From: Cyclobacteriaceae bacterium
GTDB taxonomy: Bacteria; Bacteroidota; Bacteroidia; Cytophagales; Cyclobacteriaceae
NCBI GenBank assembly: GCA_026989505.1
Contig: JALSJF010000128.1
Span: forward strand, 2,437 to 66,436
DNA: 64,000 nt
Direction of reading: 5' to 3'
Of this stretch, positions 1 through 64,000 are shown in pieces. Position 1 is the first letter of the stretch, and every line of letters starts with the position of its first letter. The notes below the pieces were generated by a model that was not told the DNA's origin, did not search any database, and saw only the letters and a program-made list of their open reading frames with translations. Made by a program: the position numbers and the translations under genes.

Positions 1-307
1 ACGGGTAACCTGATTTGGGGTGGAACAACTGGAAATTACGTAGTTCTTCCTCGCGTATTGTATTGGCCGAATCGCGGATAGTGTATTGCACATAAATGTT
101 CCTGTGTGGATATTCCAGGCCGTTGCGCAGGTTGAAGTACAGGTTATAGGCCTTGTCTGGGTTGGTAATGGTAAAGGCAAAAGTTTTTATTGAATCAGCC
201 ATCCAGTAAGCATTGGGCAGGTCAGTAGTGTCTTCAAAAACCTTATTTTTGTCACAACTGCCTAACGCTAACAAACCAACCATAACCGGTAGCAGCAATT
301 TTCTCAT
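1..307 (-). CDS. gldH: GldH-like gliding-motility lipoprotein, N-terminal part (gene continues beyond the window start)
   Basis: My own minus-strand translation from the ATG at 307-305 gives MRKLLLPVMVGLLALGSCDKNKVFEDTTDLPNAYWMADSIKTFAFTITNPDKAYNLYFNLRNGLEYPHRNIYVQYTI... It has a lipoprotein signal peptide with lipobox LGSC, and the frame stays open to position 1. Its start overlaps the stop of the upstream PSP1 gene (ATGA). From memory it resembles the GldH family, and PSP1-gldH synteny is common in Bacteroidota. It is absent from the ORF track because it has no stop inside the window. Confidence 0.55.
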   Translation of the reverse strand, partial: MRKLLLPVMVGLLALGSCDKNKVFEDTTDLPNAYWMADSIKTFAFTITNPDKAYNLYFNLRNGLEYPHRNIYVQYTIRDSANTIREEELRNFQLFHPKSGYP

Positions 308-1464
308 TTCTTGTGGTTGGGTTTTCTGTTTTGGTTACCGTGGTGCCGTCTGTGTCTGTTTTTGGGTTTCCTTTTCTTCTTCTGCTTGCCGGTGTATTTC
401 CTGTCGAGGCGCTCCAGGTCATTGGTAATGGCCTGGGCTTTTTCCAACCGTTCCAGGTCCTGGTCAACTTGCAGGTTTTCGGGCTTCTGCCCTTTTTTGT
501 TCAGCGCTATGATTTCCCTTACCCGTTCAGCCGTTATCGGGTGCCACATACTCTCGCCACTATAGCCAAACCACATAATCTTGCGGAAGATATCGGTCTT
601 TTGCAAATAGGCTTCACCTTTTTCGGTGAGTAAAGGCCGGTCAATTTTGGGGATATCTTCCAGGGCCTGCATATAGGTGTCGAGCTCGTAGTTAAGGCAA
701 CATTTCAGCCGTCCGCACTGGCCGCTAAGCTTACCGGGGTTCAACGACAGGTTTTGATAACGGGCGGCACTGGTGGTAACACTTTTAAAATCAGTTAGCC
801 AGGTAGAGCAGCAAAGTTCGCGGCCGCAGGAGCCAATACCGCCCAGGCGGCCGGCCTCCTGGCGCAGGCTGATCTGCCGCATCTCTACCCTGATACGGAA
901 TTCCCCGGCCAGCACCTTTATCAACTCCCTGAAGTCCACCCGCTCATCGGCAGAATAGTAAAAAGTGGCTTTCGTATTGTCTGCCTGGTACTCCACATCG
1001 GTGAGTTTCATCTTCAGCCCCATTTGCTGGATGATCTCCCGGCTGCGGTACAAGGTGGAGTTTTCACGGTTTTTTACTTTTTCGTATTTTTCTATGTCGT
1101 GTGATGAAGCCAGGCGGTAAATCTGCCGTATCGATTCATCATTTTTTACCTTTTTCTTGTTCATCTGCAGGCGCACCAGTTCACCCTGCAACGATACGTA
1201 GCCGATATGGTGGCCATTGGGGACATCTATCACCACCGAATCACCGGTATGTAATTCGAGGTTGGTTTTATTACGGTAAAACCCTTTACGGCCGTTTTTA
1301 AACCTGACCTCAACCACATCAAAGCGGTTTTCGCGGGTTTCATTCATATCGGCCAGCCAGTCGAAAACATTTAGCTTATTGCAGCCGCCTGTCAGACAAC
1401 CACCGGAGTTGCAGCCATGTGCTATGGCGCCCCCGTTTAAACTACATGTACCGCATGCTCCCAT
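304..1464 (-). CDS. PSP1 domain protein (RicT / stage 0 sporulation-like family)
   Basis: The 386-aa ORF has the PSP1 core ...FYYSADERVDFRELIKVLAGEFRIRVEMRQISLRQEAGRLGGIGSCGRELCCSTWL...GQCGRLKCCLNYE. It also has a Cys-rich N-terminus and a Lys/Arg-rich C-terminal tail. Confidence 0.85.
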   Translation of the reverse strand: MGACGTCSLNGGAIAHGCNSGGCLTGGCNKLNVFDWLADMNETRENRFDVVEVRFKNGRKGFYRNKTNLELHTGDSVVIDVPNGHHIGYVSLQGELVRLQMNKKKVKNDESIRQIYRLASSHDIEKYEKVKNRENSTLYRSREIIQQMGLKMKLTDVEYQADNTKATFYYSADERVDFRELIKVLAGEFRIRVEMRQISLRQEAGRLGGIGSCGRELCCSTWLTDFKSVTTSAARYQNLSLNPGKLSGQCGRLKCCLNYELDTYMQALEDIPKIDRPLLTEKGEAYLQKTDIFRKIMWFGYSGESMWHPITAERVREIIALNKKGQKPENLQVDQDLERLEKAQAITNDLERLDRKYTGKQKKKRKPKNRHRRHHGNQNRKPNHKK

Positions 1465-1534
1465 CGAAAAATTAGTTATGCAGATGCTAAAATAATGAAA
1501 TTACTCAGGTAAAAGGATACCCGGCCTGTCATTT

Positions 1535-2821
1535 TCATTCGCCAGGGTTTAATAAATCCTGACCGATATCCCTGCGGTAATACATATCCTGCCAGTTGAT
1601 TTTCTTCAGGGCGGCATAACTTTTGTTTAAGGCTTCGGGTAACGAGTTGCCCATGCCCGTGGCGGCCAGTACCCGCCCGCCATTGGTTACCACCTTGTTT
1701 TCTGCTGCTTTCGTGCCGGCATGGAAAACCAGGGCCTCCATAGGTTCCGCCAGGCCTGTAACAGGGTTGCCCCGGGCATATTGTTCAGGATAGCCCCCGG
1801 CTACACCCACTACGGTGGTAGCTGTGGCGGGGGTTACGGTCAGGTTGATCGTATTAAGTTTCCCGCTGGCAGCAGCGATCAGGGTTTCCAGAAAATCACC
1901 TTGCAAGCGGGGGATAACCACCTGGGTCTCAGGATCTCCCATGCGTACATTATATTCAATCACATACGGCTCACCAGCCACGTTCATCAGACCGATAAAC
2001 AGAAAACCGATATAGTCAATACCCCTTTTATTAAGCCCGGTGAGGGTGGGGCGGATGACTTTTTCTTCTACTTTCTGTAAAAATTTTTCCGTGGCAAAAG
2101 GTACGGGCGACACTGCGCCCATGCCCCCGGTATTCAGGCCGGTGTCTTGTTCGCCTATGCGTTTATAGTCTTTGGCCTCGGGTAAAACTTTATAATGCTT
2201 GCCATCGGTAAGCACAAACACCGAGAGTTCAATGCCATCAAGGTATTGCTCAATAAGTATTTTACGGCCGGCTTCAGCAAATTTATTGTTGAGCAACATG
2301 TCTTTTACGGCCTTCCGGGCCTCATCTTTTGACGGGGCTATGATAACTCCCTTGCCGGCAGCCAGCCCATCGGCTTTTATTACTATCGGGGTTGGTTGTT
2401 CTTCTAGGTAGCCGTAGGCCCGGTCGATTTCATTAGCGGTAAACGATTTAGCGGCAGCCGTGGGAATACTGTTTTCCTGCATAAACGCTTTGGCGAAGTC
2501 CTTGCTGCCTTCTAATTGCGCTCCGGCTGCATCCGGCCCGATAATCATCAGGTTTTGCAGGCCGGGCTGGCCCAGCAAATAATCCCGCAGCCCGTTTACC
2601 AGGGGGTCTTCCGGGCCGATTACCAGCAGACGGATAGCATGTTCTGCAATGGCCCCGGCAATCCCTGCAAAATCGGATACTGCAATGCTGAGGTTCTTTC
2701 CCACAGCAGCGGTACCGGCATTACCGGGGGCAATATACAGGGTATCACATTTGCTGCTTTGGGCTATCTTCCAGGCCAGGGTATGTTCCCGGCCACCGGA
2801 GCCTAATACGAGTACATTCAT
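1535..2821 (-). CDS. purD: Phosphoribosylamine--glycine ligase
   Basis: The 428-aa ORF starts MNVLVLGSGGREHTLAWK, followed by an ATP-grasp region and ...VIEYNVRMGDPETQ... Confidence 0.95.
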   Translation of the reverse strand: MNVLVLGSGGREHTLAWKIAQSSKCDTLYIAPGNAGTAAVGKNLSIAVSDFAGIAGAIAEHAIRLLVIGPEDPLVNGLRDYLLGQPGLQNLMIIGPDAAGAQLEGSKDFAKAFMQENSIPTAAAKSFTANEIDRAYGYLEEQPTPIVIKADGLAAGKGVIIAPSKDEARKAVKDMLLNNKFAEAGRKILIEQYLDGIELSVFVLTDGKHYKVLPEAKDYKRIGEQDTGLNTGGMGAVSPVPFATEKFLQKVEEKVIRPTLTGLNKRGIDYIGFLFIGLMNVAGEPYVIEYNVRMGDPETQVVIPRLQGDFLETLIAAASGKLNTINLTVTPATATTVVGVAGGYPEQYARGNPVTGLAEPMEALVFHAGTKAAENKVVTNGGRVLAATGMGNSLPEALNKSYAALKKINWQDMYYRRDIGQDLLNPGE

Positions 2822-2860
2822 GGTGTAAAAATTATTGCCGCAAATATCGGCTGCCCATAA

Positions 2861-5047
2861 TTAATTGGCATACTCGGAAAGGAATTTAATTCGCATCAGG
2901 CGGATTTCTTCTTCACTGTATTCGTCATTGTCTTCATCCTCCAGCGCCACTTCAATGCTGTCGGTCTCGGCATTGAGGAAATAATCATACAGGTCATCCT
3001 GGCGCTCATTATCAATAACCTGGTCGATATAATAGTCCAGGTTGAGCTTGGTGCCTGACGACACGATATTCTCAATCTCAGTGAGTAACTCACCCATCGA
3101 CAGGCCCTTGGCCTCCGCTATTTCTTCCAGGTCGAGTTTTTTATCAATTTGGGTGATAATAAATACCTTGTTTTTGGATTTGTTAACGGTAGATTTTACC
3201 GTAACATCAAAAGCGGTAATGATATCGTTTTCTTCTACATAATTGCTGATCAGCTCTACAAACTCCCGGCCAAACTTAAGTGCTTTGCCATGGCCTACAC
3301 CATTAACCTTTTGCAATTCTTCCAGCGTACAGGGGAAGGTAGTGGCCATTTCCTCCAAAGAAGGGTCCTGAAAAACCACATAGGGGGGTACACCCCTGTG
3401 TTTGGCAACGGATTTACGCAGGTTTTTCAGCATACTAAACAGGGTTTCATCGTAGGCGTGGGCCGTTTGTACCATTTGCCCGACCTCCTCATCTTCTTGC
3501 TTCAGGTTGGTGTAATCATGGTTTTTAAACAAGGTAACCTTAAAGGGGTCTTTAAGGAAGTTCCTGCCTTTTTCGGTTACTTTCAGCACCCCGATGTTAT
3601 TGATATCCTTCGAAAGAAACTCATTAAGCAAACTTTGCCGCACGACCGAGCGCCAGAAGTCTTCTGTTTGCTCATTGCCCGTCCCAAAAACAGGCAACTG
3701 GTCGTGTTTATAACTGGTTACATAATCCGATTTTTTGCCGGTAATTACATCTACCAGGTGCAACATGCCAAAACGCTCTTCGGTAAGCAGGGCTGTTTCC
3801 AGCACGGTTTTCACGTAGTCTTCCCCGGCATAGGTTTCGGTAGGGTGCAGGCAATTGTCGCAGTTATTACAGTTTTCGGCATCATAAGATTCGCCAAAAT
3901 AGTGCAACAACTGTTTCCTGCGGCACACGGCCGATTCGGCATAGGAGGTCATTTCCTCCAGCAGCAGCCGCGAGTTATCCCTTTCCTGCACCGGCTTGTC
4001 TTTGTTGAACTTATCCAGTTTCAGGATATCGTTATGGCTGAAGAACATCAGGCACTGGCTGTGGATACCGTCACGGCCTGCCCGCCCGGTTTCCTGGTAG
4101 TATCCCTCCAGCGATTTGGGCACATCGTAGTGTACCACAAACCGCACATCGGGCTTGTCGATGCCCATGCCAAACGCAATGGTAGCCACAATCACATCCA
4201 CATCCTCATTCAGGAAATCATCCTGGTTCTTCATGCGCTCTTTGCTGTCGAGGCCGGCATGGTAGGGGGCCGCTTTAATATCATTTACCGTCAGCAACTC
4301 GGCAATTTCCTCCACCTTTTTGCGGCTCAGGCAATAGACAATACCCGACTTGCCATTTTGGGCTTTCAGGAACTTAATCAACTGTTTTTTGGTGTCCTGC
4401 TTCGGCCGGACTTCATAATACAGGTTATCGCGGTTAAACGAACTCTTATATACCCCGGAAGTTTCCATTTCCAGGTTTTTCATGATGTCTTGCTGCACCT
4501 TTGGCGTAGCGGTGGCAGTCAGGGCAATAATCGGGTGGGCGCCCAACTCATGCACAATGGTCTTGATCCTGCGGTATTCCGGCCGGAAATCGTGCCCCCA
4601 TTCGGATATACAATGGGCTTCATCAACCGCCACAAAAGAAATATTGGCCTGTTTGAGAAACGCAACATTTTCTTCTTTGGTTAATGACTCGGGCGCCACG
4701 TAAAGCAGCTTGACCTTGCCGGCCAGGGTATCCTCTTTCACCTTGCGGGCTTCTGTTTTTGATAAGGTTGAATTTAAAAAACGGGCATCTATACCAAAAG
4801 CCTGCATTTGGTCCACCTGGTTCTTCATCAGGGCGATGAGCGGGGAGATAATAATAGCGGTGCCCCCCAGGACCACGGCCGGTAACTGGTAACAAAGCGA
4901 TTTGCCGGCACCCGTTGGCATGATCACAAACGTATCATTACCATTATAAATGCTCTTTATAATCTCCTCCTGGTTACCGCGGTATTTGTCAAAGCCAAAT
5001 ATCTCCTTCAGCGCAACCCTTAATTTATCATCTTGCTCTACTAACAT
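2861..5047 (-). CDS. recQ: ATP-dependent DNA helicase RecQ
   Basis: The 728-aa ORF carries PTGAGKSLCYQLP, DEAHCISEWGHDFRPEY, a Zn-binding Cys cluster (CRRKQLLHYFGE...CNNCDNC) and an HRDC-like region (PPYVVFQDPSLEEMA). Confidence 0.95.
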   Translation of the reverse strand: MLVEQDDKLRVALKEIFGFDKYRGNQEEIIKSIYNGNDTFVIMPTGAGKSLCYQLPAVVLGGTAIIISPLIALMKNQVDQMQAFGIDARFLNSTLSKTEARKVKEDTLAGKVKLLYVAPESLTKEENVAFLKQANISFVAVDEAHCISEWGHDFRPEYRRIKTIVHELGAHPIIALTATATPKVQQDIMKNLEMETSGVYKSSFNRDNLYYEVRPKQDTKKQLIKFLKAQNGKSGIVYCLSRKKVEEIAELLTVNDIKAAPYHAGLDSKERMKNQDDFLNEDVDVIVATIAFGMGIDKPDVRFVVHYDVPKSLEGYYQETGRAGRDGIHSQCLMFFSHNDILKLDKFNKDKPVQERDNSRLLLEEMTSYAESAVCRRKQLLHYFGESYDAENCNNCDNCLHPTETYAGEDYVKTVLETALLTEERFGMLHLVDVITGKKSDYVTSYKHDQLPVFGTGNEQTEDFWRSVVRQSLLNEFLSKDINNIGVLKVTEKGRNFLKDPFKVTLFKNHDYTNLKQEDEEVGQMVQTAHAYDETLFSMLKNLRKSVAKHRGVPPYVVFQDPSLEEMATTFPCTLEELQKVNGVGHGKALKFGREFVELISNYVEENDIITAFDVTVKSTVNKSKNKVFIITQIDKKLDLEEIAEAKGLSMGELLTEIENIVSSGTKLNLDYYIDQVIDNERQDDLYDYFLNAETDSIEVALEDEDNDEYSEEEIRLMRIKFLSEYAN

Positions 5048-5093
5048 CTGTCAGCAATTTTTCAACTATGGTCTATGAATACACATTGTTAAG

Positions 5094-5101
5094 TATCTTT
5101 G
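5094..5101 (+). promoter_or_regulatory. Candidate Bacteroidota -7 promoter box (TATCTTTG) in the recQ/guanylyltransferase divergent spacer
   Basis: It matches the TAnnTTTG consensus exactly and overlaps the 13-bp palindrome CTTTGCCGCAAAG (5097-5109). It lies about 130 nt upstream of the ATG at 5231. Confidence 0.25.
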
Positions 5102-5230
5102 CCGCAAAGCAAACACAATACCTTATTTCATGAAGATAAGGAAATTTTCAAATAATCTGAACGCATAAAACAAGAAAAATTAGCTTTATAGGCTGATTTT
5201 TATAAATCGCGACAAAAAAACTGTAAATAT

Positions 5231-6304
5231 ATGCCAAATACCTATGTAGTAATCATGGCAGGAGGGTCAGGCACCCGTTTCTGGCCTTTTAGCCGGGTCG
5301 AAAAACCTAAGCAATTTCTTGATGTATTGGGGGTAGGACAGACCTTGTTGCAGATGACTTTCGACCGTTTTAATGAGATGGTACCGGTTGAAAACATTTT
5401 TATTGTGTCGAATAGCCGTTATAATGATTTGATCTTTGAGCAACTGCCGGCCCTTAAGAAAGACCAGGTGTTGCTGGAGCCGTTTCAGCGCAATACGGCC
5501 CCGTGTATAGCGTATGCCTGCTATAAAATTGCTGCCAAAGATCCTGGGGCTACTATTATTGTCTCCCCGGCTGATCATGTGGTGTTTAAGGAAAGGGCCT
5601 TTCTGGCCATTATAAATGATGCCCTGAAGACGGCTAAAGCGGAGGATAAGCTGGTTACCATTGGGGTTACCCCCAACCGCCCGGAGACCGGCTACGGCTA
5701 CATTCAATATATGGAAAACAGCAACGCTAAAGTTAAAAAAGTTAAAACCTTTACCGAAAAACCAGCCAAAGACCTGGCGGTAAAGTTTATAGAGAGTGGT
5801 GAGTTTGTGTGGAATGCCGGCATTTTCGTCTGGTCGGCCAGGGCCATCAAGCAGGCGTTTAGCCAATACCTGCCCGAAATGGCCGAAGTTTTTACCGGTG
5901 TGGCCAAACATTTTTACACCCAGCAAGAGCAAAAAGCTATAGATGAAGCTTACGCCCAGTGTAAGAACATTTCTATTGATTACGGCATTCTGGAAAAAGC
6001 CGATAATGTTTATGTGGTGCTGGGCGAGTTCGGTTGGTCTGACCTGGGCTCCTGGCGATCGCTGTACGAGGTGAGTAAAAAGGATGAGCAGGGCAATATG
6101 GTGAAAGCCAATGCCATGATCTATAACAGTACCAATTGCACCATCAGCGGGCCCAAGGATAAACTGATTGTCGTGAGCGGGGTGAATGACTGCCTCATTA
6201 CGGATTATGGCAATGCGATTTTAATATGCAATAAAAACAGCCCTACCGAGCTTAAAACCATCGTGCATGACATTCAGGTATCGAAAAGCAGCCATTTTTT
6301 ATAG
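5231..6304 (+). CDS. Mannose-1-phosphate guanylyltransferase (NTP-transferase family)
   Basis: The 357-aa ORF starts VIMAGGSGTRFWPFSR and contains ...GYGYIQ...FTEKP...W NAGIFVW, typical of GDP-mannose pyrophosphorylases. Confidence 0.85.
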   Translation: MPNTYVVIMAGGSGTRFWPFSRVEKPKQFLDVLGVGQTLLQMTFDRFNEMVPVENIFIVSNSRYNDLIFEQLPALKKDQVLLEPFQRNTAPCIAYACYKIAAKDPGATIIVSPADHVVFKERAFLAIINDALKTAKAEDKLVTIGVTPNRPETGYGYIQYMENSNAKVKKVKTFTEKPAKDLAVKFIESGEFVWNAGIFVWSARAIKQAFSQYLPEMAEVFTGVAKHFYTQQEQKAIDEAYAQCKNISIDYGILEKADNVYVVLGEFGWSDLGSWRSLYEVSKKDEQGNMVKANAMIYNSTNCTISGPKDKLIVVSGVNDCLITDYGNAILICNKNSPTELKTIVHDIQVSKSSHFL

Positions 6305-7051
6305 TCAGGGAGCAAATTTTCGTTGCCTTATGGCTTCGTAGAGCACAATGCCTGCCGAAGTAGCCACATTCAGCGAAGCGATTTTGCCGGCCATGGGGAT
6401 CTTGGCTTTGAAATCACAAAAGGAGAGGATTTCCGGATCAATGCCGGTATCCTCGGCCCCCATAATAATTACCGTAGGCCGGGCAAAAGGCACTTCGTAA
6501 ATACTGGCCGCGGTTTTTTCGGTGCAGGCCACCAGGCTGAGGCCGCTTTTTTGCAGTGCGCCCAGCAAGGCCGGCAGGTTATTGGTGCGGGCAACGGGCA
6601 CCAGGTTTAAAGCCCCGGCCGAAGTTTTCATGGCATCGCCCGATACCTGGGCAGCACCCCGTGACGGTACAATAACGGCATCTGCCCCTGCGCCCTCGGC
6701 TGTACGGATAATGGCACCAAAATTACGGACATCGGTAATCCGGTCCAGGGCCAGCACCAGGGGGTCGCGGCCTTCGGCAAAACATTGATCAATAATGTGG
6801 TCGATGTTGGCAAACTCAATGGGCGAGATGAACCCCACCACCCCCTGATTGTTTTTCCGCGTGAGGCGGTCGAGCTTCTCCTGGGGCACCCGGGTAAGCA
6901 CTACTTTATTGGCTTTGGCCAGATGCAGCAACTCGCTGGCCAGTTCCCCGGCCAGGTTTTTTTTCACAAACAGCTTGTCAAAGGTTTTGCCGGCTTTAAT
7001 GGCCTCAATTACCGGTCTGAGGCCAAAGACCATATCATTATTTTTTATCAT
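6305..7051 (-). CDS. rlmB: TrmH-family 23S rRNA (guanosine-2'-O)-methyltransferase RlmB
   Basis: The SpoU/TrmH C-terminal motifs are present (...IIMGAEDTGI...IPMAGKIASLNVATSAGIVLYE). I place the start at the ATG at 7051 (MIKNNDMVFGLRPVIEAIKAG) rather than the ORF-track start at 7099. This start overlaps the upstream stop by 1 nt. Confidence 0.85.
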   Translation of the reverse strand: MIKNNDMVFGLRPVIEAIKAGKTFDKLFVKKNLAGELASELLHLAKANKVVLTRVPQEKLDRLTRKNNQGVVGFISPIEFANIDHIIDQCFAEGRDPLVLALDRITDVRNFGAIIRTAEGAGADAVIVPSRGAAQVSGDAMKTSAGALNLVPVARTNNLPALLGALQKSGLSLVACTEKTAASIYEVPFARPTVIIMGAEDTGIDPEILSFCDFKAKIPMAGKIASLNVATSAGIVLYEAIRQRKFAP

Positions 7052-8280
7052 CAGAATTCTTTTTTGCCCGACCGCCACAGGTCGATAGTGCGGTACCATA
7101 AGTTCTGGAACTCGGGTTTACGCACCAATACATAATGCTGGTCAGTAAAGGCGGTGTTAATGTGCTTGAAGAAAAATGCCACCCGGGGCAATTCAAAGGT
7201 TTTGTCATAAATCCACATAACGCCTTCATCTTTCATAATTGCTTTAGATGGGGGGCCAAAAATAATGTAGATCATCCCCATATCGGTCTTCCAGCCTTCT
7301 TTATAGGAGGTAAAAAGCGTATTCGCTTCCCGCACCCTTTTGTAATACGCGCGAATAACACGTTTGGCTTTTGCGGGTGATTTGGCATTGTTCAACCAAA
7401 ACTCATCAAACAGCTCCTTTTTTTTGAAAGAGGTTGTCATTTTTTCGTACTCTTCGTTGGTGGTTAAATAGCGGATGCTTTCTACCAGGCGCTCGATTTT
7501 GGTAAATTTGGGGTAGGATTTCTCCCGGACGATTACCGACCTGCCAATGGAGGCGTTTGTCCAGTGAAAATAATATAAGCCTTTTTCTGTGAGGGCAATG
7601 CTGTCAGTAGAAGCTTTGATAACGGACCTTTCCACCGTAAAAGGAACATTTACTGAGTCAGGTTTTACCACCATCGGGGGTTTGGCCGGTAAAAAGTGAT
7701 AATCATACAGATCAACTGTAACCGAATACAGGTTTTGAAATAAACTGGCTGTTTGCACGGTAGTGCCCAGCGGCAGGAAGTTGTTGAAAATAGTGGTATT
7801 AGACCGGGCGCTTTTGAGTATGATGTCATCTACATTATTTCTCCTTGCTATCCTTTTCAGGTAAGGGTAGGTAATGTTCTTGGTAGAGTCGCGCAGCCAT
7901 AAAACAATGTATCTCGCCCGGTCAACCCTGGCTTTGATGGCAAACAGGGTGCCGTTGGCATCTTCATGCTGAAAATAAGTGGCAAGGGGGTTAAGCGCTA
8001 ATTTTTTGGTTATTATATCCTCCGGGTTAGCCAGCAAGGAATAGCTAACCGTGAATTTTCTCAGGCTGTCGAGTGGGGCCTGCAGGTTTACCAGTAAAAT
8101 AGCGGTAGAGTCCTGCCGCCCGCTGATTATTTGCGCCCGCATGGGGGAGTTGGCCCGGAACTGAAAACTGAAATCGGTACTGGTGAGTTGCGGTTGGGCA
8201 AAGCTGTTTTCAGCATGCCCGGCCATGACGAGCATGGCAATAATCAGGATAGTTTTTTGGCATAATTGAATCATGGGCAC
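7051..8280 (-). CDS. GWxTD domain-containing secreted protein
   Basis: The 409-aa ORF has an N-terminal signal peptide and the motif ...YKEGWKTDMGMIYIIFGPP... (GWxTD). Confidence 0.8.
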   Translation of the reverse strand: MPMIQLCQKTILIIAMLVMAGHAENSFAQPQLTSTDFSFQFRANSPMRAQIISGRQDSTAILLVNLQAPLDSLRKFTVSYSLLANPEDIITKKLALNPLATYFQHEDANGTLFAIKARVDRARYIVLWLRDSTKNITYPYLKRIARRNNVDDIILKSARSNTTIFNNFLPLGTTVQTASLFQNLYSVTVDLYDYHFLPAKPPMVVKPDSVNVPFTVERSVIKASTDSIALTEKGLYYFHWTNASIGRSVIVREKSYPKFTKIERLVESIRYLTTNEEYEKMTTSFKKKELFDEFWLNNAKSPAKAKRVIRAYYKRVREANTLFTSYKEGWKTDMGMIYIIFGPPSKAIMKDEGVMWIYDKTFELPRVAFFFKHINTAFTDQHYVLVRKPEFQNLWYRTIDLWRSGKKEF

Positions 8281-8367
8281 ACAATTACCGTAAAATAAGT
8301 AAATCTTTTGCCAAGTTGAATTTTGTGACCAAATTATTTGCGAAATTTGCGCCTGCTACCAAACGCT

Positions 8368-9138
8368 ATGGCCGTTTATACTACCGAAATCGCTTCCGAT
8401 AAAATTACTTCCGACAACCCTGTGCACCAGCGGCTGTTAAAGGCGTATTACATTGCCCGGGATTATGTGCAGGGCGAACTGCTGGAAATAGGCTGTGGAG
8501 AGGGCCGTGGGGTAGCTTTGCTGCAGGAACAGGTAAAGAATTTTATTGGCATTGATAAAATTACCGGGGTGATTGACAAGCTTTCGGTGGCTTACCCGCA
8601 GGCAGAGTTTTACCCGGCTGTTATCCCGCCTTTGCCTTTTCCGGAAGCTAAATTTGATACGGTTATTTCTTTTCAGGTAATTGAGCATATCAAAGATGAC
8701 CGGCACTACCTGCAGGAGATAGCCCGCGTACTGAAACCGGGAGGGGTGGCCCTGCTTACCACGCCCAATAGCAAGCTCAGCCTGAGCCGTAACCCCTGGC
8801 ATATCCGTGAATACACCGCTGCTGAACTAACCGGGCTTTGTCAACCCTATTTTAGCAAGGTAACAATGCGGGGCATCACCGGTAATGCCAAGGTGATGGA
8901 GTACTATCGTCAGAACAAAGAGTCGGTGCAGCGCCTGACCCGTTTTGATGTGCTGGATTTGCAGCACCGCCTGCCGGCTTTTATGTTGAAGATACCTTAT
9001 GAAATCATGAACCGCCTGAACCGCAACAAACTGCAGGCAACTGACAACGAACTGGTGGCCTCAATTACCCACGAGGATTACCTTATCAGCGATGATGCCG
9101 ATACCAGCCTTGACTTGCTGGCCATGCTAACGCGTTAA
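8368..9138 (+). CDS. Class I SAM-dependent methyltransferase
   Basis: The SAM-binding motif LLEIGCGEGRG is present, with ...VISFQVIEHI...LKPGGVALLTTPN. The ATG at 8368 is the preferred start (the ORF track begins at a TTG at 8338). Confidence 0.8.
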   Translation: MAVYTTEIASDKITSDNPVHQRLLKAYYIARDYVQGELLEIGCGEGRGVALLQEQVKNFIGIDKITGVIDKLSVAYPQAEFYPAVIPPLPFPEAKFDTVISFQVIEHIKDDRHYLQEIARVLKPGGVALLTTPNSKLSLSRNPWHIREYTAAELTGLCQPYFSKVTMRGITGNAKVMEYYRQNKESVQRLTRFDVLDLQHRLPAFMLKIPYEIMNRLNRNKLQATDNELVASITHEDYLISDDADTSLDLLAMLTR

Positions 9139-12093
9139 GCCACTGCCACGGTTCATTTGCAGCATGTCGTAATAACTTTCCAGGGCATCGCCAAATTGCT
9201 GGGCCAGTTCAAGCTCCCCGTAGCGGGCCATGGTTTGCGCCAGCCCGCGGAGGATGGCCAGGTTGGCTTCAAGCTGGTAACTGATATTATTGCCGGCTTT
9301 GATATAATACCCTACTTTTTCATCGGCCCGCTGGCCCAGTAGCTTCGCTATTTCAATTGCCTTTTCTTTTTCGCCCAACATGAGCAAATACTCTACGGTG
9401 GAGGCGGTGGTATAATCATAGGGCACCGATGTGTCGGGCATTAACGCCAGGTTTTTCAGGGCTACTTCCCGTGCCTTTTCATTCTTGTTTTCGTTGATCA
9501 GGGCAGCCGTAAGGGTGTTAAAGCTGGCCCGCATGTTCAATACAAATTTGCGGTAATCTTCATTATAGTAAACCTTGGGGTTATCCAACTCCCGGTAATA
9601 GAAATTATGCATCAGGTTATCATACATAATATCCGTGTTTACCATGTCAACATCCTTCATGCCATTGGTCATCGGCAGTAACCTGAAGGCGTTACCCTCT
9701 TGTACCAGGTAGTCATCCAGGTCGAGGCCGATCCCCATGCGCGAAGTATTGTTGAAATAAATGGGCCGCTCCCAGTTGTTGGTGGCAATCAGGTCGAGGG
9801 CGGCCAGGTCCTTCTTCTCCAGGTAGTTTTTCTTCATTTTCCACTGCATACGTGTTACCAGCAGGTTTTGCATGTTCTCGGGGATGATGCCTAAGCTAAG
9901 CACTTTGGCCGTATCCACATCTAAGTACATTTGCTTGCTGGGCACAATATGGCTGGCCCCGGCCTTGGTCTCATAGCGCAACTGGGGGATATTGTCTTTC
10001 AGCAGGCGCAGGTATTGTTTTAGGTTTATGGCCCCCGAAATACCACTGTTCGGGTCGTACAGCAGGAAGTCATTAAGGCCACCCTGGCGGTATTCTTCCA
10101 CCGGCAGGGAGAACGGGAAAGGGGCCGATTCATAGGCCGGCCGGGTCATCTGCTGGATGTACCAGTCGGTGTTGAAGTAACTGAGTACCACTACCCTGAC
10201 ATCGGTGCGGAAGCCTTCTACCTCCTGCACATACCATAGCGGGAAAGTATCGTTATCGCCACCGGTGAACAAAATAGCGTTGGGGGCGCAGGAGGCCAAA
10301 AAGTTTTTGGCCGAATCTACCGAGAAAAACCGGTCGGAGCGGTCATGGTCATCCCAGTTCTGGCTGGCCATAACCAGGGGGGCAGAAAGTGACAGCACAA
10401 CGGCTATACCCCCGGCCATCACCGGTTTCATATACCTCGACAGCAGGGTGATAATCCCCAACACGCCAAAGCCGGCAAAAATGGCAAAAGCATAATACGA
10501 GCCCACATAAATATAGTCCCGCTCACGTGGCTCGGTAGGGGGCGAATTAAGGTAGAGGATCAGCGCCAGGCCGGTAAGGAAGAACAGGGCCAGGATGATG
10601 AAGAACTGTTTCGGGTTCCTGTAATAGCTGAAAACCATGCCGATGATGCCCAGCAACAGGGGCAGCATAAAATAATTATTGCGGCCGCGGTTGCTGGCTA
10701 CACTTGCCGGTACATCGGCAAAGGCATCTAATGGCCCCAGCCAGGAAGCGTTTTGAATATCGCTCTCGCGACCGGAGAAGTTCCACATAAAATAGCGCCA
10801 GTACATATGCCCCATTTGCTGCTTGAACATGTACACGATATTATCTGCAAAGTTGGGTTTTTCGCCTGGTTTTAACCCCATGATCTCCCGGTACTTGGCG
10901 GCATGGGTTGCAGACCACATCCGGGGCAGGATGGTCATTTGTTTGGGATCGTACTTGTTTTCAAGCTTATAATCGGCAATCACATAGCTGTCTTTGCCTT
11001 TTACATAAACCGGCTCACCCCGTTGCTGGTCAATGATTTCGGCTGTAAAATACTGGCCGTAAAGCAAGGGCCGGCTGCCGTATTGCTCGCGTAAAAGATA
11101 GGAAACCACACTCATCACATCTTCGGGGTTGTTTTCGTCAATGGGCGGGTCATAGGCCGAGCGGATGACCACCAGGGTGTAGGATGAATAGCCGATTAAG
11201 ATAAAGGCCAGGGAAAGCAGGGCCGTGTTAAGCAAAACGTTGGCCTTTTGTTGTGAATAATAGATGCCATAGACAAGCCCGCCTACCAACAGCAACACCA
11301 GAAAAATAATGGCGGAACCGAAAGGTAACCCCAGGGCGTTAACAAAAAATATCTCCATCTTGCCCGCCAGGGAAGGCAGGCCGGGAATAATGCCATTGTT
11401 AATTATAATGATGATCAGGCCGCTGATGCCCAGGGTGCCGATAATGCCCCGCGAAGTAACCTGCGGATATTTTTTAAAGTAATAAATCAGGCCCAGTACC
11501 GGAATGGCTACCAGGTTGAGCAGGTGTACCCCGATAGACAGACCGAAGACATAGGCAATCAGGATCAACCAGCGGTTGGCGCGGCTTTCATCCTCAATTA
11601 ACTCCCACTTAAGCATGGCCCACACTACAAAAGCCGTGAGGAACGATGACATGGCATACACTTCCGCTTCCACAGCCGAAAACCAAAAAGTGTCGGAAAA
11701 GGTATATATAAGGGCGCCAATCAGACCGGCCCCTAACACTGCCACCCTCTGGGCCGTTGGCATATCCTCTTTTACGTTCAATAATTTTCGGGCAAACAGG
11801 GTGATGGTCCAGAACATAAATAAAATGGTGAAGGCGCTGGCAACCACACTTACCATGTTAATCCAATAAGCCACCTGATATACATCGCCCAGACTGAGGA
11901 AAGAGGCCATCCTGCCCAGCAAAAGAAAGAAAGGGGCCCCGGGCGGGTGCGGTACCATAAGTTTATACGATACGGCAATAAACTCACCCACATCCCAGAA
12001 ACTGGCCGTGTCTTCCACGGTAATGGCATAGGTAATCAAGGCAATTAAAAAAACAAGCCAGCCGGTTATATTATTGAGTTTCCTGAAATTCAT
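9127..12093 (-). CDS. DUF2723 / GT117-like polytopic membrane protein (putative glycosyltransferase) with C-terminal TPR-like region
   Basis: The 988-aa ORF has many predicted TM segments in the N-terminal two thirds. Its N-terminus (...WDVGEFIAVSYKLMVPHPPGAPFF...) is typical of the DUF2723 family. Confidence 0.75.
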   Translation of the reverse strand: MNFRKLNNITGWLVFLIALITYAITVEDTASFWDVGEFIAVSYKLMVPHPPGAPFFLLLGRMASFLSLGDVYQVAYWINMVSVVASAFTILFMFWTITLFARKLLNVKEDMPTAQRVAVLGAGLIGALIYTFSDTFWFSAVEAEVYAMSSFLTAFVVWAMLKWELIEDESRANRWLILIAYVFGLSIGVHLLNLVAIPVLGLIYYFKKYPQVTSRGIIGTLGISGLIIIIINNGIIPGLPSLAGKMEIFFVNALGLPFGSAIIFLVLLLVGGLVYGIYYSQQKANVLLNTALLSLAFILIGYSSYTLVVIRSAYDPPIDENNPEDVMSVVSYLLREQYGSRPLLYGQYFTAEIIDQQRGEPVYVKGKDSYVIADYKLENKYDPKQMTILPRMWSATHAAKYREIMGLKPGEKPNFADNIVYMFKQQMGHMYWRYFMWNFSGRESDIQNASWLGPLDAFADVPASVASNRGRNNYFMLPLLLGIIGMVFSYYRNPKQFFIILALFFLTGLALILYLNSPPTEPRERDYIYVGSYYAFAIFAGFGVLGIITLLSRYMKPVMAGGIAVVLSLSAPLVMASQNWDDHDRSDRFFSVDSAKNFLASCAPNAILFTGGDNDTFPLWYVQEVEGFRTDVRVVVLSYFNTDWYIQQMTRPAYESAPFPFSLPVEEYRQGGLNDFLLYDPNSGISGAINLKQYLRLLKDNIPQLRYETKAGASHIVPSKQMYLDVDTAKVLSLGIIPENMQNLLVTRMQWKMKKNYLEKKDLAALDLIATNNWERPIYFNNTSRMGIGLDLDDYLVQEGNAFRLLPMTNGMKDVDMVNTDIMYDNLMHNFYYRELDNPKVYYNEDYRKFVLNMRASFNTLTAALINENKNEKAREVALKNLALMPDTSVPYDYTTASTVEYLLMLGEKEKAIEIAKLLGQRADEKVGYYIKAGNNISYQLEANLAILRGLAQTMARYGELELAQQFGDALESYYDMLQMNRGSGLTR

Positions 12094-12186
12094 AGTATTA
12101 CTTCATATGCGTTGGCGAAATTAGCAAAATATGGCTGATTAATAAGTATTGTACAGGCTATTTCACAAAGATTAACCACAAAATCA

Positions 12187-12831
12187 TTATTTATAAACTT
12201 GCGTATAATAAAACAACCAAAACAAAAATCCGGGCACATAGGTGGTGCAAACGATGGCCAGGGCAACAGGCCACTTTTTGTTGGCAGTAAGGTGTACGGC
12301 TTCTACCAACACCAGCCAGTAGAGTGCCTCAAAAAGGTTGAGGGCTTTCAGCGGGTACTGAAACCTGGCCGCCAGGGTTTCGGGGTCTGCCAGGTTCATC
12401 AGCGAGAGGGGGTAAAAGGAGGTGATCTCAATAATGTCGGGCTCGTGGTCAATCAGGATAAACCACATGATTTTAACAAACTCGGGCAGCAGAAAAACCG
12501 TTTCAGCCACCAGGGCAATATGCCACATTTGCTTGTAGGTGATGCGGTAGCCGAACATAAAGGCGCCCACCCACAGCACAAAAGCAATTACCGTTACCTT
12601 AAAAGCGTAAATAACCGGGATGGCCAGGAACTGCAGTGTATTGAGTACCCGAAAAATGCCAAAACGCCCCTCTTCCTGCAAAATCTGGAAAGCTACCGTT
12701 TCATTTTCTACCAGGCCTTTTTTGGCGAATAATACCAGAAAAGTAATAATGCAGAGCGCCAGAAAATAGGCCATGGTATCGGTATCGAGGGCGTAGGCAA
12801 GTGGTTTTCTCCAGGGCTTGAGCATAGGCAT
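12187..12831 (-). CDS. Hypothetical polytopic membrane protein
   Basis: The 214-aa ORF has about 5 hydrophobic segments. I do not recognise a family with confidence. Confidence 0.6.
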   Translation of the reverse strand: MPMLKPWRKPLAYALDTDTMAYFLALCIITFLVLFAKKGLVENETVAFQILQEEGRFGIFRVLNTLQFLAIPVIYAFKVTVIAFVLWVGAFMFGYRITYKQMWHIALVAETVFLLPEFVKIMWFILIDHEPDIIEITSFYPLSLMNLADPETLAARFQYPLKALNLFEALYWLVLVEAVHLTANKKWPVALAIVCTTYVPGFLFWLFYYTQVYK

Positions 12832-12888
12832 AAAAATAGGTAAACTTTAATTCAACTGTTTTACGTTATATATACACAATAGATTCGA

Positions 12889-12896
12889 TATTTTTG
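12889..12896 (+). promoter_or_regulatory. Candidate -7 box (TATTTTTG) abutting the start codon of the TPR gene
   Basis: It matches TAnnTTTG exactly and lies 7 nt upstream of the ATG at 12903. Confidence 0.25.
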
Positions 12897-12902
12897 ACAA
12901 AC

Positions 12903-14054
12903 ATGCGCTGGCTGATATTATTTTTCCTGTTTACTGCGGCTACAAGTGCTGCTCAAACCGATAGTACCGAATTGCTGATTGCCGATATGACGGTGCAGAT
13001 AGAGGCTACCGAGGCTATGAATGCCATGTATAATTTCGATTTCAGGGAGGCCAGTAAGCAATATCACTGGCTGATGCAGAAACACCCGGAGAGCCCGCTG
13101 GCTTATTTCCTGCTGGGCCTGAACGAATGGTGGAAGATGATGCCGGATACGGAGGTGAAGGATTTTGACGAACGCTTTCACTATTATATGGATACCACTA
13201 TTATGATAGCCGGGCGGATGCTTGACGATCCTAAGAAGCGGGTAGAAGGGGCCTTTTTCCTGGCCGCTACCTATGGGTTTAAAGGCCGTTTGTATTCGGA
13301 CCGCGGCCAGTGGGGCCGGGCGGCCGCGGCCGGGCGCAGTGCGCTGAAGTACCTCGAAATCAGCCGGGCGGTGAGCTACCTGAGCCCCGAACTGCTGTTT
13401 GGCGATGCCCTGTACAACTATTTTTCGGTGTGGATTCCCGAAAACTATCCTATCCTCAAACCGATCCTGGCTTTTTTTCCTGACGGGGACAAAGAATTAG
13501 GGCTGCAACAACTGCGGGAGGTGTCATTAAATGCTTTTTATACCCGGATTGAGGCGCAAATCTTTTTGATGCAAATCCTTGCCAACGAGAAGCACGACTA
13601 CACCGGAGCGCTGGTCATCGCCAAGTACCTGCATGAGCACTACCCCAATAACCCGTATTTCCATCGGTATTATGCCCGCTACCTGTATTCTGCCCACCTG
13701 TACCGCCAGATGGAGCCGGTGGCCAAACAAATACTGGCGCGGGTAGATTCGGCTATGTTTGGCTATGAGGGCACGGCCGGGCGCTATGCCGCCTTTTTCC
13801 TCGGGCAGGCTTACCATGCCCGCGGCAAAAGCCGGGAAGCCGAAAAATATTACCTGCAGGCCGTAGCGTTTGCCCGCCAGAAAGAGGCCATGGAAACCGG
13901 CTATTGTTTGTATTCGTTGCTCAACCTGGGGCGCATTGCCCGTGACGATGACCGGAAGGCCGAGGCCAAAGCTTACTTTAAGCAGGTTAAGAAAATTGCC
14001 GGCCGCAAGCAGGGCGTATATAAGGAAGCCAAACGGCTGCTGAAAGAATTATAG
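12903..14054 (+). CDS. Secreted TPR-like repeat protein
   Basis: A signal peptide (MRWLILFFLFTAATSAAQ) is followed by helical-repeat sequence (...AEKYYLQAVAFARQ...AEAKAYFKQV...). Confidence 0.7.
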   Translation: MRWLILFFLFTAATSAAQTDSTELLIADMTVQIEATEAMNAMYNFDFREASKQYHWLMQKHPESPLAYFLLGLNEWWKMMPDTEVKDFDERFHYYMDTTIMIAGRMLDDPKKRVEGAFFLAATYGFKGRLYSDRGQWGRAAAAGRSALKYLEISRAVSYLSPELLFGDALYNYFSVWIPENYPILKPILAFFPDGDKELGLQQLREVSLNAFYTRIEAQIFLMQILANEKHDYTGALVIAKYLHEHYPNNPYFHRYYARYLYSAHLYRQMEPVAKQILARVDSAMFGYEGTAGRYAAFFLGQAYHARGKSREAEKYYLQAVAFARQKEAMETGYCLYSLLNLGRIARDDDRKAEAKAYFKQVKKIAGRKQGVYKEAKRLLKEL

Positions 14055-14102
14055 TTACCCCGGGGAAATTGATGTTTAACCATTATAATTTACCTTTGGG
14101 CT

Positions 14103-14861
14103 ATGGCACTAACAATTTATACACGGCAGGAACAGGCCTTCGGGCAATTTAATCAGGGTGCTATCCTGGAGAACAAACCCATTGGTTTCCCGCAAGATGG
14201 CGGGCCGTTAAAACCTTATGCCAATATCCTGTATTGGGCCCACGCCTGGACACCCGGGGAGGAAAGCCTGATTGGCGAACATCCGCACCAGGGCTTTGAA
14301 ATTCTCTCGTTTGTCATCAGCGGCTCTTTGCAGCATTACGATTCGAAACTGCAGGAGTGGCAAGACCTTAACGCAGGCGATGTGCAGATTATCCGGGCTG
14401 GCAGCGGCATTACCCATGCCGAGCGGGTACGGGCCAACAGTTCGTTTTTTCAACTATGGTTTGACCCCGACCTGCGTGTGAGCATGCAGGAGCCGGCCTC
14501 CTACGATAATTACCCGGCCGGAGTGTTTAAAACGGAGAGGTTTGCCGGGGCAGCGGTGAAAAAATATACCGGGCCGGCATCGCCTTTAAAAATGTCTTCC
14601 AGGGGGGTAGAGATTTATGAAATTGTGGTTGAAAATAGTAGTTATTCACTAACTTTGGAGAGGGACAAAACGAGGTCCTTTTATGTGCTGGAGGGTAATG
14701 TGCTGGCAAACAATCAGCCCCTGAAACCACACGATTTTGTTCGTTTTGAGGATGAGAGGGAACTCAGCTTGGCAGCTACAGGAAAGGCAAGGGTTTTTGT
14801 CATTGACCTCTTGTTGGACCCGGGGTACGTTACCTATGCCCGACAGCACGGATTGAGTTAA
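14103..14861 (+). CDS. Pirin family protein (cupin)
   Basis: The cupin metal motif EHPHQGFEILSFVISGSLQHYD is present, with ...ITHAE... Confidence 0.8.
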   Translation: MALTIYTRQEQAFGQFNQGAILENKPIGFPQDGGPLKPYANILYWAHAWTPGEESLIGEHPHQGFEILSFVISGSLQHYDSKLQEWQDLNAGDVQIIRAGSGITHAERVRANSSFFQLWFDPDLRVSMQEPASYDNYPAGVFKTERFAGAAVKKYTGPASPLKMSSRGVEIYEIVVENSSYSLTLERDKTRSFYVLEGNVLANNQPLKPHDFVRFEDERELSLAATGKARVFVIDLLLDPGYVTYARQHGLS

Positions 14862-14886
14862 TTTTTAAGCTTAACCTATATTGTTT

Positions 14887-15342
14887 ATGAAGCTCGAGCA
14901 AGCCATTCAGCAGTCGGCATTTGTTAGTGACGACCAGAAATTATCATTAAACTTTATCTACACCTACAATTGCTTTAAAGAAACGCAAAAGGTTTTTTTT
15001 AAGCAATACGGCATTACCTCCCAGCAGTTTAACGTGCTGCGTATTTTGCGGGGTAACTACCCGAAGCCTTATACCACGTCACAAATCCGCGACCGCATGC
15101 TGGATAAGATGTCGGATGCTTCCCGCATCGTTGACCGGCTGGTAAAAAAAGGGCTGGTTAAGCGGACTACCACCAAAACCGATAAACGGCTGGTAGATAT
15201 CTTAATTTCCGATAAAGGTTTGGCGCTGTTAAACAGCATTGATAAGCCCCTTAACCAGCACATGGCTAAAACCTTTGGCAAGTTCAACCAAAAGGACAAA
15301 GAAACCCTGAATAAGCTATTGGATAGAATGCGTGACGGTTAA
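14887..15342 (+). CDS. MarR family transcriptional regulator
   Basis: The winged-HTH region is ...ITSQQFNVLRILRG...TTSQIRDRMLDKMSDASRIVDRLVKKGLVKR...DKRLVDILISDKG. Confidence 0.85.
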   Translation: MKLEQAIQQSAFVSDDQKLSLNFIYTYNCFKETQKVFFKQYGITSQQFNVLRILRGNYPKPYTTSQIRDRMLDKMSDASRIVDRLVKKGLVKRTTTKTDKRLVDILISDKGLALLNSIDKPLNQHMAKTFGKFNQKDKETLNKLLDRMRDG

Positions 15343-15352
15343 GTCGAAGAAG

Positions 15353-16072
15353 CTACTTTTTTGCTTTCTTCTTTTTGCTTCCTTTAAGCTTATTGTAAAT
15401 GTCGATTTCTTTCATCGCCTCCTTGGCCTTGCGCATCCTGATTTTTTTACCCTCCCACACAAAACCGGCATCATTCAGGGCCTTCACATAATGAGGCTTG
15501 GTGAGGCCACGGCACCTGATCTGGGCCACCCACTCGCCTAACTTCTTGTTACGGCCGGCCTGGGGTACATCCCAATGCCCGTGATGCTTATAAAATCGCT
15601 TTAATTTGGCCAGATTGCGCGAAAACCGCTCATCTTCCATATTCCAGATAAACCCGATTTTATTCAAGGTGTTTATCCGGTCGATGGACAGCCGGTTTTC
15701 GTTATACAGCCTGCGCATCTCATTTACCCAACGCGAGAGCTTGTGATTGGCCGAATCTTTAGGATAGGCAACCTGGCTTACGTGTAACGAACCATGTTCC
15801 TTCGCATACTCAAGTAACTGCTTCACCCTTTGATCAAAGGTGGAGTTCCTGTTTACCCACTTAAAGCCAATGTCTTCCAACAATTTGGCCCGGTGCTCGG
15901 CAAGCTTGCCGATTTTGTAAAACCTGCGTTGGTTTTTACACCAGTGGTACAATTTTACTTCCGGATCTCTAGGCCCCGGATGTGGTTGGCCTGTTCGCTT
16001 CTGGAAATCGCGGAGCTCATTATAGTGCCCCATCCAAATTTCCTCCTGGAATTTTCTTTTTTTTGCCGCCAT
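15353..16072 (-). CDS. Standalone helicase-associated (HA) domain repeat protein with Lys-rich tail
   Basis: Three tandem HA-like repeats follow the pattern W/F..L..F....G...VP....LG.W....R.....L......L...GF.W. The repeats are WMGHYNELRDFQKRTGQPHP...LYHWCKNQRRFY...LEDIGFKW; FDQRVKQLLEYAKEHGSLHVSQ...LSRWVNEMRRLY...LNKIGFIWN; and FSRNLAKLKRFYKHHGHWDVPQ...LGEWVAQIRCRG...LNDAGFVWEG. The protein ends ...GSKKKKAKK. No helicase motifs are present. Confidence 0.7.
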   Translation of the reverse strand: MAAKKRKFQEEIWMGHYNELRDFQKRTGQPHPGPRDPEVKLYHWCKNQRRFYKIGKLAEHRAKLLEDIGFKWVNRNSTFDQRVKQLLEYAKEHGSLHVSQVAYPKDSANHKLSRWVNEMRRLYNENRLSIDRINTLNKIGFIWNMEDERFSRNLAKLKRFYKHHGHWDVPQAGRNKKLGEWVAQIRCRGLTKPHYVKALNDAGFVWEGKKIRMRKAKEAMKEIDIYNKLKGSKKKKAKK

Positions 16073-16298
16073 AAAGAGTGTTCTCTAGTTTTTTTTGAGT
16101 CACTACTAACTAATAGAATGTTGTAAATATAGTACAATTTTGAATTAATGCAAATCTATTGGGTCTAAGTGGAAAAAATGTTAATAATAAACCAATAAAG
16201 ATTTTATTTCTGTATAAATAATTATAAACATCCAGTTTTAAATTAGAAAAATACAATATCTATACCCCGTCTTTCAGACGGTAAGGGAGGACCAACAA

Positions 16299-16934
16299 TT
16301 GTTTTGCCCTTATTCAACCTGCTCTCCCTTAATTTTTGATATTTTTGGGCTCGTGGAGGAAGAACAATCAACCAAACCCGACCGTCAGAAAACGGAGTTA
16401 TTTGAACGTGAGTTTATGCCTCATCTCGAGGCATTATATAATTTTGCTTTCAAGCTGACTTTTAATGAAGACGATGCCAAAGACCTGTTGCAGGATACCA
16501 GCATGAAGGCCTACCGGTTTATCCACTCATTTGCCCAAGGAACTAATGCCAAAGCGTGGTTGTTCAGGATTATGAAGAACAGCTTTATCAACGACTACCG
16601 CAAAAAAAGCAAGGCCCCGGGCATGGTAGATTATCAAGAGGTTGAAGCGTACTATGATTCGGGCAAGGGTACCAGCCCCCGCGATATTACGGTTGATTTA
16701 CGGGCCGAAACCGTGCGCGATAAACTGGGCGATGAAGTTACCCTGGCACTTAATTCACTCACTGTGGATTTTAGGACAGTAATTATATTATGTGACCTGG
16801 AAGGGTTTAAATACGATGAGATGGCCAAAATACTGGATATCCCTATAGGCACTGTACGCTCACGGTTGCACCGGGCCAGGAATATGTTAAAAGCAAAACT
16901 GGCGGCTTATGCTGCGCAAATGGGGTATAAATAA
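16299..16934 (+). CDS. ECF-type RNA polymerase sigma-70 family factor
   Basis: Region 2 is ...LEALYNFAFKLTFNEDDAKDLLQDTSMKAY...WLFRIMKNSFINDYRK. Region 4 is ...VIILCDLEGFKYDEMAKILDIPIGTVRSRLHRAR. The start is uncertain: the ORF-track start is a TTG at 16299, and the in-frame GTG at 16353 is a plausible alternative. Confidence 0.85.
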   Translation: MFCPYSTCSPLIFDIFGLVEEEQSTKPDRQKTELFEREFMPHLEALYNFAFKLTFNEDDAKDLLQDTSMKAYRFIHSFAQGTNAKAWLFRIMKNSFINDYRKKSKAPGMVDYQEVEAYYDSGKGTSPRDITVDLRAETVRDKLGDEVTLALNSLTVDFRTVIILCDLEGFKYDEMAKILDIPIGTVRSRLHRARNMLKAKLAAYAAQMGYK

Positions 16935-16940
16935 AGTGAT

Positions 16941-17225
16941 ATGGGAAAGTTAATGCGATGGTTAGGCCGCACCTTTGGTGATAAAACCAAACGATGCCCC
17001 GAAGAAGAGCATTGCCTGGAGTTGGTCAGGCTGATGCTGGATGATGAATCAACCCAGGAAGACAATGACTATGTGCTAAAACATATCGATGGCTGTTATC
17101 AATGTTATGATAACTATGATGTGGAAAGGGCCATCCGCGAAGTAGTGCAGAAAAAAGGCAAAAATGTTAAACTGCCGGTAGAAGTGGTTACCGAAATCCG
17201 GCAAAAGATAGAGGTTGCAAAATGA
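16941..17225 (+). CDS. Small soluble zinc-finger (ZAS, HxxxCxxC) anti-sigma factor
   Basis: The 94-aa ORF lies directly after the ECF sigma gene. It carries the motif HIDGCYQC (H48-x3-C52-x2-C55) plus upstream C19/H24/C25. There is no hydrophobic TM segment. Its stop overlaps the gmk start (ATGA). Confidence 0.7.
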
Positions 17226-17794
17226 CTACCGGCAAGGCAATTATCTTTTCAGCCCCGTCAGGGTCGGGCAAAACTACCCTTGTCAGGCACTTATTAAAGC
17301 ATAATCCCAGGCTGGCTTTCTCCATATCCGCCTGCACCCGCGATAAACGGGGCCGCAAAGAGGAAGACGGCAAAGACTATTACTTTCTTACCCCGGAAGA
17401 ATTTAAGCAAAAGATAGACAATGACGAATTTGTGGAGTGGGAAGAAGTTTACCCCGGCAATTTTTACGGCACCCTGAAAGCCGAGGTCGAGCGCATCTGG
17501 CAGCAGGGGAAAGCCGTGGTTTTTGATGTGGACGTGAAAGGCGGGGTGAACCTGAAAAAATATTTTCGCGACCAGGCGCTGGCCGTGTTTGTCAGGGTGC
17601 CCTCTTTTGAAGTACTGCAGGAACGCCTGCGCCACCGGGGGTCCGAAACAGAGGAGAGCCTGTCGCAACGGTTGTATAAAGCCCGGTTTGAGCTGGGGTT
17701 TGAAGATCAATTTGACGTAACTATTGTCAACGATGACCTGGCTACTTCGTTAACACAAGCAGAAACCTTAGTTGATAACTTCCTAAACAGTTAG
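17222..17794 (+). CDS. gmk: Guanylate kinase
   Basis: The P-loop [11 protein letters not shown] is present, with ...[17 protein letters not shown]...[13 protein letters not shown]. Confidence 0.95.
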
Positions 17795-17798
17795 CATA

Positions 17799-18377
17799 GT
17801 GAAAATAGGGCTGTTCTTCGGTTCGTTCAACCCGGTGCATATCGGCCATTTAATCATTGCCAATGTTATGGTAGAAACCTCCGACCTGCAGCAGGTATGG
17901 TTTGTGGTTTCCCCGCAAAACCCACATAAATCATCTAAATCCCTGCTTCATGAATTCGACCGCTACGATATGGTGCAGGCGGCTATTGCGGGCAGCTACC
18001 ATTTGCGGGTGTCCGACATAGAATTTAATATGCCCCGGCCCAGCTATACGGTAGATACCCTGGCTTACCTTGCCGACAAGTACCCTGATCATGACTTTTC
18101 CCTGATCATCGGGGAAGATAACCTGCACAGCTTCCCCCGTTGGAAGAACCATGAGGTGATTTTAACGAACTACGGACTCTACGTGTACCCCAGGCCTTCT
18201 TCAACCAAACAAAAACCTGATTTGGCCACCCACGAAAATGTACACTATATTGAAGCCCCCATCCTGGATATTTCGGCAACCTATATACGTAAGTTGGTAA
18301 AACAGGAGAAATCAATAAAATACTTGGTACCCGATGCCGTCAGGGAAATAATCAGGGCCAGAAAGCTGTACCGCTAA
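17799..18377 (+). CDS. nadD: Nicotinate-nucleotide adenylyltransferase
   Basis: Motifs GLFFGSFNPVHIGHL and ...ISATYIRK... are present. The start codon is GTG. Confidence 0.9.
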   Translation: MKIGLFFGSFNPVHIGHLIIANVMVETSDLQQVWFVVSPQNPHKSSKSLLHEFDRYDMVQAAIAGSYHLRVSDIEFNMPRPSYTVDTLAYLADKYPDHDFSLIIGEDNLHSFPRWKNHEVILTNYGLYVYPRPSSTKQKPDLATHENVHYIEAPILDISATYIRKLVKQEKSIKYLVPDAVREIIRARKLYR

Positions 18378-18435
18378 GGGTGGGGACAAAAAAAGCGTAT
18401 GGGTAACTATTTTAACCTGTTTTCGTCTTTATAGC

Positions 18436-21093
18436 GTGACACATTCGTTTAATTTAACAGGCATCCCCGGGCTAATCCTGATGTTCTGCCTGGCAGCCCT
18501 GCCGGCTGTTACGCGGGCCCAGGCCGCGGGGGGTATAAAAGGGGTGGTGTATGATGACCATGGGGAACCGCTGCCGTTTGCTACTATTTATGTGAAAGAA
18601 ACCGAAACCGGCACGGCCACCAATATTGAAGGCCACTATCACCTGTCGCTGCCGCCCGGTACCTATACCCTCGTCTTTCAATACCTCGGCTATGCCGCCC
18701 GGGAGCAGAAATTTACTATTGGCAACGGCTACCGGCAGGCCGATATTGCCCTGGAACCGGAAGCCCTGGTGTTGCAGGCCGTAGAAATAAGTGCCAAAGC
18801 GGAAGACCCGGCCTATACCATTATGCGCAAGGCCATTGCCAAGAGCAAATACCATGTACAGCAAATCGATAGCTTTAGCGCCCAGGTGTACATTAAAGGC
18901 TCAGGGCGGTTGCTTAACGCCCCGTTCTTTTTACGCAGGAAATTGGCCCGGGAGGGCATCGATTCCAGTTTTACTTTCGTGTCGGAATCCATCAGCGAAA
19001 TAAAATATCAGCGGCCCAATACGTTCTCCGAGAAGGTTATCTATGTAAGAACGAGTGGCCAGGATAACGGCACATCACCCAATGCCTATATCATGGGCAG
19101 TTTTTATGAGCCCATACTGGCCGGGGCAATTTCCCCGTTATCGCCCCGGGCTTTTGCTTATTATAACTTCACCTACCTCGGCACCTTTACCGACCGCCAG
19201 TATGAAGTGAGTAAAATAAAGGTAACGCCCCGCTCCCGGGGCGATGATGTGTTTGCCGGCATACTTAATATAGTGGAAGGTTACTGGAGTATTTACAGCC
19301 TTGATTTAACCACCAGCAGGGCCGGTATAAAGTTTACCATAAAGCAGATATATAACCCGATCAACGATGTGGCCTGGTTGCCCGTGTCGCACAAGTTTGA
19401 TGTTAACGGCACGGTCATGGGCTTTGCCTTTGAATATGACTACCTCGCTACGGTGCGTGATTATGTTATTGCCCTGAACCCCGATCTGCCCACCGCGCTG
19501 AAGGTGATAGATGAAAAAGTTGCTGAAGAGCTGGCCGCAGCACTGGCTGCGCAGGCAAAGAACGATACTATTTCAGCCAAACAGAAACTTGCGGCCGGCA
19601 AGGAAGTGTCGCGCAAAGAACTGCGCAAACTGATCAATGAATATGAAAAAGAACAACTCGAGGAGTCGGGGGAGCCCCGGGTGGTAGGGAACTACGCTTA
19701 TTCGGTAGATTCGCTGGCGGCTAATTCCGATTCGGCTTTCTGGCAGCAGGTAAGGCCGGTGCCGCTAACCGCCAGGGAGATAACCGGCTATAAAAAACTG
19801 GACAGCCTGGTAATTGCAGAGAATGAACAAGTAGCTGCCGACAGCCTGAAAGCGGCCAAATACCGGGGGTTTCAAATCCGGGATATTCTTTTCGGGGACA
19901 ATTATCTGTTGAATAATAACGACCGGTTGCGTTATTATTCACCCCTGGCCAGTCTTAATTTTAATACGGTTGAAGGGTATAATTTCAATATAAAGTTGCG
20001 TTACCGCCATGACTTTAACCTTACCAGCCGGTTGGAGCTTATACCGGTAGTGCGCTATAGCTTTGCCCGCCAGGTAGTTACCGGCATGGGTACGATTAAT
20101 TTTTCTTACCACAACAGAACGGTCAGGGAGGGGTTGGTTTCCCTCTCAGGGGGTAAGTTTGTGCGGCAGCTAAATAATGCCAACCCCATACACCCCCTGG
20201 TAAATACGATGACCACCCTGTTGTTTAAAAGTAATTATATGAAACTCTATGAAGCCGGGTTTATCAGCCTTGCCCATACCGGCAAGTTTACCGGTAACTT
20301 TGGCTATTCGTTGCGTATTACCTGGAGCGAACGGACTAACCTGCAAAATAACACCAGCCATACCTGGATTGAACAGAACAAAGAATATACCCCCAATAAC
20401 CCTGCTAATGCCGGGCTTGCCGATACCGGCTTTCCTTTCCACCAGGCACTTACCGGGGAAGCCTCGTTAACTTACCGGCCCTGGCTGCGGTACCGGATAA
20501 AAAATGAACGTAAAATAGCCATCAGTTCATCTTCGCCTACCTTTACCTTGTTGTACAGGAAAGGCTTTGCCGGCCGCCCGGGCGCTACTGATTTTGATTA
20601 TCTGGAGGTGGGGGTTAAACATAATGTGCGGCTGGGCGTGCGTGGCCGCCTGGGCTTTGACCTGACGGCCGGGCGCTTCCTGAATACCACCCGCCTGTAC
20701 TTCATGGATTTCAAACACTTTGCCGGTAATGAATCCCCGTTTTTGCTGAACAACCCGGTTGGCGGCTACCGGTTGCTGAGTTATTATAACTACAGTACCT
20801 CCGAAGACTTTTTTTCAGCCCTTACGTATTATAAGTTCCGTAAATTTTTGTTTACCCAAATGCCCTTGCTGCGTCTTACCGGAGTTAAGGAGTTTGTTTT
20901 TGTGAACTACCTCGCTACGCCTTACAGTAATAATTATGTTGAAGCGGGTTATGGTATTGACAACCTGTTCCGCTTTTTGCGGGTAGAAGGGGCCGTATCG
21001 TTTCAGGAAGGCCGCTACCTCGGCTTTGGGGTGAAGGTGGGTATTGCCACCAACATTAGCAACAATGACGGCTCGCTAGCGATAACCTTTTAG
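18436..21093 (+). CDS. CarboxypepD_reg-like + DUF5686 family large secreted/outer-membrane protein
   Basis: The 885-aa ORF has a signal peptide followed by GIKGVVYDDHGEPLPFATIYVKETETGTATNIEGHYHLSLPPGTYTLVFQYLGY, which is a carboxypeptidase-regulatory-like fold. The long C-terminal region is beta-rich. Confidence 0.75.
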   Translation: MTHSFNLTGIPGLILMFCLAALPAVTRAQAAGGIKGVVYDDHGEPLPFATIYVKETETGTATNIEGHYHLSLPPGTYTLVFQYLGYAAREQKFTIGNGYRQADIALEPEALVLQAVEISAKAEDPAYTIMRKAIAKSKYHVQQIDSFSAQVYIKGSGRLLNAPFFLRRKLAREGIDSSFTFVSESISEIKYQRPNTFSEKVIYVRTSGQDNGTSPNAYIMGSFYEPILAGAISPLSPRAFAYYNFTYLGTFTDRQYEVSKIKVTPRSRGDDVFAGILNIVEGYWSIYSLDLTTSRAGIKFTIKQIYNPINDVAWLPVSHKFDVNGTVMGFAFEYDYLATVRDYVIALNPDLPTALKVIDEKVAEELAAALAAQAKNDTISAKQKLAAGKEVSRKELRKLINEYEKEQLEESGEPRVVGNYAYSVDSLAANSDSAFWQQVRPVPLTAREITGYKKLDSLVIAENEQVAADSLKAAKYRGFQIRDILFGDNYLLNNNDRLRYYSPLASLNFNTVEGYNFNIKLRYRHDFNLTSRLELIPVVRYSFARQVVTGMGTINFSYHNRTVREGLVSLSGGKFVRQLNNANPIHPLVNTMTTLLFKSNYMKLYEAGFISLAHTGKFTGNFGYSLRITWSERTNLQNNTSHTWIEQNKEYTPNNPANAGLADTGFPFHQALTGEASLTYRPWLRYRIKNERKIAISSSSPTFTLLYRKGFAGRPGATDFDYLEVGVKHNVRLGVRGRLGFDLTAGRFLNTTRLYFMDFKHFAGNESPFLLNNPVGGYRLLSYYNYSTSEDFFSALTYYKFRKFLFTQMPLLRLTGVKEFVFVNYLATPYSNNYVEAGYGIDNLFRFLRVEGAVSFQEGRYLGFGVKVGIATNISNNDGSLAITF

Positions 21094-21101
21094 GCTATGG
21101 C

Positions 21102-21662
21102 TTAGACCTTCATAATTTCTTCCTCCTTGTGGTTTACCAGATCGTCCACTTTGTGGGTATGCTCATCGGTAATTTTCTGCACCTGGTCTTCCCCGCGTTT
21201 GATATCATCTTCGGAAACACCTTCCTCTTTCAGGGCCTTGATATGGTGCAGGGCATCATGGCGGCTGTTGCGGATGCTTATCTTGGCATTTTCGCCTTCG
21301 TGCTTCACCTGCTTTACCAGTTCTTTTCTGCGTTCTTCGGTGAGGGCGGGTACGTTTATAATTACCTGCTCACCATCGTTTTGCGGGTTAAAACCCAGGT
21401 CGCTGTTCATAATGGCCCGTTCAATTTCCTGGATCAGGGTTTTCTCCCAGGGTTTGATAAAGATGGTGTGGGCATCGGGGGTGGTTACCGAGGATACCTG
21501 GTTCAGCGGGGTCATGGCACCATAGTATTCTACCATTATGCTGTCGAGCATGCTGGGGGTAGCCTTGCCGGCCCTGATCTTGGCCAATACGGTGGTTAAA
21601 TGCTGGATGGCCTTGTCCATGTGCTCCCGGGCATCATCTAAAAACATTTGCACTTCTTCCAT
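21102..21662 (-). CDS. frr: Ribosome recycling factor
   Basis: The 186-aa ORF contains ...LAKIRAGKATPSMLDSIMVEYYG...LTEERRKELVK... Confidence 0.95.
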   Translation of the reverse strand: MEEVQMFLDDAREHMDKAIQHLTTVLAKIRAGKATPSMLDSIMVEYYGAMTPLNQVSSVTTPDAHTIFIKPWEKTLIQEIERAIMNSDLGFNPQNDGEQVIINVPALTEERRKELVKQVKHEGENAKISIRNSRHDALHHIKALKEEGVSEDDIKRGEDQVQKITDEHTHKVDDLVNHKEEEIMKV

Positions 21663-21674
21663 GGGTTGTGTTGT

Positions 21675-22379
21675 TTAGTTTATCAGCGTGCCGGCTTCCT
21701 CACCTTGCATTATTCTGAGCAGGTTACCGGGTTTGTTCATATCAAAAACAATAATGGGCAGGCCGTTCTCCTGGCAGAGGGTAAAGGCGGTCATGTCCAT
21801 AATATTCAGGCCTTTTTCATACACCTCACGGTAACTCACCTTGCTGTAACGGGTGGCACCGGGTTCTTTCTCCGGGTCGGCCGAATATACCCCGTCAACC
21901 CGGGTGCCTTTCAGTACCACATCGCAGTTGAGCTCTATGGCCCGCAGGCTGGCGGTGGAGTCGGTAGTGAAGTAGGGGTTGCCAATACCGGCCCCGAAAA
22001 TAACGATGCGGCCTTTTTCTAAGTGGCGTACCGCCCTGCGTTTTATAAAGGGTTCGCAAACCTGCTCCATTTTTATACCGCTCATCAGCCGGGTGTACAT
22101 GCCGTGTTTCTCCAGGTTGCTTTGCAGCGCCATGCCGTTGATTACGGTGGCCAGCATGCCCATATAGTCGCCCTGAACGCGGTCTATGCCGCCTTCTTCG
22201 GCTTGTACTCCCCGGAAGATATTGCCCCCGCCAATCACGATGGCAATTTCAATACCTAGTTCTTTAACCCGTTTTATTTCCAGCGAATACTGGTTCACCC
22301 TTTCGGGGTCAATGCCGTACTGCTGGTTGCCCATCAGGGCCTCTCCGCTCAGTTTAAGCAGAATCCGTTTATATTTCAT
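21675..22379 (-). CDS. pyrH: UMP kinase
   Basis: The ORF starts [17 protein letters not shown] and contains ...[13 protein letters not shown]... Confidence 0.95.
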
Positions 22380-22448
22380 GCGTTGGTTGGGTTAAAATTC
22401 TGTCAAATATAGAGAAGACTAAAGAAAAATTAACTGCCATGCGCGCGA

Positions 22449-22946
22449 TTATTCAAACAGGATCAACTTTTGCCCCGAGTCCACACTGTCACCCTTTTTT
22501 ACCGGTATGGCTTTAATTTTACCATTCCCCGGTGACTTAATAATATTTTCCATCTTCATGGCCTCCAGTACCAGCAGCGTATCGCCTTTTTTAACTTCGT
22601 CACCTGCCTGCACAACCACGTCAAGGATTAACCCGGGCATGGGGGCGCCAATATCGGTGGTAATGGCCGCATTATTGTTGTTGAGGCCCATCTTTTGCAG
22701 CAGTTCATCCAGGGCGGTTTTTACCGTTACGGTTATCGCTTTATTATTCACCTTTACCGCTACGTGGCCGGTGTCCCGGTCAATAGAAATGATCTCCAGG
22801 TTATACGATTTATGTTCCAGTAACAGGTGGTAACGTTTATCGTCTAACCGGGCCAGGTCTATGGCTACGGGCTTGCCGTCAAGCACAACATTGTCTTTGT
22901 TGATCGCTACGCTGAGGGATTTATCTCCAATAATTACTTTATACAT
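22449..22946 (-). CDS. Biotin carboxyl carrier protein-like (biotinyl/lipoyl domain) protein
   Basis: The C-terminal biotinylation motif ...LLVLEAMKMENIIKSP... is present. No adjacent carboxylase subunits are seen. Confidence 0.8.
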   Translation of the reverse strand: MYKVIIGDKSLSVAINKDNVVLDGKPVAIDLARLDDKRYHLLLEHKSYNLEIISIDRDTGHVAVKVNNKAITVTVKTALDELLQKMGLNNNNAAITTDIGAPMPGLILDVVVQAGDEVKKGDTLLVLEAMKMENIIKSPGNGKIKAIPVKKGDSVDSGQKLILFE

Positions 22947-22983
22947 ATCGTGTAGGCTGTACCCAAAGATAAAAGATATCCTT

Positions 22984-24000
22984 TTAATCCTGGGCTACTT
23001 TGGCCATTTCCTTGTGAAAGGCCTCCACCCGTTCCACCATTTTCTTCGAGCCGATAAAAATAGGGGTCTTTTGGTGGATATCAGCAGGGTTAATTTCCAT
23101 AATCCGCTGTTCCCCCGTGCTGGCTTTGCCCCCGGCCTGTTCTATCACAAACGCCAGGGCATTGCACTCGTACATCAGCCGCAACTTGCCGTTGGGCGAT
23201 TTGGCCGTGGCCGGGTAACCGTAGATGCCGCCTTTCAGCAGGTTACGATGAAAATCGGCTACCAATGAACCAATATAGCGGCCGGAAATATTTTTATCCC
23301 GGCAATCATCTACAAAGGCCTTCACCGGGGGGCTGAAACTATTGTAAGAGCCTTCGTTTACCGAATAGATTTTGCCATCTTCGGGGATGACCATATTTTG
23401 GTGGGAGAGGAAATATTCGCCCAGGGTGGGGTCATACGTAAAGCCGTTTACCCCGCTGCCGGTGGTGTAAACCAACATGGTGGATGAACCGTAGAGGACA
23501 TAGCCGGCCGCTACCTGGTTGATGCCGGGCTGCAAAACATCCTCCTCGGTAACCGGGGTGCCTACTTCCGAAACCCTGCGGTAAACCGAAAAAATAGTGC
23601 CGATGGAGACATTTACATCAATATTGGAAGAGCCATCCAGCGGGTCAATGGCAATCACGTAGTTGGCATCTTTGTTTACCTCTATAATATCGTCTTCTTC
23701 TTCGGAAACAATGGCACATACTTCCCCGCCTTTGGTCAGCGCCCGGGTAAAGCGGATGTTGGCCAGCACATCCAGCTTTTGCTGGTTATCACCGGCCATG
23801 TTCAAGGAGCCCATATTACCCGACAGGTTAATTAACCCTGCCCGGTTGATCTCCCGGTTCACTACTTTGCCGGAAAGGGCGATATCGCGTAAGATCTGCG
23901 ATAACTCCCCGGTGGCGTACTTAAATTCCTCCTGATGGTTTTTTATAAAGCGGTCAAGGGCCGTACCAATGGTAAGGGCAATGCGCGAATTCTCTATCAT
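22984..24000 (-). CDS. fbp: Class 1 fructose-1,6-bisphosphatase
   Basis: The 338-aa ORF contains ...[13 protein letters not shown]...GSSTMLVYT...[22 protein letters not shown]...[19 protein letters not shown]. Confidence 0.95.
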
Positions 24001-24120
24001 GATATACCTGGTTAATTAAAGGGTAAAATTAATAGTAAAAATTGTGCTTTAAAAAGAAGGCGGCAAGAAGATCGGGGTTGCCATATGTATTTCATCTTTT
24101 TCGGCCTATTTTCGCGCCCT

Positions 24121-25395
24121 ATGCAGGTATTTAAGTTTGGCGGGGCTTCAATACGGAATATTGAGGCCATCCGCAATATGGCGGAAATTATTGGTAAATA
24201 TGGCCGTAAGCCCCTGGTTATAGTGGTTTCGGCAATGGGTAAAACTACCCGGCACCTGGAGGCCTATATCGAGGCCAGGGTGCAGGAGGGCGAAGGTAAA
24301 AAAGAAATTAAATTCATTGAGGACTTTCATGCGGAAATCATAGACGGCCTGTTTCCGGCCGGTCATCCTGTGGCGCCTGCGGTACAACAATTGTTTCAGG
24401 AAGCCCGGCAGGTACCCTGGGACGGCCGCAGCTACGGCAGGTTTTACGACCGCATAGTCTCGGTGGGAGAGATGGTATCCTCTACCATTATTGCCGCCTA
24501 CCTGAACCATAAGGGGATTGCCACCCAAAAAATGAATGCCCCGGAACTGATTAAAACAAGGGGCAACTTCCAGTTCGGCAAGGTAATCTGGGCGCAAACG
24601 GAGGCCCTGATAAGCGAAAAAGTAGCCCCGGTGCTGGCATCGAGCTATGTGGTAACCCAGGGGTTTATTGCCAGCAACAGCGATAACGAGGTAATGACCC
24701 TGGGGAAAGAGGGCTCTGACTATACAGCCGCTATATTTGCCTCTTGCCTCGAGGCCGATAGTGTTACCATCTGGAAAGACGTGCCCGGCATCCTTTCGGC
24801 CGACCCGAAACTGATCAGCGATACCAAACAGATCATCCACTTGCCTTATACCGAGGCCTCGGAGATGACCTATTACGGGGCCAACGTAATCCATCCCAAA
24901 ACCATTAAGCCGCTGGCCAATAAAAACATCCCGCTGTATGTGCGCAGCTTTGATGAACCGGAGCGTACGCCCACCCAAATTCAGGGGGTTGAACAAGGGG
25001 ATGACCTGGAGCCGACCTTAATCCTCAAAAAGGATCAGTGCCTGTTTACTTTCCGGGTACGTGACTATACGTTTGTTGATGAAAAGAGCCTGGCCCGTAT
25101 TTTTACTACGTTGCATGAACTTGATATCTCCATTACGATACTGCAGAGTTCGGCTATTACCATTTCGGTGTGCTTTGATAACAAACAAGATAATATTAAT
25201 GCCTTGCTTACGCGCCTGAAAGACCAGTTCTCGATGCAGTATATGACGGACCTGGAGTTAATCACCTTAAAAAATTATACCGAAGCCTATGTGCAGAAAT
25301 ACCGGCCCGCAGGTGAAATAATCCTCGAGCAACGCAGCCGCAGGAATTGCCGTTTCCTGGTTAAAGCCGGTGAAAGCCCTACGCTTTCGGCATAG
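24121..25395 (+). CDS. lysC: Aspartate kinase
   Basis: The ATG at 24121 gives MQVFKFGGASI, followed by ...VVSAMGKTT...GKEGSDYTAA... and C-terminal ACT-like repeats. The upstream extension in the ORF track is unlikely to be real. Confidence 0.9.
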   Translation: MQVFKFGGASIRNIEAIRNMAEIIGKYGRKPLVIVVSAMGKTTRHLEAYIEARVQEGEGKKEIKFIEDFHAEIIDGLFPAGHPVAPAVQQLFQEARQVPWDGRSYGRFYDRIVSVGEMVSSTIIAAYLNHKGIATQKMNAPELIKTRGNFQFGKVIWAQTEALISEKVAPVLASSYVVTQGFIASNSDNEVMTLGKEGSDYTAAIFASCLEADSVTIWKDVPGILSADPKLISDTKQIIHLPYTEASEMTYYGANVIHPKTIKPLANKNIPLYVRSFDEPERTPTQIQGVEQGDDLEPTLILKKDQCLFTFRVRDYTFVDEKSLARIFTTLHELDISITILQSSAITISVCFDNKQDNINALLTRLKDQFSMQYMTDLELITLKNYTEAYVQKYRPAGEIILEQRSRRNCRFLVKAGESPTLSA

Positions 25396-26275
25396 CCTCG
25401 GCCCCGGGCAATAGTTGGCTTTGCACCGCCTCTTCGTTTACCTCACTGGGCGCCACGGCACCTTCGGGCGCTTCATCCCCGGTTTCAAACAAGTATTCGT
25501 TGATCTTGCGCCTGAGTTCCAGGGCCGAGAGGTTATGCCAGATAAACCCGTGGCGTGCCAGCGACATCTGGCCGGTTTCTTCCGATACCACAATGATCAG
25601 CGTATCGGTAACTTCCGACATGCCAATAGCCGCCCGGTGGCGCAGACCATACTGGGCCGGCAGGTTATCGTTTTCCGAAACCGGTAAAATACAGCGGGCA
25701 GCGCTTACCCGGCCATTGTAAATAATTACGGCCCCATCGTGCAACGGGCTGTGTTTGTTGAAAATGGAAAGCAACAACCGGCTGGAGATTTCGGCATCAA
25801 TCCGGTCACCGGAATCAACATAAAATTTTAATTCGGAATCTCGCGATAGCACAATCAACGCCCCGGTAGCCGAGCCGCTCATGGCCTTACAGGCATCAAT
25901 TACCGGAGTGATATTGTAATGCATGGTGTCTGATTTTCGCCAGACAAACAGGGATTTATAGAAATTATCGCGGTTTAATGAGGTTGATTTGCCTATCAGC
26001 AGCAAAAATTTGCGTATTTCCTGCTGGAAGAGGATAATAGCCGCCAGCACACCTACCCCCATAAAATTACCTAGGATAGAAGATAACAACTCCATCTGTG
26101 CGGCTTTCACCACGAGGTAAAAGAGGTAGAGGGTAAGGAAGCCACCAAAAATCTTTACCGCCACGCTGCCCTTCATCATTTTATACACCTGATAGAGCAA
26201 CAGGCTCACCAGCAGGATGTCGATGATATCGAGCCAGCCGATGGTTAAAAACCCTATTTTAAATGCCAGAATCAA
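25379..26275 (-). CDS. cdaA: Diadenylate cyclase CdaA (DisA_N domain, membrane-anchored)
   Basis: Three N-terminal TM segments are followed by ...SPLHDGAVIIYNGRVSAARCILP...GLRHRAAIGMSE..DTLIIVVSEETGQMSLA. Its start overlaps the folP stop by 4 nt. Its 3' end overlaps the 3' end of lysC by 17 nt (convergent genes). Confidence 0.9.
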   Translation of the reverse strand: MILAFKIGFLTIGWLDIIDILLVSLLLYQVYKMMKGSVAVKIFGGFLTLYLFYLVVKAAQMELLSSILGNFMGVGVLAAIILFQQEIRKFLLLIGKSTSLNRDNFYKSLFVWRKSDTMHYNITPVIDACKAMSGSATGALIVLSRDSELKFYVDSGDRIDAEISSRLLLSIFNKHSPLHDGAVIIYNGRVSAARCILPVSENDNLPAQYGLRHRAAIGMSEVTDTLIIVVSEETGQMSLARHGFIWHNLSALELRRKINEYLFETGDEAPEGAVAPSEVNEEAVQSQLLPGAEAMPKA

Positions 26276-27126
26276 CCGTTTAGTTTGTTAAATATTTTTA
26301 TTGTGTCTATTGCTTCCTTCACATCATGTACCCGCAAAATCCTTGCCCCTTTTTCCAGTGCCGCAAAATTGATTACACTTGTGCCAATCAGGGCGTCATC
26401 TGCCGTTGTTCCCAGTACTTTATAAATCATCGATTTTCTGGAAACGCCTACCAGGAGTGGGGCCTCTAATGCCTCAAAATACGTTAAATTTTTGAGAATT
26501 TCATAGTTTTGCGCTAAAGTTTTCGAGAAACCAAACCCCGGGTCGATAATCACCTCTGTAGTTATATCCATTTGCCGCAGTTGATGTAACCGCGCGAGAA
26601 AATAGCGGGTGATTTCCAGGATAAGGTTAGCGTATTTCAGGTTTTCCATCATCCGGCTAACCGGCCCGCGCATGTGCATCATAATATAGGGCAGCCCCGT
26701 TTCTTTTACCAGGGGGAACATCCCCGGGTCTCCCCCGGCCGTAATATCATTAATCATCAGGGCGCCCGCCATTACGGCCTCCCGGGCTACGCTGGCCCTG
26801 AAGGTGTCAATGGAAATAAGGGCTTGCGGGAACTCCTTCCGGATAGCCTTAATTACCGGTACTACCCGCGCCATTTCCTCTGCTTCGCTGATTTCTGCCG
26901 CCCCCGGCCGGGTGGAATAACCGCCTACATCGAGAAAGACCGCCCCCTCGGCCAGCATTTCCCCTGCCTTCGCTACCGCCCCGGCCACACCGTTGGCCCG
27001 GCTACCGGCATAAAACGAATCGGGGGTGGAATTGATGATGCCCATCACCACCGGTTTATCCAGGCTAATCAGCCGGCCGCGAATATTTAACGTAGTTTTT
27101 ACCGAAACCTGCCTATGTTTTGTCAT
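26272..27126 (-). CDS. folP: Dihydropteroate synthase
   Basis: The ORF contains ...VMGIINSTPDSFY...FLDVGGYSTRPG...INDITAG...PYIMMHMRG...GFGFSKT... Confidence 0.95.
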   Translation of the reverse strand: MTKHRQVSVKTTLNIRGRLISLDKPVVMGIINSTPDSFYAGSRANGVAGAVAKAGEMLAEGAVFLDVGGYSTRPGAAEISEAEEMARVVPVIKAIRKEFPQALISIDTFRASVAREAVMAGALMINDITAGGDPGMFPLVKETGLPYIMMHMRGPVSRMMENLKYANLILEITRYFLARLHQLRQMDITTEVIIDPGFGFSKTLAQNYEILKNLTYFEALEAPLLVGVSRKSMIYKVLGTTADDALIGTSVINFAALEKGARILRVHDVKEAIDTIKIFNKLNG

Positions 27127-27169
27127 TTGCCACTAATTTTAGGCCAAAATTAACCGAATCCATTGCAGC

Positions 27170-27718
27170 GTGAAAGCATCGACCACTGTTGAGTACGAAA
27201 ATATACTTGCCGCCTGCCGTTCGTTGTTTATGCAGAAGGCCAGCGACTACGGTACGGCCTGGCGTATTTTGCGCCTGCCCTCCATAACCGACCAGATTTT
27301 CATCAAGGCCAACCGCATCCGTTCCATTCAGGATAAGGGGGTCAATAAAGTAGGTGAGGACATCCGCAATGAGTTTGTGGGGATCATCAACTATTGCCTG
27401 ATTGCCCTGATCCAGCAGCACCTGGGGGAAGACGGGCGGCTGGAACTACCGCTGGCGGAGTTGATGGAGTTGTATGACGGGTTTGCCGACAAAACCAAGG
27501 CCCTGCTGGCAGATAAAAACCATGATTACGGGGAGGCCTGGCGCGAGATGCGGGTGAGTTCGATAACCGATATCATTCTGATGAAGATTTTGCGGGTAAA
27601 ACAAATAGAAGACAATGCCGGCAAAACGCTGGTTTCGGAAGGGGTAGCGGCTAATTATATGGATATGATAAACTATGCCGTATTTGCTTTGATTTTACTA
27701 AAGGAAGAAGAAGAATGA
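27170..27718 (+). CDS. DUF1599 domain-containing protein
   Basis: The 182-aa ORF has two internal repeats (...KASDYGTAWRILR... / ...KNHDYGEAWREMR...) typical of DUF1599. It is divergent from folP, as in many Bacteroidota. The start codon is GTG. Confidence 0.75.
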   Translation: MKASTTVEYENILAACRSLFMQKASDYGTAWRILRLPSITDQIFIKANRIRSIQDKGVNKVGEDIRNEFVGIINYCLIALIQQHLGEDGRLELPLAELMELYDGFADKTKALLADKNHDYGEAWREMRVSSITDIILMKILRVKQIEDNAGKTLVSEGVAANYMDMINYAVFALILLKEEEE

Positions 27719-28827
27719 AGTGGGCGGATTACCTCGTCAGGTTTTTTGTTGGCGCCTTGTTTATTTTCTCGGGGCTGGTAAAGCTGAATGACCCTATGGG
27801 GACCGAAATTAAGCTGGCCGAATACTTCGAGGTATTTGCTACCGATTTCGGTCATTTTTTCACCGGGTTTGTTCCGTTCGCCCTGCCCATCGGCATGTTC
27901 TTAATCATCCTGGAAATCGTCCTGGGGGTAGCGGTATTGTTGGCTTACCGGATGAACCTTACGGTACGGGCACTGGGTGTTATCATTGTTTTCTTTACCT
28001 TTCTTACCTTTTATTCGGCCTACTTTAATAAGGTTACCGATTGCGGTTGCTTTGGCGATGCTATTCCGCTGACACCCTGGGAATCGTTTGGCAAAGACCT
28101 GCTGCTGGTGGCCCTGATCGGTTACCTTTATTGGCGGCAAGGCCATTTTACCCCCTTGCTGGCAGAAAAGGTTAACCTCGGTATCCTGGCCGGTGCCACT
28201 GTGCTAAGCCTTTATTTGGGCATACATGCCATCAACCATCTGCCGTTTATCGATTTCCGCCCTTATGCCGTGGGGGACAACATCCCGGCCAATATGCAAC
28301 CGCCCGAACAGCCCGAGTTTATCTATACTTTTACCAAAGACGGGCAGGAAATCACCTCGAAAAAATACCTTTCGGCCGATGAAGGTTATACCTATGTTGG
28401 CTATAAAGTAATCAACCAGGAAAATACGGTTCCGAAGATCACCGATTATAATATCTATAATGAAGAACTGGGCGATTACACGGCCCGCTCATTTACCGGC
28501 CCCAAACTCTTCCTGATTGTGTATGAGGCGGGGGCGGCCGATACCCGCAGGATGGCCGATATAGCAGCACTTATTGCTAACCTTGATGATACCATAGAAG
28601 CCATAGCCATTACGGCCTCTGCGGGAGATGACTTTCGCCAGTTTCTGGCAAATTATAGCCTCAATATTCCTTTCTTTTATGGTGATGCCACCGTGTTGAA
28701 GGCCATGATCCGCTCCAGTCCGGGGTTGATGCTGCTTAACGAGGGTACCGTGCTGGGCAAGTGGCACTACAACGACACCCCTACGGCCGCGGAGGTGCAC
28801 CGGTTGCTGCACCAAAAAAGCAGATAG
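27715..28827 (+). CDS. BT_3928-family / DoxX-MauE-like membrane protein with C-terminal thioredoxin-like domain
   Basis: The N-terminal 4-TM DoxX/MauE-like domain contains ...KVTDCGCFGDAIPLTPWESF... A soluble C-terminal domain follows. Its start overlaps the DUF1599 stop (ATGA). Confidence 0.75.
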   Translation: MKWADYLVRFFVGALFIFSGLVKLNDPMGTEIKLAEYFEVFATDFGHFFTGFVPFALPIGMFLIILEIVLGVAVLLAYRMNLTVRALGVIIVFFTFLTFYSAYFNKVTDCGCFGDAIPLTPWESFGKDLLLVALIGYLYWRQGHFTPLLAEKVNLGILAGATVLSLYLGIHAINHLPFIDFRPYAVGDNIPANMQPPEQPEFIYTFTKDGQEITSKKYLSADEGYTYVGYKVINQENTVPKITDYNIYNEELGDYTARSFTGPKLFLIVYEAGAADTRRMADIAALIANLDDTIEAIAITASAGDDFRQFLANYSLNIPFFYGDATVLKAMIRSSPGLMLLNEGTVLGKWHYNDTPTAAEVHRLLHQKSR

Positions 28828-28843
28828 GAGGCGGTTTTGACAG

Positions 28844-28969
28844 GTGTTATCCCGGATTATTCATGATTTTCATGTTATTTCTCCCGAAAACTTTGTGTTT
28901 TCAGCAAAGATACTTGCCCCGCTTATTTGTTTGCAGCTTTGCTGCGGTAGGAATAATCCGGGTTAACAC
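28844..28969 (+). mobile_element. MITE-like repeat, subfamily A, complete copy bounded by 19-bp terminal inverted repeats
   Basis: The left end GTGTTATCCCGGATTATTC (28844-28862) is the inverted complement of the right end GAATAATCCGGGTTAACAC (28951-28969). The interior is about 85-90% identical by eye to the reverse complement of 48191-48300. Confidence 0.7.
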
Positions 28970-29132
28970 CCGTCTGCGGTAACTTTTTCCCGCTTTTTAT
29001 CATTATTCTGCTGCGCCTGATACAAATCATAAATTGGCAGTAAAAATGTGCGTAAAATAGCACCGTGAAACAGTAGGATGGCCGCTATGTCTGTGTTTGC
29101 TGGTTAGGCTTTAGTATTAAAAACAGACAACG

Positions 29133-30770
29133 ATGACAGAACGGATTGAACACATTGTCAAGCATATTCATTTTGACAGTGAAGAGGAGGTAGCCAAGGC
29201 GCTTGACCATGCCGGGCAACTGCAGGACCTGACGTACGAGGAAAAAAACGACCTGGCGGCCGCTTTCTCCATCATATTTTACCACCATGACCATGCCGGC
29301 ATTACGGCTATGGGCAAACTGGCCATCAGGGCCGAGCACCTCATTGCCGGTTTCGGCTGCGATGTGGTACCGTTCCTGCTTGGGGAACTAATCAATGCCG
29401 ATTCCGAATCGGCCGCCTACCTTGGCAAGGCCATAGCCTTAAACCCATGCCCCAACGTAGATGCCCTGCTGCAGGCCTGGGAGGAAAACTGGGACGATGA
29501 CTTTGCCGGCATCAACATCATTCAAACCCTGTCTTATTTTAAAGACCCCGATGTGGTTAAGGCCATCCCGCAAATATTGGTGGCCTGTAAATCTGCAAAC
29601 TTTCAGGTACGGGCCATGGGCCTGTACACCATTGGCAAGCTGGCCTTACGGCTCGATCCGGGGGTATTTTCGGAGGAACTGTTGTTGTCAATGTTCGATA
29701 CGGTATTTACTATGCTGGCCGATAGTAAACCGCTGGTGCGCAAGAATGCCGCCCGTTCGTTGGGCAAAATGCAAAAACGCGGTTTGCTCACCGACAAACA
29801 GCGGCTACAGGTGCTGGCGGCCTTTAAGGCTATCCTGGGCACCGATGGCCAGCATAATTGGGACCGGGCCTTTATTGTCCGCCATGAAGCAGAACATTTT
29901 TTACCGCTTTTTAGCAGCCGCCCGGCTATGGGCGACCGCTACCGCCAGAGTTTTAAAATCCTGGCCAAAAAAGAGCTTTGTGAGAAAACATTTCATTTTG
30001 TTATTGAAGCGCCCATGATAGCCCGCAAGCTCAAAGCCGGGCAGTTTATCATCGTCAGGCCCCATGACCACAGCGAGCGCATACCCCTGTCGCTCTGTGG
30101 TTGGGATGTTGACCGCGGGACCATCGAAATTATTGTTAATACCGTAGGCAAAACTTCTGCGGAAATAAATGCCTTGCAGGTGGGCGACCGTTTTATCGAT
30201 ATTGTCGGCCCGCTCGGGCAACGGTCGCATGTGCAGGCTTACCCCGATACCTGTGTGGTGATTGGCGGGGGCTATGGCACCGGGGCCATCATTCCCACAG
30301 CCAAAGATTTAAAGGCCCTGGGCAATAAGGTGATTGGCATTGTGGGCGCCCGCAGTAAAGACTTGTTGTTGATGACCCAAGAGTTGGCAGCGGTCTGCGA
30401 TGAGGTAATGATCACCACCAATGACGGGTCGGCAGGCATCGAGGGTTTTGTAACCGATGCCTTGCAGCAGGTGGTGTTGCGCGAAGACGTTAGCTATGTG
30501 CTGGCCGTAGGGCCCGTGCCGATGATGCAGGCGGTGAGCAAGCTGACCGAACCCCTGGCTATAACTACCTATGTTTCCCTCAACGCCATTATGGTGGACG
30601 GCACCGGTATGTGTGGTGCCTGCCGGGTGTCGGTGGGCGGTAAAACCCGCTTTGCCTGCTTCCATGGCCCTGATTTTAACGGCCATGAGGTGGATTTTGA
30701 GCAGTTGATGAAACGCCAGAAAATGTTTGTTAAAGAAGAAAGAGAAGCGCTTTACAGTGTAGAAGCATAA
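29133..30770 (+). CDS. Sulfide/dihydroorotate dehydrogenase-like FAD/NAD-binding protein (NfnA/SudB-like) with ~270-aa N-terminal HEAT-like extension
   Basis: The C-terminal ~275 aa are FKILAKKELCEKTFHFVIEAPMIARKLKAGQFIIVRP...VIGGGYGTGAIIP...MVDGTGMCGACRVSVGGKTRFACFHGPDF, a PyrK/NfnA-type region with [2Fe-2S] cysteines. The N-terminal part is helical-repeat-like (...FQVRAMGLYTIGKLA..., ...LVRKNAARSLGKMQ...). Confidence 0.8.
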   Translation: MTERIEHIVKHIHFDSEEEVAKALDHAGQLQDLTYEEKNDLAAAFSIIFYHHDHAGITAMGKLAIRAEHLIAGFGCDVVPFLLGELINADSESAAYLGKAIALNPCPNVDALLQAWEENWDDDFAGINIIQTLSYFKDPDVVKAIPQILVACKSANFQVRAMGLYTIGKLALRLDPGVFSEELLLSMFDTVFTMLADSKPLVRKNAARSLGKMQKRGLLTDKQRLQVLAAFKAILGTDGQHNWDRAFIVRHEAEHFLPLFSSRPAMGDRYRQSFKILAKKELCEKTFHFVIEAPMIARKLKAGQFIIVRPHDHSERIPLSLCGWDVDRGTIEIIVNTVGKTSAEINALQVGDRFIDIVGPLGQRSHVQAYPDTCVVIGGGYGTGAIIPTAKDLKALGNKVIGIVGARSKDLLLMTQELAAVCDEVMITTNDGSAGIEGFVTDALQQVVLREDVSYVLAVGPVPMMQAVSKLTEPLAITTYVSLNAIMVDGTGMCGACRVSVGGKTRFACFHGPDFNGHEVDFEQLMKRQKMFVKEEREALYSVEA

Positions 30771-30780
30771 GGAGAAAACC

Positions 30781-32310
30781 ATGAGCAAAGAAATTAAAAG
30801 GCCCTTAAGCAATAAAGAAAGAATAAACCTGCCGCACCAGATAATGCCCTTGCGGCAGGCCTGGGAACGGGTTAATAATTTTGCCGAAGTACCCCTGGGG
30901 TACAGCGATGAACAGGCCGTGGCCGAAGCCCAGCGCTGTCTGCAATGCCGTAAGCCGCATTGTGTGGAGGCCTGTCCGGTGGGGATAGACATCCCCGGCT
31001 TTATTAAACTGATAGAGCAGGGCGACCCGGCAGCCGCGGCCAGCAAAATACGCGAGACAAATTTCTTGCCGGCTGCCTGTGGCCGGGTTTGTCCGCAAGA
31101 CAAACAATGCCAGGCAGTGTGTGTGGTTGGCCGTAAAAACCTGCCGGTAGGTATTGGCAGCCTTGAGCGCTATGCTGCCGATTATGAGCGTGAGCACCAT
31201 ACCCTTACCCCCCCTGCAATAGCCCCCAGTACGGGCAAGCGGGTAGCCATTATTGGTTCGGGGCCGGCCGGCCTGTCGGCTGCTTATGAATTGCGGGTAA
31301 AAGGCCATGAGGTGGTGGTTTTTGAGGCATTTCACCGGGCCGGGGGGGTAATGGTCTATGGTATCCCCCGCTTTCGTTTGCCGTTGGAAATCATTGATGA
31401 AGATATTGCCTATCTCGAAAGCCTGGGGGTACAGTTTGTCTATAATATGGTCATTGGCAACATCCTCACCCTCGATGACTTGCTGGAGCAGGAAGGTTTT
31501 GATGCCGTATTTATCGGTACCGGGGCCGGCTTGCCCAATATGCTTACCATCCCGGGCACCAATGCCAACGGGGTTTATTCGGCCAATGAATACCTCACCC
31601 GGATTAACCTGATGGAAGCTGATAAATTCCCCGAATACTCCACTCCGCTCTTTCAGGGCAAAAAAGTGGCGGTTATCGGGGCGGGTAATACCGCCATGGA
31701 TGTGTTGCGCACGGCCAAACGCCTGGGCTCAGAGGTTACCTGCTACTACCGCAGGTCGGAGAACGAAGCCCCGGCCCGTTCGGAAGAACTGGAGCATGCC
31801 AAAGAAGAGTTTATCAACTGGCGCTGGCTGTCGAACCCGGTAGAATTTATTGTGGATGAAAACAATTTTGTCAAGCAGATAAAATGCGAAAAAATGGTGC
31901 TCTCAGAGCCTGACGAGTCGGGCAGGCGAAGCCCGCAGCCAACCGGGGAGTTTTTTGTGGAAGACTGCGATACGGTGGTGATGTCGTTAGGCTGCAGCGT
32001 TAACCCCATTATCCCATCTACCGATAAGGAGGTGCGGATAAATAAATGGGGTGTGATTATGGTGGACGTAGAAACCTGCCAGACAAGCAAAAAAGGTGTC
32101 TTTGCCGGAGGCGATGCCATTACCGGGGGCTCTACAGTGATTCTGGCGATGGGCCAGGCCAAGACAGCCGCTGCTGCCATTGATAAGTACCTGCGGGGCG
32201 AGCTCAGGGAAGACCCCCGGGTACCTACCGACCCTAATTTTTATGTTAAAGACTGGCAGCTTAACAACGGCCATGCGAAAAACGGTAAGCAAAAGAAGGT
32301 AACGGCTTAG
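30781..32310 (+). CDS. NADPH-dependent glutamate synthase small-subunit-like oxidoreductase (GltD/NfnB/SudA-like)
   Basis: Fe-S cysteines are present (CLQCRKPHCVEACPV; CGRVCPQDKQCQAVC), together with the dinucleotide folds VAIIGSGPAGLSAA and VAVIGAGNTAMD, and GVFAGGDA. Confidence 0.9.
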   Translation: MSKEIKRPLSNKERINLPHQIMPLRQAWERVNNFAEVPLGYSDEQAVAEAQRCLQCRKPHCVEACPVGIDIPGFIKLIEQGDPAAAASKIRETNFLPAACGRVCPQDKQCQAVCVVGRKNLPVGIGSLERYAADYEREHHTLTPPAIAPSTGKRVAIIGSGPAGLSAAYELRVKGHEVVVFEAFHRAGGVMVYGIPRFRLPLEIIDEDIAYLESLGVQFVYNMVIGNILTLDDLLEQEGFDAVFIGTGAGLPNMLTIPGTNANGVYSANEYLTRINLMEADKFPEYSTPLFQGKKVAVIGAGNTAMDVLRTAKRLGSEVTCYYRRSENEAPARSEELEHAKEEFINWRWLSNPVEFIVDENNFVKQIKCEKMVLSEPDESGRRSPQPTGEFFVEDCDTVVMSLGCSVNPIIPSTDKEVRINKWGVIMVDVETCQTSKKGVFAGGDAITGGSTVILAMGQAKTAAAAIDKYLRGELREDPRVPTDPNFYVKDWQLNNGHAKNGKQKKVTA

Positions 32311-32330
32311 TATGCCGGCCTGTTTTTGCT

Positions 32331-32515
32331 GTGCTAACCCGGATTATTCACAAAAGTTGTGAATAATGATGAGGGCAAAATATTTTACCCTCAAATTTGG
32401 GTCATGCTTAATCTTTGTCTCATGCTGTATATTGTGTATAACATGTTGTTTTACACTATTTTGCAGTTCATCAGCCCTGCGGGCGAAAAATTCATATGAA
32501 TTTTTCGGGCTAAAC
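32331..32515 (+). mobile_element. MITE-like repeat, subfamily B copy (shares terminal sequence with subfamily A)
   Basis: The left end is GTGCTAACCCGGATTATTC (32331-32349). The right end GAATTTTTCGGGCTAAAC (32498-32515) is an imperfect inverted copy. The body from 32367 to 32515 is about 90% identical by eye to 48375-48522. It contains the hairpin ATTATTCAC-AAAAGTT-GTGAATAAT and the 22-bp perfect palindrome GAAAAATTCATATGAATTTTTC. Confidence 0.65.
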
Positions 32516-32576
32516 TTCAGTCAGGTCAGCCTGTTCCGGAGATGCGGCATTGGCCCAAAACCGAGTGATATTTTGC

Positions 32577-33227
32577 CTACTCTTCAATCCGCATTTCGTC
32601 CGGCAGTTCGTTATCGTCTTTTTCAACATTGGTAAAACCATGTTTGAGCAATAAGTCCTGGCAAATAGCTACGGCATTCACAATCCCCTGGGCGGTTTGC
32701 CCGTGTTTGATGCCGAGCACCACGGTATCAACGATATGTTTCCAGTCTTCTTTGTCGATTTTTTTATTGATGCCGCTATCGCCAAGCACCACTACCCGCT
32801 GTTCCAGTTCGCTTATAAAAAGCAAAATACCTATCCGGTCGTTGGTGTTGAATACTTCTTCCTGCAGGAATATGTCGCGGGCTTTGGTGAGCACCCGTTG
32901 GCCGATGACATGGCCGGCCACCATCGAAAGTTTGAGGTTGGGGATAAACGTGGCCAGCAGGTAGGCCAGCAGCATCAGGCTGACCAGCATAATACTGATA
33001 ACCAAGGGGGTAATCCAGGCCGGCAACAACCAAAAATAGGCCAGTAAGCCAATAATGATGGCCACGGTACCGCCTATGAGGCTGGCGAATTTCCAGCCGG
33101 CCCCCGGATAATTATCACTTCTGCGGGCAAAATAAATGACCAGTTCCCCGGCTGTTGCTTTTTCAAGACTGGCCACCGCCTCCTTTATCTTATCCTTGTC
33201 TGCCTGGTTAAAACTAAATTTTTTCAT
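32577..33227 (-). CDS. TPM domain-containing membrane protein (second gene of a TPM pair)
   Basis: The ATG at 33227 gives MKKFSFNQADKDKIKEAVASLEKATAGELVIYFARRSDNYP, followed by two TM segments and a TPM-like soluble domain (...NDRIGILLFISELEQRVVVLGDSGI...). The 5' extension in the ORF track overlaps the upstream gene and I rejected it. Confidence 0.75.
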   Translation of the reverse strand: MKKFSFNQADKDKIKEAVASLEKATAGELVIYFARRSDNYPGAGWKFASLIGGTVAIIIGLLAYFWLLPAWITPLVISIMLVSLMLLAYLLATFIPNLKLSMVAGHVIGQRVLTKARDIFLQEEVFNTNDRIGILLFISELEQRVVVLGDSGINKKIDKEDWKHIVDTVVLGIKHGQTAQGIVNAVAICQDLLLKHGFTNVEKDDNELPDEMRIEE

Positions 33228-33255
33228 TGTTATCATAATCTGTTTTTGCCAACAA

Positions 33256-34131
33256 TTACCATCCTCCGGAAGCGCCACCTCCGCCAAAGCTGCCCCCGCC
33301 CCCGGAGAAGCCCCCGCCTCCGCCAAAGCCGCTACCTCCGCCAAAGCCGCTGCCACCGTAAAAGCCGCCCCCGCCATAATACCGGCCACTGCCGCCCCCG
33401 GTGGCGGTAGAGAACATAATAAGTGATGAAATAACGAAACTAATCCCTCCCATAACAATACTGCCAAAGAGCAGGCCAAAAACTACGGTTATGGCCACGA
33501 TGATACCCCATTTGATTTTCGAATTTTTCACCAGGGCCTTCAAAACACTTAATGAGAAAAGGGTAATCATCAGGATAAAGATAAACGAGCTTTCGTTGAA
33601 GCCAATATTATCCCGGGCACTGTAGGTAACGGCCGGCAGTTCCTCCCCTTCAATAAGGGTCATAATAGCTCCCACGGCTTCGTTGATGCCGTTGAAAAAC
33701 TGCCCCTGCCGGAAATTGGGCACAATAATATTTTCTATTATCCGCTTGGCATAAGCATCGGGAATGGCCCCTTCCAGTCCGTAGCCTACTTCAAGCCGCA
33801 CTTTCCGGTCGTCTTTGGCCACCAGCAAAATAACCCCGTCATCTACACCGTCACGGCCAATTTTCCAGGCATCGGCCAGGCGTATGCCGTATTGTTCAAT
33901 GGTTTCGGGATCGGTGGTGGGCACAATTACCACCACTACCTGGCTGCCTTTTTCTGCTTCAAAAGCTTTTAAACCGGCCTCCAGCCGGCTTATCTCGCTG
34001 GCCGACAGGGTGCCGGTGCGGTCGGTAACCCGGGCAGTAAGATCAGGCAGGGGCTGCTGGGCCCGGGCAAAGGCAGCGGCCAGCAAGGCAACCACCACCA
34101 GCAAGTTATTTTGCAAACGATTTGATGACAT
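33256..34131 (-). CDS. YgcG-like TPM domain protein with C-terminal TM segments and Gly-rich tail
   Basis: The ATG at 34131 gives the signal peptide MSSNRLQNNLLVVVALLAAAFARAQQ. The TPM domain is ...VTDRTGTLSASEISRLEAGLKAFEAEKGSQVVVVIV...DDGVILLVAKDDRKVRLEVGYGLEG... The C-terminus is GGGSGRYYGGGGFYGGSGFGGGSGFGGGGGFSGGGGSFGGGGASGGW. Confidence 0.85.
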   Translation of the reverse strand: MSSNRLQNNLLVVVALLAAAFARAQQPLPDLTARVTDRTGTLSASEISRLEAGLKAFEAEKGSQVVVVIVPTTDPETIEQYGIRLADAWKIGRDGVDDGVILLVAKDDRKVRLEVGYGLEGAIPDAYAKRIIENIIVPNFRQGQFFNGINEAVGAIMTLIEGEELPAVTYSARDNIGFNESSFIFILMITLFSLSVLKALVKNSKIKWGIIVAITVVFGLLFGSIVMGGISFVISSLIMFSTATGGGSGRYYGGGGFYGGSGFGGGSGFGGGGGFSGGGGSFGGGGASGGW

Positions 34132-34175
34132 TTCTGTAATATTAGCTAAACTTGTACGATAAAAATACAAATGTT

Positions 34176-34757
34176 ATGAGCAAAAAAGGATGGATTTTAA
34201 TTATAGTTTTGGTGATACTTGGCTTTATGAGTGTTAGCCGCTACAATGCTATGGTAAGTAAGGAGGAGGAAGTGAAGAATGCCTGGGCCAAAGTAGAGAG
34301 CCAATACCAGCGCAGGGCCGACCTGATCCCCAACCTGGTAAATGTGGTGAAAGGGTATGCAGCCCATGAAAAGGAAACCCTGGAAGGGGTGATTAAGGCC
34401 AGGGCCGAAGCCACCAGCGTGAAAATTGACCCTACAAACCTCAACGCGCAAAACATCCAGCAGTTTCAGGCAGCACAGGGCCAGCTTTCTTCGGCTTTAG
34501 CAAGGTTGATGGTGGTGGTGGAACGCTATCCTGAATTGAAGGCCAACCAGAATTTCCTGGAACTGCAGGCCCAGCTTGAAGGCACAGAAAACCGTATAGC
34601 CGTGGCCCGCGACCGGTTTAATAACCAGGTGAAAGAGTATAATATGCTGGTACGCAGGTTTCCGGGCAATATTTATGCCGGTATTTTTGGCTTTGAGCGG
34701 ATGAGCCCGTTTGCGGCTGAGCAGGGCGCAGAAAAAGCCCCGGAAGTTAAGTTTTAG
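34176..34757 (+). CDS. lemA: LemA family protein
   Basis: The ATG at 34176 gives MSKKGWILIIVLVILG (a TM segment). LemA signatures follow: ...YNAMVSKEEEVKNAWAKVESQYQRRADLIPNLV...ERYPELKANQNFLELQAQLEGTENRIAVARDRFN...YN...RRFP. Confidence 0.9.
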   Translation: MSKKGWILIIVLVILGFMSVSRYNAMVSKEEEVKNAWAKVESQYQRRADLIPNLVNVVKGYAAHEKETLEGVIKARAEATSVKIDPTNLNAQNIQQFQAAQGQLSSALARLMVVVERYPELKANQNFLELQAQLEGTENRIAVARDRFNNQVKEYNMLVRRFPGNIYAGIFGFERMSPFAAEQGAEKAPEVKF

Positions 34758-34879
34758 CTGTTTTGCGGCTGTTCCGTAGGGCTGAATTTTGGCCTAACCG
34801 TTTGATTTTCAAAGAAAATTGCCAATATTGCGGTAATTACTACGTTTTGCTGCTTAACAAGCCATAATTTTTCCATAGA

Positions 34880-35509
34880 ATGCGCCAGGCAATTTTATAT
34901 ATAGTGCTGACAGGACTGCTCGCCTTGTCATCGTGCAAGGTAGATCAAATCTGTGCGGCCTACCAAAGCTACTACCTGCTCAGCCCGGGCCAGCAACCAA
35001 GCGCCTTTTCTTTGCAGGCAGAAGACAGTGTGCCCGGCCACTATATGCCGGAGCTGTTTGCCCTGGTGTCCGAAGATGGCTTGCCGCGCAAAGACCTGCC
35101 CTATACCGAGTACAATAAAAACGGTCTGGTGAAACAAGAGTGGGCGATGGTAAAAAACTGGCAGATGCGCAGGGTGCCGATGGCGGTGGTGGCGCCAGAA
35201 CCGCCTGATTCAGTGCAGTTTAAGGGGGATGAATTGATGTATGCCGAGCGGGATGTGGTGGACTCGGTGGCGCTTGACAGTGTCAGGCAGGCGGCTTATT
35301 CCTATAAATACAATAACGATCAGAAGTTTTATAATTGGTACTTCCGCGATAAACTGGTGTGGCAGGATGAGTTGACTCAACCGGAAGAAGCCACAGAAGA
35401 AACAGCACCTGAGGAGGAGAAAGGGGACAAAAAGCCGTTCCTCCAGCGGATTTTTAAGAAGAAAGAAAAGCCCAAAGCTACTTCCGGGGGCCAGGAAGAT
35501 CAAAGGTAG
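34880..35509 (+). CDS. Hypothetical lipoprotein with acidic/basic C-terminal tail
   Basis: It has a signal peptide with lipobox (MRQAILYIVLTGLLALSSC). I do not recognise a family. Confidence 0.6.
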   Translation: MRQAILYIVLTGLLALSSCKVDQICAAYQSYYLLSPGQQPSAFSLQAEDSVPGHYMPELFALVSEDGLPRKDLPYTEYNKNGLVKQEWAMVKNWQMRRVPMAVVAPEPPDSVQFKGDELMYAERDVVDSVALDSVRQAAYSYKYNNDQKFYNWYFRDKLVWQDELTQPEEATEETAPEEEKGDKKPFLQRIFKKKEKPKATSGGQEDQR

Positions 35510-35543
35510 CCTTATGTTACCTTAACCAGACCTTTGCATACCT

Positions 35544-36632
35544 ATGGATGAGACTAACCTGAAAGATCATAATAAAATAGTCCGCGGGGCGGCAACTTTT
35601 TTAATCATTGCCGGTATCATTACCCTGCTCCAGTATTTTAAAAACTTTTTGCAACCTTTTGTGGTGGCCCTGATCCTGTGGTTCCTGGTGGTGGAGGTGC
35701 GCAGCCTGTTGGGTAAAATCAGGCTTAATAAGAAGAGGGCAATACCCCGGCCGGTACTAACGCTGATTAGTACCGTGGCCGTCTTCTATATTTTTTATGT
35801 TATTACGAACCTGATTATTGTCAATTTTCAAAGCCTGGCAGCCAATGCCGACAAGTATAATACCGCCCTGGTAAATTTGCTGGAATCGATAGAAGATGTT
35901 ATTGGTGTAGAAAATCTGGGCGAAGCGGTGCAGGGGGGGCAGAAAGCTATTGTAACCAATGCTACCGTGGCGGCCAAAGCCCTGGCTTCGTTTATAGGGC
36001 GCTTCTTTCTGGTGCTTTTTTATGTGATTTTTTTACTGCTGGAGGAGTCGGCCATGTCGAAAAAACTGCATATCATTTACCGCAGGTCCTCTTCCAAAGC
36101 CAGAATAAAGAATTCCATTGGCCGCATTACCACCTTAATGAGCGATTACCTCGGGATTAAGATACTTACCAGTTTCCTTACCGGCTTTTTGAGTTTTTTC
36201 GTCCTGTTGTTTCTGGGTATTGACCTGCCGGTGCTATGGGCTTTTATCATCTTCATCCTCAACTTTATTCCCAGTATAGGCTCTATTGTAGCTACTTCAT
36301 TCCCGGTAATTTTTGCTTTTTTGCAATACTCGGGCGATTGGGAAAAGGCCTTGTATGTGTTGCTGGGAGTGCTGGCTGTACAAGTATTTATCGGCAATTT
36401 GGTGGAGCCGAAAATTCTTGGCAATAAACTTAACTTAAGCCCTCTCGTGGTTATTTTGGGCCTTACCTTCTGGGGCTTTGTCTGGGGCTTTGTGGGTATG
36501 CTCTTGTCGGTACCCATTAATGCCGCCCTGATGATTATTTTCAGTCAGTTTGAAAGCACCCGTAATGCGGCTATCCTCTTCTCCAAAGACGGGGATATTG
36601 AGTACATGACGAAAGCGGATATTAAAACATAG
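35544..36632 (+). CDS. AI-2E family transporter (PerM-like permease)
   Basis: The 362-aa polytopic membrane protein has ...ILNFIPSIGSIVATSFPV...GNLVEPKILGNKLNLSPLVVILGLTFWGFVWGFVGMLLSVPI... Confidence 0.85.
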   Translation: MDETNLKDHNKIVRGAATFLIIAGIITLLQYFKNFLQPFVVALILWFLVVEVRSLLGKIRLNKKRAIPRPVLTLISTVAVFYIFYVITNLIIVNFQSLAANADKYNTALVNLLESIEDVIGVENLGEAVQGGQKAIVTNATVAAKALASFIGRFFLVLFYVIFLLLEESAMSKKLHIIYRRSSSKARIKNSIGRITTLMSDYLGIKILTSFLTGFLSFFVLLFLGIDLPVLWAFIIFILNFIPSIGSIVATSFPVIFAFLQYSGDWEKALYVLLGVLAVQVFIGNLVEPKILGNKLNLSPLVVILGLTFWGFVWGFVGMLLSVPINAALMIIFSQFESTRNAAILFSKDGDIEYMTKADIKT

Positions 36633-36635
36633 GTT

Positions 36636-37541
36636 TTAGCGGGTGCTGATATAGTTGGCCAGGGCACCGGCCATTTTTTCGGCTGCTGCCGGGTACATTC
36701 GCAGCCAAAGCTCCGGTTCAATTAACTCAACCTCGCCCACGGCAGGGTTACCGTAATTATCTTCTATAATATCTACCCGCCCGTACACCGGCACCGGCTG
36801 GCAAGCGTGTATGGCCCTGGCGCCAAGGTCAATTTCGGCCGGGGTTGGCTGATAGGCATGTACTGTGCCGCCAAAGTCGTCCTGCACCCGAAAATCACCG
36901 GGTTTGGCAATTTTTAGCACGGCATGACTGTAATGGCCATTAAAATACATCAGGGCAATTTCGCCTTTTTCCGGCACCGACCGCTGAAAAACTTGTAACA
37001 TCATCGCCTCGTTGGCTATCAGGTGCCGGAAGATAGCTTCATGTCTGGCAATATCTTCTGCCCTAAGCCGGTAGGTGTGCCGGGCAGCCCCGGAGACAGC
37101 CGGTTTTAAAATTACCTCCTCCCAGCCCGATTGGGCCACCACGGCCGCCAGGGTGGTTGTTTCACCGGCTTCAATAAAAATAGTTTCGGGGATGTTTACC
37201 CCCCTGGCCTGTAGGTCCAGCAAATAATGCTTGTCAAGGTTCCAGCGGATAAGGGCATAGGGGTTAACAAACCGGGTTAACTCTTTGGTCTTTTCAAGCC
37301 AGGCAGAAAAGGCCGCGAAGCGGTCGAAATAGTCCCAGGTAGAGCGAAAAACCGCTACCCCGGCATCCTGCCAGTTAAACGTTTCATCGGCCCAGTCAAC
37401 CCGGATGGCCTGCAACCCTTTGGCCTGCAGGGCTGCGGTTAGCAATTTGTCTTCGTCCAGGATATTTTGGGTATATAAATCTACCTGCTGCGGGTTCACA
37501 TAGCGTGCATCGGTTAATAATACAATATCGTGTTTGGGCAT
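36636..37541 (-). CDS. ATP-grasp domain protein (RimK/glutathione-synthetase-like fold)
   Basis: The ATG at 37541 gives MPKHDIVLLTD, followed by ...NLDKHYLLDLQARGVNIPET...VILKPAVSGAARHTY...VQDDFGGTV... and EVELIEPEL. Confidence 0.7.
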   Translation of the reverse strand: MPKHDIVLLTDARYVNPQQVDLYTQNILDEDKLLTAALQAKGLQAIRVDWADETFNWQDAGVAVFRSTWDYFDRFAAFSAWLEKTKELTRFVNPYALIRWNLDKHYLLDLQARGVNIPETIFIEAGETTTLAAVVAQSGWEEVILKPAVSGAARHTYRLRAEDIARHEAIFRHLIANEAMMLQVFQRSVPEKGEIALMYFNGHYSHAVLKIAKPGDFRVQDDFGGTVHAYQPTPAEIDLGARAIHACQPVPVYGRVDIIEDNYGNPAVGEVELIEPELWLRMYPAAAEKMAGALANYISTR

Positions 37542-37702
37542 AGCCGGGACATTTGAAAAAGGCAAAAATAAGGCCGGCTACGCTATGGGTAATTTTATCT
37601 TGCATATTTTTTTGCAAGTCAGGGCAACCCTTTATGCTTTTATTTATTTCATCTGCAGCCGGGTTTCATGGCCGTAAAATTTTGCCTGAGAGCCAAATAG
37701 TT

Positions 37703-37710
37703 TAATTTTG
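37703..37710 (+). promoter_or_regulatory. Candidate -7 promoter box (TAATTTTG) upstream of the transaldolase-CBS gene
   Basis: It matches TAnnTTTG exactly and lies 55 nt upstream of the ATG at 37765. Confidence 0.3.
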
Positions 37711-37764
37711 CACCCGTGTAAATAAAGACATGTACTAAATAACCGGCATTACTGCCTATATCTT

Positions 37765-38772
37765 ATGGAATTATACCTTGATTCAGCCGATCTGGAAGAG
37801 ATCAAAGAAGCGTTTAAATTAGGTTTTATCAAAGGCCTTACCACTACCCCTACGTTTATGCACCGGCATGGCGTAACGGATGTGGATGGCCTGATTGTTG
37901 AGCTGTCGAAGATTACCCCCATCCTGCAGATTGAGGCCCTGGGAAACACGGCAGAAGAGATACTGGCGGAAGCTGAGCGCCAACTGGCCCTGGGGCTGGA
38001 TAAAGACAAAACAGTGTTTAAAATCCCCGTATCGTTAGAGGGGGTACGGGCCTGCAAGATGTTGCGCGACAAAGGCTTGCTGGTGAATGTCCACCTGATT
38101 TACACCGTACAACAGGCTTACATGGCCCTCGAAGCCGGGGCTAATTATATCTGTCCGCTGGTAGGCCGCCTGCAAGACCAGGGCCATGATGCCCTTGACC
38201 TGGTGGATCAATGTGTGGAAGCCGTAGAGACCTTTGGCTACGATGCCAAAGTGATGTTTTCTTCGGTGCGCTACCCTGAGCATGTTCGTAATGCGCTGAA
38301 CCGGGGCGTACACGTATGCACCATCCCCTGGAAGGTGATGAAGATGCTGACCAGCAATAACCTCACCGAAGTGGGCATATCGCAGTTTGTAGAACACACC
38401 CGGCTGATGACCGTAAAGGTAAAGGATGTGCTTTCGGGCAAAAACCCGCTGGTTACCCTGGAGGATAAAATTGCCGATGCCCTGGTGAAAATGACCGAAT
38501 CGGGCTTTGGCTGCGTAGGGGTGGTTGATGCCAATGGCAAACTGGTAGGCACCTTTACCGATGGTGACTTGCGCAGGCTGGTTGAGGCGGAAGGCCATCA
38601 GGGGATTGACAAAAAAATGGGGGATTTAAGTTATAACCCGCCTATTACTATTGACGGGAATGCCCTGTTGCACCATGCCTCCCGGTTGCTGCATGAGAAA
38701 GGGGTGGATAACCTGATGGTGCTCAATGGTGATGAAGTGGTAGGCCAGTTGGATATCCAGGACGTACAATAA
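37765..38772 (+). CDS. Transaldolase/fructose-6-phosphate-aldolase family TIM barrel fused to a C-terminal KdsD-type CBS pair
   Basis: The N-terminus MELYLDSADLEEIKEAF...GLTTTPT...TVFKIPVSLEGVRACKML...VNVHLIYTVQQAYMALEAGANYICPLVGRL...VRYPEHV matches short (TalC/FSA-type) transaldolases, including the Schiff-base Lys context (FKIP). The C-terminal ~115 aa are two CBS motifs containing GTFTDGDLRRL, as in KpsF/GutQ/KdsD. Confidence 0.8.
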   Translation: MELYLDSADLEEIKEAFKLGFIKGLTTTPTFMHRHGVTDVDGLIVELSKITPILQIEALGNTAEEILAEAERQLALGLDKDKTVFKIPVSLEGVRACKMLRDKGLLVNVHLIYTVQQAYMALEAGANYICPLVGRLQDQGHDALDLVDQCVEAVETFGYDAKVMFSSVRYPEHVRNALNRGVHVCTIPWKVMKMLTSNNLTEVGISQFVEHTRLMTVKVKDVLSGKNPLVTLEDKIADALVKMTESGFGCVGVVDANGKLVGTFTDGDLRRLVEAEGHQGIDKKMGDLSYNPPITIDGNALLHHASRLLHEKGVDNLMVLNGDEVVGQLDIQDVQ

Positions 38773-38777
38773 CCCGT

Positions 38778-39497
38778 TTGTCTGGTTCTCCACAGGATAT
38801 CGAAAACTTATTTTCCGGCCCGGGGGCTATATTTAATGTCCCCGCCCCGGAAATAGCCCGGCAGGTGGCCGGGATAAAAGGCTTTATTTTTGATTGGGAC
38901 GGGGTGTTTAATGCGGGCGTAAAAGCAGACGACCAGGGCAGCCCCTTCTCCGAGATCGACAGCATGGGCATCAACATGTTGCGCTTCAGTTACTATTTAA
39001 AGTTTGGCTTCATTCCCCAGGTATTTATTGTTACCGGGGAGAACAACCAACCGGCTTTGCGGTTAAGCCAGCGGGAGCACTTTAACGGGGTGTACAGCAA
39101 AACGGGTAATAAACTATATGCCCTTAACCATATTACCGGGGCCTATGCCATAGCACCCGCCAGCATGGCCTTTATTTTTGATGATATCCTTGACCTGGGC
39201 CTGGCGGCCAAAGTGGCCTTGCGGTATTTTGTTAAGCAGCCGGCTGCCCCCATGTTGCAGCAATATATCCGTCAGCACCAACTGGCGGAATATTATACGG
39301 CCAACACCGGGGGGCATCATGCCGTCAGGGAGATATGCGAACTTACTATAGCCTTGCTGGGCAATTATGACCAGGTGGTGCAGGAACGGAACGCCCGGGC
39401 CTCGGCCTACCCATCTTACATAGAGGCCAGAAATAAAATTATTACCCGCTACCATACGCTCGAAAATGGCCGGATTACCGGGTTTACACCGCAGTAA
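38778..39497 (+). CDS. KdsC-like HAD-IIIA phosphatase (Kdo-8-phosphate phosphatase family-like)
   Basis: HAD motif I is GFIFDWDGVFN. It is followed by ...FIVTGENNQPALRLSQ...FNGVYSKTGNKLYALNHI...MAFIFDDILDLGLAAKVAL...TGGHHAVREICELTIALLG, which is colinear with KdsC. The start codon is TTG and its position is uncertain. Confidence 0.6.
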   Translation: MSGSPQDIENLFSGPGAIFNVPAPEIARQVAGIKGFIFDWDGVFNAGVKADDQGSPFSEIDSMGINMLRFSYYLKFGFIPQVFIVTGENNQPALRLSQREHFNGVYSKTGNKLYALNHITGAYAIAPASMAFIFDDILDLGLAAKVALRYFVKQPAAPMLQQYIRQHQLAEYYTANTGGHHAVREICELTIALLGNYDQVVQERNARASAYPSYIEARNKIITRYHTLENGRITGFTPQ

Positions 39498-39583
39498 GCA
39501 GTTCATATTTAAGCGGTTATAGTACCTTGATTTTTATCCGGTTTCATTCGGTAAAAAACTGGGGTATTCAACAATTTATTTAC

Positions 39584-39591
39584 TATTTTTG
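39584..39591 (+). promoter_or_regulatory. Candidate -7 promoter box (TATTTTTG) for the nqr operon
   Basis: It matches TAnnTTTG exactly and lies 35 nt upstream of the nqrA ATG at 39626. Confidence 0.35.
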
Positions 39592-39625
39592 CCCGACTTA
39601 CAGCTATTTAAAACCCATTGATAAA

Positions 39626-40993
39626 ATGTCAAAATCGGTGAAGCTTAAAAAAGGGTTTACCATCAACCTGGCCGGCAAGGCAAAACAACATCTTGCAGAA
39701 ATTTCCCAACCCGAAACATTTGCCGTAAAACCAACTGATTTTGTTGGCATGCAACGGCCAAAGGCCATGGTTAATGTTGGCGATAATGTCAAGGCCGGCA
39801 CACCGGTATTGTTTGACAAAAAGCAGGAAAATGTGTTTTATACCGCCCCGGTAAGTGGCGAAATTGTGGAGATTAAGCGGGGGGATAAACGTAAGTTGCT
39901 GGAAATTGTAATCTTAGCCGACAAGGAAATAGAGTACGAGGCTTTTCAAACCTATAATGTTTCTGACCTGGCCAAAGCCGGCAGGGAGGAACTGCAGGCG
40001 CAGATGCTGAAGTCCGGGGTGTGGCCGAATATCATTCAGCGCCCGTATGGCATTGTGGCCCGGCCGGAGGATACCCCGCGGGATATCTTTATCAGCGGTT
40101 TTGACTCCCACCCGCTGGCGCCCGATTACAATTTTATCTTTAAAGGGGAGGAAAAGAATTTTCAGGCAGGTATCGAAGTGCTTAAAAAGTTTACGCCCGG
40201 CACTATCCATGTAAATATAGCGGGTAAGGCCGAAGTGAACCCGGTGTACAGTGCTGCCGAAACCGTACAAATCAACAAGTTTTACGGCAAGCACCCGGCC
40301 GGCAATGTGGGCGTGCAGATCCACCACCTGGCCCCGATAAATAAAAACGACCTGGTGTGGACAATCAACCCTTATGGGGTTATTCAGCTTGGCCGGCTGT
40401 TCCTGGAGGGCAGATATGATGCCCGTAAGATTATTGCCCTGGCCGGCTCGGAGGTGAAAAACCCGCAGTATTACCAAACTTACAGCGGTGCCGGCATCAA
40501 ACGTTTTGTGCAGGACAACCTGGTTAACAATCACGTGCGCTATATCAGTGGCAATGTGCTTACCGGTGAAAATGTGGGGGAACAAGGGCACCTGGGGTAT
40601 TACGATCATCTGATTACGGTGATCCCGGAAGGGGACAAGCCGGAATTTTTCGGCTGGATTTTGCCCTCGTTTAAGAAGTTAAGTTTCTCGCGTGCCATTG
40701 GCCTGCTTTCCTTCCTTAACTCACCCAAAAAGGAATATGTAATTGACACCAATACCAAGGGTGAGCCCCGGGCCTTTGTGCAAACAGGCGTTTTTGAGCA
40801 GGTTACCCCGATGGATATCTACCCTACCCACCTGATCAAATCAATCCTGGCCGAGGATTTTGATGAGATGGAGGCGTTGGGGATTTATGAGGTGATAGAA
40901 GAAGATTTTGCCCTCTGTGAGTTTGTCGATGTTTCTAAACACAATATCCAGGCCATAGTGCGTGACGGACTTAATTTAATGCAGTATAGTTAA
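39626..40993 (+). CDS. nqrA: Na+-translocating NADH:quinone reductase subunit A
   Basis: The ATG at 39626 gives MSKSVKLKKGFTINLAGKA... It is the first gene of the colinear nqrABCDE set. Confidence 0.9.
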   Translation: MSKSVKLKKGFTINLAGKAKQHLAEISQPETFAVKPTDFVGMQRPKAMVNVGDNVKAGTPVLFDKKQENVFYTAPVSGEIVEIKRGDKRKLLEIVILADKEIEYEAFQTYNVSDLAKAGREELQAQMLKSGVWPNIIQRPYGIVARPEDTPRDIFISGFDSHPLAPDYNFIFKGEEKNFQAGIEVLKKFTPGTIHVNIAGKAEVNPVYSAAETVQINKFYGKHPAGNVGVQIHHLAPINKNDLVWTINPYGVIQLGRLFLEGRYDARKIIALAGSEVKNPQYYQTYSGAGIKRFVQDNLVNNHVRYISGNVLTGENVGEQGHLGYYDHLITVIPEGDKPEFFGWILPSFKKLSFSRAIGLLSFLNSPKKEYVIDTNTKGEPRAFVQTGVFEQVTPMDIYPTHLIKSILAEDFDEMEALGIYEVIEEDFALCEFVDVSKHNIQAIVRDGLNLMQYS

Positions 40994-41011
40994 TAGCCAT
41001 TATTAGATGAT

Positions 41012-42205
41012 ATGAAATTTATTCAGCAAGCTATTGATAAAGTAAAACCGGCTTTCGAAAAAGGTGGAAAACTGGAGAAATACTATTTCCTTTTCGAGTC
41101 AATCGAAACTTTTTTGTTTGTGCCGAAAGAGACCACCCTGCGTAAAGGGGTGCAAATCCGTGATGGCGTTGACTTAAAGCGGTTTATGATAACGGTGGTT
41201 ATTGCCTTGTTGCCGGCCCTGGTGTTTGGCACCTATAATGTAGGCTATCAGTATTACCAGGCTACCGGGCTGGAGCCTGCGGGTTCGTGGGATTTATGGT
41301 GGATAGGTATCCAGCGGGTGGTGCCCATCGTCATCGTCTCCTACGTGTTTGGCCTGTTTATCACCGAATTTGCTTTTTCGGTAATCCGGCAGCACCCGAT
41401 CAACGAGGGGTTCCTGGTTACCGGTATTCTTATCCCCATGGTATTGCCGCCTACCATTCCTTTATGGCAGGTAGCCGTAGCCACTGTTTTTGCCGTGGTT
41501 ATTGCCAAAGAGGCCTTTGGCGGCACCGGTATGAACGTTTTGAATGTAGCCCTGGTGGCCAGGGCCTTCCTGTATTTTGCCTATCCGGGCTTTATGTCGG
41601 GCGACCAGGTATGGGTTTACCTCGGTGGCCATACCCCGGTTGACGGTTTTTCGGGGGCTACTCCGCTGGGCATTGTAGCCAGTACCGTGGAGTCAGGGCA
41701 AAATGCGGTGGCGGCCTTGCTGGAACATGGCGACCACTACAGCCTGGGCAGTATGTTTTATGGCCTGATACCCGGCTCAATTGGCGAAACTTCGGTTTTG
41801 ATGATACTTATCGGGGCCGTAATCTTAATGGCCACCGGGGTAGGTAGCTGGCGTATCATTGTCAGCGGTTTTGCCGGGGCTTACCTGATGGCGTTGTTGC
41901 TGCAGGTTACCGGGGTAAACCCGTATATGCAGATGGCCCCCGTTTATCACCTGGTTATGGGCGGCCTGGCCTTTGGCATTGTGTTTATGGCCACCGATCC
42001 GGTAACCGCCTCGCAAACCAATACCGGTAAATGGATTTACGGGGCGATGATTGGTGTACTTACCATCATCATCAGGGTATTAAACCCGGCATATCCGGAA
42101 GGCATTATGCTGGCTATCTTATTTATGAATGTATTTGCTCCGCTGATAGATTACTATGTAGTGGGCGCCAACAAAAAACGAAGATTGAAACGTGCAACGG
42201 TCTAA
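41012..42205 (+). CDS. nqrB: Na+-NQR subunit B
   Basis: The polytopic membrane protein carries the FMN-attachment context DGFSGATPLG. Confidence 0.92.
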   Translation: MKFIQQAIDKVKPAFEKGGKLEKYYFLFESIETFLFVPKETTLRKGVQIRDGVDLKRFMITVVIALLPALVFGTYNVGYQYYQATGLEPAGSWDLWWIGIQRVVPIVIVSYVFGLFITEFAFSVIRQHPINEGFLVTGILIPMVLPPTIPLWQVAVATVFAVVIAKEAFGGTGMNVLNVALVARAFLYFAYPGFMSGDQVWVYLGGHTPVDGFSGATPLGIVASTVESGQNAVAALLEHGDHYSLGSMFYGLIPGSIGETSVLMILIGAVILMATGVGSWRIIVSGFAGAYLMALLLQVTGVNPYMQMAPVYHLVMGGLAFGIVFMATDPVTASQTNTGKWIYGAMIGVLTIIIRVLNPAYPEGIMLAILFMNVFAPLIDYYVVGANKKRRLKRATV

Positions 42206-42938
42206 CACTTACATTATCATCTTCACCGCTATAATGACAACCGTTATAGGCGGTGTTTTGTCGCTGGCCTCGCAACTGCTGGCCCCGGCACAGAAAAAGT
42301 CCATTGAACTCGACACCAAATCGCAGATATTGAGTGCGGTAATGAAAATGGACAAGAAAAAAGACGATGTCCTGGGGATGTATGACCAACGGATTAAGTC
42401 GTTTGTGGTGGATTACTACGGTAATCTTGTGACCCGGGACAAGAAAGGCAACCCGGTTGTGCCGGAAGATGTGAATATCCTGAAAAATTCGAAGTTGCCC
42501 CGGGAAGAACGCTTATTGCCGGTTTTTCAGTACATGAGTGCCGAAGATACCACCAAAATAGAAGCGTATATCCTGCCCATTTATGGCAACGGCCTGTGGA
42601 ATAAAATTTATGGCTATGTGGCGCTGGAGGCTGATTTAAATACCATTAAGGGGGTGTCGTTTGGCCATGTACAGGAAACGCCCGGACTGGGCGCCCGTAT
42701 AGCGGATGCCGAAATCCAAAACCGCTATAAGGGCAAGAAAATATTTGACGGGGATGAACTGGTATCGGTGGTGATGCTGAAAGGTGAAAAGAAAGACCCT
42801 TCATTGTTCGGGCCGCACGAAGTAGATGGTATGTCGGGGGCTACCCTTACGGCCAAAGGCGTAAATGCCATGCTGAAAGATTATTTGGAATGTTATAAAG
42901 GCTTTATTGACAAGACTAAGAACCAGGAAAGATCATGA
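42192..42938 (+). CDS. nqrC: Na+-NQR subunit C
   Basis: It has a single N-terminal TM segment and the FMN-attachment motif VDGMSGATLTAKGV. The start is GTG and overlaps the end of nqrB by 14 nt. Confidence 0.9.
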   Translation: MQRSNTYIIIFTAIMTTVIGGVLSLASQLLAPAQKKSIELDTKSQILSAVMKMDKKKDDVLGMYDQRIKSFVVDYYGNLVTRDKKGNPVVPEDVNILKNSKLPREERLLPVFQYMSAEDTTKIEAYILPIYGNGLWNKIYGYVALEADLNTIKGVSFGHVQETPGLGARIADAEIQNRYKGKKIFDGDELVSVVMLKGEKKDPSLFGPHEVDGMSGATLTAKGVNAMLKDYLECYKGFIDKTKNQERS

Positions 42939-43594
42939 GTACGGAAACAGTAGCACCGGTAGCTGCCAAAGAGCCGGCAGAACCCTTATTTTCTAAGCGC
43001 AGAAAGAAATTCGTTCTCGACCCGCTGAGCGATGATAACCCGGTTACCGTGCAGGTACTGGGTATTTGTTCGGCCCTGGCGGTGACGGTAAAAATGGAAC
43101 CCACCCTGATTATGGCGGTGTCGGTGGTGTTTGTAATTGTATTTTCTAACCTGATCATCTCCTTGCTGCGCAACCTTATTCCCGGCCGGGTACGGATTAT
43201 CGTGCAATTGGGCGTAATTGCCACCTTTGTAACCTTGGTAAGTGAGGTGCTGAAAGCCTATAACTATGAAATGTTTAAGGTGCTGGGCGCTTTTGTAGGG
43301 TTGATTATCACCAACTGTATCGTGATGGGCCGCTTAGAGGCCTTTGCCATGGGCAACAAGCCCTGGGATTCGGTACTTGATGGCCTGGGCAGTGGCTTTG
43401 GCTATGCCTGGGTAATCCTTACGGTGGCCTTCTTCCGGGAACTTCTGGGCTCAGGGTCACTGTTTAATGTGCAGATATACGATGCCTCAATAATGCCTAC
43501 CAACAGCTTGTTTATCGACTCGGTAGGGGCTTTTATGGTGTTGGGTATCCTTATCTGGATACAACGCAGTAAATCAGGTTACGTAGAACATTAA
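42935..43594 (+). CDS. nqrD: Na+-NQR subunit D
   Basis: It contains ...DNPVTVQVLGICSALAVT... and has an ATGA overlap with nqrC. Confidence 0.92.
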   Translation: MSTETVAPVAAKEPAEPLFSKRRKKFVLDPLSDDNPVTVQVLGICSALAVTVKMEPTLIMAVSVVFVIVFSNLIISLLRNLIPGRVRIIVQLGVIATFVTLVSEVLKAYNYEMFKVLGAFVGLIITNCIVMGRLEAFAMGNKPWDSVLDGLGSGFGYAWVILTVAFFRELLGSGSLFNVQIYDASIMPTNSLFIDSVGAFMVLGILIWIQRSKSGYVEH

Positions 43595-43606
43595 AATCAG
43601 CAGACG

Positions 43607-44218
43607 ATGGAATTAGTAAATCTTGGTATAAAATCGGTTTTTATCGATAACATGATCTTTGCCTATTTCCTGGGCATGTGTTCGTTCCTGGCCGTATCAA
43701 AAAAGGTAACCACAGCTATCGGCCTAGGGGCTGCGGTGGTGTTTGTGTTGGGGATTACCGCCCCGGTAAACTGGCTGGTACAGGAGTATATCCTCAAAGA
43801 AGGCGCCCTCACCTGGCTAAGTGCTGATTTTGCCGGCCTTAACCTGGAGTTTTTACAATTTATCATGTTTATCGCCATTATAGCGGCCATTGTGCAGTTG
43901 GTGGAAATGGTAGTGGAAAAATTCTCCCCTACCTTATATGGTGCCCTGGGCATCTTCCTGCCCCTGATTGCGGTGAACTGCGCTATCCTGGGCGGTTCCT
44001 TATTTATGGTCCAGCGCGATTATACCCTGGCGGAGGCCGGGGTGTTTGGCGTGGGTTCCGGCCTCGGCTTTATGTTTGCCATTGTCGCCCTGGCCGCAGT
44101 GCGCGAAAAGTTAAAATATTCAAATGTGCCCGATGGCTTAAAAGGCCTGGGCATCACCATGCTGATTACCGGCCTGATGGGTATCGCCTTTAAGTCGTTT
44201 ATTGGTATTGCCCTTTAG
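43607..44218 (+). CDS. nqrE: Na+-NQR subunit E
   Basis: It contains ...[19 protein letters not shown]...[15 protein letters not shown]... Confidence 0.92.
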
Positions 44219-44243
44219 TCCTGAAGCGGTATCAGGGTAACAC

Positions 44244-44281
44244 AAAAAAGGCAGCCCGGGTAGTATCGGACTGCCTTTTTT
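44244..44281. terminator. Bidirectional intrinsic terminator between nqrE and the convergent small basic-protein gene
   Basis: The sequence is AAAAAA-GGCAGCCCG-GGTAGTAT-CGGACTGCC-TTTTTT. This is a 9-bp GC-rich stem with one mismatch, flanked by an A-run and a T-run. Confidence 0.7.
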
Positions 44282-44296
44282 CGGTCGGGCCGGTAA

Positions 44297-44506
44297 TTAC
44301 TTTTTAATCGGCTTATCAATAAATTTTCCATTTTTCGATTCCCCAAGGATGATAATGTCCTTGGTGCGCTCGTATTCTTTTATGGCTTGCTCCATTTGCT
44401 CACGGGTATCGCGCCTTACTTTTACCCCGCTGCTCGAACGTTTATTGCGGACTTCAATGTAAAATCCGTCTTTCAGTTTTTTTGGCTTGGTCGGAGGTCT
44501 TCCCAT
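44297..44506 (-). CDS. Small (69 aa) highly basic hypothetical protein with AT-hook-like N-terminus
   Basis: The sequence is MGRPPTKPKKLKDGFYIEVRNKRSSSGVKVRRDTREQMEQAIKEYERTKDIIILGESKNGKFIDKPIKK. It has a GRP core at the N-terminus and its own AT-rich upstream region. It ends at the bidirectional terminator. Confidence 0.55.
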   Translation of the reverse strand: MGRPPTKPKKLKDGFYIEVRNKRSSSGVKVRRDTREQMEQAIKEYERTKDIIILGESKNGKFIDKPIKK

Positions 44507-44655
44507 ATTTATTCAGTAGATTACTTGATTAATTTAGTGTGAAAGCTACGTTATTCTTGTTAGAAAATCGAATAGATTTTCAAATTTCTTTCGATTTTTT
44601 TTAATTTTTCCGAAAGGCACAAAGGCGCCTGTTTTTACCGTTAAAACCATAACAG

Positions 44656-46449
44656 TTAGTTGTTGCCAAATAATTTATTGATTTCCTTTTCATAACGGAA
44701 AAGTAAAGCTTTTCGTATGGGTTTTTGGGTAGGGGTAAGCAGTTGGTTGGCTACCGTCCACGCTTCTTCGCACAAGATAAAATCTTTTATCCTTTTATAA
44801 TTGGGCAACTCCTGATTGACCTTTGCCACCTCATCCCGGTATTTTTCCCTTACTTTGATATTATGCACCATATAGGGTGGGGCCGTCCAGTGAATACCCT
44901 GGCGCAGGCACCATTCTTCCAGCATGGTAAAATTAGGCACGAGCAGGGCTATTACATAAGGCCGGGCAAAGCCTATAACCAGGCTTTGGGCTATGTAGGG
45001 CGATGCTTTGAGACGGTTTTCCAACGGTTGGGGGGCAATGTATTTACCGGCCGAAGTTTTAAAAATATCTTTCTTCCGGTCGGTTATCTGCAGAAACCGG
45101 CCTTCTACCATACGGCCTACATCACCGGTCTTAAACCAGCCGTCATCGGTGAATACTTGTTTGTTTAGTTCGGGGCGTTGATAGTAGCCCTGGGTTACGT
45201 TGGGGCCCCTTACCCATATCTCCCCCTCCCCCTCCCCGTTTTCATCGTTGATTTTCAGGTCAAGGGCCGGAATGGGGATGCCCACAGTACCAAACCGGTT
45301 AAGGCCGGGCGAAAACCGATTGAGGGATATCAACGGAGAGGTCTCAGTCATGCCGTAGCCTTCGCGAATGCGGATTTTGGCCGCGGAAAACATCCGGGCT
45401 ATCTCGGGCCGTAACGAAGCTGCCCCTACGACCATGCACGCCAGTTTGCCCCCCAACTGATTTTTCCATTTGTTTAGCACCAGCAGCCGGGCGATAAAAA
45501 GTTTGGCCCGTAGCCATAAGCCGTTTTTGGCCCGCTGGTTATATTGTTGGGCGGTTTTGATGGCCCATTTGCTGATTACCCTGCGCAGGAGGTGTTGCGA
45601 TAAGGTCTGCTCCTGCAGGTAATCGTACATTTTTTCCAGCACTTTGGGTACCGAGGTGCTGAAATACGGCCGGGCCGACTGGAAATCGGCCACAAAGGTT
45701 TCGCGGCTGCGCACAAAATAGATATTGGCCCCGCAAGCCAGGTAGGCGTAGCAGGCACTGCGTTCTAAAATATGGCTGAAGGGCAGGTAGCTCATTACCT
45801 TGCGCCCTGCTTTTAACGGAAAGGCGGCCAGGGTAAATAAAATATTGCTCACCATATTATTGTGGGTGAGGAGGGTGCCTTTGGGGTCGCCCGAAGTACC
45901 GGAGGTATAGAGAATGCTAAAAATAGCATCGGGCTTTACTGCGGCCTGCCGTTGCGCCAGGGTGGCCAGCTCCCGGGCAGTACTCCGGTGGGCATACGCC
46001 TGCTGCAAACTGGTATTTCCCGGGTCATTGAGGGGAAAAACCTCCCCCCTGAAGGCCTTGCCAAGATAGCGTTTAACTTGTTGTAATAGGTTAGTATCGG
46101 CCACAATCAGTAACGCAGGCCGGGTTTCCGCCAGAATAAGGGTTAGCTCCTCCTGGGCCAGGGTGGGGTGCAGGGGTACTACGATTACCCCCAATTGCTG
46201 GCAGGCAAAATCAATCACCAACCAATCCAGATTACCCTGGTGTGGCATTAGGGCCACCATGTCGCCCGGCTTTAAACGTTTGTTGAGGAGCCAGCAGGAA
46301 ACCTGGTCAACCAGGGCCCGGAATCGGGCAATCGAGGTTGGCTGCCAGTGGTTGTGGCTAAAAATGTTAATCGCCCTTTCCTGAGGGTAGCGGTGTTGCT
46401 GGTAAGCCAGGATATCAAAAACGCGGGTAAACTGATGGTTGTTCTTCAT
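44656..46449 (-). CDS. AMP-dependent synthetase/ligase (long-chain-fatty-acid--CoA ligase-like)
   Basis: The AMP-binding motif ILYTSGTSGDPKGTLLTH is present, with ...GYGMTETS...TGDVG...DRKKDIFKTSAGKYIAP. It has an ATGA overlap with the upstream hydrolase gene. Confidence 0.88.
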   Translation of the reverse strand: MKNNHQFTRVFDILAYQQHRYPQERAINIFSHNHWQPTSIARFRALVDQVSCWLLNKRLKPGDMVALMPHQGNLDWLVIDFACQQLGVIVVPLHPTLAQEELTLILAETRPALLIVADTNLLQQVKRYLGKAFRGEVFPLNDPGNTSLQQAYAHRSTARELATLAQRQAAVKPDAIFSILYTSGTSGDPKGTLLTHNNMVSNILFTLAAFPLKAGRKVMSYLPFSHILERSACYAYLACGANIYFVRSRETFVADFQSARPYFSTSVPKVLEKMYDYLQEQTLSQHLLRRVISKWAIKTAQQYNQRAKNGLWLRAKLFIARLLVLNKWKNQLGGKLACMVVGAASLRPEIARMFSAAKIRIREGYGMTETSPLISLNRFSPGLNRFGTVGIPIPALDLKINDENGEGEGEIWVRGPNVTQGYYQRPELNKQVFTDDGWFKTGDVGRMVEGRFLQITDRKKDIFKTSAGKYIAPQPLENRLKASPYIAQSLVIGFARPYVIALLVPNFTMLEEWCLRQGIHWTAPPYMVHNIKVREKYRDEVAKVNQELPNYKRIKDFILCEEAWTVANQLLTPTQKPIRKALLFRYEKEINKLFGNN

Positions 46450-47258
46450 GGCGTGGGTTGGGCTTGGGTGGGCAGGCTCAGGCTGTCGTACAGGGCATGG
46501 TAATATTCAGGGAAATCCTGCAGGTTATTATGGTGTGCCCCGGCAATTGGGATGAGCTTAACTTTATCCGGGCACAAAGCTTTCAGCATCTCGCTTTGCT
46601 TAAACGGGATAAGGTGGTCATGGGTGCCGTGGATAATGTGCACCGGACATGTGGCCGCTTGCAGGTATTGGTCGGTACGGATGTGGTACCGTAAAATCCA
46701 TTTCAGGGGGGTCCAGAAAATAAACCTGCGGGTGTTATAGTAGAAGCTGAAATAGGGGGAGTCGAGGATGAGCAGCCGCGGGTTGTTCCATCCGGCAATA
46801 CGGGCGGCAATACCGCTGCCCAACGAACGGCCGTAAAGCACTATTTTATCTTCCGGGTAGCGTTCGCGCAGCCATTTGTACATAAACTGCGAATCATTAA
46901 ACAGGCGCTCCTGTGACCTTTTGCCCCGGCTTTTGCCGAAACCCCGGTAATCAATCATCAGAAAATCATAGCCATTGCTGAGAAAATCTTTGGCAAACTT
47001 GCCCCACCCCTTAATGCTGCGCGAGTTGCCCTTCAGGTAAAAAACCACCCCTCGCGAAGAGGGTACGGTAAAATAGATGCCGTTAATCCTGGCCCCGTCT
47101 TCCATAGCAAATTCAAGCTCCTCGAACGGGAAGGAATAATCGTATTTAAACGATGCCGGCAAAATTTCCGGCCGGAAAAAAATAAAGTGTTGAAAAAAGT
47201 AAAAGAGCAGGCAAAAGCCCACATAAAAACTTGCTATGGAAATTACCAGAATTAGCAT
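46446..47258 (-). CDS. Alpha/beta hydrolase (membrane-anchored), paralog 1
   Basis: An N-terminal TM segment is followed by the nucleophile elbow YGRSLGSG, ...LILDSPY... and ...GAHHNNL. Confidence 0.85.
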   Translation of the reverse strand: MLILVISIASFYVGFCLLFYFFQHFIFFRPEILPASFKYDYSFPFEELEFAMEDGARINGIYFTVPSSRGVVFYLKGNSRSIKGWGKFAKDFLSNGYDFLMIDYRGFGKSRGKRSQERLFNDSQFMYKWLRERYPEDKIVLYGRSLGSGIAARIAGWNNPRLLILDSPYFSFYYNTRRFIFWTPLKWILRYHIRTDQYLQAATCPVHIIHGTHDHLIPFKQSEMLKALCPDKVKLIPIAGAHHNNLQDFPEYYHALYDSLSLPTQAQPTP

Positions 47259-47315
47259 ACGCTTATTTCAAGCTAAAAAATAGTTAAAATAAGTGGCAAT
47301 AGAAAACCTGATCCG

Positions 47316-48155
47316 TTATTCAAGTATTTCGGCCAGCGCCTTGTGGTAGGCGGCAAATTCACGCAGGTTCCGGTGGCCGCCCCCGGCAATGGTATAAAAC
47401 CGGTCGGCAGGTTTAAGCAGGGGCTTGAGTTTGGCGGCCGAGGTGTAGGCCACAATCCTGTCGTCCGTTCCCTGAATAATGGCAATGGGGCATTCCACTT
47501 TGGGGACAAAGGCATAATTGGCAAATTCATATTTCAGGCCAAAGGGAAAAAACAAACGCCAGCGGTCTTGCTGTAACCGGTAAAAGGGAGTCTCCAGGAT
47601 AAGTTTTTCCGGGCTATGCCGGCTGGCCAGCCAGGAGGCGGCTGCAGTACCGAGGGAGCGGCCGTATATTAAAAAGCGGGTCTCTTTAAGGTGCATTTTT
47701 GCCCATACCCAGGTGTCTTCGGCATCCTGGTATAGCGTTTCTTCCGAGGGCGTGCCGTTGCTTTTGCCGTAGCCGGAGTAATCAATCATTAGCACATTAT
47801 AGCCCAGTTGGGTAAAGTCGGCAGCATAATTACCCCAGCGTTGCAGGTTATCGGCATTGCCATGAAAATAAAGGATAGTACCCTTGCGGATATCCTGAGG
47901 GGTAAAAAACAACAGGGCGTTTAGCTCTTTGCCAATGCGCGGGCGGATTTGCACTTCCGAAAATTGTTGGGCAAAAGTAAAGGTATAACCGGCCGGCAGC
48001 TTTTCCGCCTGAAAGATAATCTTGTCTTGCACCAGATAAATACCGGTGACCAGAATTAAATACGCGCTAACCAGGGCCAGCAGGCTGCGGACAAGAATAT
48101 GCAAGGGTTTATTTTTCAAGTTGGCGAACTTAGCATATATGATGATAAGTTGCAA
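47316..48155 (-). CDS. Alpha/beta hydrolase (membrane-anchored), paralog 2
   Basis: It has YGRSLGTA, ...LILETPF... and ...GGGHRNL, and is colinear with paralog 1. The start is uncertain (TTG at 48155 or TTG at 48119). Confidence 0.8.
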   Translation of the reverse strand: MQLIIIYAKFANLKNKPLHILVRSLLALVSAYLILVTGIYLVQDKIIFQAEKLPAGYTFTFAQQFSEVQIRPRIGKELNALLFFTPQDIRKGTILYFHGNADNLQRWGNYAADFTQLGYNVLMIDYSGYGKSNGTPSEETLYQDAEDTWVWAKMHLKETRFLIYGRSLGTAAASWLASRHSPEKLILETPFYRLQQDRWRLFFPFGLKYEFANYAFVPKVECPIAIIQGTDDRIVAYTSAAKLKPLLKPADRFYTIAGGGHRNLREFAAYHKALAEILE

Positions 48156-48190
48156 GAAAACCGGGAGTTAGGCCGTATCTGGAGTTTCAG

Positions 48191-48300
48191 GATATTAACC
48201 CCGATTATTCCTACCGTGTCAAAGCTGCAAACAAATAAGCGGGATAGGTATCTTTGGTGAAAAAACAAAGTTTTCGGGAGAAATATCATGAAAATCATGA
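48191..48300 (-). mobile_element. MITE-like repeat, subfamily A, truncated copy (one terminal repeat only)
   Basis: Its reverse complement TCATGATTTTCATGATATTTCTCCCGAAAACTTTG...GGTAGGAATAATCGGGGTTAATATC aligns with 28861-28969. The TIR expected beyond 48300 is missing. Confidence 0.65.
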
Positions 48301-48337
48301 AATTAACTGCTAAACGACTGTTTCCCAGTTAATTTCA
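48298..48337. repeat. 12-bp perfect inverted repeat (hairpin) at the junction between the two repeat copies
   Basis: TGAAATTAACTG (48298-48309) is the inverted complement of CAGTTAATTTCA (48326-48337), with a 16-nt spacer between them. Confidence 0.6.
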
Positions 48338-48365
48338 TTAGGTCCTTAGACTACGGCTCAGCGAA

Positions 48366-48522
48366 GGTTAACCCTGATGAGTGCAAAATATTTTACCCTC
48401 AAACTTGGGTTATGCTTACTCTTTGGCTCATGCTGTATTTTGTATATAACATGTTGTTTTACAATATTTTGCAGTTCATCAGCCCTGCGGGCGGAAAATT
48501 CTTATGAATTTTTCGGGTTAAA
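48366..48522 (+). mobile_element. MITE-like repeat, subfamily B copy (26-nt internal deletion relative to the 32.3-kb copy)
   Basis: GGTTAACCC|TGATGAGTGCAAAATATTTTACCCTCAAACTTGGG...GAATTTTTCGGGTTAAA aligns with 32331-32515. Confidence 0.65.
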
Positions 48523-48594
48523 TCCGGTAAGATTTTGATATGTTTCCTAAAGACGTTATATTTAAACTTGATTCGTGACTTTAAATATAAGCTT

Positions 48595-49110
48595 ATGAAA
48601 AAATTACTGCTATTCGTTGCTGTGGGGGTAGGGTTAATTCCGGTATTGTTTTCCTGTTCGGACTCCATTGAACAGGCTACTGTTGAATACTACATTACGG
48701 CAAGTCAATCGAATAACTATGAAAATCTGCAAATAACTTTCGATTATGCCAGGGCTTATGTGCCGGGTGATGGCCCGGGGAGTACGGCCATAAGAACAGT
48801 TTATCTTGATAGTCAACAACTTTCCCTGGCATTGGATGGCTCGCAGGAGCCGGTTTTTCTTGGTACTTCTACCATTGAGCCGGGAAAGGTTTTGGGCTAT
48901 GACTTTAGTTTTTCCTCTATTTCTGTCCGTAAAAACGGTAATGAAATAGTACTGCGGTATAAGGACTATAATGAATCAAACAAAGTAGAAAAGGAAATAA
49001 AGCTGACACCCGGGGAAGTAAGAAAAGTTGTTTTTGAGATTGTTACGGATGAATCTGTAGTATTGTTACCTAATAATGAGCTTAAGTTTCTGGCCAAAAT
49101 CCAGTACTGA
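48595..49110 (+). CDS. Small lipoprotein (possibly DUF4382-like)
   Basis: The ATG at 48595 gives MKKLLLFVAVGVGLIPVLFSCSDS (lipobox FSC). The gene is relatively AT-rich. The family assignment is tentative. Confidence 0.6.
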   Translation: MKKLLLFVAVGVGLIPVLFSCSDSIEQATVEYYITASQSNNYENLQITFDYARAYVPGDGPGSTAIRTVYLDSQQLSLALDGSQEPVFLGTSTIEPGKVLGYDFSFSSISVRKNGNEIVLRYKDYNESNKVEKEIKLTPGEVRKVVFEIVTDESVVLLPNNELKFLAKIQY

Positions 49111-49122
49111 AGGCATATTTTA

Positions 49123-50322
49123 TTAACTGATCACCCCTGACCCCAACAGTTCATCTTTGTGGTACCAGGCCACAAACTGGCCGGCAGCAATGGCTTTTTG
49201 CGGCCGGGAAAAAATAACATACAACCCTTGCGGGCGCATAAATAAGGTTGCTTCAGCCAGGGGCTGGCGGTACCGTATCCTGGCCTGCACCGTCATCTTT
49301 TCACCGTCTTTCAGGGATAGATCAGGCCGTACCCAGTGAATATCCGCAGGTTTTACCAACAAGCCCCTGCGCAACAGGCCGGGGTGGTTCTCGCCCTGGC
49401 CGGTATAAATAATATTTTCCTGTACATCGGTAGCCAGTACAAACAAGGGCAGGGGGGTACCACCAATGTTCAGGCCCTTACGCTGGCCAATGGTAAAATA
49501 ATGCGCCCCGCGGTGCTCGCCTGCTTTTTTGCCGGCTGCCCGGTGATACCGGTAAGGGCTGCTTAATGCCGCTAACTGCGCGGGTACTTCCTCCTCTGGT
49601 AGGGCCAGCAGGTCTTGCTGACCGGTAAAGATGGGAGATTCCGCATCAATTTCAATTACATCCCCTGTTATGGGGTGCAGTTGCTGCTGCAGGAAATCGG
49701 GTAAACGTACCTTACCAATAAAACACAGGCCTTGCGAGTCTTTTTTTCCGGCTGTGACCAAATCCAGGTTTTTGGCAATTTCGCGCACTTCGGGTTTGGT
49801 TAACTCCCCTATGGGAAACAGCGATTTGGCCAGTTGTGCCTGGGTGAGCTGGCATAAAAAATAACTTTGGTCTTTATTCTGGTCTTTGCCCGCCAGTAGC
49901 CGGTAGGTTTTTTGGCCGTCAACTTCGGTTATTTCTTTACGGCAATAATGCCCGGTAGCCACATAATCGGCTTTCAGTTTCATGGCCGCCTGCAGAAAAA
50001 CATCAAATTTTATCTCCCGGTTGCACAGTACATCGGGGTTGGGGGTGCGCCCCTGCTGGTATTCGGCAAACATGTAGTCAACAATTTGTGCCTTATATTC
50101 TTTGCTCAGGTCGATTGTCTGGAAGGGGATATTCAACTTTTCAGCTACCAGCATGGCATCGTTGGCATCCTCTAACCACGGGCACTCATCGCTGATGGTT
50201 ACCGTGTCATCGTGCCAGTTTTTCATAAACATGCCGATTACCTCGTAGCCCTGCGCTTGCAATAAATAAGCCGCTACACTTGAATCTACTCCTCCTGACA
50301 GGCCGACAACTACGCGCTTCAT
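49123..50322 (-). CDS. mnmA: tRNA 2-thiouridine(34) synthase MnmA
   Basis: The ATG at 50322 gives [21 protein letters not shown], a PP-loop. It is followed by ...GHYCR...KDQSYFL... Confidence 0.95.
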
Positions 50323-50377
50323 CGCTATTTTTTTTGCAAAGGTATTAAATACCGATGAAGCAGACGGCATGCACGGG

Positions 50378-52411
50378 CTAGTTGGTCACCTTGTATTTCT
50401 CAAACCAGGCCAGGACGCTGGCCAGCTTGGCTACTAAATTGCTGGGCCGGTTGGCAATACCGTGCGCAGCGCCCGGAATCCGGACCAGGGCGGTTTCAAC
50501 GCCTTCCAGCTTTAGGGCGGCATAAAACTGCTCCGATTCCGCTATCGGGGTGCGGTAGTCTTCTTCCCCGGTAAGGAGCATCGTTGGGGTGGTTACATTG
50601 CCCACATACGTGAGAGGGGAGCGCCTGCGATAGTTTTCCGGGTCTTCCCATGGCTTTTTACCAAACCAGTACCTGGCGAAAAACTGCACGCCATCGGCAT
50701 ACAACACAAAGCTCGTCCAGTTAATTACCGGTTTGGCCACCACTGCGGCCCGGAAACGGTCGGTTTTACCCACAATCCAGGCGGTAAGCACACCCCCGCC
50801 ACTGCCTCCGGTAACAAACAGGTTTCGTTCATCAATAAACCCCCGCTTAATTACTGCATCCACCCCCGACATCAGGTCATCGTAATCATGGTTAGGATAA
50901 TCGTGGTGGATTAAATTGCCGAACGCCTGCCCATAACCGGTACTACCGCGCGGATTGGCATACAATACCACATAGCCGGCAGCGGCATAGGCCTGTATTT
51001 CGGCTGAGTAAACGGCCCCGTAGCTGGCAAATGGCCCGCCATGGATTTCCAGGATAAACGGGTATTTTTTGCCGGGGTCAAAGCCGGGGGGGGTAACCAG
51101 CCAGCCTTGTATCTGCCGCTTGTCATAAGACGACTCCCACCAGAGTTCTTTCACCTCACCCCGTCTCCTGAAAGAAAACAAATCGTCATTTAAGGCCGTA
51201 AGCCTGCGTTTACCGTTGCTGCCGGCCACCCCCAGGTCGGCAGGGTGGCCTGTGCCGCCTAAGGTATAGGCAAAGCGGCCGTTAGTTGAGGATGAAAAAC
51301 TGGCGGCATTGTATGGCCGGCCCAGCGACAGGCCACCAAGGTCATCCGCTATTACGGTTACTTTACCGGTGAGGCTGATGGCAGCCAGTTTGGTTTTGCC
51401 CTTATCATCATACTGAAAGTAAAGCGCTTTGCCGTTTTGGTTCCAGGTGATGTTACGGATATCGCGGTCAAATTTTTTCGACAGCAGTTTAACGTTGCTG
51501 CCATCGGTGTTCATTACATAGAGGTTAGTGATCTGGTAGCCCTGGTGCCGGTCATCAAAACCGGTGTAGGCAATTTTACGGCCATCGGGCGACAAAACAG
51601 GGCCGTTATCAGGGCCGTAACGTTTGGTCAGGGTCTTACTACTGCCGTCAGCCACCGATATCCGGTGGATCTCGCTGTCCAGGGGTTCCAACTCTTCATC
51701 CGCATGAAAATTGGCGCTGAAATATAAATAGTGGTTATCCTTCGACCAGACAGGGGCCCCATGGTCAACATTACTGTCGGTCAATTGGCGTGGGGTGCCC
51801 CCGTCAATACTGAGCACAAATAATTGCCGGTGACCGTGCTTCAGATATCCCCGGCCATCCCTCCGGTATTGGATGTTATCAATATAGGTAGGCGGGGTAT
51901 TCCACTTGGCGCCTTCAGGTTTTGCCGGCATTTTGATAATCGACTCATGCTTTTGCGGCACAAACATAGTAAAGGCAAGAAACCTGTCATCATACGACCA
52001 GGCTACCTGACCGGGTACCTGCGGGGTATTGGTGAGGGCTACTTTCTCTTTGGTGTCAAGCCACAGCATATAGAGCTTTGTTTTATTATCCTCCATGTTT
52101 GATTTGAAGATAATTTTGCTGCCATCGTGCGACCACCGGGGGTAAAAGTCGTTATGGTTACCGGTAGTCAATGGCCGGTTATGGGTGCCGTCAAAATTGA
52201 TTATCCACAGGTTCGATAAGTTCTTGTCCGTCATAATATCCTTGAAGTTGCGCACATAAATTATCTTGCTGCCATCGGGCGAAATCTGCGGATCGGAGAC
52301 ATACTCCATGCTGAAGATATCGGTGAGCCTGAGGTTGGATTCTGGCTGACCAAAGCCTGTGGTGGTAAGGGTTACCAGTAAAACAAGGGTTGTTACTAAA
52401 GATTTCATCAT
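50378..52411 (-). CDS. S9 family prolyl oligopeptidase-type serine peptidase with N-terminal beta-propeller
   Basis: A signal peptide ([22 protein letters not shown]) precedes TolB-like propeller repeats (...SPDGSKIIY..., ...SHDGSKIIF..., ...SPDGRKIAY...). The C-terminal hydrolase region contains ...[10 protein letters not shown]... and ...GAAHG. Confidence 0.88.
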
Positions 52412-52593
52412 GCTATAATTGGTGGTTAGATGTAACAAGTTCAGGTAATAACACCCAAGATACCGGTTCCCGGATTGCCATCCAACCCGAAATCCTTTAG
52501 CGGTGAACTTCCCTAAGGAAGGTGGCCACCCGGGCTGCCTATTTCTTCGTTCTTCCCGCTTCCTGCTTCCAACTTTTCCCCTACCTTTGCGCC

Positions 52594-54120
52594 ATGACTG
52601 AAAAAATTCTTATCCTGGATTTTGGTTCACAGTACACCCAACTGATTGCCAGGCGGGTGCGTGAGTTGAATGTCTATTGTGAGATACACCCCTATAACAA
52701 AATCCCCCCTGCCCCGGATGGCCTGAAGGGCGTAATCCTGTCGGGCAGCCCCTGCTCGGTGCATGATGACGATAACCCCGGGGTGGAGTTAAGCCGGTTT
52801 AAAGGAGTGCCTGTACTGGGGGTATGCTATGGGGCACAACTTATGGCCCAAAAAGCAGGCGGGGAAGTGCTGCCGTCCGATATCCGGGAATATGGCCGTG
52901 CCCGGCTGAGCGAGGTTGACCACCACAATGCGCTGATGAAAGAGGTAACCCTCGATTCGCAGGTGTGGATGTCGCACGGGGATACCATTACCCGTTTGCC
53001 GGAGGGCTTTGAGGTTATTGCCAGTACCGAATCGGTAAAGGTGGCGGCCTATAAGGTCAAAAATGAAGACCGTTATGGCATCCAGTTCCATCCGGAGGTA
53101 ACCCACTCAGAGGATGGCAAAACTATCCTGCGCAATTTTGTTGTGCATATTTGTGGCTGCCGCCAGGACTGGACACCCGATATATTTGTGGAATCTACCG
53201 TGGCTGCCTTGAAAAGTCAGCTTGGTAATGACAAAGTGGTCATGGGCCTTTCGGGCGGGGTTGATTCTTCGGTGGCGGCTACCCTGATAGACCGCGCCAT
53301 AGGCAAAAACCTGCATTGCATTTTTGTTGACAACGGCCTGCTGCGCAAAAATGAATTTGCCGAAGTGTTGGCCTCGTATGAGGGCATGGGCCTGAATGTA
53401 AAGGGCGTTGACGCCAAACAACAGTTTTATGCAGCCCTGGCGGGTATTGCCGATCCGGAGGAGAAACGCAAAGCTATTGGCCGGGTGTTTATCGAGGTTT
53501 TTGATGCCGAAGCACATAAAATCCCCGGGGTGAAATGGCTGGGACAGGGAACAATTTACCCCGATGTAATTGAATCGGTTTCGGTGAAAGGGCCTTCAGC
53601 TACCATTAAATCACACCATAATGTGGGGGGCTTGCCGGACTTTATGCAACTGAAAGTTGTTGAGCCACTCAACACTTTATTTAAGGATGAAGTACGCGAA
53701 GTAGGTAAAACCCTGCATATCTCGCCTGATATTCTGGGCCGCCATCCGTTTCCCGGCCCCGGGCTGGGCATCCGTATTTTGGGCGATATTACCCCCGAAA
53801 AAGTACAGGTATTGCAGGAGGTGGACCATATCTTTATCAGCAGCCTGAAAGAACAGGGCTTCTACCATAAAACATGGCAAGCGGGCGCCATGCTGCTGCC
53901 GGTGCAGGCGGTGGGCGTTATGGGCGATGAACGTACCTATGAAAGCGTGGTAGCGCTGCGGGCGGTGACCAGCGTAGATGGCATGACTGCCGATTTTGCC
54001 CACCTGCCGGCCGGTTTTCTGGCCGATGTGAGCAACAAAATCATCAATCAGGTAAAAGGGGTAAACCGGGTGGTGTATGACATTAGCTCTAAACCTCCGG
54101 CTACAATTGAATGGGAATAA
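52594..54120 (+). CDS. guaA: Glutamine-hydrolyzing GMP synthase
   Basis: The ATG at 52594 gives [24 protein letters not shown], followed by ...GVCYGAQL...[10 protein letters not shown]... and a C-terminus of ...PPATIEWE. Confidence 0.96.
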
Positions 54121-54146
54121 ACAAGGAAATTGTTATTTTAACGGCA

Positions 54147-55910
54147 ATGTTCACAAAGAAGACCTTTTACCCCCTGCTATTGGTTTTGCTTTTGGGTACA
54201 CTGGCCTACGGTCAGCAAGTTGACTATATGACGGCCTATAAAGAGGGCCGGGCCCATCTTGATGCCGGCCGGTATGAACTTGCCCTCAATTCTTTTGCCC
54301 GGTTGATGAAAACTGACCCGGCCCATCCGGTAACAGCTTATACGGCTTTTTTTTATGGTGTAGCCGCCTATAACCTCGGGCAGGTAGAGAAAGCCCGGGA
54401 TATGTTTTTGCAAATTACCCGTAACCATGCGGCCTGGGCGAAAATGGATGAGGCCTACCTGTGGCTAAGTAAGGTGTCGTTTGAATTGGCGAGCCCCAAC
54501 CAGGGCCTGTATTATGCCGGAAAAATTACCGATCCGTCCTTGCAGTTGCTGGCAGAGGAGATAAAAAAGGGGTATTTAAGGCAATTGGATGTGGTAACCC
54601 TGGAGGCGCTGCTACCGGATGGCGATGATGCCCGCTTAATTGCTGCAATCCTGGCCGGTAAGCTATATGAGGCACCCCTCCGGGAGCGCAATACGGCTTA
54701 CCTCGACAGCCTGATCGTAGCCTATGGCCTTGACTCGACATTGTTTGTGCCGGAGGTGCCGCCTACGGTGCATAAAGAACAATATAAAGTAGCGGTTATG
54801 TTGCCACTGTTTGTTGACCGTCTGTGGGAGAGTGGTGTTTACCTGAACAAAACCTTGGCCGTGGATATCTATGAAGGCATAAAGCTGGCCCTGGCAGAAT
54901 TTGACAGCAGCAAGATAACCCTTGATGTGTACGATACCCGCAAGGATTCGCTGACTACCCGTAACATCCTGGTAAGTGGTAAACTGGCCGATGCCGATGC
55001 CATTATCGGCCCGCTTTACCCGCAACCCCTGATGGTGGTAAACAACTATAGTTATCAGCATAAGCTTAATTATGTTAACCCGGTATCGACCAATTCTGAG
55101 CTGATAAGGTATAACCCTTTTGCTTTTTTGTTGCGTACCGGGGCCGAATCGATGGGCCGGATCATTGCCGAACATACCCACGACAAATTCACCAATAAAG
55201 CCTACGCCATTTACTATGGTACCCGCACTACCGATTCGCTGACAGCCATAAGCTATGCCAGGCGCATGGCCCTAGACTCATTTTATGTGGCAATCATTCA
55301 GCAAACACAAAAAGATAAAGCCCGGGAAATTTTCGACTCACTTACCTCAGCCATAGAAGTGGTGGACTCGGCAGCGTTACAACGAATGTGGAATGCAGGC
55401 GAAAGGGTACGGTTTTTACCCAAGAAGGACTCCTTATTGCTGCGGGTTGATTCATTGGGCCATATATTTATCGCTTCTGACAATAAAGCCATTGCTTCGG
55501 AAGTTATGGCGGCCGTTACCAGCCGGGGCGATACCACCAGAATAGTAGGGGTAGGCAACTGGTTTGCCCTGCCCAATGCCGGCCTGGGCCTGATGGAGGA
55601 CCTGGGGGTGTGGCTGGCGATGCCGGCCTTTGAGGATATGCTGTTACCGGATAACCGGATGATCAGCGCCATGTACCGTAGAAAGTACCATAAAAAACCG
55701 GGAAAATATGTGTTTTACGGGTATTATGCCATGAAGTTCCTGGGGGAATCTTTGTTGAACTATGGGGTTTATTTTCAGCATGGCTATAAAGACAAGGGCA
55801 ATCTTGATGATAAATTTGATTTTGCCCATAGCCAGGATAACCTGAACCTGCACCTGTTTACGATTGAGGAGGGCAGGGTACGAAAAGTGGATGACCATGA
55901 ATTAGATTGA
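54147..55910 (+). CDS. Secreted TPR + periplasmic-binding-protein (LivK-like) domain protein
   Basis: The ATG at 54147 gives the signal peptide MFTKKTFYPLLLVLLLGTLAYGQQ. An N-terminal TPR-like region is followed by ...YKVAVMLPLF..., a type-1 PBP-like core. Confidence 0.65.
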   Translation: MFTKKTFYPLLLVLLLGTLAYGQQVDYMTAYKEGRAHLDAGRYELALNSFARLMKTDPAHPVTAYTAFFYGVAAYNLGQVEKARDMFLQITRNHAAWAKMDEAYLWLSKVSFELASPNQGLYYAGKITDPSLQLLAEEIKKGYLRQLDVVTLEALLPDGDDARLIAAILAGKLYEAPLRERNTAYLDSLIVAYGLDSTLFVPEVPPTVHKEQYKVAVMLPLFVDRLWESGVYLNKTLAVDIYEGIKLALAEFDSSKITLDVYDTRKDSLTTRNILVSGKLADADAIIGPLYPQPLMVVNNYSYQHKLNYVNPVSTNSELIRYNPFAFLLRTGAESMGRIIAEHTHDKFTNKAYAIYYGTRTTDSLTAISYARRMALDSFYVAIIQQTQKDKAREIFDSLTSAIEVVDSAALQRMWNAGERVRFLPKKDSLLLRVDSLGHIFIASDNKAIASEVMAAVTSRGDTTRIVGVGNWFALPNAGLGLMEDLGVWLAMPAFEDMLLPDNRMISAMYRRKYHKKPGKYVFYGYYAMKFLGESLLNYGVYFQHGYKDKGNLDDKFDFAHSQDNLNLHLFTIEEGRVRKVDDHELD

Positions 55911-56040
55911 GTTGGTTAAATTTTGTATTTTTAAAATCTCTGTAAAATTATATATGCAGGACAATGTAATCTAACACAAATGGGTTATCTTTCAGTTTTA
56001 TATAGTACGCATCACCTCAAAATACAATTTTAGTCAGCAG

Positions 56041-57045
56041 ATGTCTGTAAAAAATACCGTTTTAAGTTTCCTTTTCGTTTGCAGCGGCTTATTGGCCTTT
56101 GCCCAGGAAGAAGGGCAGGAGGAGGTGCCCCCCTATCAAACCATGTACGATGATCCGTATGACATCCGCAACCTGTACCTGCATTTCCAGCCGTTGTATG
56201 GCGATGTAGGGGTGCTCAACATCACCGGAGGGTTTGGCCTTGAAGGTAACTATTACCATAAATCGCTTTTTGATGTGCAACTGGCCTTGCGTTCATCCTA
56301 TGGCAGAAGGTTTGATATTAACCGTGATGCCGCCAGCCGTAATGCCACCAATACCGATAATTTTCCCCTTTTCTTTGCTATTGAATTTGGCGGCACCTAT
56401 CATATCCGGGATATTATGACCGAGTCTTCCTCAAAGGTGTTGCTTTATTCAAAAAACCTCAAGGGTACCGACTGGGCCTCTACCGTAGCCCGTCATGCTG
56501 AGATCAACGGTAAGCTGAGGACCATCATTGGCGCCCGCCTCGGGGGTATGTTTTACAGCACCACGGCTGATGTAAATGCTATTCTGGCCGCGCAAGACAA
56601 GGAACTGTTTTATGAAAATGGCATCCCGGTAGTGGGGGAAACGCTTTACAGTAACTTTCAGTCGTTTATTATCTATGCGGGCGGCTCTTATAGCTGGATC
56701 AGGAATTATGCCGTAGAGTTCAGCGAACGCTGGGACCCTTCGGGTGATGATATGATTTTAACCCCTTATTTTGATATCATGTTGGCGCCCATGAATAACC
56801 TGGCCGATGTTACCCTGTCATCGGCAACCGTTAGTACCGGCCCAATTGATATGCTGGCTATGGGATTCCGCGGTGGCCTGCAGGCCAGGTTTAACCGCAC
56901 TTTGGGCTGGAGCTATAATGTGGAAGCAGGGGTACGGCCGGGAATTAAGAAAAGGGGTTTTTATGTTTTGTTCAAAATGAGCTTCCCGGTGTGGGGCAAA
57001 AAACTTAAATCCGCGGAAACCACCACGGAGGGTACGGAAAACTAG
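56041..57045 (+). CDS. Hypothetical secreted, beta-rich (possible outer-membrane) protein
   Basis: It has a signal peptide (MSVKNTVLSFLFVCSGLLAFAQEE) and an alternating aromatic/glycine pattern. I do not recognise a family. Confidence 0.55.
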   Translation: MSVKNTVLSFLFVCSGLLAFAQEEGQEEVPPYQTMYDDPYDIRNLYLHFQPLYGDVGVLNITGGFGLEGNYYHKSLFDVQLALRSSYGRRFDINRDAASRNATNTDNFPLFFAIEFGGTYHIRDIMTESSSKVLLYSKNLKGTDWASTVARHAEINGKLRTIIGARLGGMFYSTTADVNAILAAQDKELFYENGIPVVGETLYSNFQSFIIYAGGSYSWIRNYAVEFSERWDPSGDDMILTPYFDIMLAPMNNLADVTLSSATVSTGPIDMLAMGFRGGLQARFNRTLGWSYNVEAGVRPGIKKRGFYVLFKMSFPVWGKKLKSAETTTEGTEN

Positions 57046-57056
57046 CCGATGATTTT

Positions 57057-58292
57057 ATGTTAATCAAGAATATTAAGCGCCTGGTGCAGGTTAGGGAGGA
57101 AGGTACGGATTGGGTAAGCGGGGCGGATATGCAGGTTCTGCCGGGTATAGACAATGCTTTTTTACAGTTAGAGAATGGTAAAATAGCAGCTTACGGCCCT
57201 ATGGATAGTTGTCCGCAGGATAACGGGCCGGAAATAGACGCTACCGGCCGGTTGGTGCTGCCTACCTTTGTTGACTCTCATTCGCATATCGTTTTTGCCG
57301 AAACCCGCCAGGGGGAATTTGTGGATAAAATCAAAGGGGCCAGTTATGCCGAAATAGCCGCCAGGGGCGGGGGGATTCTTAACTCGGCCAGGAAGCTACA
57401 ACAGTTATCGGCAGAGGAGCTTTTTATCCGGGCCCTGCCGCGGGTGCAGGAGGTTATCGGGTTTGGTACCGGCTGCCTTGAAATAAAAAGCGGCTATGGC
57501 CTCACCGTGGAGGATGAAATTAAAATGTTACGCGTGGCCAGAAGACTGGGGGAAGAAACCCCGCTGACGGTTAAAACAACTTTTCTGGGCGCTCACGCTA
57601 TCCCTGTTGATAAAACCCGGGAAGCGTACCTTAACCTGGTGGTTAACGAAATGCTGCCGCAGGTGGCGGCCGAAGGCCTGGCTGATTATATTGATGTGTT
57701 TTGCGAGCAGGGTTTTTTTACCCCGGAAGAAACAACAAAGGTGGTAGAAGCCGGTAACAAGCATGGCCTGACGGCTAAAATCCATGCCAACCAACTGCAT
57801 ATCTCCGGAGGTGTGGAAGTAGGCGTAAACACCGGGGCCAGAAGTGTTGACCACCTGGAGAGCATAGGCGAGGCGCAAATTGCCGCCCTCAGGAACAGCA
57901 ACACCATGCCCACCCTGCTGCCGGGTTCAGCTTTTTTTCTCAACAATAAATACCCGCCTGCCCGCCAAATGATAGCAGCCGGGCTGCCGGTAGCCCTGGC
58001 CACCGACTACAACCCCGGCAGCGCCCCGGCCGGAAAAATGGCCTTTATGGTTTCCCTGGCCTGTATTAAGATGAAAATGACCCCGGAAGAGGCGATTAAT
58101 GCTGCCACCATCAATGGTGCTTATGCCATGGATGTGCTGGCTACCCATGGCTCCATAACGGTGGGCAAAGCGGCCAGTGTGATAATCACCAAACCCATAC
58201 CCGACATCGCCTATATCCCGTATTCTTTTACCGGGGATGTTATCGACAAGGTGATATTAGAGGGGGAATTAATATTTTCGGCCGACCGGTGA
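57057..58292 (+). CDS. hutI: Imidazolonepropionase
   Basis: It is an amidohydrolase with ...PTFVDSHSHIVFAE...ARGGGILNS...KIHANQL...DHLE...ATDYNPGS... Confidence 0.88.
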   Translation: MLIKNIKRLVQVREEGTDWVSGADMQVLPGIDNAFLQLENGKIAAYGPMDSCPQDNGPEIDATGRLVLPTFVDSHSHIVFAETRQGEFVDKIKGASYAEIAARGGGILNSARKLQQLSAEELFIRALPRVQEVIGFGTGCLEIKSGYGLTVEDEIKMLRVARRLGEETPLTVKTTFLGAHAIPVDKTREAYLNLVVNEMLPQVAAEGLADYIDVFCEQGFFTPEETTKVVEAGNKHGLTAKIHANQLHISGGVEVGVNTGARSVDHLESIGEAQIAALRNSNTMPTLLPGSAFFLNNKYPPARQMIAAGLPVALATDYNPGSAPAGKMAFMVSLACIKMKMTPEEAINAATINGAYAMDVLATHGSITVGKAASVIITKPIPDIAYIPYSFTGDVIDKVILEGELIFSADR

Positions 58293-58663
58293 TATCGGTA
58301 AAAAGAGCCCTGATAACGGAAAAATGCCCGCGTTGCCGGCAAGGTAATCTTTTTGTTACCCGTGCCTATAATATAGGCGGGTTTTACAAGATGCACCGCC
58401 ATTGCCCGGTTTGCGGCCAGTTGTTGGCGCCTGAACCGGGGTTCTATTTTGGCGCGATGTTCATTGCCTATGGCATGCTTGTTTTTATGTCGGGGTTTAC
58501 CTGGATAACCCTGTATTTCACCTTCCGGCCGGCCTTTGCTGTGTACCCGATCGTGATTTTAATCTTGAATGTGCTACTTTTGCCCCTTATATTCCGCTAT
58601 TCCAGGGTGTTATTCTTATTTGGCTTTGGCGGTATTACGCTTAAAAAATTATCAAAATATTAA
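58289..58663 (+). CDS. DUF983 domain-containing membrane protein
   Basis: A zinc-ribbon-like CPRCRQGNLF...HCPVCGQ is followed by two TM segments. It has a GTGA overlap with hutI. Confidence 0.75.
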   Translation: MISVKRALITEKCPRCRQGNLFVTRAYNIGGFYKMHRHCPVCGQLLAPEPGFYFGAMFIAYGMLVFMSGFTWITLYFTFRPAFAVYPIVILILNVLLLPLIFRYSRVLFLFGFGGITLKKLSKY

Positions 58664-58667
58664 ATTA

Positions 58668-59324
58668 ATGAAGTATTTAACCTTAATTGTTACCGCTGTT
58701 CTTGCCTCAATAATATTGTCGGGTTGTTATTCAACCTCTATAGACGCCTCCTGGCGGGCAGAAGCAGCCCAGCCCAGAAACTATAAAAAACTGCTGGTTA
58801 TCGGGATGTCAACCAATGTGGCCGCCCGTGCCACAGTAGAAGATGAAATGGTTTATTTTATGCGTTTGAAAGGAATTAATGCCGTGTCGGCTTCCAGTAT
58901 TTTACCGCCCGACAGAAGTATTGTTTCGGCCCCTCATGATGTACAACAAAAGAAGCTCATAGAAGATGGGTTTGATGGGGTGCTGGCCATTAGCCTGGTA
59001 GAGAAGAAGGAGGCTACCAAGTATGTGCAGGGCACCAATACCTATGCCCCAACTTCGTATTATGGTGGGTATTATGGCTCTTTCTATAGCTATTATCCTT
59101 ATATGTACTCCAATGTGTACCAGCCCGGATATTATGTAAACTCCGAAACCATTGTTTTGCAAACCGGCTTGTTTGACGTGCAGTCCGGTGACTTGCTATG
59201 GTCAGCGCAATCAGAAACGACCGATCCCGGATCGTTGGATAATTTTGCCAACTCCTATGCGCGCAGTATGGTTACCCATCTGCTTAAACGTAAGATTATT
59301 GTCCCTAACAACGCTAAAAAATAG
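58668..59324 (+). CDS. Lipoprotein (DUF4136-like, Tyr/Gly-rich segment)
   Basis: The ATG at 58668 gives MKYLTLIVTAVLASIILSGCYS (lipobox). It contains ...YYGGYYGSFYSYYPYMYSNVYQPGYY... The family assignment is tentative. Confidence 0.65.
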   Translation: MKYLTLIVTAVLASIILSGCYSTSIDASWRAEAAQPRNYKKLLVIGMSTNVAARATVEDEMVYFMRLKGINAVSASSILPPDRSIVSAPHDVQQKKLIEDGFDGVLAISLVEKKEATKYVQGTNTYAPTSYYGGYYGSFYSYYPYMYSNVYQPGYYVNSETIVLQTGLFDVQSGDLLWSAQSETTDPGSLDNFANSYARSMVTHLLKRKIIVPNNAKK

Positions 59325-59444
59325 TAAGGCGGGCTGCTGTGGCCGGTAGTTAAACGGTTTAGGTGAATTATATCCTTATTCTTACCAGGGGGCATATTGC
59401 ATTTGGTAAATTCGTTATATCTTCGTTTATCAACGTAACTGACT

Positions 59445-61109
59445 ATGGAGCTAACAACACAACATAAAGAAACGCTGGACAGGGCCGTCAGGGCCATTCA
59501 TGAAAGAACCTTTTTCGCCCGGTACCCCGAGCACCCTTCCCCGAAAATATATGGTGAAACTGCCGACCAGGAAGGCCGGGAGTGGTTTCAGGATAGGGTA
59601 GGCAAAAACTTTAGCGAACTGCTGCAGGCTGCCGATGCCGGCTGGGTGGGCGATGAGCAGTCGCCCTACTTGCAGGAACCTTTAAACATTAAATATCCTG
59701 TGGTAAGCGCTGCGGCCTATGTGGCCAATGCCTGCGAAGTGTTTGACACCTGGCGGCAATTGCCGGTACTCAACAGGGCGGCTTTGCTGATTGAATCGCT
59801 GGAGCGGATGAAAGCCCGGTTTTTTCAGATTGCCTATGCTACCATGCATACCACCGGCCAGGGCTATATGATGGCTTTTCAGGCCTCGGGGCCACATGCG
59901 GCCGACAGGGCCCTGGAAGCCATTGCCATGGGCTATGAAGAGCAGGCCCGTTTTCCCGGAGAAGTGGTTTGGGATAAGCCAATGGGCAAGTTTAACCTGA
60001 CATTGAAGAAAACCTGGCGTACGATGCCGAAAGGAATTGGCCTGGTGGTGGGCTGCTCTACTTTCCCTACCTGGAACAGCGTACCGGGTATGTATGCCAG
60101 CCTGGTTACCGGTAATCCGGTGATTGTTAAACCCCATCCCGGCTCGGTACTGCCCATGGCTATTCTCGTAGCCGAGTTGCAAAAGGTGTTGCAGGAAAAT
60201 AACCTAAACCCGCTCGTGGTGCAGTTGGCCGTTGACACCCACGATAAGCTTATTACCAAAGAGTTGGCTGAAGACCCGGCTGTTAAGTTAATTGATTATA
60301 CCGGAGGCAGTGCCTTTGGTGACTACCTCGAAGGGCTACCGGGTAAAGTAGTCTTTACCGAAAAAACAGGGGTAAACTCAGCCATTATCGACTCTACCGA
60401 TGAGGTGGATAAAATGGTGGGCAACCTGGCGTTTTCAATAGCCCTTTACTCGGGGCAGATGTGTACCGCCCCGCAAAATATTTTTATTCCTGCCGATGGC
60501 ATCAACACACCCGGGGGCAAGGTTAGTTTTGATGAACTGGCAACTAAATTTGTCGCCCAGTTCAATGGTTTGATTGATAACCCCAAGGCCGGCCCTTTTG
60601 TACTGGGGGCAGTGCAAAACCCGGCTACCTGCGACAGGGTAAAGGATGCTGAAAACTTACCGGGCCAGGTCCTGTTGCCGTCCCGCAGCATAGAAAACCC
60701 TATGTTTAAAAACGCCCGCATAGCCACTCCGGCCTTAATTGCCGTGGAGGCGCACCAGATTGACATCTTCTCACAGGAACTATTTGGCCCGGTTGCCTTT
60801 CTGATTAAAACCAAAGACACGGCCGAATCGGTGGCCTTGGCGCGTAAGCTGGCGGCAGGGCATGGGGCAATTTCCTGTGCCGCTTATACCCTGGATGAGG
60901 ACATGAAAGATTATATTGCCGACCAGATGGCCCTGGCGGCTACCCCGGTGGCCTTTAATTTTAAAACCGGCATCTATGTCAACCAGCATGCCGGCTTCTC
61001 CGATTTCCATGTAACCGGGGGCAATCCGGCCGGTAATGCTTCCTTTACCAATCCGGAGTACGTCATCAAAAGGTTTACCTGGGTAGGTACCCGTGAGCCG
61101 GTAAGCTAG
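59445..61109 (+). CDS. paaN: PaaN-like aldehyde dehydrogenase (phenylacetic acid degradation protein PaaN family)
   Basis: The 554-aa aldehyde dehydrogenase superfamily protein has ...FTEKTGVNS... and the catalytic Cys context YSGQMCTAPQNIFIP. Its length and N-terminus are typical of PaaN. Confidence 0.75.
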   Translation: MELTTQHKETLDRAVRAIHERTFFARYPEHPSPKIYGETADQEGREWFQDRVGKNFSELLQAADAGWVGDEQSPYLQEPLNIKYPVVSAAAYVANACEVFDTWRQLPVLNRAALLIESLERMKARFFQIAYATMHTTGQGYMMAFQASGPHAADRALEAIAMGYEEQARFPGEVVWDKPMGKFNLTLKKTWRTMPKGIGLVVGCSTFPTWNSVPGMYASLVTGNPVIVKPHPGSVLPMAILVAELQKVLQENNLNPLVVQLAVDTHDKLITKELAEDPAVKLIDYTGGSAFGDYLEGLPGKVVFTEKTGVNSAIIDSTDEVDKMVGNLAFSIALYSGQMCTAPQNIFIPADGINTPGGKVSFDELATKFVAQFNGLIDNPKAGPFVLGAVQNPATCDRVKDAENLPGQVLLPSRSIENPMFKNARIATPALIAVEAHQIDIFSQELFGPVAFLIKTKDTAESVALARKLAAGHGAISCAAYTLDEDMKDYIADQMALAATPVAFNFKTGIYVNQHAGFSDFHVTGGNPAGNASFTNPEYVIKRFTWVGTREPVS

Positions 61110-61116
61110 GTTCAGG

Positions 61117-61629
61117 ATGGTGAAACCTTCACGTATCATCCTTATCGGTATGCCGGGCGCTGGCAAAACTACGGTTGGCCGCTTGCTGGCCACCCGAATG
61201 GGCGTGCAATTTATTGACCTGGATGCCGAAATTGAGCTCCAGGAAGGACGTAAAATAACGGAAATCTTTGCCGGGGAGGGAGAAGGTAAATTTCGTGTGC
61301 TGGAAGCACGAGCCTTGCAGGCCGTGGCCGGCAACCCGTCTCCTCTGGTACTGGCAGCCGGGGGCGGCACTCCCTGTTTTTTTTCTAATCTGGACGTAAT
61401 GCAGGCCATGGGCACCCTTGTTTACCTCGCAGCCCCGGCCGCATGGCTCATAGAACGTACCGCGGGCGAGCAGCAACGCCCGTTGCTGCAGGAAGACCAT
61501 GCCAGGAAAATCACCGACTTACTGAGGGCCAGGGAAGAATATTACCTTCAGGCAGGGGTGCATATTCAGGTACAGGGCAAATCGCCCCGGGAAATTGCCG
61601 ATGAGATCGCTACCCGGCTCAAGGGTTAA
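61117..61629 (+). CDS. aroK: Shikimate kinase
   Basis: It contains IILIGMPGAGKTTVGRLLA...D.D..IE...G..I.EIF...GE..FR..E...L. Confidence 0.92.
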   Translation: MVKPSRIILIGMPGAGKTTVGRLLATRMGVQFIDLDAEIELQEGRKITEIFAGEGEGKFRVLEARALQAVAGNPSPLVLAAGGGTPCFFSNLDVMQAMGTLVYLAAPAAWLIERTAGEQQRPLLQEDHARKITDLLRAREEYYLQAGVHIQVQGKSPREIADEIATRLKG

Positions 61630-63185
61630 AATTTGTACCCCAGGGTTAACAAGCTGCTGAAAATACTGGTTCTCAGGTTGACCACCGGCTGGCTGCTATC
61701 GTTAAGCACATAAGGGGTATAAGTGCTGGTGATGAGGTTGTTAATTAGCGCCAGATCAGCATAAAAACTTTCTAAGTGCAAGCCCACACCGAGTGAAAGC
61801 TGTTGGTTATTGCCCCGGTAGTTCAAATCAGCGGTTACCGGTACCTGGTTAAGGGCATACCCGCCCCGCAGGCGTACGGTGCCCAGCCTGATTTCTGCCC
61901 CGGCCTTGAGGTTAACCGCCTCGTTAAAGTTGTTCCTGATGTAGTTATTATCGGCATCCATCGCGAAACCGTTGGCATTGAGCCAGGCTTTACTGTAGTC
62001 GAGATATTCAATATCGGCTGAAATAAAACCTAATTTACCGAACATAAAGGCTACACCTGCCGAAGCCTTAAAAGGGGTGCTCAGACTGTAGCTTGAGGCC
62101 ACTTCCATTGTTCTGTCCTCCAGGTAGTTGAGGGTGGTGTCGCCCCCCACGATATCTTCATAAAAGAAATTGTTCCAATCGGCTGCCAGCGAGGCATTGT
62201 ACGTGTCGTTAAGGTTGTAAAAGGTAGGCGAGGTAATGGTAGCTCCCAGGCGGAAGAAACTTACCGGCCGCAGGATTAAGCCAAAAGTGCCGTTAAATCC
62301 GGTGCCCTTGATTTTTAACGATTCCTCCAGGTCTATCCGGTTAATCGGGTTGTAGGTCGGGTCTTCGGCAGAATAATCAAACTCCGCTTCACCGTACGTT
62401 TTCCGGGCTTCGTAGTTAAGCGATACGATGCCCAGGCCAAAACCCAGGTAGAGTACATCAGCCAGGTTGCCCCCGTAGGAAAGGCTCCACTGGTACTGGC
62501 TGCCACGGGTTTTTACTGCTTCCTGTTGGCGGCTAACCGGCCGGAGGAATGAGGTTATATCCGAAAAATATTCATCGTCAGGGTAGCTGGGGTCCACTAC
62601 ATCCCAGGGTCCGATTAAATAGGTGTAGTAGGCCAGGGTGGTAAGGTCGGTAGCCTCCCCGGGGGCGGGGAAATTACCGGCCGGAAAGCCATTGGCTGAC
62701 TCCAGAAAATAATCGACAATACTGTTTTGGCCATTCTGCCCACTATAGCGGAACTCGTTATTGAAGTCGTTTATCTTATTCACACTAAAGCCAAACGATC
62801 CCCCCAGCCAGCCGCCCACACCACCTTTGGTATTGTTGACCACCAGGCCAATGTTAGCGAGACGGCCGAACGGAGTTTGATTGCCGGTAGGGTTTCCGTT
62901 GAAGGTTGAGTTAGCATAGGCCACGGAGAACCCCGGGGTAATAGAAATTTCTGAACGGTTATATAATCCCAGGCCGGCCGGGTTGCTGCTGATGGCCGTT
63001 ACATCGGCCCCCAGGGCTACATTGGTGCCGCCCAGGGCCTGAATCCTGGCCGAGCCCCCGGTGAAGGTCTGGCTGAAGCGCAGGGCATCCAGGTAGTAAC
63101 CGTAGGGCGACTCGCCCTGGGCACGGGCAAACTGTGGCCATAAGGTAGCCGTTGCTATGAGCAAAATTATCAAATACTTGTACAT
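61626..63185 (-). CDS. FadL/PorV-like beta-barrel outer-membrane protein
   Basis: A signal peptide (MYKYLIILLIATATLWPQFARAQ) is followed by ...GSARIQALGGTNVALGADVTAISSNPAGLG..., which resembles FadL/UPF0164/PorV N-terminal motifs. The sequence has an alternating beta-strand pattern and a C-terminal ...LLTLGYKF (terminal Phe). Confidence 0.7.
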   Translation of the reverse strand: MYKYLIILLIATATLWPQFARAQGESPYGYYLDALRFSQTFTGGSARIQALGGTNVALGADVTAISSNPAGLGLYNRSEISITPGFSVAYANSTFNGNPTGNQTPFGRLANIGLVVNNTKGGVGGWLGGSFGFSVNKINDFNNEFRYSGQNGQNSIVDYFLESANGFPAGNFPAPGEATDLTTLAYYTYLIGPWDVVDPSYPDDEYFSDITSFLRPVSRQQEAVKTRGSQYQWSLSYGGNLADVLYLGFGLGIVSLNYEARKTYGEAEFDYSAEDPTYNPINRIDLEESLKIKGTGFNGTFGLILRPVSFFRLGATITSPTFYNLNDTYNASLAADWNNFFYEDIVGGDTTLNYLEDRTMEVASSYSLSTPFKASAGVAFMFGKLGFISADIEYLDYSKAWLNANGFAMDADNNYIRNNFNEAVNLKAGAEIRLGTVRLRGGYALNQVPVTADLNYRGNNQQLSLGVGLHLESFYADLALINNLITSTYTPYVLNDSSQPVVNLRTSIFSSLLTLGYKF

Positions 63186-63197
63186 GGCCCGGGTGTC

Positions 63198-64000
63198 TTA
63201 GTTTTTTCTGCCGGACCTGCCGGATGACCTGCCGCTACTGCGGGAAGGACTGGTAGCAGCGCGTGACGGACGGTACGACCTTGACGGGTTGGCAGCGCGT
63301 GATGGCTGGTAGCTTGACCGTGACGGTGAGCTCGATGGCCTGCGATAGGAGTTGCTGCTGCGCGCAGGACTGTAGGTTGACCTGGAACCGCTACGGTTAT
63401 ACGTGGCAGGCGAATTGCTCCGTTTTTGCGCGGGCGTGTTACTGCCAAAAGTACGGTGATAAGTAGTCGTGTTGCTGCGTTTACGGTTGTTGGCCGGACG
63501 TGTGCCGTAATCGCGGTGCCGGTTGGTGTTTTGGCCTACCCTGTACTTATTTTTTTGTATAGTGGAGGAAGAAGGGGTTTCGGGTTTGTCCACCGGGGGC
63601 CTTCTCCTGCGGTTAATATTATCGGCTGTATTGATTGGGTTGCCGGGCCGCTCGGGTGTATCGGCTACCTTTCTGCGGTAACGGCTGCTTTTGCCATCTA
63701 CCAGGATGCGGCCACCACTTTCGGTATTATTGGCAACATCATTTCGTCTCCTGTAACGTACCGTTGAAGGATTTGCCCCATGATTATTTTGGCTTACCGA
63801 CCGTGATGTCCTCGGCCGGTTTACCCTGCCGTTGCTAGCCGGATCAGCATAATTGCTGCCGTAATACGGGTTGCGCCCGTAAAAATTACTGTTGCAGGCC
63901 AGGCCGGATAGGGAGCCGTAGTTATAAAAATAGGGGTCGTATAGCCCGGAATACCACCAGGCGTTAGGATAGAAGCTGCCATAACCGCCATAAGGGAGAT
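63198..64000 (-). CDS. R/S/Y/N/P-rich low-complexity protein, C-terminal part (5' end beyond the window)
   Basis: I translated the minus-strand frame by hand, and it is open from 63198 to the window edge at 64000. The ORF track shows only the part after an internal GTG at 63593. The sequence runs ...YGGYGSFYPNAWWYSGLYDPYFYNYGS...RRRNDVANNTESGGRILVDGKSSRYRRK...SYRRPSSSPSRSSYQPSRAANPSRSYRPSRAATSPSRSSGRSSGRSGRKN. It ends 12 nt upstream of the OMP gene. Confidence 0.6.
   Translation of the reverse strand, partial: LPYGGYGSFYPNAWWYSGLYDPYFYNYGSLSGLACNSNFYGRNPYYGSNYADPASNGRVNRPRTSRSVSQNNHGANPSTVRYRRRNDVANNTESGGRILVDGKSSRYRRKVADTPERPGNPINTADNINRRRRPPVDKPETPSSSTIQKNKYRVGQNTNRHRDYGTRPANNRKRSNTTTYHRTFGSNTPAQKRSNSPATYNRSGSRSTYSPARSSNSYRRPSSSPSRSSYQPSRAANPSRSYRPSRAATSPSRSSGRSSGRSGRKN

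Follow-up and report, generated by a model that had tools for sequence, protein, structure and literature searches.

Introduction

To our knowledge, nearly all Gram-negative bacteria depend on Kdo as an essential sugar of their lipopolysaccharide (LPS), and the precursor of this sugar, D-arabinose-5-phosphate (A5P), is considered to be supplied universally by KdsD; aldolase chemistry yielding A5P is, as far as we know, in use so far only in synthetic glycolaldehyde-assimilation pathways. KdsD and its relatives KpsF and GutQ join a SIS domain to a C-terminal CBS pair, and kdsD and kdsC adjoin each other in E. coli. A second group of enzymes that concerns us here is the class-I (Schiff-base) barrels of the transaldolases (Tal) and the fructose-6-phosphate (F6P) aldolases (FSA). 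Asn28, Gln59, Thr109, Ala129 and Tyr131 are donor-pocket or catalytic-water residues of FSA/Tal (PMC13259622), and the exchange A129S in FSA moves the efficiency towards F6P/DHA (PMC7767278). As had been correctly stated in the original prediction for the locus described below, FSA-type enzymes can make A5P: FsaA and TalB-F178Y form it from glycolaldehyde and glyceraldehyde-3-phosphate (G3P) (PMC13550131).

Here we analyzed a gene, called TAL-CBS hereafter, that lies with a downstream HAD phosphatase gene in a stretch of 64,000 nt (the window). Public annotation gives the TAL-CBS family only the names "transaldolase family protein", "transaldolase" or "TalC/MipB F6P aldolase", and in our literature search we found no paper that describes a Tal-CBS protein or links Tal to kdsA or kdsD. 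Our results suggest an undescribed way to feed the essential Kdo pathway.

Results

Architecture of TAL-CBS

TAL-CBS is a fusion of a short variant transaldolase/FSA barrel with a KpsF/KdsD-type CBS pair (Table 1). In the 335-aa protein, Pfam places TAL_FSA at residues 3–203 (6.6e-33, 114.7 bits against a cut-off of 27) and CBS in two stretches (1.7e-14), and a Pfam and NCBIfam profile search found no SIS domain in it. The original prediction, a Tal/FSA barrel standing in place of the SIS domain before a KdsD-type CBS pair and followed by a KdsC-like HAD gene, was thus borne out by Pfam, NCBIfam and PDB matches, as was its reading of a single unbroken 335-aa frame. The motifs that it quoted, MELYLDSADL, TVFKIPVSLEG, ICPLVGRL, GTFTDGDLRRL, DWDG and GGHHAVREICE, are each found in the two translations, while the spacer from the TAL-CBS stop to the TTG of the HAD gene is 5 nt (cccgt) and not 6 nt. 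A frameshift or an assembly join was considered as the origin of the fusion and rejected: the exact 335-aa protein was found on 4 independent contigs, Bacteroidota yielded 194 unique full-length orthologues, and the AF2 model (mean pLDDT 95.3) is confident at the junction, where residue blocks 190–230 score 91–95. The survey of the architecture that had been proposed also found it in about 16 further clusters (50% identity). Among plasmid records, the best coverage of the TAL-CBS protein was at most 63%, and the matches were ordinary fsa genes only.

Table 1 Features of the TAL-CBS/HAD locus, in positions of the window
Feature	Position	Strand	Basis
Candidate Bacteroidota-type −7 promoter box TAATTTTG	37703..37710	+	Fits TAnnTTTG; 55 nt 5' of the TAL-CBS ATG; read by eye
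TAL-CBS gene	37765..38772	+	ATG ORF, uninterrupted, 335 aa; Pfam TAL_FSA and CBS
Barrel domain, residues 1–212	37765..38400	+	Foldseek to 3r8r; conservation; NCBIfam fsa_talC_mipB 159 bits
CBS pair, residues ~219–334, with GTFTDGDLRR	38419..38766	+	TIGR00393 kpsF; KdsD NF008141; PDB 4o9k
KdsC-like HAD-IIIA phosphatase	38778..39497	+	TTG start, 239 aa; PDB matches all KdsC; motifs colinear

The best NCBIfam match of the CBS pair was the KpsF/GutQ model TIGR00393 (2.5e-16, model positions 153–267 of 268), and the KdsD model NF008141 matched at 2.3e-11, compared with 1.5e-8 for the next unrelated CBS family. In the PDB, the top match was the CBS pair of an arabinose-5-phosphate isomerase (4o9k, 1.1e-13), and 3k2v and 3fna matched too. 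The KdsD, KpsF and GutQ models align only with residues ~213–334 of TAL-CBS, and Tal and CBS are fused just where the KpsF model has its SIS/CBS boundary. Judging from these alignments, the CBS pair is of KpsF/KdsD type by origin. TAL-CBS therefore shares with KdsD, KpsF and GutQ a C-terminal CBS pair of the same subtype, joined at the same boundary, but it lacks their SIS domain, and the catalytic domains are non-homologous. The CBS pair would then be a part retained from KdsD, presumably the nucleotide-sensing, regulatory one.

The barrel and its active site

The barrel of the AF2 model closely matches the B. subtilis short transaldolase YwjH (3r8r; Foldseek TM 0.93, rmsd 1.4 Å over 210 columns, E 2e-22). 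Identity to the short, decameric-type transaldolases (YwjH, T. maritima 1vpx and T. acidophilum TacTal 3s0c) is 30–38%, and TAL-CBS has in common with them the barrel fold, the Schiff-base Lys, Asp6, Glu60, Asn108 and the phosphate site Arg135/Ser167/Arg169. By its own numbering, the Schiff-base and phosphate-site residues D6, E57, K86, N108, R135, S166/S167 and R169 are all kept; these, together with T28, Q55, H110, C130, P131 and L132, are at least 98% conserved among the 194 orthologues. About 85 of the 106 near-invariant positions of these orthologues fall in the barrel, which is better conserved than the CBS pair.

On the other hand, the family differs from the short transaldolases by an invariant signature that is absent from canonical Tal or FSA: Thr110→His, Ser130→Cys, Phe132→Leu and Ser58→Gln/His. 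At the positions that define the known families, Thr110 (FSA Thr109) and Ser130-Pro-Phe132 or Ala129-Pro-Tyr131, it has His110 and Cys130-Pro-Leu132 instead. It further differs from the short transaldolases by its added C-terminal CBS pair and by linkage to kdsA, not to pentose-phosphate genes. With FSA, TAL-CBS shares the barrel, the Lys/Asp6 chemistry and a residue other than Ser at position 129/130 (Ala in FSA, Cys in TAL-CBS), and the use of glycolaldehyde as donor, with A5P made from glycolaldehyde and G3P, is a property of FSA that the proposal below draws on. FSA differs in having Tyr131 where TAL-CBS has Leu, Gln59 where it has Glu and Leu107 where it has Asn108; His110 is new in TAL-CBS, and FSA has neither a CBS pair nor a known Kdo link.

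The H110/C130/L132 signature was found in 16 fused and ~26 unfused clusters of 50% identity, compared with 78 canonical T110 clusters, and T110→H is the one change that the cluster alignment shows throughout the variant-barrel family. Three substitutions had been named in the original prediction, and alignment to the B. subtilis, T. maritima and E. coli enzymes verified all of them: NVTL→NVHL, SPF-x-GR→CPL-x-GR and TTNP→TTTP. The last is not a hallmark of the family, since Asn28 is retained in many variant clusters and Thr is specific to the clade of the window's protein. The accompanying suggestion of altered chemistry fits, because the changed residues are invariant and correspond to donor-pocket and catalytic-water positions. 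From the conservation pattern, it appears that the active site is altered yet complete and is held by purifying selection.

One could ask whether TAL-CBS is simply a housekeeping pentose-phosphate transaldolase with a regulatory CBS pair, its kds neighbourhood (below) being incidental or inherited. Public annotation labels it a transaldolase or F6P aldolase, and its best PDB matches in both sequence and fold are short transaldolases, but normally invariant catalytic positions are changed (T110→H, S130→C, F132→L), and the protein scores 159.3 bits with TIGR00875 (fsa_talC_mipB) against an equivalog cut-off of 245.95; the other Tal/FSA models of NCBIfam likewise stay far under their cut-offs. 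Moreover, one locus (L058) has, 6 kb from TAL-CBS, a Tal that is canonical throughout, and the linkage to kdsA recurs in several Bacteroidota orders and in unrelated forms that lack the CBS pair. We regard this explanation as very unlikely.

Four fused clusters (P0125, P0126, P0136 and P0147) have lost K86, D6, N108/H110 and R135 while keeping GVFTDGDLRR, showing that the fusion as such is not always catalytic. This raises the idea of a sensor without catalysis, in which the barrel of TAL-CBS would bind a sugar phosphate and the CBS pair a nucleotide, so as to control KdsA or the HAD protein. However, the Lys-less clusters are separate paralogues that adjoin Peptidase_M61 and have no kds genes nearby, whereas in the window's clade the catalytic residues are all conserved to the extent given above, and conservation is stronger in the barrel than in the CBS pair. 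We consider such a pseudo-enzyme highly improbable, and the most improbable of the explanations weighed here.

Gene neighbourhoods

We analyzed TAL-CBS loci in 80 species-representative Bacteroidota genomes, within ±10 kb around the matches. kdsA lies immediately upstream of TAL-CBS in 51 of 73 species loci, the HAD gene immediately downstream in 64 of 77, and both are in place in 46 of 70; in 8 of 70, among them Runella and Owenweeksia, neither is adjacent. Ten loci have kdsB within 10 kb and 11 have kdnA together with kdnB, and at one locus (L013) an LpxL-type acyltransferase lies within the cluster. The identity of these neighbours was supported by PDB matches (KdsA to 4lu0, 3e-72; KdnA to 5k8b, 2.5e-134; KdnB to 5k8c, 1.3e-112). 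The link to Kdo, which the original prediction had drawn from sequence motifs, is now strongly supported by this neighbourhood, and a KdsC-type phosphatase next door and linkage to kdsA and kdsB are features in which TAL-CBS resembles KdsD. When metagenome loci were instead anchored on Bacteroidota-type KdsA, TAL-CBS lay directly downstream in 43 of 61; the kdsA loci without it have unrelated neighbours, e.g. DHFR, GPDH or CoA transferase. The synteny in Bacteroidota could largely represent one ancestral arrangement. The loci of three clusters (P0161, P0162 and P0143) are on short contigs or at contig ends.

Barrels of the same signature that lack the CBS pair also follow kdsA. In L095/L096 and in L179 their start codon overlaps the KdsA stop, indicating translational coupling, and the KdsA proteins of the CBS-less loci are Kdo8P synthases (2.3e-78 and 9.3e-74, compared with at most 1e-17 for DAHP synthases). 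These contigs are unrelated, and the Kdo link appears to belong to the barrel, independently of the CBS pair. A cytidylyltransferase in L095 was considered as KdsB and set aside, as its only match is a weak one to CMP-NeuAc synthetase (2.5e-8).

No SIS-domain gene was detected at E ≤ 1 when the window, the 80 species loci and 80 KdsA-anchored loci were searched by tblastn with the SIS domain of E. coli KdsD, implying that the kds cluster does not include SIS genes, for a search that covers ~0.4% of each genome, where chance alone predicts ~0.4 hits, and that has little power accordingly; a canonical SIS-type KdsD may be encoded elsewhere in these genomes. The KdsA-anchored loci were also inspected for displacement in situ, and none carries a SIS-type gene at the place of TAL-CBS. 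The window's own pair is flanked by a DcsG-like ATP-grasp gene and nqrA and does not adjoin kdsA; kdsA and kdsB are absent from the window, and the HAD gene is the sole adjacent gene of Kdo type.

The downstream HAD protein

The PDB matches of the HAD protein are exclusively KdsC (3n07, 2.8e-11; 2r8e, 7.5e-10), and it is colinear with KdsC, as the original prediction had held. Its D39xD41, T86-G87, K112, D135-D136-x-x-D139 and R184-E185 align with D32/D34, T76/G77, K102, D125/D126/D129 and R167/E168 of E. coli KdsC, and these residues of the HAD protein, as well as G178, are at least 95% conserved. It thus shares with KdsC, a HAD-IIIA enzyme of the cap-less tetramer type, the four HAD motifs, the GGxxAVRE tail motif and the position beside the gene in the KdsD slot. 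It differs in being ~50 aa longer, owing to N- and C-terminal extensions, in having N66 and E88 at the positions of R63 and R78 in the E. coli enzyme, and in scoring far under the curated KdsC thresholds (NF007019, 53.8 against 208; TIGR01670, 39.9 against 106.95). Pfam gave no match for this protein, and its JGI family is named "KDO 8-P phosphatase".

Proposed function of TAL-CBS

With this neighbourhood, TAL-CBS very probably functions in the Kdo/LPS sugar pathway. That it supplies A5P, whatever the chemistry, we consider somewhat probable, and that it does so specifically by aldol chemistry is a possibility that we put forward with reserve. Taken as a whole, our tentative reading is that TAL-CBS and the HAD protein make up a Kdo module, in which a retooled Schiff-base barrel in the slot of KdsD makes A5P, FSA-like aldol addition being the likeliest route. 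It is quite conceivable, although still slightly on the doubtful side, that much of Bacteroidota makes A5P without a SIS-type isomerase, via a class-I Tal/FSA barrel placed before the CBS pair of KdsD, and that elsewhere the barrel serves as a stand-alone partner of KdsA.

By this aldol proposal, the SIS domain would have been replaced by a retooled class-I Tal/FSA barrel that delivers A5P to KdsA. K86 would form an imine with a C2 donor, presumably glycolaldehyde, with D6 and E57 doing the acid/base work and the new H110 perhaps acting as a proton shuttle in the role of FSA Tyr131. The resulting enamine would add to G3P bound by R135/S167/R169, giving A5P, and the HAD protein would then act as the phosphatase of Kdo8P, the substrate that its gene context favours. 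Since D-fructose is D-arabino-hexulose, A5P is F6P minus C1; it may well fit the barrel in the same register as F6P, and the residues replaced in TAL-CBS (S130→C, S58→Q/H and N28→T) would be the usual holders of the donor's C1 hydroxymethyl. For free glycolaldehyde we know of no obvious physiological origin, nor do the TAL-CBS clusters repeatedly carry a gene that would produce it; both points weaken the aldol route in vivo.

It is here that another chemistry has to be weighed, in which the barrel has turned into a non-covalent ene-diol aldose-ketose isomerase that interconverts Ru5P and A5P. E57 would serve as the base, the new H110 would shuttle protons and K86 would contribute electrostatic catalysis, in a Glu/His/Lys arrangement like that of TIM or PGI. 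The whole kds synteny applies equally to such an isomerase. Its metabolic logic is simple, as Ru5P occurs everywhere and the clusters do not encode an additional enzyme to deliver a C2 donor. Such an isomerase would take over directly from the SIS domain before the same CBS pair, and T110→H, the universal hallmark, adds a residue type that ene-diol isomerases (TIM, PGI/SIS) employ. Nevertheless, the Tal/FSA family includes no known isomerase, a Schiff-base route would be expected to end in Amadori/Heyns adducts, and the aldol machinery K86, D6 and N108 is invariant and was lost jointly in the Lys-less paralogues, suggesting that Schiff-base aldol chemistry is still used. We judge the isomerase unlikely.

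Also unlikely, if a little less so, is that TAL-CBS is a specialised, CBS-regulated transaldolase or aldolase that works beside a canonical KdsD and is not the source of A5P. It would tune the supply of sugar phosphates for the LPS core, e.g. by keeping the pools of pentose phosphates and A5P in balance or by degrading excess A5P, or would form or consume another sugar phosphate, one linked to sugars of Kdo type. The conserved Schiff-base machinery and phosphate site are in line with this, the kds synteny marks the pathway and not which step, and the presence of kdnA/kdnB and of other sugar clusters (L095) points to varied ulosonic-acid contexts. However, TAL-CBS holds both the slot and the CBS pair of KdsD, and in clusters with kdsA, the KdsC-like gene and kdsB, A5P formation is the sole step that has no other candidate. 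The donor-pocket substitutions also speak against ordinary DHA transfer.

If TAL-CBS does supply A5P, a non-homologous protein would have replaced the first enzyme of the Kdo pathway, in a clean case of domain displacement in which the regulatory module was kept. An aldol reaction from G3P and a C2 unit would be new chemistry for the Kdo pathway, an ene-diol isomerase new chemistry for the Tal fold, and either way the much-engineered Tal/FSA scaffold would gain a new natural activity. Thousands of Bacteroidota genomes may harbour a second, non-homologous A5P supplier under the name "transaldolase family protein"; gaps that metabolic reconstructions seem to leave in the pathway would then be closed, and LPS capacity would be inferred differently from metagenome-assembled genomes.

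Expression of the pair

Scans for sigma-70 promoters and terminators around TAL-CBS gave scores no better than shuffles. The candidate box upstream of the gene (Table 1) fits TAnnTTTG, the −7 consensus of Bacteroidota promoters. The HAD gene is probably co-transcribed with TAL-CBS.

A gene joining a transaldolase-type barrel to the CBS pair of KdsD

TAL-CBS is a re-tooled Schiff-base barrel of the transaldolase/fructose-6-phosphate aldolase (Tal/FSA) type with its catalytic residues intact, joined at the SIS/CBS boundary to the CBS pair of KdsD, the SIS+CBS arabinose-5-phosphate (A5P) isomerase that opens the Kdo pathway. In the uninterrupted frame where the original prediction had seen them, Pfam matched both domains, TAL_FSA at 6.6e-33 (residues 3-203) and CBS, in two stretches, at 1.7e-14; all motifs quoted in that prediction were found in the translations, and its observation is confirmed. 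With NCBIfam, the barrel is closest to fsa/talC (159 bits, under the 245.95 cut-off), and the C-terminal third falls on the second half of the KpsF/GutQ model (positions 153-267/268, 2.5e-16), a match that beats every unrelated CBS family by eight orders of magnitude and bears out the proposed KdsD-type origin of the CBS pair. The closest PDB entries were short transaldolases for the barrel (3r8r, 4.9e-39) and CBS pairs of A5P isomerases for the tail (4o9k, 1.1e-13).

The fusion is not an assembly artefact: the identical protein is present on four independent contigs, and the AlphaFold2 model (mean pLDDT 95.3) has no weak segment at the domain junction. The predicted barrel overlays that of B. 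subtilis Tal (TM 0.93, rmsd 1.4 Å); among solved structures, none spanning both domains was found. All of the best 120 database matches have the TAL_FSA+CBS architecture (333-340 aa), and when the 50%-identity representatives were searched exhaustively, ~17 full-length fused clusters emerged, with identity down to 29%. Of the 8,000 candidates scored with a profile of the variant barrel, at least 7,990 matched at E <= 1e-10. In public databases its members go only by "transaldolase family protein", "transaldolase", "TalC/MipB" or "CBS domain-containing protein" (e.g. Runella limosa WP_028522054.1, Salibacter halophilus), and no description of the family was found in the searchable literature. 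It is an uncharacterised Tal/FSA variant, new in architecture and pathway association and concealed by generic names.

Coordinates of the gene pair, its neighbours and related loci (L-numbers, loci of relatives)
Feature	Locus	Positions	Strand	Remarks
TAL-CBS	window	37765..38772	+	ATG start, 335 aa
HAD	window	38778..39497	+	TTG start, 239 aa
ATP-grasp gene	window	36636-37565	-	divergent, upstream of TAL-CBS
nqrA, mechanical ORF	window	39527-40993		TTG start at 39527
kdnA/kdnB	L004/L016	6890-9164
kdnA/kdnB	L007	461-2738
kdnA/kdnB	L013	4581-6915
kdnA/kdnB	L034, L035, L037, L041, L044, L045, L050, L055, L086, many of L099-L178
lpxL-like	L013	7889-8752
CBS-less barrel + kdsA	L095	6220-9315		translational coupling
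CBS-less barrel + kdsA	L096	793-2919		translational coupling
CBS-less barrel + kdsA	L179	514-2012		translational coupling
Lys-less TAL-CBS paralogue	L008	1434-2438		P0125, P0126 (with L009, L010)
Lys-less TAL-CBS paralogue	L009	123-1127
Lys-less TAL-CBS paralogue	L010	2862-3872
Canonical short transaldolase	L058	17312-17941		216 aa, 51% identical to B. subtilis Tal

The downstream HAD gene

Every PDB match of the HAD protein is KdsC, as predicted, while the gap to TAL-CBS is five nucleotides rather than six; no Pfam domain matched. Its family (1,706 matches) is named "KDO 8-P phosphatase" by JGI and "phosphatase" by NCBI. D39/D41, T86-G87, K112, D135/D136/D139 and R184-E185 are kept, corresponding to D32/D34, T76/G77, K102, D125/D126/D129 and R167/E168 of E. 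coli KdsC. The protein exceeds KdsC in length by about 50 residues (~25 additional N-terminal and ~40 additional C-terminal residues), scores far under the curated KdsC cut-offs, and belongs to a family in which N66 invariably stands for R63 of E. coli KdsC and E88 mostly for R78. A divergent KdsC-type phosphatase describes it best; its substrate range may differ from that of classical KdsC, and the gene context points to Kdo8P as the substrate.

TAL-CBS occupies the KdsD slot of Kdo gene clusters

Among 80 species-representative genomes with close TAL-CBS relatives (Cyclobacteriaceae, other Cytophagales, Chitinophagaceae, Saprospiraceae, Flavobacteriales such as Owenweeksia, Bacteroidales, Marinilabiliales and one Ignavibacteriaceae MAG), kdsA lies directly upstream of TAL-CBS in 51/73 loci and HAD directly downstream in 64/77, which makes the predicted Kdo link strong. 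Both partners flank the gene in 46/70 loci, and eight species loci have neither. The window itself carries HAD as the sole Kdo-type neighbour. Within 10 kb, kdsB was found at 10 loci and kdnA + kdnB at 11. The neighbours are unambiguous (KdsA 4lu0 3e-72, KdnA 5k8b 2.5e-134, KdnB 5k8c 1.3e-112). Conversely, when metagenomic loci were anchored on Bacteroidota-type KdsA, TAL-CBS followed kdsA in 43 of the 61 with room downstream, and unrelated genes did so in seventeen. TAL-CBS holds the KdsD slot in kdsA/KdsC-like/kdsB clusters. No SIS-domain gene was found within ±10 kb at any species or KdsA-anchored locus, even at E ≤ 1; this concerns the loci only, and that TAL-CBS works alongside a KdsD coexisting in the same cell is a minority possibility.

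Barrels that lack the CBS pair but bear the H110/C130/L132 signature also follow kdsA, with overlapping stop and start codons, at L095/L096 and at L179 (a TARA contig), again with no SIS gene. The synthases before them are KdsA-type Kdo8P synthases (2.3e-78, the Aquifex enzyme closest, and 9.3e-74), so the functional partnership belongs to the variant barrel and reaches past the Bacteroidota fusion. The Bacteroidota synteny may be mostly one ancestral arrangement; its retention across orders at 54-83% protein identity, together with this recurrence, favours selection. At L095/L096 the pair belongs to a sugar cluster with a CTP_transf_3 cytidylyltransferase, which in L095 resembles NeuA only weakly and is accompanied by genes for a radical SAM enzyme, epimerases, a GHMP kinase and a DegT aminotransferase.

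KdnA and KdnB together turn Kdo into 8-amino-Kdo (Kdo8N). Close orthologues of the Shewanella pair lie directly upstream of kdsA at many Bacteroidota loci, implying that these bacteria may make Kdo8N too, which a review restricts to the genus Shewanella (PMC4402001). At L013 the order is kdnA-kdnB-kdsA-lpxL-like-TALCBS-HAD-nqrA, the fourth gene encoding an LpxL-type lipid A biosynthesis acyltransferase (Lip_A_acyltrans, 2.1e-31).

The barrel is complete and systematically altered

We aligned the barrel with E. coli FsaA and with the Tal enzymes of B. subtilis and T. maritima, and counted conservation over 194 unique orthologues (54-100% identity). D6, E57, K86 (the Schiff-base Lys), N108, R135, S166/S167 and R169 are retained at ≥98%, and ~85 of the 106 near-invariant positions lie inside the barrel. 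Of the substitutions originally predicted, Thr110→His, Ser130→Cys and Phe132→Leu are fixed, whereas Asn28→Thr is limited to the query's clade; Ser58→Gln is also fixed, most other clusters having His there. Among representatives with an intact core, H110/C130/L132 are carried by 16 fused and ~26 unfused clusters, part of the latter being fragments, and canonical T110 by 78. In FSA, Asn28 and Ala129 shape the donor pocket, and the catalytic water is bound by Gln59, Thr109 and the proton shuttle Tyr131 (PMC13259622); the replaced positions are thus those deciding donor choice and proton handling. FSA donors include glycolaldehyde and hydroxyacetone, and A129S raises F6P efficiency about 20-fold (PMC7767278). 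Judged from the alignment, the active site is complete yet systematically altered.

Four fused clusters (P0125, P0126, P0136, P0147) have lost K86, D6, N108/H110 and R135 while keeping GVFTDGDLRR; they lie directly 3' of a Peptidase_M61 gene, and the vicinity holds no kds genes. These clusters are probably non-catalytic paralogues or pseudo-enzymes, and the architecture by itself is therefore no guarantee of activity; for the query's clade, with its retained core, a purely regulatory role is nevertheless very improbable. A plain transaldolase is hardly more plausible there: on L058, a Flavobacteriales MAG contig, a Tal with all canonical residues (TTNP, S-A-E, K, N-C-T-L, S-P-F-I-G-R, S-I-R) lies 6 kb from TAL-CBS, which is thus not simply the housekeeping enzyme.

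Proposed reaction

We infer that TAL-CBS supplies A5P; both the reaction type and a displacement of KdsD are putative, and the original interpretation is in this respect only partly supported. Since D-fructose is D-arabino-hexulose, A5P is F6P without C1, with the same stereo-triad and carbonyl-phosphate distance, so that a Tal/FSA barrel can bind it in register. K86 would then be placed at C1, and the residues usually gripping the C1 hydroxymethyl would be the replaced ones. FsaA and TalB-F178Y catalyse the formation of Ara5P from glycolaldehyde and glyceraldehyde-3-phosphate (PMC13550131). Given this fit, the replaced pocket and the precedent, we rank first, tentatively and at less than even likelihood, an FSA-like aldol reaction in which H110 would replace Tyr131 as the proton shuttle, although a glycolaldehyde source is missing. 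An ene-diol Ru5P ⇌ A5P isomerase acting through E57/H110/K86 would be metabolically simpler, but it lacks precedent in the Tal/FSA fold and leaves the invariance of the full aldol machinery unexplained, and we consider it unlikely.

Other genes of the window

HAD is followed by nqrA-E. On identical contigs, gene callers start nqrA at the ATG corresponding to window position 39626 (455 aa), leaving 128 nt behind HAD. The upstream ATP-grasp protein is nearest to the D-cycloserine synthetase DcsG (NF058666, 7.7e-53), at 179 bits far under the cut-off of 360; its gene is limited to the window's closest relatives, where kdsA adjacency is gone. The remainder consists of common housekeeping genes of the chromosome (purD, recQ, FBPase, pyrH, frr, folP, cdaA, guaA, mnmA, aroK).
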